Shown here: positions 1-32,000 of the stretch, one piece after another
Layout: each line of letters begins with the position of its first letter
How positions within the stretch are numbered: the first letter of the stretch is position 1
Assembly: GCF_000015145.1 (NCBI RefSeq)
Contig: NC_008818.1
Span: 210,001 to 242,000 of the forward strand
Direction of reading: 5' to 3'
Source: Hyperthermus butylicus DSM 5456
GTDB taxonomy: Archaea > Thermoproteota > Thermoprotei_A > Sulfolobales > Pyrodictiaceae
DNA: 32,000 bases
Translations under genes and position numbers: made by a program
Notes under the pieces: generated by a model
What the model was told of the DNA's origin: nothing
The model's input: the letters and a program-made list of their open reading frames with translations, nothing else
Databases searched by the model: none

Positions 1-500
1 GCAGCCAGCCTCCAACGCTGCTAGCGGGGGAGAAGGTGAGGGATCAGTTGTCATCAGTCATAGAGACGCTGCCTGGCAGGCTACGCGGCGAGGTGGGAGC
101 CCGCAGCATACCAGCCAGCGGGGGCCTAGAGCTTGACGGGATGCTGATCCGGGTCTACGAGGCCGTGCATACACTCCCAGCCTACACTGTTGAAGTAATT
201 GTTGACGGGTCGACGCTTGTCTACAGTGGCGATACAGGGCCAACGGGGAAACTCCGAGAACTAGCATCGAGGACTGATCTCCTCGTGGTTGAGGCCTCTA
301 TGCCTCGAGGGATGGAGGTCAAGGCAAGGGAGACCGGGCACCACACTGTGGATGAGGCAGCAGCATACCGCGACCAGATGAGGAGCGAAGCACTACTAGT
401 GCTAACACACCTCACCAGAGAAAGCCTCGAAGACATAAGGCGGCATGGGCTCCCACGCAGAGTCATAGCCGCCTCCGACGGGCTCGTCCTCAGCATCTAG
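1..500 (+). CDS. MBL-fold metallo-hydrolase (RNase Z/ElaC-like), C-terminal part; 5' end outside the window
   Basis: The frame is open from nt 3 to TAG at 498-500; the ORF track begins at GTG 36. The translation carries beta-lactamase-fold C-terminal motifs: LVYSGDTGP, TDLLVVEASMP, ETGHHT, ALLVLTHL. Confidence 0.7.
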   Translation, partial: SQPPTLLAGEKVRDQLSSVIETLPGRLRGEVGARSIPASGGLELDGMLIRVYEAVHTLPAYTVEVIVDGSTLVYSGDTGPTGKLRELASRTDLLVVEASMPRGMEVKARETGHHTVDEAAAYRDQMRSEALLVLTHLTRESLEDIRRHGLPRRVIAASDGLVLSI

Positions 501-575
501 TGCGAGCCTAGCGTAAACACCATACGGAAGCCGTTCCAGTCCACTGCAGCTAGAGCCGAGACAATCATTCGTTGT

Positions 576-1841
576 ATGTGTCCTTGGATTTCTGTGTCAC
601 AAATACTAGCACATTGCTCTCCGGAAATGGTGTTCCAGTGGACTAGCTCAACAAGCTGTAGTGTTCCATACGTAGCAAGCTGTGGAGAGGCCTCTTACCC
701 CAAAGACTACTATGGGCTACTGGGGGGTTTAGCTTTGGAGTGGCTGCGTGGGGGCAGTTGGGAGGAGGTAGCAAGGGAGCTGGGGGAGCTGCGTGCTGGA
801 GAACCTAGTCCGTGCCGTGTTGCAGGTAGCACTGTTGCAGAACCTTTGCCTGTTGCACGTAGGGCTTACAGCCTCTATGCAGATGTGAATCTTAACGATC
901 CTGCTTCGTGGCCTAGTGTGACAAAGCTCCTGGAGGGTATTTCTAGGGTCCTCGAGGAACTCAGGCTTGGTCATCGCTGGCTCGTTGCTGTAAGTGGTGG
1001 CAGCGAGGCAGTATTGACGGGTCTCTACATTGCGAGAGAGTATACGCGGGGCAGGGTGGTTGTAGCGTCTAGTGCTGCCCATGCATCCGTGCTAAAGGCT
1101 GCCCGTGTCCTGGGCATGGAGGTTAAGCTTGTGCAGGTGGACTCTAGGCTGAGGATAGACCTCTACGCCCTGGAGAAGACGTTGAGGGGAGTTCAGAATG
1201 TTGCTGCTATCGTTGCGACAGCAGGTGTCACTGATAACGGTGCTGTGGATCCAGTTAGGGATGTGGCCAAGCTTGCCTGGGAGCATGGTGCAGTAGTGTA
1301 TGTGGACGCTGCTTTTGGCGGCCTACCACTCCTAGGGTTGGGGAGCACCGAGACAGTATTGCCCCGTGGCGGCCCCGCCCTAGCCGGGATAGACTTCCAC
1401 AAGCACGTAGCACCTCCGCCATCCTCCATACTTGTATCAAACACAGCGGAGCTTAGGGACTACATAGTGTTCCCCGCGCCCTACATGCCCTTGGGGAGGC
1501 AGGAGACGCTACTCTGGACCCGGCCAGCATCGGGCCTAGCAGCAGCCTATGCAGCCCTTAGGGCACTAGGAGCCAGTGGCGTTGGAGAGCTAGCAAGATA
1601 CCTCTACAGGCTAGCCTCGAAGCTGGCATCCATCCTCGAGCAGCGGGGTGTAGAGTTGTTGTCGCCTCTCGATACGCCTCTCGTGGCCTTTCGGCCCCCA
1701 AGTGTGGAGGGGGCGTTGAAGAGGCTGAGAAGGAGAGGCTGGATACTCTACCCCTCCAGGCTTCCCGGCATACTGCGCTACGTAGCAAAGTGGTGCCACG
1801 AGCCCGGAGACGTGGAGGAGATAGCGGAGGCGGTAGCCTAG
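576..1841 (+). CDS. PLP-dependent group II decarboxylase (MfnA / aspartate-tyrosine decarboxylase-like)
   Basis: Collinear by eye with archaeal MfnA-type decarboxylases: NLNDPASWPS, VSGGSEAVL, VDAAFGG and the PLP-lysine motif IDFHKH. The first ~40 aa look non-conserved, so the true start is probably downstream of 576. Confidence 0.8.
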   Translation: MCPWISVSQILAHCSPEMVFQWTSSTSCSVPYVASCGEASYPKDYYGLLGGLALEWLRGGSWEEVARELGELRAGEPSPCRVAGSTVAEPLPVARRAYSLYADVNLNDPASWPSVTKLLEGISRVLEELRLGHRWLVAVSGGSEAVLTGLYIAREYTRGRVVVASSAAHASVLKAARVLGMEVKLVQVDSRLRIDLYALEKTLRGVQNVAAIVATAGVTDNGAVDPVRDVAKLAWEHGAVVYVDAAFGGLPLLGLGSTETVLPRGGPALAGIDFHKHVAPPPSSILVSNTAELRDYIVFPAPYMPLGRQETLLWTRPASGLAAAYAALRALGASGVGELARYLYRLASKLASILEQRGVELLSPLDTPLVAFRPPSVEGALKRLRRRGWILYPSRLPGILRYVAKWCHEPGDVEEIAEAVA

Positions 1842-2599
1842 ACAAAGGCGTCCATGCTACGATATATCACGTACATGGAGTAGACGGCTAACACGAGTGC
1901 AGCAGCAGAGACGGCGAGTATAGCTCCGACCACTACATAGGCTGTCTGCATGCTAAACCCGGCAACCTCTATAATCCTCTCGATCTCTGATGGTGTAGTC
2001 AACGCGTACACGGCATAGCGCAACCCGATAATCGAAATGAACAGTATGAGGGGGAGTAGCGCGGCAGCTATGAGGGGGCCGAGCTTCCTCCGGGAGCGAA
2101 ACGCGTGGATCGAAACGAGGAGTGCAAACACGTAGATGCCAAGCATGAGGAAGCCGGCGCGGAGGAATATGGGGGTAAGTATCATGGCTAGCACGGCTGC
2201 AAGGACATAGAGTCTGTAGGCCCGGCGCACATGGGTAAGCCTTGAGGAGAAGTCGTAGTATGAAGCGGCTACATAGTTGGAAAAAACATGCAGGCGCCAA
2301 ACAGCCTCCTCAACCGCCCCACGATCAGACGGGTCAAGCCTTGAAAACGTTCTTAACACACTATCGGCACTCTTATTCAGCGCTACAGCTAGATCGTACT
2401 GGTCTATCCGCAGCTCCCCCAGCACCTTCTGCACAGCGCTGCGTGCTCTCTCAACCTCCCTCAGCGCCCTCTCCTTCGCACGACCATCGAGACGGGACGA
2501 TGCCAGTCTCTCTATGCGGTCAAGCTTCTCTAGCAACCTCCGTAGCTCCTCAGCCGACTGCAACGCATCAGCACGCCCCGGTAGACTGGTAACAAGCAC
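1838..2599 (-). CDS. Hypothetical membrane protein (N-terminal coiled-coil region, about 4 C-terminal TM helices)
   Basis: A 253-aa ORF. It has a charged helical N-terminus (EELRRLLEKLDRIERL...) followed by long hydrophobic segments. No family recognised. Its stop shares a CTAG with the convergent decarboxylase gene. Confidence 0.5.
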   Translation of the reverse strand: MLVTSLPGRADALQSAEELRRLLEKLDRIERLASSRLDGRAKERALREVERARSAVQKVLGELRIDQYDLAVALNKSADSVLRTFSRLDPSDRGAVEEAVWRLHVFSNYVAASYYDFSSRLTHVRRAYRLYVLAAVLAMILTPIFLRAGFLMLGIYVFALLVSIHAFRSRRKLGPLIAAALLPLILFISIIGLRYAVYALTTPSEIERIIEVAGFSMQTAYVVVGAILAVSAAALVLAVYSMYVIYRSMDAFV

Positions 2600-2694
2600 T
2601 TACCGTTGGCGCCTAACAGTCATCCACTTATATGCTACGAGGGTTATTAGTAGGAATACTACGCCCCAGCCAAATGCTACGAAGGCCTAGCGCG

Positions 2695-4398
2695 CTAGCC
2701 TTCACGTGGACTCACCCCCCTCCTAATTTCCTCACCATACCTCTTATAGAGGGCCTTATAGTTGAGAGCTAGGCCTATTAGGAACATTATCACCATCATC
2801 GCAACGCCTATCCAGCCGAAGATGTTCTCTGGCTTGGCGGCAGCGGATTCGGTACCTGTTGCCAGGAACCATGCCAGCATTATTATCAGGTAGATTGGTG
2901 TGATAATGCCGACAACGTACTTCCAGTACCACTTCGGCACGGTAATGTAGGCACCATTATGCAGCTCCCTGTAGCTCTCCTCAATGCCCCACAGCCACAG
3001 GGCAGCTACGACCTCGAATAGTGCTACCACTAGCAGCAGCAGGCTACCGGCGTAGAAGTCTACGAGATCGAGGTAGTCCGTCAGCTGGTCAGTCTTCATG
3101 GCGCCCTCAATGTTTACGAATACGCCGGTTATGAATACCATCATGAAGGCTATCCATGCACTATACCTTCTCGCGATGCCGTAATCCTCCTCGAACATCG
3201 AAGTTAGAACGTTAACTATCGCAATGGCGCTTGTTATACCGGCAAACCATAGCAGCGAGTACCAGAGGAAGCCTGCCAGGGCACCAAGGCCTCCTAGGTG
3301 GTTGAATAGTGGTGGCAGGGCAACCATTGACGCAAGGAATATTGAGAGCTTGCCTGCAGCGATGTCCTGTATGATGCTTGGGCCTCCAAACGCGTACAGT
3401 AATGGTATCACGATGCTGCCTCCGAGTACTACCTCGGCGAACTCGTTGAGGGAGGTGGTAGTTAGGGCTGATAGTGGTAGATCGTCCTCCCTGCGCAGAT
3501 AGCTAGCGTAGTTTGGTATGATGCCACCGATACCGATGCTTAGCGTGAAGAAGATCTGGCCAGCACCCTCAATGAATGTTGCAGGGTCCTTTAGCTTCTC
3601 AAAGTTCGGGGTCCAGAGCCACTCAAAGCCCTTAAGCGTGGACCATTCCGGCTTTACAGGAGCGCCAAGGGTTAGCGAGACCGTTGCTAGGATTACAGCC
3701 TCAATAAACAGTATTGGCATCATTATCTTTGCTGCAATCTCAATGCCGCGTCTGACCCTCCTGGATACAATTAGTGTAATTACTAGTAGGGAGATGAACC
3801 ACGCCGGCACATTTCTAGCTGGATCCGTTAGGAAGTCTATGAAGAACGTTTTGGCCTTGGTGGCGTCTGTCAGCTCGGCAAACTTGCCGCTAATTGCTGC
3901 CGTTGCATAGTAGCCCATCCAGCCTATGATATTGGTGTAGTAGCCCGTGATCATTACGCCAGTTAGGAATGCTATGGTGCCACCTATGATTGCAAACGCT
4001 GCTGCATTCTTCTTTGTGAGCCTATTCCTTGAGACTATGTAGAGCATTGGGGTTAGGTAGCCATGGCCATGTAGGCCGCCGTGCCGGCCGAGGGTCCACT
4101 CTACGAACATTAGTGGGATGCCTAGGAGTACAAGGGCTATGAAGTATGGTATGAGGTAGGCGCCGCCACCGTAGGCGGCAGCCTTGCCAGGGAATCTTAG
4201 GAAGTTGCCTAGGCCGATAGCATTACCTGCCATTGCTAGGATGAGGCCTATCCTTGTCGCCCAGTATTCCCTCGTTCGGACAGTCACTAGTCTATCACCG
4301 TTAATAGTGTGGGAGCCATAGCTGAAAAAAATCTTACCCGGCGAGTAGCAAATTGTGGAAACCTGTCTTGCAATATTAGCTGGCCCGTATAGAGGCAC
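2695..4398 (-). CDS. Sodium-dependent transporter, neurotransmitter:sodium symporter (NSS/SNF, LeuT-like) family
   Basis: EYWATRIGLILAMAGNAIGLGNFLRFP is the NSS TM1 signature, close to the LeuT N-terminus. About 12 hydrophobic helices. An alternative GTG start at 4287 would give a LeuT-like N-terminus. A TATA-like CTATAATTT (complement of about 4421-4430) would fit a leaderless ATG at 4398. Confidence 0.9.
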   Translation of the reverse strand: MPLYGPANIARQVSTICYSPGKIFFSYGSHTINGDRLVTVRTREYWATRIGLILAMAGNAIGLGNFLRFPGKAAAYGGGAYLIPYFIALVLLGIPLMFVEWTLGRHGGLHGHGYLTPMLYIVSRNRLTKKNAAAFAIIGGTIAFLTGVMITGYYTNIIGWMGYYATAAISGKFAELTDATKAKTFFIDFLTDPARNVPAWFISLLVITLIVSRRVRRGIEIAAKIMMPILFIEAVILATVSLTLGAPVKPEWSTLKGFEWLWTPNFEKLKDPATFIEGAGQIFFTLSIGIGGIIPNYASYLRREDDLPLSALTTTSLNEFAEVVLGGSIVIPLLYAFGGPSIIQDIAAGKLSIFLASMVALPPLFNHLGGLGALAGFLWYSLLWFAGITSAIAIVNVLTSMFEEDYGIARRYSAWIAFMMVFITGVFVNIEGAMKTDQLTDYLDLVDFYAGSLLLLVVALFEVVAALWLWGIEESYRELHNGAYITVPKWYWKYVVGIITPIYLIIMLAWFLATGTESAAAKPENIFGWIGVAMMVIMFLIGLALNYKALYKRYGEEIRRGVSPREG

Positions 4399-4494
4399 TT
4401 TGTGCAGGGTATTATCGTAAATTATAGAATGTCGGGTGTAACCACACGCACCAGCCTATAATTATTGTTCTTACCCGCACTATATTGCAGGGGA

Positions 4495-5280
4495 TCATGC
4501 AGATGTTCTTTCCGTGACAGCCTTGAGAACGTATTCTGCAAGCTCGCTCCCAAGTGGTATCCATGCTCCGAGCCTCTTGGCCTCCCGGAGTACTGCTTCG
4601 AGAACCCGTATCCTTGCCCCGCGTCCTATGCATTGAGGGTGCATCGTCAATGAGAGGTAGCTGTGCCTCCTAGCTGCATATCTCATCTCGTCTAGCCACA
4701 TCTCCAGTAGCTCCCGTGGCGTGAGGGACCGATGGTACTCCAGATATGGCCAGTCGTCAAGCCTCCAGTCGACGGGTAGCTCTACAAGCCCCTTGCCGAG
4801 GATGTATGGCTCCTCGTCGTCCATGAGGCTGCTATCGTAGAGGTAGCCCCGGCTCCTGAGCAGCTCTAGGGTCCAGGGGCTCCACCTCCAGTAGGGGGCT
4901 CGGAACCCACGTGGCTTGCGGCCGACTATACCGGCTAAAGCCTCCTCCATAGAGGCGAATACCTGCTCTTCAGCGCTACGCGATGATATTTCGTCGAGCC
5001 TCTCATGCATATAGCCGTGTCCTGCGACCTCGTGGCCACGTTCGACAAGGGCTCTCACAAGGTGGGGGTAGCGGCGGGCGACCCAGCCTGGTACAAAGAA
5101 GGTAGCCCTAACACCGTGGGCTTCGAGGACCTCCAGGACTCGCCAGAGCCCTCTCCTCTCCGCAAACCTTCCACGGCTACGTGCCACTGGATCAGCACCT
5201 TTCCAGGCCTCAGCACTGTCAACGTCGAGGTCAAAGCTGAGGAATAGGACAAACCCGTACCCGGCGGGGGGCCGGAACAA
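4495..5280 (-). CDS. Polysaccharide deacetylase (NodB-homology / CE4 family)
   Basis: NodB motifs: FDLDVDS (Asp-Asp), GHEVAGHGYMHE (His-His metal ligands), FRAPYW, LTMHP. TTG start. Confidence 0.85.
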   Translation of the reverse strand: MFRPPAGYGFVLFLSFDLDVDSAEAWKGADPVARSRGRFAERRGLWRVLEVLEAHGVRATFFVPGWVARRYPHLVRALVERGHEVAGHGYMHERLDEISSRSAEEQVFASMEEALAGIVGRKPRGFRAPYWRWSPWTLELLRSRGYLYDSSLMDDEEPYILGKGLVELPVDWRLDDWPYLEYHRSLTPRELLEMWLDEMRYAARRHSYLSLTMHPQCIGRGARIRVLEAVLREAKRLGAWIPLGSELAEYVLKAVTERTSA

Positions 5281-5369
5281 GCCCGGTCAACCGCTAGAAT
5301 ACACCTCCACGGCTGGGAGCTAAGGGTGTAATGCCATAGCGGTCACGGCTCGTTGCTGCAGTGTCTATG

Positions 5370-5519
5370 CTAGCTTCTAGTGTCGATGAGATACTCGAGT
5401 CCTACAAGGACGTATATTAGGGCCCATAGGGGGTCGAGGCTGAACTCCTTGGCAGCCTTGTAGATGAAGAGGCCTGCGAGTATTAGGGCTAAGCTGCGCC
5501 GGGCAACTATACATCCCAA
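5370..5519 (-). CDS. Possible small two-helix membrane protein (49 aa, TTG start); below the ORF-track size cutoff
   Basis: Manual translation: (M)GCIVARRSLALILAGLFIYKAAKEFSLDPLWALIYVLVGLEYLIDTRS*. Two hydrophobic helices lie in an otherwise empty 470-bp gap. No homology evidence. Confidence 0.25.
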   Translation of the reverse strand: MGCIVARRSLALILAGLFIYKAAKEFSLDPLWALIYVLVGLEYLIDTRS

Positions 5520-5754
5520 CCCCTAGCAACAAGGCGTAGAGCCATAGCTTCCCACCTCAGAGCAGCGGCGGAGAGCTGGCACCCCTAGAACATTATAGCT
5601 GGTATAGGGGCTAATTAACATATGGTAATGAGGAGTTGTGTAGGCTGTTCCGGTTATAGTCTTCCACCCATGTTTCAGGGCCAATAGACATAAAAACCAG
5701 AAGCAATTTCTTACTAGTAGCAAAATCGGAGAGAAGGTTCGGGGTGTACGAGTT

Positions 5755-6453
5755 ATGCCTCTACAAGCTCCATCCATTGGAGAGAAGTTCCCAGAAATCG
5801 AGGTAATGACAACCCATGGCAAGATAAAGCTGCCAGACCATTTTAGGGGTAAGTGGTTCGTGTTATTTAGCCATCCAGCAGACTTCACGCCGGTCTGCAC
5901 CACAGAGTTCGTAGCTTTTGCCAAGAGGTACGAGGACTTCAAGAAGCTCAACACAGAACTCATCGGCTTAAGCGTTGACAGCACCTTCAGCCACATTAAG
6001 TGGGCTGAGTGGATCAAGGAGAAGCTAGGCGTGGAAATACCATTCCCGATAATCGCCGATCCAACCGGCGAGGTTGCAAAGAAGCTAGGGCTCCTACATG
6101 CTCAGAGCAGCACGGCAACCGTACGCGCTGTATTCGTGGTAGACGATAAGGGTGTTGTGAGAGCTATCCTCTACTACCCGCAAGAGGTTGGCAGAAACAT
6201 TGACGAGATATTGAGGCTGATAGAGAGCCTCCAGATAAGCGACAAGTACGGCCGCGCCATCCCGGCAAACTGGCCAAACAACGAGCTAATCGGCGACAAC
6301 TTGATAGTACCGCCTGCAGCTACGGTACAGGAGGCCGAGGAGAGACTAAAGAAGTTCAAGTGCTTCGACTGGTGGTTCTGCTACGAGGACAAGGCAACAG
6401 CCGAGGAGAAGGAGCTAGCCAGGAAGTTCCTCAAGCGCGTTGCTAACTGCTAG
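5755..6453 (+). CDS. Peroxiredoxin (Prx6-type archaeal thioredoxin peroxidase)
   Basis: Peroxidatic Cys motif [14 protein letters not shown]. Full-length collinearity, from memory, with Aeropyrum pernix thioredoxin peroxidase, including the C-terminal CFDWWFC resolving-Cys region. Confidence 0.95.
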
Positions 6454-6585
6454 TAAACACCTTCAATCCCATAATGAAGCTGGTTAAATCGCTATTTTTT
6501 AACCGCCACTACTTCCATACCGCACCCGCATGCTCTACGACTCCCACCCCACTAGGCTAAGCATGCACGCTCCGGGCTGGCTAGG

Positions 6586-6593
6586 TTTATACA
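6586..6593 (+). promoter_or_regulatory. TATA-like box (TTTATACA) upstream of vapB
   Basis: An AT-rich octamer ends 33 nt upstream of the GTG at 6626. This fits an archaeal promoter giving a short-leader or leaderless transcript. Confidence 0.3.
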
Positions 6594-6625
6594 GACCCTA
6601 TCCCACTCCATCCACTTGGTGGCTT

Positions 6626-6889
6626 GTGTCTAGTAGTGGGGCTACAATCGTTAGGGTCGATGGTAAGGGTAGGGTCACGCTACCCCTCGAGGTTAGGAGG
6701 AGGCTTGGCCTACGAGAGTGGTCTAAGCTAAGGCTCTTCATCGACGAGGAGTCTAAGCGTATTATACTAGAGGTGGAGGCAGGGGTTGCAGAACGGTTTT
6801 ACGGTGCCTTCCCCGCTAAGCAGTGGCCACGGGATGTTGATGAAGCTGTAGCGGAGGCTGTGGTTAAGGCATGGCTAGGAGATACGTAG
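6626..6889 (+). CDS. vapB: AbrB/SpoVT-family antitoxin (VapB-like)
   Basis: VRVDGKGRVTLPLEVRRRLGL is the swapped-hairpin AbrB DNA-binding motif. The ORF track extends to 6530, but the conserved domain begins just after GTG 6626. The 3' end overlaps the downstream PIN ATG (6871) by 19 nt, which is typical TA coupling. Confidence 0.8.
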   Translation: MSSSGATIVRVDGKGRVTLPLEVRRRLGLREWSKLRLFIDEESKRIILEVEAGVAERFYGAFPAKQWPRDVDEAVAEAVVKAWLGDT

Positions 6890-7295
6890 ATATTAACGTG
6901 TTCGTCTACTGGCTTGGCGGCCACCCAGAGTATGGAAGGCGTGCACTTGAGTAGATTAAGCGTATAGAGTCTGCGGCGCGTGGTGAGTACGTTACTGCCC
7001 GCATTACGGTCTACGAGACTATAGTGGTGCTCGCGGGGCTTACTGGCCGCAAACTCCGTGACAGAGAGTTTGTGGCGAGCATTATCGAGGCTTTTACCGG
7101 CCTTGAGGGACTGAGAATCATTGATACTACCCGCCAGGCCGCCAGGACCTAGTTAGCGCCGCAAGCCTCATGGAGAGGTATGGGCTGGATTTTGAGGACG
7201 CTGTACACCTAGCCGTTGCCATGCGTAATGGTGTCACTGAAATAGTTTCAAACGACTCAGACTTTGATTCTACTCCACTACGTCGCGTCTTCTAG
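6871..7295 (+). pseudogene. vapC: PIN-domain toxin VapC, disrupted by an in-frame TAG at 6952-6954 and a frameshift near 7135-7150
   Basis: Manual translation gives MARRYVDINVFVYWLGGHPEYGRRALE*IKRIE...ITVYETIVVLAGL...LRIIDTTRQAART*. A shifted frame then gives DLVSAASLMERYGLDFEDAVHLAVAMRNGVTEIVSNDSDFDSTPLRRVF*. All PIN acidic-residue regions (D at the N-terminus, E, DA, SND.DF) are present but spread over two frames and interrupted by a stop. Confidence 0.7.
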
Positions 7296-8683
7296 GCTTC
7301 CTGCCTCTCGACAACCACTACCGTAACGTCGTTTACGTTTGTCCCTGTGTAGCCGCCGGTGTCCACGGTCCTGGCGAGCCTTGAGAAGAGGGTGTATGTA
7401 TCATTGTTGTCAAGATATGCTTTGGGGTCTAGCTGCTTTTCCTCAAGCTCTCTGGGGAGCTGCTCGTCCACTATGGCTCCTGCAGCGGGGCTAGCCCCGT
7501 CAACGCCGTCGGTGCCTATGCATGCGGCCACGTATCTCTCGAGTATCCTAAGTTTTGAGGCTTCAAGTGCTAGGGAGAGGCATAGCTCCTGGTTTCGCCC
7601 ACCAACACCTCGGCCGCGAACAGTCACCGTGGTTTCGCCGCCAGCAATAACAGCTACGAGCCTGGCTCTGCGGGGGTATGCAGGTAGCCCCCGGGCGGCG
7701 GCCTCGGCGAGTGATGCTAGGACTCTCCCAGCCTCCCTAGCCTCCCCCCGCAGCGTATCGGTTAGAACTACTGCTGCTACGCCGTGCGACTCCAGCAGGG
7801 CTGCCGCGGCGGTAAGCGCGTCAAGATTCCTAGCAACAATAATGTTTATCGCCTTAGAGGCTAGAGGATCGCCAGGCTTCAGGGTCTCCCTCGCGGCGCC
7901 AGCAGCCCCCGCCTCAAGGCGCCTCCTAGCCCTCACAGGGATACGATCCAGAAGCCCATACCTGGATAGTACCCGGAGGGCGTCCCGGAATGTTGATGGG
8001 TCCGGCACCGTAGGCCCCGAAGCCACAAGGGACGGGTCGTCGCCGGGCACATCACTCAGTATCAGTGATACGACCCTTTCAGCAGCTATGTAGCGGAGCA
8101 ACTGGCCACCCTTAACCGCTGAGAGGTGCTTTCGCACAGTATTCAACTCATAGATATCGGCGCCAGCCGCCATCAACAACTTGGTAGCAACAGCTACATC
8201 CTCCAGCTCAACCCCCGCCGCGGGTACCTCAAACAAGGCGCTACCGCCGCCCGAAACGAGGAGGAATAGTAGGCTATCCCGCGGAAGCTCCCGGAGGAAG
8301 TCCAGCAGCCTACGGCTAGCCTCCAGCGTCCGAGAGCCGGGAATAGGGTGATCACCTTCCAAAACCTCGATGGGCCCGATACGCCCCCCACCACCGGGAG
8401 GCCCAATAACCATGCCAGCCTCGACGAAGTCGGCGCCGAGAACGTTGATGAGAGCCCTGGCCATAGACGGTGCAGCCTTACCAAAACCGGCCACGTAAAC
8501 GGCTCCGGGGCAGAACCCGCCAGCACCCCTAACCTTCACACAGCCAGAATCGAACCGGGTAACCCATCTTGGAATAACACTGGAGGGGTGAACATGCTCC
8601 AAGGCAGCCTCAAGAGAGTCGAGGACAACACCGTGAAGCCAACTCCTCTCAAGCACGCCCCGGTTACGGATAAACCTTCCCAA
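7292..8683 (-). CDS. gck: Glycerate 2-kinase (MOFRL family; DUF4147 + MOFRL domains)
   Basis: Motifs GFGKAAPSMA, LVSGGGSALFE, IAGGETTVTVRGRGVGGRNQE and GTDGVDG are characteristic of TtuD/GckA-type glycerate kinases. TTG start. Confidence 0.85.
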   Translation of the reverse strand: MGRFIRNRGVLERSWLHGVVLDSLEAALEHVHPSSVIPRWVTRFDSGCVKVRGAGGFCPGAVYVAGFGKAAPSMARALINVLGADFVEAGMVIGPPGGGGRIGPIEVLEGDHPIPGSRTLEASRRLLDFLRELPRDSLLFLLVSGGGSALFEVPAAGVELEDVAVATKLLMAAGADIYELNTVRKHLSAVKGGQLLRYIAAERVVSLILSDVPGDDPSLVASGPTVPDPSTFRDALRVLSRYGLLDRIPVRARRRLEAGAAGAARETLKPGDPLASKAINIIVARNLDALTAAAALLESHGVAAVVLTDTLRGEAREAGRVLASLAEAAARGLPAYPRRARLVAVIAGGETTVTVRGRGVGGRNQELCLSLALEASKLRILERYVAACIGTDGVDGASPAAGAIVDEQLPRELEEKQLDPKAYLDNNDTYTLFSRLARTVDTGGYTGTNVNDVTVVVVERQEA

Positions 8684-8798
8684 AGACCGTTAACCCCGTA
8701 GAGGAGGGGATCCACGGCGGCAAAAAGGTAGTGGAGGTAAAAGCAGCGAATCGAAGATGGAGTATGCATAGCTCTCTCCTAGCATTCACCAGTTAGGC

Positions 8799-9440
8799 TC
8801 ACAACCCCCTCCAGGGTAGACTGGAGCTGACACCTGTACTGCGAGGCATAGCTGCTATGAGGGCTCCACCCTCCTCCACGTAGGACTCTAAGGCCTCCCG
8901 TACTAGGCGGGATGCAGTCTCATCCAGCATTGCGAAAGGCTCGTCAACCAGCAGCAGTCTAGGCTTTCTAACGAGGGCACGGGCAAGCTCAACCCTCTTC
9001 CGCTCTCCACCACTAAGCCTGCCAGCCTTCTCAAACGCCCTACTCCCGATGCCGAGCTGCTCCAGGATACGCTGCGCCGCCCGCCGAGCCTCGCCAGCCT
9101 CGAGCCCCGCCAGTACACCAGCTAGAACCACGTTATCCAGCGCCGACAAGCTATCAATCAAAACAGGTTCCTGAAAAACAAACCCAATCCACCTACGCAG
9201 CCTCGCCCTCTCAGCCCTCGACAGCCTAGCAAGCTCGCGTCCGAAGACCGCTACGCTACCCCAGCTAGGCTCCTTAAACCCAGCAACGATCATGAGGAGG
9301 GTAGTCTTCCCGGAGCCATTAGGGCCGGTGATGAGTAGAGCCTCGCCAGCCCCAAGGCTAAAGCTCACGTCGCGGAAGACGCAGAGAGAGCCATATGCCT
9401 TACCGAGCCCATGAGCCTCAACAATAAAGCCATTACTCAA
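8799..9440 (-). CDS. ABC transporter ATP-binding protein (LolD/MacB-ATPase-like)
   Basis: Walker A GPNGSGKTT, Q-loop, signature LSGGERKRV, Walker B LLLVDEP. The start overlaps the stop of the upstream permease reading frame by 4 nt. Confidence 0.9.
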   Translation of the reverse strand: MSNGFIVEAHGLGKAYGSLCVFRDVSFSLGAGEALLITGPNGSGKTTLLMIVAGFKEPSWGSVAVFGRELARLSRAERARLRRWIGFVFQEPVLIDSLSALDNVVLAGVLAGLEAGEARRAAQRILEQLGIGSRAFEKAGRLSGGERKRVELARALVRKPRLLLVDEPFAMLDETASRLVREALESYVEEGGALIAAMPRSTGVSSSLPWRGL

Positions 9441-10871
9441 CCGCGAACACCTCTCACAACCTCCCTAAGCCCATGCCTGCCGAGAACATGGGACACGGCT
9501 AGGTACGCGGTAGCAGCCTCGACCAAAGCTATGGCGGCTAGGTAGGCTAGGCTCGAGGCGTAGTCGAGTCTAGGAGCGCCAAACACGACGAACAATGTCT
9601 TCGGCATAGTCCTCTCGGCTAGAACCCCCGCTAGCGGGGCACCCAGGACGGCGCCGAGCAAGACACCGGGCAAGTAGCCGGTAGCAAACAATAGGAGGGC
9701 AAGTCTGCGTGCCAGCACGGGTTCTCCACCCAGCACCTCGACTAGGAGAAAGAGCTTCACACTACGGTTAACCGCGAGCCCCCACAACGCTGCGGGCACC
9801 AGGATGAAGGCGAGCGCAGCGTTAGCGACGATAACCCTGTAGCTAGCCTGAAGCGAGCCTAGACTCCTCTCCAAAACCTCCAGCTGAATCTTGATTATAG
9901 TACAGCCTATACAGCGTAATATTGTGCCTGGAAAGCACATCCTTAACAGCATCCATAACCTCCTCGGCGAGAGACACACTAGGCCTCTCAAGGTATATGA
10001 TGGCATACCAAGCCCACAAGTGCTCGCGGGAAAACCCGTAGCCCCAGGGCTCCAGGTAGCGGCCAAGAACCCCCTCAAGCACGGGGAAGAGGAGGCTACA
10101 CCTCGAGAAAACAATGTGCGTCTCTCCAAGTGGGCCAAACAGCTCCCGCGGAAGCACGCCCACAACTCGGAGATGCACCGGGATAACCCTGTGCCTAGTG
10201 CCAAGCATCAAAGGGTTACCTTCAGCGGCGACAGTAAGATTCACCGGCAAAACGCTACCCGTACAGTAGCCGTAGACCCTGCAAACCTCGTCAGAGACAA
10301 CAACCTCACCAGCATCCCCGGGCCACCTACCCTCAACAAGCCTTACAGGGCCAAAGAGGGCCGGTAGCTCCTCAATACTAGCATCAGCACAAACCATCCT
10401 AACAATCACGACGCCACCCCTACTACCCGGCATATTCGCCAGCGAGAAGTCTACACGCTCTACGGGCACGACCAGTTCCACGGGGAACACGTACACTGGG
10501 ACAACGCGCCTAACACCCGGCAGCTGCTAAATATCTCTCAGAGCCTTGGGCGAAAGCCAAGCCTCACTACGAAGAGCCACATCCTCAGTGGGCACCCCAT
10601 AGCTTTTAGCGAGATTTACTGTGTACTCGTCAACCAACACGGGGTCCAGGCTTGAACCCCAGTACGAGTCAATGAGTTTTATCTCGTAGAATATATAGCC
10701 CGCGTTAAGTAGTGCAACATGTTTGAAGAGCGAGTTCACTCTCTCGAGAAGCGTAAGGTAAGCAAGGAAGACACCAGACAATACGACTGAGAGAGCGGCG
10801 AGCAGGAGAAGAGACAACTTTACAGCCCTAGCAAGGGAGGAGAAGACGGTAAAAAGACCTCTTCTCTCCAT
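9437..10871 (-). pseudogene. FtsX/MacB-like ABC permease, fragmented by an in-frame TAG at 10527-10529 and a frameshift near 9886-9905
   Basis: Three collinear ORFs. 10871->10530 encodes TM1 and ends ...SPKALRDI*. The same frame continues QLPGVRRVVPVYVFPVE... (extracytoplasmic domain, ORF 9843..10496). A different frame, 9437..about 9900, encodes IKIQLEVLERSLGSLQASYRVIVANAALAFILV... and three C-terminal TM helices, the FtsX core. Confidence 0.6.
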
Positions 10872-11423
10872 TGTGTAGTCCCCTGCTAAGATTACAGTTA
10901 TTGCAACTGCTGTTTAGGGATACTTGTAGACTAGCGTAACCCTCACTTGTCCAACAACTTCTACCACGTTAATATCGTGGAGTCAGTTGCAATAGCTGAT
11001 TTTGTACTTGATATCATAGCCAACTACTGGATCGGGCTCCTTATCTACTATCCCGAATTCCCAGACAGTACCGGGAGCAAGCCATACAGACTCTGCATAC
11101 CGGTGGCTAACACCTGGGCATCGTCATATATTAAATTACACCATGTGGAAGATAGCACTAGACTATAGTATTTTGTAAACAACGTCATAGACCGTCGTGG
11201 GTGCTATCTTTACGGTTGATGCTAGGGCTACGGATGATACCAGGTTTGCTATTGCTAGAACGGCTATGATTGCCAGGATTAGTGTGTAAGCGTGCGTATT
11301 TACTCATAATTTACACCCCATAACTTCGAGATATGAGTGTGTAGTGTTTGCTGCATAGTATATATCTTCTGGTTTTTGTAGAATATTTTCTACTTGTGTT
11401 CTATTTGAGGGTGTTTTTGCTTA

Positions 11424-12704
11424 ATGTTTTTGCGAGTCCTTGCTTCGGGTTTGTTTGGGAGGGGAGGGTGGCGGCGAGGGATGGGGCGGCTGCTGTGGCT
11501 TCTCGTAGCCGTCTTCCTATACAGTGCTGCGGCTGCTATTGCTAATGTTGCTGCGGGGCTATACGTGCTTGATCTCAGTGGCTCCCGCTTCTACCTTGTA
11601 CTGTCTGTTCTACTCTTCAATGCCGGGTTTGCGTTCTCCAGCCTCGTTGTTGTACACGTGGCTTCTCGCAGGCTTTCCGGCCACTTTGTTCTCGCTGCTG
11701 GCCTTGTGGGTGTTGCTGCTGCAGTTGCTGGGATGGCTTTTGCCCGCTGTGTTGTCGTTGTTGCTGTGTTGAATCTTGTCTATGGGGTGTTTGCAGCCCT
11801 GATCCAGCCTGTCGCTGTTTCTGCGGCGTCCCGTGTTGGTGGCGACGTGGCTGTGCCTAGGGTGAATATGGCTTCTAGCCTTGGCATTGTTGCTGGCGAT
11901 GGTGTTGCAGCTCTCTTCGCGGGCTCTATTGGCGTGCAGGGCCTCCTCATTGTAGCGGGATTCTTGGCAGCGGCTGCTGTGCTACCAGTGCTCTATGGGC
12001 CGCGCGTGCAGGCGGGAGTTAGGGGGTATCCCTCGCCTTCCGCTCCCCTTGTCACGGGGCGTGCCCGGTATACTCCACCTCACGTGGCTCGTAGTAGCTT
12101 GCCTATGCCCGCTTGCCGTGGTGGGGTTCCGTGGCAGGTTTATGCTGGTACGCTAGTGTTGTTTAGCGGTGTTGCACTATTCTTCTCCCCTATGCCAGCC
12201 TATCTCCGGGAGGCTGGGATTAGCGATTCAGGCATATACCTCCTCTCGATGGAGGCTCTTCTAGCTTCCACTGTTGCTTACGAGCTTCTCCGTAGGCTGG
12301 AGCTCGGCGTAGCTGTTGCCGCCCGGCTACTTGTCGCTGCGTCAGCTTCCAGGGTTGCAGTGTTCATGCTCCCGCTAGCCGGGTTTGGAGGCTTTGCACC
12401 CGTCGGGGCAGTGATGGCTCTCGTCTACCTCCTCGTGGGGGTCACCTGGGCTGCTATCTCCACGGGGCTCCCGCTTCTAGCTCTCCGGCTCGGAGGTGGC
12501 GAGGCCGGGGTTGGTAGGGTTAATGCGTTTATGAGCTTTGGCCTCGTCGTTGGCAGTCTCGTGGCTGCCCCGTTGGCGGAGGCCTATGGTGCTGTTGCAA
12601 CGTGCGCAGCCGCCTCTGCTCTTGCGGGGCTCTCTACAGTCTTCTTCGCCGTGGCTTCGGGGAGGCTCGCAGGCTGTGGTAATACCTTTAAGGCTTCTGC
12701 ATAG
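11424..12704 (+). CDS. MFS-type transporter (about 12 TM)
   Basis: Highly hydrophobic 426-aa ORF with two six-helix halves separated by a charged loop (GVRGYPSPSAPLVTGRARYTPPH...). A more likely start is ATG 11481 (MGRLLWLLVAVFLY...). An AT-rich TATA-like tract (TATATAT, about 11358) lies upstream. Confidence 0.65.
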   Translation: MFLRVLASGLFGRGGWRRGMGRLLWLLVAVFLYSAAAAIANVAAGLYVLDLSGSRFYLVLSVLLFNAGFAFSSLVVVHVASRRLSGHFVLAAGLVGVAAAVAGMAFARCVVVVAVLNLVYGVFAALIQPVAVSAASRVGGDVAVPRVNMASSLGIVAGDGVAALFAGSIGVQGLLIVAGFLAAAAVLPVLYGPRVQAGVRGYPSPSAPLVTGRARYTPPHVARSSLPMPACRGGVPWQVYAGTLVLFSGVALFFSPMPAYLREAGISDSGIYLLSMEALLASTVAYELLRRLELGVAVAARLLVAASASRVAVFMLPLAGFGGFAPVGAVMALVYLLVGVTWAAISTGLPLLALRLGGGEAGVGRVNAFMSFGLVVGSLVAAPLAEAYGAVATCAAASALAGLSTVFFAVASGRLAGCGNTFKASA

Positions 12705-12740
12705 GTAATACTCTTCAGGGACTGGTAGGGGCAGAGGCCG

Positions 12741-14360
12741 TTGCAGTCGGCTAGGGTTGAGGCTAGGGAGGTCGTCTACCTCCTTCAGCCGCTGCCGTTC
12801 ACGGGTAAGATACGTGACGCCATATACGGCGATATAGACTATGTGAAGGATGCAGAGGACCTAATCTTCGACTCTTGGCCTGTCCAGAGGCTCCGCTACA
12901 TATACCAGCTTCAGCTGGCCCACCTCGTCTACCCCTCGGCAACCCATACAAGGTTTAGCCACAGCCTAGGCGTAATGCATCTAGCATACCGCTTCATGCA
13001 CCGCATAGTCTCCCAGCTGCAGGAGAAGGCTCTCCGGGAGCCCGGCAGCCTCTACAACATATTCCTCGAGAAGCCCCGCGAACTCCTCCTAGCAGCGCGT
13101 ATCGCCGGGCTACTCCACGACATCGGCCACGGGCCTTTTAGCCACGCCTTCGACTACTACGTGCTCTCTCGCCATGACGTAGTCGGGTTTAGGGTTGGGA
13201 ACCACGAGATATTGAGCTATGTGCTGTACCGGTTCCAGCTCCGCGACACCGTGCGCAGGGCAGCGGAGGGTATGGGGCTTGACGGGGAGCTTGTAGTATC
13301 GCTAGTCGACGAGGCTATGAAGCCGCCGAGGGATAACAAGGAGTACACAGACCTCGCCAATAGCGGGGGGTTCGCTGCTGGGCTTAGTGGTGAAGACTTC
13401 TACCAGCCCCACCCCGACATGGAGCCCCATAAGCTCGTCCGGCTTGTGGTGAGGGACTTTCTCTACCCAGCCGACATAATGGACTATCTTATACGCGACA
13501 GTTACTTCACGCAGGCACCGATAGGCTCTATTGACGTGCAGAGGCTGATAGGCGAGACGTACGTCGTGGAGTATCATGAGCAGCTATGGCCGGCTATTTC
13601 AAGGAAGGCTGTGGATAACCTTGTAAGGCTTCTCAATGCTCGTAAGCTGATGTATAAGAACGTGTACCTACACCCCGTTAACAAGGCTTTCGACCACACC
13701 CTAGGCATGGTGTTTAACCGGTGTAACGCGTTGAGCACCATGATTGCTGAGGCGCTTGACGCGATGCTCCGGGAGGGCAGGCTCGAGAGGTATAGGGGCC
13801 TCACAGACTACACAATCTACGGCATGTTGAGCTACTGGCTTGCGACCGGCAGACTCCACGACGAGTGTAGTGATAGCCAAGCAGCTGAGGCTGTGAAGTC
13901 GCTGCTGGACTACCGGAAGCCCCTCTGGAAGTGGGTGCAGAGGCTCTCAATACCCGAGGATAAGGCTGGCCACCTAGCCCGCGGGAAGAAGGCTGTCTAC
14001 GAACAGCAGTTGGCACGAGATTTCGCCGAACATGCTGGCATCGACCCAGAGGAGGTTCTAGTGGATATTGGGAGGGTTAGCGCATACTCCTCCTCCGCGA
14101 CCACTATAACCCCGTACGTCTTCATAGCCGATACTGTCGGGGGTAGAGTGGCAGCGCCGGAGCCGAAGACGCTGGATCAGTTCCTCCATGAGCACCGGGT
14201 TGCCGGGGAGGTCATAGTGACGTTCTACGTTGAGCGAACCAGGTACCGCAAGCTGAGGGATGACAGTGGGGCCATGAGGAGGCTTGCAGAGGCTGCCAAG
14301 AGGGCACTCCACGACTATGTCCCAGAGGCGCCGATCCGGGAGATGGTTGAAACCTCCTAG
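12741..14360 (+). CDS. HD-domain phosphohydrolase (COG1078 / SAMHD1-dGTPase-like dNTP triphosphohydrolase family)
   Basis: TRFSHSLGVMHLAY ... AGLLHDIGHGPFSHAFD gives the H...HD...D metal motif. DIMDYLIRDSYF is the conserved helper motif of this family. TTG start. Confidence 0.85.
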   Translation: MQSARVEAREVVYLLQPLPFTGKIRDAIYGDIDYVKDAEDLIFDSWPVQRLRYIYQLQLAHLVYPSATHTRFSHSLGVMHLAYRFMHRIVSQLQEKALREPGSLYNIFLEKPRELLLAARIAGLLHDIGHGPFSHAFDYYVLSRHDVVGFRVGNHEILSYVLYRFQLRDTVRRAAEGMGLDGELVVSLVDEAMKPPRDNKEYTDLANSGGFAAGLSGEDFYQPHPDMEPHKLVRLVVRDFLYPADIMDYLIRDSYFTQAPIGSIDVQRLIGETYVVEYHEQLWPAISRKAVDNLVRLLNARKLMYKNVYLHPVNKAFDHTLGMVFNRCNALSTMIAEALDAMLREGRLERYRGLTDYTIYGMLSYWLATGRLHDECSDSQAAEAVKSLLDYRKPLWKWVQRLSIPEDKAGHLARGKKAVYEQQLARDFAEHAGIDPEEVLVDIGRVSAYSSSATTITPYVFIADTVGGRVAAPEPKTLDQFLHEHRVAGEVIVTFYVERTRYRKLRDDSGAMRRLAEAAKRALHDYVPEAPIREMVETS

Positions 14361-14749
14361 CCCGCGCGTGCGAGGAAGATGCTCCAAGCCTCCCGTATGA
14401 GGCGGGCGCCGTTAATCTCTGCTCTCGGCCGTGCTGTCAGCTCCGCGGGTTCCAGTACTCCGCGCGTCCCCACCCTAACCCTTCCAGCCTCGATGAGTTC
14501 CCATAGGTCGGTTTCTAACTCCCGGCAGAAGGGCCCGGTGGCGTATAGCTCCCAGCGGCACCCCCGATAGCCCAGGTCTACACCGTAGACCTCCTGCAGC
14601 AGGTAGACTAAGCTATGCAGTGCTATGCGGTCAACCCTGTAGACCCTTAGGAGCTCGAGGAGCTTCTCTGTCCGGTTGCTGGCCAATGCTAGCCCCGGTA
14701 GAGAAATTAGCGGGATGGACACACTCCCGGGCCCCCTCGGCCTGAACAA
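14357..14749 (-). CDS. Hypothetical protein; weak pattern resemblance to SocA/Panacea (DUF4065) domain
   Basis: A 130-aa ORF. The segment RIALHSLVYLLQEVYGVDLGYRGCRWELYATGPFCRELETDLWELIEAG follows the KL.KLlY...g...f.w.yGP....l pattern. This is motif-level only and the start is uncertain. Confidence 0.35.
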   Translation of the reverse strand: MFRPRGPGSVSIPLISLPGLALASNRTEKLLELLRVYRVDRIALHSLVYLLQEVYGVDLGYRGCRWELYATGPFCRELETDLWELIEAGRVRVGTRGVLEPAELTARPRAEINGARLIREAWSIFLARAG

Positions 14750-14958
14750 TACCAGTGTAATACCCTATCTAGGCTCCTCTTGCATGTGAGTCTACGTGAT
14801 TTCCATATCCTGTATTTTACTTGGACTTCACTGGCTACTACCGGGCGACTATTGCGGGGATGAGAGTCAGCTAGGGCTGCTCTGGAAGCCCCCCAGCTAG
14901 GTACATCATTACTATGCATGCGCTGGCCAGCTGTTAGGTTAGACTCTTATCGGGTGTT

Positions 14959-15801
14959 TTGACCGCTATTACATGGCTTGGTGAGCTGCTAGGTTTTGAT
15001 GTTGATATAAGAGATCCATCATCACTACTTGACATTGTAAAGCATGTTGTCCCCGATATTGTTGGCGGGCTAGAGATAATAGCCATACTAGCTCCCTACG
15101 ACTCGACAGAGTATGAGCTTGCCAGGTTTTCCTCTGGGCTCACCGTGCTCCTACACAGTCTCGTCCTACTCTTGTCTGTGCTCTATGCTAGCATTCTACA
15201 TGAGGCTTTCGTAACTGGAATCTATGGTGTAATATCAGCTGCTGAGGGATCCAGAACAAGGGTTTTTACGAGAATTCTTGGCAGTAGCCTAGCTCTCTTC
15301 ACACCCTTTATCATCTTAGCTAGCCTTCCGGCGCTGGTTTCTCCCGTTATGAATGGCTGGCTGGGCTATCGTGGGTTTACGCCGATGGTCATAGTGTGGC
15401 TGTCTATGTTCGCCTCGCTACTTGTAGAGCTACTATTCTACATGGCGCTAGCATCGATTATGGCGTATTACGGGTACTTTATAGAGTACGTAGTGCTTGC
15501 AGTTATGATGTTGTTTGTATTCCCATTAGTATCCGTGACTGTTCTATCGTCAGTGCTTGGAAGTGAAGCTCTTGTTAGGATCTTCTTCACAGTCGTGGTG
15601 GCTATCCGACCCCTACATGCTGCACCAGGTATTGTGGTAGAAGTTGTGAAGAACACCTCCTGGGATAAGGTGGCATCCCCCTTGGTGCCGAGCACTGTTG
15701 AGTCAATACTTTCCGTGATAGGCTTTTGTTTCTCCGTTCTTGCTAGTACCGCAATGCTCCTGGCAACATACCACTTGTTAAAGAAACAAGGTGTACCCTA
15801 G
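14959..15801 (+). CDS. Hypothetical polytopic membrane protein (about 6-7 TM)
   Basis: A 280-aa ORF with a TTG start and strongly hydrophobic periodic helices. No family recognised. Confidence 0.5.
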   Translation: MTAITWLGELLGFDVDIRDPSSLLDIVKHVVPDIVGGLEIIAILAPYDSTEYELARFSSGLTVLLHSLVLLLSVLYASILHEAFVTGIYGVISAAEGSRTRVFTRILGSSLALFTPFIILASLPALVSPVMNGWLGYRGFTPMVIVWLSMFASLLVELLFYMALASIMAYYGYFIEYVVLAVMMLFVFPLVSVTVLSSVLGSEALVRIFFTVVVAIRPLHAAPGIVVEVVKNTSWDKVASPLVPSTVESILSVIGFCFSVLASTAMLLATYHLLKKQGVP

Positions 15802-16042
15802 ACTATCCGGCATACGTTACGCGGCTAACCCAATTCTCCCCCTTCAGACTCTTAACCCTTCTCATTTATCGCGTGTACCAAGTGCTCAGATGATTTGAAG
15901 AGCGCACAGCATACGGACTTTGTAGGGTTTCGCTTATCCGTGCTTAGTCTTTCATATCCACTAAACGAACTGTAGCACATTATCATTCGGAGTATAGGGT
16001 TTGGGGTAGTCTTTTCCTTTTTCTACAGCTGACTGATGTCGA

Positions 16043-16279
16043 GTGGACGTCAGGAGGGTTGTCGAGGGTGTTCAAGCGATTAGGGATAGTATGATCTACG
16101 CTCCCTTAACGGGCGAGGCTGTAGAGCAGGCTATACGCATGTACATGATGGGGCACCGGGATATGGTCGATAACCTCCTCTACTCGATAGCTCCGGCGAA
16201 CAACTTGGTACTACTGACTATAGATGACAGCCTCGTAGACTTCATCCGTAGGCACCGTCTTCCGGAGAGCACATCGTGA
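16043..16279 (+). CDS. Short ORF resembling the C-terminal half of a PIN domain (possible toxin remnant)
   Basis: DMVDNLLYSIAPANNLVLLTIDDSLVDF resembles the DA..lA.A...g..LlT.D..f end of PIN domains. A stop lies 9 nt upstream of the GTG. No N-terminal PIN half was found upstream. Confidence 0.3.
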   Translation: MDVRRVVEGVQAIRDSMIYAPLTGEAVEQAIRMYMMGHRDMVDNLLYSIAPANNLVLLTIDDSLVDFIRRHRLPESTS

Positions 16280-16359
16280 CACCGGAGGAGCTCTAGACCT
16301 CTCTAGGACTCCTTTACGGCTTCCCTTAGGCCACTGGCTCCGCGCTTCGAGAGCCATGG

Positions 16360-17181
16360 TTATGCCCCATCTGGTTTCCGTCTAACAGTCTTCGCTAGCT
16401 CGGCAACTTTCTCCCAGCCTCCAAGGCTGTACTTTAGGAGGCGAATACCCAGAGGTATGGGCAGCGATGTCGTCTCGAAGACACCCTCCCTTAGAGCGTC
16501 GAGTGTCGGCTTGCAGTACAAGCGGCCATCGTGTAGTATGCATGTCCTGGTTGAGTACTCTATTATCGCGTCTAGGTCGTGGCTAGCCATTATGACTATC
16601 TTGCCCCGCCTTGCTGCCGTCCTGATGGCACGGGATAACACCATGATCCCTTGGCGGTCCAGGTTTGCTGTTGGCTCGTCGAGGAGTAGGATGTCGGGGT
16701 CGTAGACTAGTATTGAGGCTAGAGCTACTAGGCGGCGCTGGCCGATGCTGAGCTTGTAGGGGGGCTGGGGAAGCAGCTCCTCTATCCCCAGCTGCCTAGC
16801 AATACTGTGCACCCGCTCGCGTACAATACTCTCCTCCAATCCTAGGCTGCGCAGCGCATAGGCTATCTCGTCGTAGACTGTGGGGTTGAAGAGCTGGTCG
16901 TCAGGGTTCTGGAACAATATCCCGATCCTCTGCCGTGCCATGGGAAGCTGCTCGCTGAGCGGGCGCCCGTCAAGAAGAACTTCGCCCTTATCGGGGGTTA
17001 GAAGCCCAGCCAGCAGGAGGAGAAGCGTAGACTTGCCACTGCCCGTGGGGCCTGCCAGGGCTACAACTTCTCCTGCCTTGACGCGCAGGTTTACACCCTT
17101 CAATACCGGGTTTTTGCGGGTATAGCTGAACCATAAGTTTCTAGCCTCAATTACCGACAAACACGCCAAGCCCCGCTGCAA
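16360..17181 (-). CDS. cbiO: ECF transporter ATPase (CbiO/EcfA-type)
   Basis: Walker A GPTGSGKST, signature LSIGQRRLV, Walker B ILLLDEPTANLD. It is the last gene of the cbiM-N-Q-O order. The start may be TTG 17160 or 17169 rather than 17181. Confidence 0.9.
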   Translation of the reverse strand: MQRGLACLSVIEARNLWFSYTRKNPVLKGVNLRVKAGEVVALAGPTGSGKSTLLLLLAGLLTPDKGEVLLDGRPLSEQLPMARQRIGILFQNPDDQLFNPTVYDEIAYALRSLGLEESIVRERVHSIARQLGIEELLPQPPYKLSIGQRRLVALASILVYDPDILLLDEPTANLDRQGIMVLSRAIRTAARRGKIVIMASHDLDAIIEYSTRTCILHDGRLYCKPTLDALREGVFETTSLPIPLGIRLLKYSLGGWEKVAELAKTVRRKPDGA

Positions 17182-17920
17182 TAATCACTGCCGCCTGGGG
17201 AGCGTACGCGAGCAAGCCGCGAAGCGCACCCTCCCCGGGCCTCGAGAAGTATACACTGTAGCGTGCAAGACTACGGGCCTCAACAGCCATGCTGAGTACT
17301 AGAGCACGATGCATGCTCCGAACCACTAGCTCGCCAATAGTGCTCGATAATAATCTCCACTCTTTGCGTAGCCTCTGTCTGCGGAGACTCCTCGCCTTAC
17401 GGGCGCTTATCAACCTAATCGTTTCAGCAGCCAAAAGCGGCACATAGTATAGCACTAGGTGCATCGACTCTGCAAACTCTCCCGGCACGCCAAGCCTCCG
17501 CATACCAAGTGCCAGGCCTCTCCAGCCAATGAGCCTGGCAACAGAGACAACCACTATCGTCGACGCTACAACTCTTAGTATGAGCAGCTCGGCCTCCCCA
17601 TGCCTCCCCATAACTATAAGCGGCGCTGAGATGACCATCGAGGAAGCTAGCACATACACTATCGGAGTTAGAGTTGCACGTTTCCTCTCTGCATCGTTGC
17701 TCAGGAGGTAGGCTAGAGGAACAAGAGAACCAGCAATACCAGCTACAGCGGGGGCCGGAGAGCTGGACGAAGATATGAGTGCCACGCTGACCACCAGTGT
17801 GAGGAAAACAAGCTCTGGGCGTGGAGGCCGAACAAGGCCTTCACTCATGGCTAAGGCTGTAGCAGCGTCACGCAACCCCTCAAGAACGCCCTTGAGTGCC
17901 TTGTCGAGCCCCGTGCTCAA
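17147..17920 (-). CDS. cbiQ: ECF transporter T (transmembrane) component CbiQ
   Basis: Hydrophobic protein containing the ARxxR coupling-helix-like motif (ISARKARSLRRQR). The ORF track extends to 18046 across cbiN. A TTG at 17920 overlaps the cbiN TGA (cgTTGA) and is the likelier start. Confidence 0.75.
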   Translation of the reverse strand: MSTGLDKALKGVLEGLRDAATALAMSEGLVRPPRPELVFLTLVVSVALISSSSSPAPAVAGIAGSLVPLAYLLSNDAERKRATLTPIVYVLASSMVISAPLIVMGRHGEAELLILRVVASTIVVVSVARLIGWRGLALGMRRLGVPGEFAESMHLVLYYVPLLAAETIRLISARKARSLRRQRLRKEWRLLSSTIGELVVRSMHRALVLSMAVEARSLARYSVYFSRPGEGALRGLLAYAPQAAVIIAAGLGVFVGN

Positions 17921-18213
17921 CGTTTTGCCAGCCTCGCAGCTGCCAAGCCTATGCCGAGTATCACACCTACGCCTATTGCGCCAGCTACTATGTAGCCTAT
18001 AGTGTCGGGTAGACCCGGCACGGTGTAGTCGCTGAAGGGTGTCCACTCCGCGATAGTGTGCTCCTCCAGGCCGAGCTTCTCAGCAGCAACATCGAGGGGT
18101 TCATGGTATCCGACTTTCTCTGCCAACACGACTCCAAATATTGGACTAATCACAAGCAATGCTGCAGCCACGATGAGAGCGCCACGGTACCTGCTTAGGA
18201 GGCCCTTCATCAT
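17917..18213 (-). CDS. cbiN: Small membrane component of Co/Ni ECF transporter (CbiN position; PDGLE-domain-like)
   Basis: A 98-aa protein with TM helices at both ends. The middle segment HEPLDVAAEKLGLEE...FSDYTVPG resembles the PDGLE family (sPDGLE...pDYavpG) rather than canonical enterobacterial CbiN. Confidence 0.65.
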   Translation of the reverse strand: MMKGLLSRYRGALIVAAALLVISPIFGVVLAEKVGYHEPLDVAAEKLGLEEHTIAEWTPFSDYTVPGLPDTIGYIVAGAIGVGVILGIGLAAARLAKR

Positions 18214-18228
18214 TCCACCCCCGCTGAG

Positions 18229-18894
18229 TCAAGCCGCTGTATAGGCAGCTATCTTCTCGGCTGTCTCCACAATAGGACTGTGACGCTGGTACAGATAGTC
18301 GACTACGAGGGCCGTTATCAGCCCCTCTATCACGCCGAGAGCAGCATGCCATGTAACCATTACGGGTACCGAAATTTCAACCCCGTAGGGGAATGATGGA
18401 CTTAGACCTATCTCTACGCCGGCTGCAAGGCCCGCCAGCACTATTCCCAGCCATCCGCCGAGGAATGCACCTATGAACCTAGCCCTCCTGGTACCATCCA
18501 AGCTTCTCGCTATAGCCTTGTACACGTAGTAGCCGGCTAGGACAGCCACTATACCCATGTTCAGTATATTAGCGCCCAGTGTCGTTATGCCGCCGTCGTG
18601 GAATACTAGTGTCTGCACAGCGAGAACTAGCGCCATAACATAGAAGCCCAGCCAGGGCCCAAAAAGTATGCCAGCTAACGCACCACCAACAAAGTGTAGC
18701 GATGTGCCGCCGGGCAGTGGCCAGTTCAGCATCTGCGCCACGAATATACCAGCAGCAAGCACAGACATCGCAACTACCTGCTCGCGAGTGAAGAGCCCAC
18801 GTATTCTCCTCCACGCATACACGGCATATGCTAGCGTGGCAGCATAGGTTCCGGCAATCCAGAAGGGGTCAAGAAAGCCGTCCGGAATATGCAT
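18229..18894 (-). CDS. cbiM: Co/Ni ECF transporter substrate-capture component CbiM/NikM
   Basis: MHIPDGFLDP is the metal-binding N-terminus of CbiM/NikM, which must be the mature N-terminus. I therefore place the start at ATG 18894, not at the ORF-track ATG 18921. Confidence 0.9.
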   Translation of the reverse strand: MHIPDGFLDPFWIAGTYAATLAYAVYAWRRIRGLFTREQVVAMSVLAAGIFVAQMLNWPLPGGTSLHFVGGALAGILFGPWLGFYVMALVLAVQTLVFHDGGITTLGANILNMGIVAVLAGYYVYKAIARSLDGTRRARFIGAFLGGWLGIVLAGLAAGVEIGLSPSFPYGVEISVPVMVTWHAALGVIEGLITALVVDYLYQRHSPIVETAEKIAAYTAA

Positions 18895-18947
18895 GCCCCA
18901 TGCCCCCTGTGCACCTTTCACCTACAAATGGTACACATCACAGGACC

Positions 18948-18956
18948 TATTTAAAA
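18948..18956 (-). promoter_or_regulatory. TATA box (TTTTAAATA on the minus strand) for the cbiMNQO operon
   Basis: The reverse complement reads ...GGGTCAATTTTAAATAGGTCC... The box sits 50-60 nt upstream of the MHIPDG start codon. No other AT-rich box is in this gap. Confidence 0.4.
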
Positions 18957-19218
18957 TTGACCCTTTCCTAGCGTAAAACCGGAGAAACGCATAGAGTAAC
19001 ACAAAGCCATGGGTCACAGCATGTCCATGCATGGTCTCTACACAATCCAGCAGCCGTAAGAGAGTAGAGCAATTACCAGCTAGCTAGTCGACCCACACAC
19101 GCGTCCTGAGCTAGCAGACCACATAGCCTTGCCGGGCCCACAGCCGTATAGGCGCAGAGTTAGGCTCCAAGTAATGCCTAGTTGTACCAGGGCAGTGGCG
19201 GGCTGGCAGATTCATGGC

Positions 19219-20667
19219 TTATCTGGGTGGTTCTCCTGTGCTAGCAGTAGTGTTTGATACCATGCGCTGCAGTTCTTGCAGCTCCTGCTGTATCTCCTCA
19301 AGAGTCTTTATAACCTCTGCGATGCGGTGCTCAAGCGTATTTATCCTCTCCTCTAGACTCTTAGCAGGGTGTTCCTCTATGGCCATGTGACCCAGAATGG
19401 CTTGGAGAGCGTCTAGGTATGTTATGTGGCGACGTGGCTGTAGCGAAGTAATCTCGCTAGTAGCGGCATTAACTATGTCCACTGCTACCAGGCCACGATA
19501 GTCTTTCGTTGTGACTGTTGCCTTCCAATAGAGTGTTCCATTCAGCATCGTGAGCATGGGCTCCTCTATGCTGAGTTCGCCCCAGTCATAGATGGGATGT
19601 GCCTGCTTTATGTAGCTCTCCACCTTGCTTATCCCGATGACGGGTTCAGGAAACTCGTAGAAGAGTAGCTGGAGCCCTTCCACATGGCTGGCTTCGACGT
19701 AGATGATGTATCTGGTGCTATAGGTCTCGCCGGGCGGCTCGGCTACAAACACCCAGTACAGCCTACTGTCAGCTCCCTGCTCAAGGTAGGGCTGGGGATT
19801 AGTGCCGATGTCACGTATCACGTAGGTGTTATGATGCAGATAGAACTCGATGAGTCCAACACGATACCGGTATGCCTCTACCCAGCTCCTAGCTATAGCC
19901 TCTGGAAGCAGCGGCATGCCCTGGAACCGGGGATCACTTGCAAGCCTATCCTTTTCCACCACCTCTATACCTCCATCCTCGTCTACTACCGCGTAGCCAT
20001 AGAGTATCGGTATGCTGTAGAGGAGGCCCCGCTTCCACGTCACAAGGGGTACTAGGATGTATATCCTCTCCTCGTGGAGTATCTCGATATTGTCCTCGAG
20101 TAGCGGCTTATACCGGAGCCCCGCGGCCAGGACGATGCGGCGTTCAAGAGTATCGAAGAATAATAGCCGAAAGACTTTGCTGTGCAGCCCCCATTCGAGT
20201 GGCTTCTCTACAACCTCAACGTGTGGTGGATACTCGTCACCGTAGACGAACACTACGCCGAGTGGCTTCTTGGTGAGATGGTTCCAGAAGCCCTCCGGCT
20301 CTATTATCCAGTTGTAGACGCTATGGTTGCCCAGGTAGTAGACATAGCTGTCCTCCGAGTACACACGGTGTGTTGGTATTTGGATGCGGCCGCTCGCATA
20401 GGCATAAGCGGTCATCAACGGTATAAAGCACTTCAACCCGTTAACATCTATGGGCTCATCAAGAGACATAACCTCAACATGCCTGCTCGCTGCCACCGGC
20501 GCATAGAGAGAAGCTAAGCCAAGCGCAACAGCCAGCATGGCAGCAGCGGCGACAATATAGGCTACAAGCCTCCTTCTGCCGAGAAGCCGGTAGGCATAAT
20601 TAAGCGCAGCCAGGCCAGCGGTAAACCAGTAGGCAGCCAAGACGGCAAGACTAGCAACACCATACAA
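19219..20667 (-). CDS. Hypothetical protein: N-terminal TM helices, large Tyr/Trp-rich extracytoplasmic domain, C-terminal coiled coil
   Basis: A 482-aa ORF with a TTG start. The C-terminus SLEERINTLEHRIAEVIKTLEEIQQELQELQRMV has heptad periodicity. No family recognised. Confidence 0.6.
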   Translation of the reverse strand: MYGVASLAVLAAYWFTAGLAALNYAYRLLGRRRLVAYIVAAAAMLAVALGLASLYAPVAASRHVEVMSLDEPIDVNGLKCFIPLMTAYAYASGRIQIPTHRVYSEDSYVYYLGNHSVYNWIIEPEGFWNHLTKKPLGVVFVYGDEYPPHVEVVEKPLEWGLHSKVFRLLFFDTLERRIVLAAGLRYKPLLEDNIEILHEERIYILVPLVTWKRGLLYSIPILYGYAVVDEDGGIEVVEKDRLASDPRFQGMPLLPEAIARSWVEAYRYRVGLIEFYLHHNTYVIRDIGTNPQPYLEQGADSRLYWVFVAEPPGETYSTRYIIYVEASHVEGLQLLFYEFPEPVIGISKVESYIKQAHPIYDWGELSIEEPMLTMLNGTLYWKATVTTKDYRGLVAVDIVNAATSEITSLQPRRHITYLDALQAILGHMAIEEHPAKSLEERINTLEHRIAEVIKTLEEIQQELQELQRMVSNTTASTGEPPR

Positions 20668-20960
20668 GCCGAAAGGAAGGCAGCAGCTACAGCAAAACCC
20701 AGAGAAAAGAATACAACCCTGCCAGCAGCCTCACGGAGCGGCTCAACCCTCCAAAAGGTATACAGTAAAACCGCTAAACCAAGCCCAACTAGTAAAAGTC
20801 TAACAGCAAGAACTAGAATGGGCAGGGAGGCGAATGCAACAGCAAGCCCGTGAAGATACAGTACATAGCCTCCGGAAGCGATGGAGCCGAGCAACACCGT
20901 TACCACAGCACCAGCAAAAGCCCAACCACGCCCACTATCCACACCAGGAACCAGCGCCAA
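20562..20960 (-). CDS. Hypothetical membrane protein; possibly the frameshifted N-terminal TM portion of the downstream 482-aa gene
   Basis: A 132-aa, all-hydrophobic ORF. It overlaps the next ORF by 106 nt in another frame, and both frames are hydrophobic across the overlap. Confidence 0.4.
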   Translation of the reverse strand: MALVPGVDSGRGWAFAGAVVTVLLGSIASGGYVLYLHGLAVAFASLPILVLAVRLLLVGLGLAVLLYTFWRVEPLREAAGRVVFFSLGFAVAAAFLSACMVLLVLPSWLPTGLPLAWLRLIMPTGFSAEGGL

Positions 20961-21038
20961 CCACTACACCTACATACAACACCCATCAAAATCGGTCTAA
21001 ACACATAAACTTACCCGTATCGGTGAAGTTTCCACATA

Positions 21039-21062
21039 AAGCATGGTGGCAAGCATGGTGGC
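21039..21062. repeat. Perfect 12-bp tandem duplication (AAGCATGGTGGC x2)
   Basis: Read directly: aagcatggtggc at 21039-21050 and again at 21051-21062, in an intergenic stretch. Confidence 0.9.
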
Positions 21063-21291
21063 CCCTCTAGTGTAACATCATAATACATGCAGGCAACGAG
21101 GATCCTAGTTGTATAGCCTTGCACGCTCATGGCAGGAAGGATGTAGAGCAAGTGATACCAGATTATAGAGAAGGTACAGCTCGTGAAGAGACTACTCGCA
21201 GAGAGAACAGGCATAGGCTAGGCAGGCTCCTGGAGCCCGGTACACACTAAGTGTTGGGCGGTGTTGGCTCCTAGCCTGTGCATCCCTGGGC

Positions 21292-22045
21292 TCATGGCCT
21301 CTCTTTGGCTAGTGCTTCTAGTGCCAAGTGTGCTATGTAGAGGGTCTTTGTCCTCCTGGCAAGGTATTCTGAGACCTGGCCCAGCACCTTCTTGTCGGCT
21401 TTGCCCCTGCGGGCTAGCTCGTAGAGTGGCTCCTCCAGCTTAGGCTGCTCCAGATCTTCGGCCCTCCAGAGCCTCTGCTATGTGTTCGAGCGGCGTGTCT
21501 GCTGGGAGCCCGGCTGCTGGCAGCAATTCCTTTGTCTCGTGGGCCTCCTCTAGTAGTCTCACCAGCCTCTTCATGCCCGCCTTCTTGGCCGCGTCTAGCT
21601 CTACAACCTTTACACCCACAGCTGAGGCGTACATGTTTATCCTCTTAACCTGGTCGTGGGCGAGCGCAAGCGTCGGATAGAGCGCGAGACAACGGTACTC
21701 CCCCGAGAGGCTGCGGCGCAGAAAGTGAAGCAGCCAAGCCTCTGTCTTTCCGGACCCGGTGCCAGATACCAGGACAACATTGTAGCCTCTATTGAGGGCC
21801 TCTAGCGCCTCAGCCTGGTGCCGATAAAGCCTTCATTTGCTGCTAGGCAGGCTCGAGAGCTGGGGCACAACATCCGAGAACCTAGCCTCCACGGTCTCTG
21901 GCTCCGACGGCGGCTCCACGAAGGAGATGTAGGAGTAGCCTAGCCTCTCTAGCAGCTTGGCAGAATCAACGCGAGCCATACCATGGCCTACCACTTTGAG
22001 GCGATCAACCGCCACCCTATTAACCCGCGCTGCACGACGCGTCAA
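21292..22045 (-). pseudogene. Remnant of a superfamily-2 (DEAD/DEAH, YprA/Lhr-like) helicase: in-frame TGA at 21833-21835, no motif II, frame change near 21440
   Basis: Manual translation: ...[50 protein letters not shown]...RCLALYPTLALAHDQVKRI... This contains the Q-like motif, motif I and motif Ia. No canonical start codon lies between the TGA and motif I. No DExH follows. The tail continues in another frame (EDLEQPKLEEPLYELARRGK...KERP*). Confidence 0.55.
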
Positions 22046-22307
22046 CGAAGACTGTACAGAGGCATGCTGGGCTTAAGGCTAGCCTCCCGTAAGCTGTCTA
22101 TGATACCTAGGGGGCCTCCTCAAGCTAATCTTGACGGATAGCCAGGCTGTATGGATTCCTACAGCTTCCTATCCACAGCACCTCGAGCTATACGTCAGAC
22201 CTCTCTGATCGTGTTGCTGTATTTTCCGCTTACATAGATCCAATTGTACCGTATGGGTTTGAAGCAGGAAGGGCGGCAGCACTATACTAGCCTCTGGCTG
22301 CCGTGTA

Positions 22308-22970
22308 GTGTACGCGGCGTCTGTTATGGTTGCATTGCGTCGCCGTAGGCTGGGTAGAAGCCAGCCTGTGGGGAGGCGGGGGCCTGGGCCTAGCGAGGAT
22401 TTCCTCAGGGAGGCTAGTGAGGCTGTCCAGCCGATCCACGGGCAGGGCTTCTTCTACGTGGGGTATGGCTACATAGCATATTACATAGTATTTGACTACA
22501 ATGATCCCCTAGGCTACTACGAGGCTGTACTCCGCAATCCCAAGCTCTACGAGGAGGAGACGCTGAAGCTCTACTATGGGATGCAGGAGCTTGTGGATCA
22601 AGAGGAGGTGAAGGTTAACGGGGAGCGTGTCCGCCCCAAAGTAGCTATGGTAGATATCGGGTTTCGAGGGCGCAGCTCAAGAGTCTACATAGTTTTCGCG
22701 CTACGGTTCCGCGCCCCGATAAGGCCGGGGGTTAACGTGTATGAGAACCGCTACGAGCCAGAGCCCATAGAGTACGACTATGAGGCCTACTGGGTGTTCC
22801 CGCCGGGCTCCAGGATCCTAGAAGTGGACATGGGCACGGGAAGCGAGGACTGGGAGATAGTCGATGACAATGTCCTAGCGATCTATGGGAAGCGGGGAGG
22901 CAGAACGGGCGGCTACGAGAAGATAGTCTTCCGCATGCCTGAGAAGCCTATAATGCAGGACGAAGAGTAA
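22308..22970 (+). CDS. Hypothetical protein (Tyr/Glu-rich, predicted beta-rich)
   Basis: A 220-aa ORF convergent on the signalling locus. The Arg-rich N-terminus is likely not real, so the start is uncertain. No family recognised. Confidence 0.45.
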   Translation: MYAASVMVALRRRRLGRSQPVGRRGPGPSEDFLREASEAVQPIHGQGFFYVGYGYIAYYIVFDYNDPLGYYEAVLRNPKLYEEETLKLYYGMQELVDQEEVKVNGERVRPKVAMVDIGFRGRSSRVYIVFALRFRAPIRPGVNVYENRYEPEPIEYDYEAYWVFPPGSRILEVDMGTGSEDWEIVDDNVLAIYGKRGGRTGGYEKIVFRMPEKPIMQDEE

Positions 22971-23005
22971 CAGGCCACAGCTGGACGGGGATGTTGAGCC
23001 AGGGG

Positions 23006-23812
23006 CTAGCCCCTCTCCACGAATATCTCAGCGTCTCTAGCGGGTATCCTCACCCCCTCTAGCAGCGCCTCCCTTCCAAGAAGCATTGTGCCATCATCCC
23101 TCTCTACCACCACTTGGACTCTGCCATTCTCGACGACGGCCTGCACAACCGTCCTGTCGCCCCTGCAGAGTGTGTATATGCGTGCACCTGCTATCTCAGC
23201 AACCTCGAGCACTATGTCGGTGCAGCTCCGGTTAGTGGTCTGTGCTGTCAACCGTTCACCCCTAAGTATTATGGCCACTGCTGTCAGCGGGTTAAAGTAG
23301 TCCCTAAGGTCTAGCCTTGAAATCCTAGCCTCAAGCGCTGCAGGTTTGGCAGGCATCGCTGCAGGTGTTGCAGTAAGTCTCAGTGGTGATGCTGCAGGCT
23401 GTAGGGATGGCCCAGCAGCTGCTGGCGCGGCGGGAGGCCTTGCTGCAGGTGGATGAGCGCCTATAAGCTTGTAGAGGGCCATCACTCCATCTGACAGTAT
23501 GCTCTTCGGCCATGTCTGCAAGTCAATGTTTACCAGCTGGGGTGTGAGCGTTATCAACTCGATCGTGCCACGCTTAGCGCCAAGGAGCTTGGCGAACTCC
23601 TGGAGACACTCGTCACCCTGAAGGAGCCTAGCGCCGATGGCTATACAGCCAGCGCGGCCGTCGCCCGAAACGTCTATCTGGAATATCCTACCGTCCGGCG
23701 TCTTATAGACGAGTCTCCCATTACCCATCCTCAGCAGCTGAGCTATAGCTGCGCGTAGAGGGAACCTGGAAGCATCACTTATCCTCACAACCGGGCCTAT
23801 GGTCGTGTACAT
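23006..23812 (-). CDS. Two-domain protein: tandem DUF4388/PATAN-like modules joined by a Pro/Ala-rich linker
   Basis: N-terminal module: FPLRAAIAQLLRMGNGRLVYKTPDGRIFQIDVSGDGRAGCIAIGARLLQGDECLQEFAKLL...GTIELITL. Linker: PPAARPPAAPAAAGPSLQPAASPL... C-terminal module: ...RIYTLCRGDRTVVQAVVENGRVQVVVERDDGTMLLGREALLEGV. Both fit the pattern tG.L.l...g...i.f..G.iv.A...g...G.eAl..l. Motif-level call only. Confidence 0.55.
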   Translation of the reverse strand: MYTTIGPVVRISDASRFPLRAAIAQLLRMGNGRLVYKTPDGRIFQIDVSGDGRAGCIAIGARLLQGDECLQEFAKLLGAKRGTIELITLTPQLVNIDLQTWPKSILSDGVMALYKLIGAHPPAARPPAAPAAAGPSLQPAASPLRLTATPAAMPAKPAALEARISRLDLRDYFNPLTAVAIILRGERLTAQTTNRSCTDIVLEVAEIAGARIYTLCRGDRTVVQAVVENGRVQVVVERDDGTMLLGREALLEGVRIPARDAEIFVERG

Positions 23813-23840
23813 GGCCCGGTTGCACCACTCCAGAACAACT

Positions 23841-24650
23841 CTACTTCTTCGTGAACAACAGTATATAGCTTGCCGCTAGCGGTGCGGCACCAGCCACCGT
23901 AGCCTCTAACAGCGAAAGGCCAGCAATCAGCGATGACAAGTAGTAGGCGGCTGTTATGGCGCCTGCAAGGAGCACCCTTAGCGCGGAGACCGTGAACCCA
24001 ACCCTCTCCTTAGCAGCCTCCGCCAGGGCTGGCCTTGCTGCTGGCGCTGTAGCCTCCTCGAGCCTGTCAACAGCAAGTCTTAGGCTTGTGCCGCAGTTGG
24101 GACACGTCCTGGAGACATTGTAGGCTCCACAGTAGGGGCAGACAGCTGTGCCAAAGGTTAGGCGGCGGCCACAGCTCGGACAAGTGTACGTATAGATCTC
24201 CAGCATGGCGCCACACTTGGGACACTTGAGTGGCCTACCTTCCAGAATCCTGCGTACTGGTTCAAAGAGCGCCGTTGTAGCTCGGGGGTCGCCGAGTATC
24301 GAGATCGTGAAGCCCTCGCCGAGATCGGCTACGAGTAGTGAGCGGCTAGCATAGCCAGCAATCGCCAGCTGTGTCCTGCCGCCGACAGCGCTGTGGCTAG
24401 CAGCCTCGAGGTAGGAGGTTGAGAGCGAGGCTAGCTCGTCGGCATAGATCTGCATTTCCGGGTTCGGAGCGTTAACACTATAGGCTAGGCCCTCGTGTGC
24501 ACCAACCACAAGGTCTACACCATCAACGCCAGCTGCTAGCGTCATAATGCTGGTCAGTTTCTCCTCTGGCGACCCCCCCTTTGGTGGTGAAGTGCTCAAC
24601 ACGCACACCACCCAGCTAGTATAGGTCCTACCAGGGTGGAAGAAAAACAT
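23841..24650 (-). CDS. Roadblock/LC7-like domain + double zinc ribbon + C-terminal TM anchor
   Basis: Roadblock pattern: GVDGVDLVVGAHEGLAYSV...EMQIYADELASLSTSYLEAASHSAVGG-RTQLAIAGYASRSLLVADLGEGFTISILGD. Four CxxC pairs: KCPKCG...CPSCG...CPYCG...CPNCG. C-terminal hydrophobic helices: VLLAGAITAAYYLSSLIAGLSLLEATVAGAAPLAASYILLF. Start uncertain; GTG 24611 is possible. Confidence 0.7.
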   Translation of the reverse strand: MFFFHPGRTYTSWVVCVLSTSPPKGGSPEEKLTSIMTLAAGVDGVDLVVGAHEGLAYSVNAPNPEMQIYADELASLSTSYLEAASHSAVGGRTQLAIAGYASRSLLVADLGEGFTISILGDPRATTALFEPVRRILEGRPLKCPKCGAMLEIYTYTCPSCGRRLTFGTAVCPYCGAYNVSRTCPNCGTSLRLAVDRLEEATAPAARPALAEAAKERVGFTVSALRVLLAGAITAAYYLSSLIAGLSLLEATVAGAAPLAASYILLFTKK

Positions 24651-24693
24651 GGCTATAAAGCAGTAAGTGCAATGGTAGGGAAGGAGGCGGGGG

Positions 24694-25734
24694 CTAGATT
24701 ATGGATGAGAGCGTGTAGCTAGGCATACTCCTCTTCTCGCCCACATCAACCACAAACACCTGGTAGAATGCAGCAACTATCTCCTCGCCGAGCTTTGACC
24801 AGAGCCCCCTTAGCTCGCGGTACTCGCCGTTATCCAGGAAGCCTAGGTCAGCCATGGACCTGGGGGGCCAGCCGCCGGGATAGCCGTGCTCCCTTTCAGC
24901 ATCAACTACTTGTCTCCAGTGCTGTGCAGTAGCTGAGGGGAGCCCTTGGAACGGGCTAGCCCCAAGGTAGACATAGGCTACGAGCTGGAGTCCATACCAT
25001 GTCGGGGTCCACATAACCCAGGAAAGTAGCTCTCTTGATGTCTTAGCTGGGAGAAGAGTGACGGGTAGCTCTTCAGGATCCGGTGTGCGTAGAGGTATGC
25101 CTAGCTCTGCGAGCGCGTCAACGGGCATGTAGTGCGCATCTCTAGCCGGTATAACCGTGAGCGGATACTCCGGGTCATCCATTATCGCCGCTGTCTCAAT
25201 GTCGAAAAGGTAGACCCACCTTCTCCCATCAACCACCCCGTAGGCAGTATTTGCCGTGGTGATATCGACGTGGATTATGTCAGCGGCTTCGAGGCACGCT
25301 AGGGCTTTAAGTACGTCCTTAGCCATCGCGATGCGCTCGGCCTCACTATTCTCCGCGAGGTAGCTGCGGAGCGTGTCAAAACTGTTAATGATTTCTGCTA
25401 GCGTCCTAAAACCTTGCACGGGCCGGAAAACCAGTACAGCACGGTCACCAAGAGCACCAACGCCAACCGGTATGCCGCGGCCGATAAGGCTTCTGGGCGG
25501 TGTGAGGCCACAGCGGCGGCGTAGGCGGAGTATACGGCGGAGCATCTCAGCTATACGCTCTACAGGCCTGGCTAGAACAGTCTGCTTCTCCGTAAACACC
25601 TTAACGATGTACTCTCTCCCCCTTATCTTGGCCGTGTAAATGTCTGCCTCGCCGCCGCTATCTATGAGGCTCCACTCATCAGTACTTGTCTCCACGACAC
25701 TGCCGTCGTGAAAAACCAGCGGGATAAAGGTCAT
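24694..25734 (-). CDS. Atypical protein kinase (ePK-like fold, Bud32/RIO-like catalytic loop) with long C-terminal extension
   Basis: Gly-rich loop IDSGGEADIY. Lys in YIVKVF. Helix-C Glu in PVERIAEML. Catalytic loop IIHVDITTANTAY (H.D....N; compare Bud32 HGDLTTSN). Metal-binding Asp in YLFDIETAA replaces DFG. Then WYGLQLVAYVYLGASPF. Confidence 0.7.
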   Translation of the reverse strand: MTFIPLVFHDGSVVETSTDEWSLIDSGGEADIYTAKIRGREYIVKVFTEKQTVLARPVERIAEMLRRILRLRRRCGLTPPRSLIGRGIPVGVGALGDRAVLVFRPVQGFRTLAEIINSFDTLRSYLAENSEAERIAMAKDVLKALACLEAADIIHVDITTANTAYGVVDGRRWVYLFDIETAAIMDDPEYPLTVIPARDAHYMPVDALAELGIPLRTPDPEELPVTLLPAKTSRELLSWVMWTPTWYGLQLVAYVYLGASPFQGLPSATAQHWRQVVDAEREHGYPGGWPPRSMADLGFLDNGEYRELRGLWSKLGEEIVAAFYQVFVVDVGEKRSMPSYTLSSII

Positions 25735-25777
25735 CCCGTTGCCAGCACCCCCACTAGGTTGTGGAGCTGTATGGAGT

Positions 25778-26569
25778 CTAAAAAATCGCTGTCTCGCTTA
25801 GCCTCTCAACGAACCTTCTCACAGCCTCTTCCCACTCCCTGGTGATCTTATCGTTCCTTGGCGCGTCAATGAACATCTTCTCGTGGTATGGCGGATCAAC
25901 TAGGTCTATGAGGCCGCGCTCTTCCAGCACCCTTCTCTGAGCCTCCCTTAGGAAGCTCGCAATAGTGCGTAGCGTCTCGCGGTCAGCATCAAGGCCTAGC
26001 GCTATCGTTGCGAGGCCTATGCGGTTCCTCTGGTTTAGAGCCCTAAGCTTCTCCTGCAGCTCCCCCGTAATCCGGTCTGCAACCTCTACAACGTCCTCCG
26101 GAGTCCTCTTAGTCTCCTTGCCGTCGGTAAACATGAACACCGTTACATACTTCTCTGAGGGTATACTAGTGTCTTCGATGTACCTCTCGATAATCATTGC
26201 AGCGTGTTCAAGGGCGTCGGCCATAGCGGTCATGCCGTAAGGGCGGTTCTCCTCCGTGCTCTCCTGGAATACACGGAGTGCTGGATTGTGCTCAGTTACC
26301 GGGAAGTATACGGCGCCACCTCTCTCTACGACTTTCACGTCATCGCTAAACCATACGAAGCCTACGCGGAACGCTGGCGCCATATTGCTACGGGCAAGCC
26401 TCGCTAAGAGCCTTTCCACAAGCTCTACGAGGTGCTCCCACTTGCTCCTATGATCATAGGTTTTTAGCTCGCTCATGCTAAGGGAGCGATCCAGCATGAA
26501 TATAACCAGCACTGTGTAGCTTAGCGGCCTCCGCTTAAGCACCCTCAGCATAGTGCTTGGAATAGCCAC
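25778..26569 (-). CDS. von Willebrand factor type A (vWA) domain protein with complete MIDAS motif (TerY/ArnB-like)
   Basis: FMLDRSLSMS (DxSxS), GMTAMADAL (Thr) and MFTDGKET (Asp) give an intact MIDAS. A helical extension follows at the C-terminus. Confidence 0.85.
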   Translation of the reverse strand: MAIPSTMLRVLKRRPLSYTVLVIFMLDRSLSMSELKTYDHRSKWEHLVELVERLLARLARSNMAPAFRVGFVWFSDDVKVVERGGAVYFPVTEHNPALRVFQESTEENRPYGMTAMADALEHAAMIIERYIEDTSIPSEKYVTVFMFTDGKETKRTPEDVVEVADRITGELQEKLRALNQRNRIGLATIALGLDADRETLRTIASFLREAQRRVLEERGLIDLVDPPYHEKMFIDAPRNDKITREWEEAVRRFVERLSETAIF

Positions 26570-26617
26570 AGCCTCCCACCTTCCCCTACCCAGCTACTAT
26601 CCCATTGGGCCCTGGAT

Positions 26618-27394
26618 TTACCCTCCCTCCCCCGTCTCGGCCTTCCCTGCCTTCTGCAGGATTGTTACCACTGAGAGGCCTCCAGCTATATTGGCGTAGA
26701 CGATGTGGTTGCCTGCCACCAGTGCTAGCCTCTGCGGCGGCTGTATCCCAAGTGTGTCGAGAGCCCTTGAGAGTGCTGTGAGAGCCTCGGATAGCAACTG
26801 GGCAGCCCTTCTGGCAGTATCCTCGGCTATGCCATCAACGGCTATAAGCCTCTTCTCCTCAACATTAACTGTCATAGCCCTAATGTTCCTAGCGCGTAGT
26901 CCTGCTGGTCCAGTGTGTGCCAGGGAGAGCAGGCTGAGAAGATCTACGAAGACATCGCCAAGCCTGCCACCGGGTACCCTTGGCTGTAGTATTGCTGGGA
27001 ACACGCTGACGAGAACAGTAATAATCCTGTTAACTATCCTCGTGAGCGCCTCGCCGCCATACTCCTCTAGCAGCCTACCCTCAGCCTCAGCCTCAACGTA
27101 GACCCTGCACGCTGAGCCGCGGGGGGTAACGGTTACAGCTACATAGCCCTTAGCGTCGCCACTGAGGTGGAACTGTAACCTCTCCGGCTCCTTCTCCGCC
27201 GAAACCTCTAGCCTTAACCTCTTATACCTGGGCGACGCAAATGAGAGGACTATGGCTCCGCGTTTTTCACCCTTCTCCAGGAGCCTGCCGGCACCCTCGA
27301 AGAACTCTGCATAATTCTTAGACGCTAGCGTCTGTAGCACCTGGTCACAAGAGGCGTGTACGTCTAGCACAGCTTCTCTCCGAACCAGTGGCAA
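26618..27394 (-). CDS. SRPBCC/CoxG-like N-terminal domain + Roadblock/LC7-like C-terminal domain
   Basis: The N-terminal half (RLRLEVSAEKEPERLQFHLSGDAKGYVAVTVTPRGSACRVYVEAEAEG..ALTRIVNRIITVL) is paralogous by eye to the N-terminus of the 491-aa protein. The C-terminal half (IRAMTVNVEEKRLIAVDGIAEDTARRAAQLLSEALTALSRALDTLGIQPPQRLALVAGNHIVYANIAGGLSVVTIL) fits the Roadblock pattern. TTG start. Confidence 0.6.
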   Translation of the reverse strand: MPLVRREAVLDVHASCDQVLQTLASKNYAEFFEGAGRLLEKGEKRGAIVLSFASPRYKRLRLEVSAEKEPERLQFHLSGDAKGYVAVTVTPRGSACRVYVEAEAEGRLLEEYGGEALTRIVNRIITVLVSVFPAILQPRVPGGRLGDVFVDLLSLLSLAHTGPAGLRARNIRAMTVNVEEKRLIAVDGIAEDTARRAAQLLSEALTALSRALDTLGIQPPQRLALVAGNHIVYANIAGGLSVVTILQKAGKAETGEGG

Positions 27395-27531
27395 GGCTGC
27401 CCTACGCCCACACTAAACCCTACAGGAGTCGCTACTACTAAAAGATGTGTATTGGCTCCAGCATCCCGAGCCGGCAGGGATGAAGCTCTAGCTGCAAAAC
27501 CGTTAACCCCTCACACCCGGTGTAATTCTGT

Positions 27532-27552
27532 CCCCGGGTTTCCCAAACGGGG
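27532..27552. promoter_or_regulatory. Imperfect palindrome CCCCGGGTTTCCCAAACGGGG in the divergent promoter gap, 19 nt upstream of the PP2C start
   Basis: Read directly. The half-sites CCCGGGTTT / AAACGGGG flank a CCC centre. It is the only obvious dyad in the 176-bp gap between the divergent genes at 27394 and 27571. Confidence 0.2.
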
Positions 27553-27570
27553 CCTAGTAACAGCTCATAG

Positions 27571-28416
27571 GTGGTGCGGGAAGGCTTGGCGTGGAGGGCC
27601 TGGGTTGCTACATACAACACCGTACACAGCGAGGACGACATAGCAGTATGGATGCATCCCAGCGGCGACTACGGTGTGGCCGTGGTTGCAGATGGGGTAT
27701 CCGCGACGGGTAGTGGCGGGGCCTCCTTTCTTGCAGCCCAAAGCTTCACCATGGCTTGCCGCTACTATATGCGGAACCACCTGGACTTCGAGACTATACA
27801 CCGCTGCCTCGGCTTCGTAGCGGAGGCAGCACGCTCCTCTAGCGTGGTGGACGCTGACATAGTGGCGTCGCTGAAGAGGGACTACTACACTAAGTGTAGC
27901 AGTGGCGGCAAGCCCTGTACCGAGCCCCTGACACTGGAGAAGGTGATAGAGCTTAAGCAACCAATGATAGCGCCGAGGAGGGTTGAGAGACGCGAAGCCC
28001 CTTCAACAACGCTGCTAGCAGCAGTCTTTGCAGGTAGCGTGATAGGCTTCCTGCTCCTGGGAGACGGCATAGCAATGGGGATGGGGACTCGGCGGGAGGA
28101 GCTATGGGTCTCGTGGGGGGCGCTGCCGCAGTACTTTCAGGGGGCCCGTGTTGCTAGGCTGGTGGAGCTAGGCAGCGGTATATTCGGTAGGCCAGTGGTG
28201 CTCCTAACAGAGAGCGAGCCAGGGGGTCTCTACGTAGTTGCAACCGATGGCGTTGACCCGGCAGCACTTGCTGAGAGTCTAGCCGAGCTAGTTGCCAGGG
28301 TGGGGAATATCACAGAGCTGGAAAACCCTGCTGCAACCCTACTGGAGTCGGTCAAAACCAGGATGGGCGGTATGGAGGACGATGCATCCCTCGCAGTAAT
28401 ATACCATACAGGCTAG
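27571..28416 (+). CDS. PP2C-family (PPM) Ser/Thr protein phosphatase
   Basis: HSEDDIAV (NED-like), GVAVVADGVSATGSGGASFLAAQ (vaDGmGG...AS), LYVVATDGVDP (l.SDGl) and MEDDASLAVIY (DD.T.vv). All four acidic metal-binding regions are present. GTG start. Confidence 0.8.
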   Translation: MVREGLAWRAWVATYNTVHSEDDIAVWMHPSGDYGVAVVADGVSATGSGGASFLAAQSFTMACRYYMRNHLDFETIHRCLGFVAEAARSSSVVDADIVASLKRDYYTKCSSGGKPCTEPLTLEKVIELKQPMIAPRRVERREAPSTTLLAAVFAGSVIGFLLLGDGIAMGMGTRREELWVSWGALPQYFQGARVARLVELGSGIFGRPVVLLTESEPGGLYVVATDGVDPAALAESLAELVARVGNITELENPAATLLESVKTRMGGMEDDASLAVIYHTG

Positions 28417-29003
28417 AGGTTTGCGGAGGATAGGTTGTAGACCGTTACTATCATATCTCCCTTCTCGAAGACGTGATCGAGAATATTCTTAGCCTGCTCT
28501 GGGTTAAGCTCGGCGCCAAGTTGTGCTGCTGCAACAACCCTACCATCCCTTATGAGGAGGAAGTAATCCGTAGCGTTGAGCTGTACACGGAGCAGTATAG
28601 GCCCCTTACTGGTTAGGGCTGCCCTGAAGTCTGGTAGGTTGACTGGACCACGGTATATTATAGGCGCCCGGAGCACTATGCTGAGCACGTAGGATATATC
28701 GGCTAGCCTTCTCGCCAGCTCGCCGTCCCATGCAGAGGGCTCTAGTACTGGCGCCTCAACCCTAGCTGGCACAGCTTGAGGCTTAGCGGCGGCAGCCTCG
28801 GCAGGAGATAGTATGCGTAGCTTACCCTCTCCCAGGTGCTCGACCGCGTAGCCGCGGCGTCTAGCCCACTTCTCCACCAGCGGCACAGCATCAGCGTCAA
28901 GGCTCACTATTATCTTGCCAGTCTTCCTCACCAGGTTCTCAATGGTGCTATAGGGTATAAAGCCGCCCATGCCGGTGAGCTCGAGTACAGTCTCCTCCAC
29001 CAA
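28413..29003 (-). CDS. Two-domain protein: TusA/SirA-like fold lacking the Cys + DUF4388/PATAN-like C-terminal module
   Basis: N-terminus: LELTGMGGFIPYSTIENLVRKTGKIIVSLDADAVPLVEKWARRRGYAVEHL. This follows the TusA pattern ldlrGl.CP.P.l........G..l.v..dd......i..w....g..v, with Phe-Ile in place of the Cys-Pro. C-terminus: GPILLRVQLNATDYFLLIRDGRVVAAAQLGAELNPEQAKNIL. Motif-level only. Confidence 0.5.
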   Translation of the reverse strand: MVEETVLELTGMGGFIPYSTIENLVRKTGKIIVSLDADAVPLVEKWARRRGYAVEHLGEGKLRILSPAEAAAAKPQAVPARVEAPVLEPSAWDGELARRLADISYVLSIVLRAPIIYRGPVNLPDFRAALTSKGPILLRVQLNATDYFLLIRDGRVVAAAQLGAELNPEQAKNILDHVFEKGDMIVTVYNLSSANL

Positions 29004-29025
29004 GACCTTGCACCTTCCGGGGAGC

Positions 29026-30501
29026 CTACCACTTAGCTATGGTTGAGAGTATACGCTCAACCATATTCCTACCGCGCACGATCGGGCCATGCTTTGGCGC
29101 AATAGCCTCTATGTCGAGTGTTGTTATTCTCTCTAGCCACTCCTTCAACGCTGTCTTGTCTGCTGTGTGGAGCACATAGCTTCTAACCATTTCCTCGTAG
29201 GTGTCAATGTCGTCTACGTACATGTTCCAGAGCCCTGGTGGTGACACGGCACCGAGCGTTACGCCGGTGAAGAGCGTGCGGCTACGCTCGTCGTATATTG
29301 TCAGGGTGGGGGCTCCACGGGCTCGGGAGGGTATTACGAGGAGCTTGCTGTCGCCAAGCTGGAGCGACACCTCCCGTGTGGGTAGGGGCTGGAGCTGACC
29401 CGGCGCAGTAATGTACGCGGCGAGGACGGCAACCCAGTAGGCGGGAGCAGCTATTGAGGCCTTCTTCGCCCTCGCCACGAGCGCGTCGAGGGCTTCCATC
29501 GCGTCGGCTTCAGCGGAGGATAGCAGTATGTAGCGCACTTCATCCAGGTCGGCCACAACGTTCCTAATAGCCCTTAGTAGTCTCTCGCCACCACTCGGAT
29601 CTATTATCGCTGCCTCATAGCCGGAGACTACCACGTATGTGTTTGCCGCAAGACCACCATACTCCAGCCTTGCAGCACCACCAATCCAGTAGACCTGGTG
29701 GCCATTATCATCGAAGAGCTTCTCGGGCTCGTAGAGGTATGCCTCACTGCTACCTGTGAGGCTCCAAGCCTTAATCCTCACACGGTAGCTTGGGGGCCTA
29801 ACAGCTATCGAAAGCACCCTATCGCCAGTAAATTTGTCCCCCTCAACCTCCGCGTAGAGCCCGGTTATCCTGTTCCCGCGCAACACCATTCGTAGCAAGT
29901 ACCTGCCGCTGTAGTCGCTCACCTCTGCTAGGTAGTCATCGTATCCCAGTAGCGCCATAAGCCTCTGCGCAGCCTCGAACGCAACATTCCTTATCGGGGT
30001 AAAGCTGTCGTAGTAGACTAGCGTGGTACTCGCGGGCAGCGGTACCTCAAGGGCTGCTAGCTTGTTATCAGCATCCACGAGATCTATCTTAGGGCTAGTA
30101 CCCTCAATCTTCCTAGCAATACCCTCAGCTACATACTTCACGATATCGCTAGCTATCTTTGCTGCACCACCAGCACCACCACCACTGACAACTATATGCG
30201 AACCCTCACCAGTATCAATAATGTCAACGGCGAGTATTAGTGAGTCGGTGCGGCCCTTAGCTACGAGTATCACCGTCTCATCCGTCTCGTATATCTTGAA
30301 GTCTAGCCTCGCCCTCCTGCTACCGATTAGCCTCGGCACCCTGATAACCACATAGTTCTCGCCAACCTCCTCAACGTTCTTTGCATTCTTTATGAAGTCC
30401 GTTATACGGCCAATGAGCTTCCTTACACTCTCGGGGTCCAGGGGCACAATGAGCTTAATGGCGCCCTCCTCCCGGCTCATCAAAGGCCTTATGACACTCA
30501 T
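29026..30501 (-). CDS. Three-module protein: SRPBCC/CoxG-like N-terminus, DUF4388-like middle, flavodiiron-protein-type MBL domain with degenerate metal site
   Basis: The C-terminal half is collinear with the FprA/ODP MBL domain: VYWIGG...NTYVVVSGYEAAIIDP...RYILLSSAEADAMEAL...LDIEAIAPKHGPIVRG. Compare vyWvG...NsYLi...aLiDt...yiv.nH.E.DH.G...tIaPsHG.iwr. The N-terminus RARLDFKIYETDETVILVAKGRTDSLILAVDIIDTGEGSHIVVSGGGAGGAAKIASDIVKYV is CoxG-like. Confidence 0.7.
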   Translation of the reverse strand: MSVIRPLMSREEGAIKLIVPLDPESVRKLIGRITDFIKNAKNVEEVGENYVVIRVPRLIGSRRARLDFKIYETDETVILVAKGRTDSLILAVDIIDTGEGSHIVVSGGGAGGAAKIASDIVKYVAEGIARKIEGTSPKIDLVDADNKLAALEVPLPASTTLVYYDSFTPIRNVAFEAAQRLMALLGYDDYLAEVSDYSGRYLLRMVLRGNRITGLYAEVEGDKFTGDRVLSIAVRPPSYRVRIKAWSLTGSSEAYLYEPEKLFDDNGHQVYWIGGAARLEYGGLAANTYVVVSGYEAAIIDPSGGERLLRAIRNVVADLDEVRYILLSSAEADAMEALDALVARAKKASIAAPAYWVAVLAAYITAPGQLQPLPTREVSLQLGDSKLLVIPSRARGAPTLTIYDERSRTLFTGVTLGAVSPPGLWNMYVDDIDTYEEMVRSYVLHTADKTALKEWLERITTLDIEAIAPKHGPIVRGRNMVERILSTIAKW

Positions 30502-30728
30502 TCCTACCCGCTACCCCGTGCAACTTGTCCCACTTGTTCCCCCTATGAGTGTGTGTATTTCAGTATCGCCCCGGAGATGGGGATCCACTTGAAAATGGAG
30601 AGGAGGCAGCTCCACCTGCCCTACCTTATGTAGCCTCCAATTGCTGTTGCTTCGTGGAAATAGTTAATAATACCTCTTAGAACACTGTAATCTAAAGCAT
30701 TAATACCTGTTTATAGCGTGAGTTTGTC

Positions 30729-31565
30729 ATGGTGAATGCTGTGCAGGCTCCGGAGCATAGCTGGTTACCCCACAACGTTACCTCGCTGAGGGAGGGTGCG
30801 CTAGCAGCACTCATAATCCGGAAGACGGCAGAGAAGCTTACATCGATAACTAGCGTGGATGTTGCCATTGCTGGTGCTGGCCCTGCAGGGCTTACTGCTG
30901 CCTGGCTACTAGCCGAAAAGGGGTTGAGAGTTGTCGTAGTAGAGCACAGCCTTGGCGTAGGCGGCGGCATGAGAGGCGGCTCCATGCTGATGCCGGTAGG
31001 CCTTGTCGAGGATGGACTCCCCGCCGAGCTGCTTCGCCGCGCCGGTGCACGTCTCGATAGGGTGGCGGATGGACTCTATGCTGTAGACCCAACGGAGGCT
31101 GTGGTAAAGCTGGCGGCAAAGGCTATCGATGCTGGCGCAGTCATCCTACCCGGCCTCCACGTCGAGGACCTCATACTCTGGCGGAGCGGCAGTGGCTACC
31201 GTGTCGCTGGGCTCGTGATAAACCTCTCCCCTGTCGTCGAGGCTGGCTGGCACGTAGACCCCATCTACATCGAGGCTCGCGCAACGATAGACGCTACCGG
31301 CCACGACGCTGAGCTTGTCAAGCTCCTCTCCAAGGCGCTAGGCGACTCCAGCATTAGGGTTAGGGGTACACGTGGAATGGATGTCTGGGAGGGAGAAAAG
31401 CTGGTTGTAGAGTATACGGGAGAGGTGTACCCAGGCCTCTACGCCGCCGGAATGGCCGTATCGGAGACCTATCAGCTGCCAAGAATGGGCCCCGTATTCG
31501 GCGGCATGCTAGCCTCTGGTGCCAGGGTGGCGGAGCTGGTAGCGTCTAGGCTCTCCGAGCAGTAG
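30729..31565 (+). CDS. thi4: Thiazole synthase Thi4 (archaeal, His-type, presumably sulfide-dependent)
   Basis: Dinucleotide-binding VAIAGAGPAGLTAA, then GGGMRGGSMLMP and IDATGHDAE. WHVDP carries His where, from memory, yeast THI4 has its sacrificial Cys (QCCMDP). An AT-rich box (CATTAATA, about 30696-30705) fits a leaderless ATG. Confidence 0.9.
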   Translation: MVNAVQAPEHSWLPHNVTSLREGALAALIIRKTAEKLTSITSVDVAIAGAGPAGLTAAWLLAEKGLRVVVVEHSLGVGGGMRGGSMLMPVGLVEDGLPAELLRRAGARLDRVADGLYAVDPTEAVVKLAAKAIDAGAVILPGLHVEDLILWRSGSGYRVAGLVINLSPVVEAGWHVDPIYIEARATIDATGHDAELVKLLSKALGDSSIRVRGTRGMDVWEGEKLVVEYTGEVYPGLYAAGMAVSETYQLPRMGPVFGGMLASGARVAELVASRLSEQ

Positions 31566-32000
31566 ATCTCACAACAGCCAACTCTTTCTCTACCTCCTCC
31601 CTCCTCTTAGCTTCAGCCCTCACAGCTTCCAAGTGCTCCCTATCACCCTCTGGGCCCCGTAGCCTTCTAGCGAGCCCTGCAAGAGTCCCCTCCGGTCCAT
31701 AGCAGACCAGAGTGTCGCCCTCAAGGATCACAGTATCGCCACGTGGAGCACCGATGTAGACTTCTCTCCCGTTCACACGCCGGTAAATACCGAGTACAAG
31801 CACTCCCTCGTCGGCAAGCTTTAGCTCGCGGAGGCTGCGGCCAGCAAGCCAGCTACCAGGCTGCACCTTTAGCATTGCAATTGAGTAGCCCTTGCTGAGC
31901 CCTAGTAGCTGCTCGTAGTCGTAGAGGCGTAGGTTAGTAAACCTCTCAAGCATCCTCGCTATAACCCTGCTCATCCACCGGTCGATAACCCTGGACCTGC
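31546..32000 (-). CDS. TrkA-C (RCK C-terminal) domain protein; the 5' end may lie outside the window
   Basis: YSIAMLKVQPGSWLAGRSLRELKLADEGVLVLGIYR...REVYIGAPRGDTVILEGDTLVCYGPEG is a TrkA-C domain. The frame stays open upstream of ATG 31974 to the window edge. It overlaps thi4 convergently by 20 nt. Confidence 0.75.
   Translation of the reverse strand, partial: RSRVIDRWMSRVIARMLERFTNLRLYDYEQLLGLSKGYSIAMLKVQPGSWLAGRSLRELKLADEGVLVLGIYRRVNGREVYIGAPRGDTVILEGDTLVCYGPEGTLAGLARRLRGPEGDREHLEAVRAEAKRREEVEKELAVVRSTARRA

Follow-up and report, generated by a model that had tools for sequence, protein, structure and literature searches.

A vWA, kinase and PP2C gene module conserved in Pyrodictiaceae, possibly a membrane-proximal phospho-switch

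Organization of the locus

The window analyzed here is a 32,000-nucleotide stretch of the Hyperthermus butylicus DSM 5456 genome (NC_008818.1, positions 210,001 to 242,000), in which eight open reading frames, corresponding to ABM80117-ABM80124 and referred to below as G1-G8, lie at the positions listed in Table 1. As proposed in an earlier, sequence-only reading, the genes are tightly packed and the phosphatase gene is alone on the plus strand. Gaps between same-strand neighbors measure 22-48 bp; the phosphatase gene is transcribed divergently from the G5-G1 operon and overlaps G7 by 4 nt at the 3' ends. The intergenic region between G5 and G6 shows little conservation across genera, and the only elements seen in it are TATA-like (TTTTAG/TTTTAA). 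Public records call the module proteins hypothetical or name only a domain.

Table 1. Genes, domains and other features of the module (nucleotide positions are those of the window)
Feature	Nucleotides	Strand	Residues	Remarks
G1, ABM80117	23006-23812	-		268 aa
G1, two small alpha/beta domain copies			1-120, 160-268	two invariant Cys each; Pro/Ala linker
G2, ABM80118	23841-24650	-		zinc-ribbon protein; NCBI start 24599
G2, C-terminal hydrophobic hairpin	23853-24011			predicted transmembrane, read from sequence
G2, two zinc ribbons	24081-24227			four CxxC; Pfam DZR 1.1e-7, Zn_Ribbon_1 5.3e-8
G2, probable Roadblock-like domain	24246-24572			reciprocal profile similarity
G3, ABM80119	24694-25734	-		346 aa; divergent protein-kinase-like enzyme
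G4, ABM80120	25778-26569	-		263 aa; single-domain vWA
G5, ABM80121	26618-27394	-		258 aa; SRPBCC-Roadblock
G5, Roadblock/LC7	26651-26956		147-248	AlphaFold2 and Foldseek
G5, linker QPRxPGGRLGD			137-147	conserved, flexible
G5, CoxG-type SRPBCC	27002-27385		4-131	AlphaFold2 and Foldseek
G5/G6 divergent intergenic region	27395-27570			176 bp; presumed promoters
G6, ABM80122	27571-28416	+		PPM/PP2C phosphatase; NCBI start 27586
G7, ABM80123	28413-29003	-		196 aa
G8, ABM80124	29026-30501	-		491 aa; three domains
G8, ODP-like MBL domain	29086-29649		285-472	degenerate di-iron site
G8, small alpha/beta domain	29761-30021		161-247
G8, CoxG-type SRPBCC	30100-30480		8-134

The vWA protein and the predicted writer/eraser pair

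G4 matches Pfam VWA_2 (4.4e-9) and VWA (1.1e-8), and its MIDAS is intact, as had been claimed, with D27, S29, S31, T114 and D149 invariant. It is the most conserved and slowest-evolving protein of the module (68-80% identity), as expected of a hub with many interfaces, and its C-terminal 65 residues, ending in RLSETA, are near-invariant.

The kinase, G3, keeps K45, E59, H155, D157, N162 and D178 invariant in 16 sequences, together with an invariant SGGEA loop and an HxDxxxxN motif at 155-162; with its catalytic set complete, it looks active. The sequence-only reading had called it Bud32/RIO-like, and of that description the catalytic Lys, HxDxxxxN motif and metal Asp stand, but the family assignment does not. 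G3 weakly matches NCBIfam Bud32 (1.7e-5) and TP53RK in the PDB (0.011, aligned through HGDLTTSN/HVDLTTAN), and half of its family (8/16 members) weakly matches Pfam Pkinase. The alignment reveals a full C-lobe, including an APE-like PAR motif and a DxWxxG-like alpha-F region, which rules out a minimal Bud32/RIO identity and points to a divergent ePK-like kinase. Its homologues (n = 24) are all at least 40% identical, and the named ones all belong to Pyrodictiaceae.

G6 matches Pfam PP2C_2 (9.4e-8) and has every acidic motif attributed to it: E21/D22/D23, D41-G42, D165-G166, D226-G227 and D270/D271 are invariant in six orthologues, and the protein looks like an active phosphatase. Judged by their motifs, G3 and G6 are a writer/eraser pair, both active-looking.

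Scaffold- and sensor-like proteins

G5 joins two domains in its AlphaFold2 model (pLDDT 80.3). Foldseek matches the first to the COXG protein APE2225 (2ns9, 8.7e-8) and the second to dynein Roadblock (3l7h, 6.3e-5), Ragulator (5y39_G, 1.2e-4) and MglB (6hjm, 1.7e-4); the G5 orthologue in locus L017 also matches Pfam Robl_LC7 at 1.4e-3. The linker between them has residues invariant in 15 sequences and a pLDDT of 42-54. The N-terminal domain of G8 (residues 1-280 modeled by AlphaFold2, pLDDT 81.7) has the same best Foldseek match, 2ns9, at 4.6e-6, in agreement with the two SRPBCC/CoxG-like domains initially proposed. The Pfam COXG/SRPBCC models give no sequence-level match in the module proteins, so CoxG ligand specificity is not transferable to them.

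G2 has the double zinc ribbon, all eight cysteines of which are invariant, and the hydrophobic tail ascribed to it as a transmembrane anchor. Its N-domain profile matches the G5 Roadblock domain in register (E 0.007-0.05, against a 67-sequence database). Thus, of the two Roadblock domains originally counted, the one in G5 is backed by structure prediction, and that in G2 is a probable second copy, indicated by weak profile similarity.

The C-terminal domain of G8 belongs to the MBL superfamily, as recognized earlier from its degenerate metal site, and specifically to the family of oxygen-binding di-iron proteins (ODP; Pfam 1.7e-21, PDB 6qrq 1.6e-25). Compared with the canonical ODP of locus L002, its ligand motifs are replaced (HQDPD by SAEAD, HFLHS by RARGA, SGD by TGV), and the replacements vary within the G8 family. 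An exhaustive search of 1.84 billion representatives returned eight clear relatives (E<=1e-10) of the N-terminal half.

In G7, a variable Ala/Pro linker connects an alpha/beta domain, possibly TusA-like (0.036-0.039 in three orthologues), to the C-terminal domain. Four DUF4388/PATAN domains had been proposed in the module, a claim for which support is weak: PF14332 matches only the C-terminal domain of G7 (residues 137-183, E 0.076) and its P. occultum orthologue (E 0.055) at 13.5-14 bits, below the cutoff of 25, and never matches G1 in a Pfam search. The other three domains, G1-N, G1-C and the middle domain of G8, are weakly similar to one another. Among 36 domain pairs compared by hhalign, the best two are G1C-G8mid (E 0.0011) and G1N-G1C (E 0.0045), and the two G1 profiles match reciprocally (E 0.007-0.06). 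The PATAN assignment is thus unproven, and so is the relation to MglA/MglB-PATAN polarity modules that it would imply.

Conservation across Pyrodictiaceae

Thirteen loci carry the module, with amino-acid identities of 30-80% and differing flanking genes, which is more than chance would produce. The orthologues are co-localized rather than scattered: the core of G5, G4 and G3 is contiguous and in the same order in 13/13 loci. All eight genes are found in H. butylicus, L001, L003, L005, L006 and Pyrofollis japonicus (L016), but the initial description as an eight-gene system makes the module look more uniform than it is: only this core is invariant and the rest vary. In Pyrodictium occultum (L014), gene order is shuffled, but seven of the eight still lie within ~11 kb, which argues for selection on proximity. 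PP2C is present in 11 loci; in L009 and L014 (the P. occultum lineage), a WD40 protein takes its place, implying that the eraser is there either not obligatory or encoded elsewhere. The most divergent locus, L012, retains only the core together with PP2C and a membrane protein; G1, G2, G7 and G8 are absent. This 306-aa polytopic membrane protein, situated between PP2C and G5, indicates that a membrane component is retained when G2 is missing. G7 is conserved in nine loci, and G1 varies in architecture, with a coiled-coil insert in L005/L006 and a single domain in L017. All named genomes with the module are Pyrodictiaceae; the module is specific to this family, and its genes are clustered in every related genome recovered. 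These comparisons support the prediction that the eight genes form one conserved functional module.

Interpretation

On balance, and with modest confidence, we favor a membrane-proximal Ser/Thr phospho-switch, an expanded and split vWA-PP2C-kinase ('TerY-P-like') triad of Pyrodictiaceae, whose parts we infer to be linked from gene proximity. Roadblock domains normally dimerise, and G5 may pair with the Roadblock-like domain of membrane-anchored G2, or with itself. CoxG proteins bind membrane lipid or quinone; the CoxG-type domains of G5 and G8 would do likewise, tethering the complex to the membrane and perhaps signaling a hydrophobic ligand. In Sulfolobus, soluble partners are brought to the membrane by CoxG-like proteins (PMC11962113). 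The MIDAS of the vWA protein would bind an acidic partner residue, for which the best candidate is the G5 linker with its invariant, flexible RLGD. Assembly would be controlled through phosphorylation or dephosphorylation of a scaffold by the kinase and PP2C; candidate targets are the invariant RLSETA tail of G4 and the Pro/Ala linkers in G1 and G7. G8, with its dead ODP domain, G7 and G1 may be accessory, lineage-variable adaptors. The module encodes no effector, so its output would act on something encoded elsewhere.

More tentatively, and on the whole unlikely, the module could be a redox, O2/NO or quinone-state sensor that converts respiratory or oxidative status into phosphorylation; this specifies an input and is compatible with the phospho-switch. 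It is suggested by the ODP-family domain of G8, the invariant Cys pairs of G1 and the CoxG-type best structural matches of both SRPBCC domains, bacterial CoxG being tied to quinone extraction in the title of a preprint, 'Quinone extraction drives atmospheric carbon monoxide oxidation in bacteria' (10.1101/2024.01.09.574806). Neighboring genes point the same way: a canonical ODP (Pfam 3e-74) and an AhpC/TSA peroxiredoxin adjoin the module in L001, L002 and L008, AhpC adjoins it in Pyrofollis, and heme-copper oxidase subunit I, a di-heme cytochrome c and a MarR regulator lie within it in L005 and L006. However, these neighbors vary by lineage and none adjoins the H. butylicus module, where AhpC is ~17 kb off; the Cys pairs may be structural disulfides only; and with its di-iron ligands replaced and not conserved, G8 cannot sense O2/NO as ODP does.

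It is improbable that the Roadblock domains, along with the PATAN-like ones if these are real, serve as GAP/GEF-type partners of an MglA/Arf-like small GTPase encoded elsewhere, on the model of MglB-MglA or the actinobacterial conservons, modulated by the kinase and PP2C. NTPase regulation is the typical role of Roadblock proteins, and mglA/mglB are sometimes found next to PATAN genes (PMC4316618); the Roadblock fold of G5 resembles those of MglB, Ragulator and dynein Roadblock, and a T2SSF type-IV-pilus platform gene lies just upstream in the divergent locus L017. However, described prokaryotic systems often couple a GTPase gene to an MglB-like gene, whereas no Walker-A/NKxD GTPase-like ORF occurs within 10 kb of the module at any scanned locus, in line with the lack of a GTPase partner that the sequence-only reading had noted for its eight genes, and PATAN identity is unproven.

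TerY-P-like modules act as stand-alone defense, and TerY-P triads occur alongside CoCoNuT restriction systems (PMC10542128), but an infection-triggered switch in an antiviral island of this type is very improbable here: the accessory-gene turnover, the variable flanks, a PIN-domain gene (weak Pfam match) with an adjacent 82-aa ORF between G1 and G2 in P. occultum and a weak PADLOC TerY match for G4 (1.1e-3, marginal at 16.5 bits) are set against a module with no nuclease, OB-fold or other effector, only generic kinase-domain PADLOC matches for G3 and none for the other six proteins, GC content equal to that of the surroundings, and one copy per locus, diverging in parallel with a flanking housekeeping-like gene (up_22308, 76-80%, versus 70-74% for vWA).

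Comparison with known systems

The module is not an Arn orthologue set: its vWA profile does not retrieve ArnB, its phosphatase is PPM where that of Arn is PP2A, and none of the eight proteins has an FHA domain in Pfam or NCBIfam searches. A literature search found no published description of the module, which agrees with its presentation as a system not yet described, but it stands closer to the TerY-P triad than was implied. That triad, defined as the combination of vWA, PP2C and a kinase-zinc ribbon fusion (PMC10542128), is the closest known kind. In the present module, the gene just downstream of the kinase encodes the zinc ribbons, and the kinase family differs from characterized TerY-P kinases. 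The module is a split and expanded version of the triad, not an entirely new category, and extends this type of signaling.

Gene layout and conservation of the module

The eight genes encoding G1–G8 (products ABM80117–ABM80124) form a genuine conserved module. What the sequence-only reading observed is largely correct, and its proposal of a phospho-signalling system here is supported in part. The module comprises a kinase (G3), a vWA protein (G4), a PP2C phosphatase (G6), an SRPBCC-Roadblock protein (G5), an SRPBCC protein ending in an ODP-like metallo-β-lactamase (MBL) domain (G8), a zinc-ribbon protein (G2) and two further proteins (G1 and G7). All eight ORFs were found where that reading had placed them, and the kinase ORF is 100% identical to an H. 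butylicus protein. Databases name G2 a zinc-ribbon, G4 a vWA, G6 a PP2C and G8 an MBL-fold protein; G1, G3, G5 and G7 are hypothetical, G3 carrying a protein kinase domain in UniProt. G8-G7 form one minus-strand unit and G5-G4-G3-G2-G1 another, with gaps of 28–48 bp. Between the two, on the plus strand, lies the PP2C gene; an intergenic stretch of 176 bp separates it from the divergent G5 gene, and at their 3′ ends the PP2C and G7 genes share 4 nt. NCBI starts G2 at 24599 and PP2C at 27586; for G2, NCBI and orthologue alignments both place the start downstream of the first ATG. The GC content of the module (0.55–0.58) is the same as in the remainder of the window. No conserved operator-like motif was seen in the divergent PP2C/G5 promoter region, and an Rfam scan of the window returned no RNA families.

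The phyletic range is narrow. Among 5.8 billion clustered proteins, the kinase has 24 homologues, each at least 40% identical, and those with organism names all come from Hyperthermus, Pyrodictium or Pyrofollis. In a pattern scan that took one genome for each GTDB species, 10 loci were recovered that carry the labels Pyrodictiaceae, Pyrodictium or Hyperthermus, together with a single weak kinase from Parcubacteria; four further genomes were added via exact-protein look-ups. The Parcubacteria match, the only one of the scan from outside the Pyrodictiaceae, is a kinase-like stretch in a metagenome-assembled genome (L011; 26% identity over residues 17–169, E 4e-4).

In all loci long enough to judge, the recurring order is G8-G7-(PP2C, opposite strand)-G5-vWA-kinase-G2-G1, with identities between loci of 68–80% for the vWA, 50–65% for the kinase and 31–36% for G1. 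Clustering of flanking ORFs showed that only the eight genes (and their antisense shadows) are common to most loci, and in the window the flanks are the housekeeping genes Thi4, TrkA-C and CbiMQO. The eight-gene clustering is thus more than chance. Scattering of the orthologues had been named as a test of the original proposal; in related genomes they are kept together.

Several loci depart from the full arrangement. Pyrofollis japonicus (L016) has eight of eight genes in order; L017 also has all eight, with G1 as a single domain. In Pyrodictium occultum (L014), G1 and G2 are inverted and lie upstream of G8; this locus and L009 encode a WD40 protein (618 aa in P. occultum) instead of PP2C, with an apparent N-terminal signal-like segment and C-terminal hydrophobic anchor as read from the P. 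occultum-lineage sequence. The most divergent locus, L012 (GCA_053988455.1), has just PP2C, a polytopic membrane protein, a protein resembling G5 at 29% identity, the vWA and the kinase; G1, G2, G7 and G8 are absent within 10 kb. G5, vWA and kinase are contiguous in 13/13 loci and therefore constitute the invariant core.

Features in and around the module are collected in the table. A 220-aa protein without a Pfam match, 76–80% identical in three other loci, adjoins the module in the window, L004 and P. occultum and lies ~5 kb off in L005; its linkage to the module may be loose. Upstream of its gene, a stretch of ~1.3 kb is free of Rfam matches and of ORFs above 78 aa, and two small ORFs within it might be genes. 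A DUF2204 nucleotidyltransferase recurs in four loci and is not beside the module in the window. In P. occultum, a PIN-domain gene (weak Pfam match) and an adjoining 82-aa ORF may be a toxin-antitoxin pair. A weak match to T2SSF, the type IV pilus/archaellum platform, occurs in L017 together with several large unannotated genes, making a link to a surface filament possible in this one locus.

Features in and around the module (L-numbers, loci from other genomes)
Feature	Position	Placement
G5 linker QPRxPGGRLGD	window 26954-26986	G5 residues 137-147
220-aa protein	window 22308-22970	adjoins module
Stretch without long ORFs	window 20961-22307	upstream of 220-aa protein gene
Small ORFs	window 21440-21634(-), 21833-22045(-)	
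AhpC homologue	window 5755-6453	~17 kb from module
3.6-kb insertion	L005:4824-8396, equivalent stretch in L006	between PP2C and G5
AhpC/TSA peroxiredoxin (+ ODP in L002 and L008)	L002:5821-7148, L008:2500-3826, L001:12790-13254, L016:12748-13218	directly downstream of G1
WD40/beta-propeller protein, 618-646 aa	L009:3358-5298, L014:6354-8210	PP2C's position, other strand
306-aa polytopic membrane protein	L012:7439-8359	part of minimal module
DUF2204 nucleotidyltransferase (Pfam 7.6e-72)	L003:4463-5038, L005:1004-1576, L006:395-967, L007:922-1494	opposite strand, upstream of G8
PIN-domain gene and 82-aa ORF	L014:1682-2377	between G1 and G2
T2SSF match and large unannotated genes	L017:1-5532	directly upstream of G8

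The vWA, PP2C and kinase

G4 matches Pfam VWA_2 at 4.4e-9. The intact MIDAS claimed for it is borne out by the alignment, in which D27-x-S29-x-S31, T114 and D149 are invariant. Its last 65 residues are nearly all invariant and end in RLSETA. G6 matches Pfam PP2C_2 at 9.4e-8, and its acidic motifs, all reported as present, are likewise invariant (E21/D22/D23, D41-G42, D165-G166, D226-G227 and D270/D271); a single-sequence search of the PDB with G6 was uninformative.

The kinase is more divergent, and no family model, Pfam included, reaches its cutoff with G3. In 16 sequences, an SGGEA glycine-loop equivalent, K45, E59, H155-x-D157-x4-N162 and D178 are invariant. NCBIfam Bud32 models match at 1.7e-5, and the family profile finds human TP53RK/Bud32 at E 0.011, via HGDLTTSN/HVDLTTAN. 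Of 16 members, 8 weakly touch Pkinase, and others touch FTA2, APH or Kdo. The alignment of the C-terminal half shows an APE-like PAR(D) and a W-x3-WYG-x-QL motif at the positions of ePK subdomains VIII and IX, and G3 is therefore read as a divergent ePK-like kinase. Of the earlier assignment as Bud32/RIO-like, the complete catalytic set and the resemblance to Bud32 stand, whereas the ePK-like C-terminal half sets G3 apart from a minimal Bud32/RIO kinase. Invariant cysteines occur in PP2C (C79/C109/C116), the kinase (C75/C147), G5 (C16/C96) and G1 (C56/C69 and C197/C216, one pair per domain); they may form structural disulfides or serve as redox or metal sites.

SRPBCC, Roadblock and ODP domains of G5 and G8

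The AlphaFold2 model of G5, built with 15 homologues (pLDDT 80.3), displays a β-α-α-β6-α helix-grip topology in residues 4–131 and an α-β-β-α-β-β-β Roadblock topology in residues 147–248. In Foldseek searches of the PDB, the first domain matched Aeropyrum APE2225 (2ns9, Pfam COXG) at 8.7e-8. The second matched dynein Roadblock (3l7h, 6.3e-5), a Ragulator subunit (5y39_G, 1.2e-4) and Myxococcus xanthus MglB (6hjm, 1.7e-4), with probability 1.00, and the divergent G5 orthologue of L017 matches Pfam Robl_LC7 at 1.4e-3. The linker between the domains, QPRxPGGRLGD, is invariant in 15 sequences and has a pLDDT of 42–54.

G8 residues 1–280 were modelled with a pLDDT of 81.7, and the first domain again matched CoxG-family 2ns9 (4.6e-6). 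Both SRPBCC domains reach a pLDDT of ~90, and M. smegmatis CoxG (8uds) is also among their Foldseek matches. The two SRPBCC domains proposed earlier are accordingly the N-terminal domains of G5 and G8, identified by their helix-grip fold; neither has a Pfam COXG sequence match. When 1.84 billion representatives were searched exhaustively with phmmer, the N-terminal 280 residues of G8 had 8 clear relatives (E<=1e-10). The middle domain (query residues 139–255) has only two distant relatives, P0048 (1217 aa, E 7e-5) and P0049 (450 aa, E 4e-4); one is a large β-propeller-repeat protein (SBBP, DUF5122), the other is without a Pfam domain, and neither matches DUF4388.

The C-terminal domain of G8 is a clear homologue of ODP (PF19583; Pfam 1.7e-21, 77 bits vs a cutoff of 27; PDB 6qrq, 1.6e-25). 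Compared with the canonical ODP of loci L002 and L008, its ligand motifs are replaced (HQDPD by SAEAD, HFLHS by RARGA and SGD by TGV). They vary even among orthologues, which have TSVEAG and TGPGVA at the HQDPD site and a variable final His. What had been described as a metal-site-degenerate MBL domain can thus be sharpened to a dead ODP.

Domain assignments in G2, G1 and G7

In G2, four CxxC pairs are invariant (DZR 1.1e-7), and a hydrophobic hairpin lies at the C-terminus. Profiles of its N-terminal domain and of the G5 Roadblock domain match reciprocally and in register at E 0.007–0.05, in a 67-sequence database. Of the two Roadblock domains first proposed, the one in G5 is confirmed by Foldseek, and that in G2 is probable from these weak profile matches.

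Four DUF4388-like domains had also been proposed. A recurring small domain is found in G1, which is an internal duplication (reciprocal N-to-C matches at 0.007–0.06), and in G8; among 36 domain pairs compared with hhalign, G1C-G8mid and G1N-G1C rank as the top two. The C-terminal domain of G7 is possibly PATAN-like, with sub-threshold DUF4388 matches in the same region of two orthologues (E 0.076 and 0.055), and the PATAN identity of the group is unverified. The N-terminal domain of G7 has sub-threshold TusA matches in three orthologues. Profile-vs-PDB sequence searches with G5, G7, G1 and G2 gave low-complexity or zinc-ribbon matches only, and whole-protein hhalign among the shallow family profiles found no modules in common. 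In hhalign, even the two SRPBCC domains proven by structure reach a probability of just 0.3% when compared with each other, so that nothing can be concluded here from sequence comparisons that come out negative.

Possible inputs and functional readings

The surroundings of the module suggest a redox or respiratory input. Canonical ODP and peroxiredoxin are recurrent neighbours: next after AhpC/TSA in L002 and L008 comes a stand-alone ODP (Pfam 3e-74), whose metal motifs are intact. In L005 and L006 the module itself is interrupted by genes for heme-copper oxidase subunit I (COX1 1.6e-43), a di-heme c-type cytochrome and a MarR-type regulator. These neighbours are, however, non-universal, and the ODP site of G8 is dead. 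The Pyrodictiaceae are best known for anaerobic hyperthermophiles; in such a family, the proximity of oxidase genes to ODP-derived and CoxG-like domains in L005 and L006 is striking. A role in defence, though possible, has poor support. The PADLOC TerY match is marginal, and a known defence system was set aside as the main interpretation.

Proposed mechanism and significance

We propose a phosphorylation-controlled scaffold. Kinase and PP2C, whose catalytic motifs are intact, would be a writer/eraser pair. Their predicted target is a membrane-proximal scaffold with the vWA hub and the SRPBCC-Roadblock protein at its centre; the genes of these proteins are invariantly co-linear. Dimerisation of the Roadblock domains would give G5-G2 or G5-G5 pairs, and the complex would touch the membrane through the G2 hairpin as well as the CoxG-like domains, or, in the minimal L012 locus, through the polytopic protein. 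Because the conserved, disordered linker of G5 ends in Gly-Asp beside the gene of a MIDAS-vWA, it is a candidate acidic ligand of that MIDAS. By analogy with ArnB, which is phosphorylated on a flexible C-terminal part (PMC5007285), the vWA may be phosphorylated on its invariant RLSETA tail. G8, G7 and G1 may act as adaptors varying by lineage; no output domain is encoded in the module.

A more specific version, which we regard as unlikely, is a GTPase-free receptor-phosphatase-kinase circuit, in which a lipid- or quinone-loaded CoxG-type SRPBCC domain on a membrane Roadblock dimer would gate PP2C or the kinase, with the MIDAS-vWA latching onto the RLGD linker. If true, it would be an archaeal, independently evolved counterpart of plant PYL-PP2C-SnRK2 logic, with Roadblock domains newly used as kinase scaffolds instead of GTPase regulators.

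Archaeal Ser/Thr signalling is known mainly through the Sulfolobus Arn network, and the module is predicted to be a second compact, self-contained phospho-signalling assembly in Crenarchaeota. Its parts are separable: writer, eraser, MIDAS hub, two lipid-binding-type domains, Roadblock platform and membrane anchor. A 2016 review counted just one archaeal PPM/PP2C phosphatase as biochemically characterised (PMC5007285), and a full-text literature search combining archaea, Roadblock, vWA and PP2C found no paper. Generality is limited by the restriction to one family growing near 100 C, in which genetic access is likely hard; its thermostable proteins lend themselves to structural work on vWA-kinase-PP2C triads, which also occur in bacterial defence islands. 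Roadblock/LC7 and CoxG-type SRPBCC domains in a vWA-kinase-phosphatase context without an adjacent GTPase widen the known uses of both folds.

Comparison with known systems

Arn network: As in the Arn system, a crenarchaeal vWA acts alongside Ser/Thr kinases and a phosphatase, while the gene of a zinc-finger protein lies close by. Direct orthology, raised at the outset as a challenge to novelty, was rejected: there is no FHA protein (no FHA match at E<=1 in any of the eight proteins, as first noted), the vWA is not ArnB-like, and the phosphatase is PPM rather than PP2A/PPP. Against all PDB sequences, the G4 family profile found TRAP/collagen vWA domains at E>=0.05, and ArnB was absent at E<=1. 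In further contrast to Arn, the kinase is not recognisable by Pfam as a Hanks kinase, and no archaellum genes lie near the module.

Roadblock-GTPase systems: The G5 C-terminal domain has the Roadblock fold of MglA-MglB, actinobacterial conservon and Ragulator systems, matching MglB and Ragulator subunits, and a second Roadblock-like domain in G2 would permit the usual dimeric platform. Such systems are reported to be often gene-coupled (PMC4316618), whereas the lack of a GTPase partner remarked on earlier holds in every locus scanned: no ORF with Walker A and NKxD lies within 10 kb in the window, L001–L010, L012 or L014. The Roadblock domains here are instead fused to SRPBCC (G5) or to zinc ribbons and a membrane anchor (G2).

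Plant PYR/PYL/RCAR-PP2C-SnRK2 signalling: The likeness is a functional analogy only, in that a ligand-binding protein of START/SRPBCC fold accompanies a PP2C and a Ser/Thr kinase. PYL1-ABI1 complexes are among the structural matches of G5, but the best SRPBCC matches are CoxG-type rather than PYL-type, and there is no evolutionary link.

CoxG and ODP proteins: APE2225 is the top structural match of both module SRPBCC domains, which differ from CoxG in being fused to signalling domains, not encoded beside a dehydrogenase. CoxG-like proteins bring soluble enzymes to the membrane in Sulfolobus, for example as the G3PDH anchor (PMC11962113), and a preprint on bacterial CoxG bears the title ‘Quinone extraction drives atmospheric carbon monoxide oxidation in bacteria’ (10.1101/2024.01.09.574806); together they make a membrane or quinone role plausible for both domains. 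ODP, an oxygen-binding di-iron protein (PDB 6qrq/6qnm), differs from G8 in retaining the di-iron ligands (H-x-D-x-D, H..H, D, H); in G8 the domain is fused behind two others and lacks a chemotaxis context.

TerY-P triad: This triad joins a TerY-like vWA and a PP2C to a Ser/Thr kinase that bears a fused zinc ribbon at its C-terminus; its predicted role is that of a metal-sensing phospho-switch, and modules related to it are active in phage defence (PMC10542128, summarising Anantharaman, Iyer & Aravind 2012). The module likewise encodes a MIDAS vWA, a PP2C and a Ser/Thr-type kinase together, with the vWA adjoining the kinase; the predicted logic is again a phosphorylation-dependent switch around a metal-binding vWA; and zinc ribbons are kinase-associated in both. 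Here, however, they sit on the separate, membrane-anchored G2, whose gene directly follows that of the kinase, and G3 has no Cys-rich C-terminus, as opposed to the TerY-P fusion with a zinc ribbon or OB fold. Nor is the triad contiguous: PP2C lies on the opposite strand beyond G5, is 3.6 kb off in L005/L006, and is dispensable, being absent in 2/13 loci. The TerY-specific vWA model matches G4 marginally (E 1.1e-3, 16.5 bits), and the kinase belongs to a distinct family of Pyrodictiaceae and metagenome sequences only. The module further differs in its five extra proteins (G5, G8, G7, G1 and G2) and in lacking a Ter, restriction or nuclease context.

The sequence-only reading had called the assembly a type not recognised as described. 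The combination of SRPBCC-Roadblock, MIDAS-vWA and atypical kinase is indeed undescribed, as well as structurally tractable, within a narrow phyletic range and with a function that we infer; it extends the vWA-PP2C-kinase triad rather than being categorically new. The module is best filed as an expanded, split variant of that triad, found only in Pyrodictiaceae and relatives.
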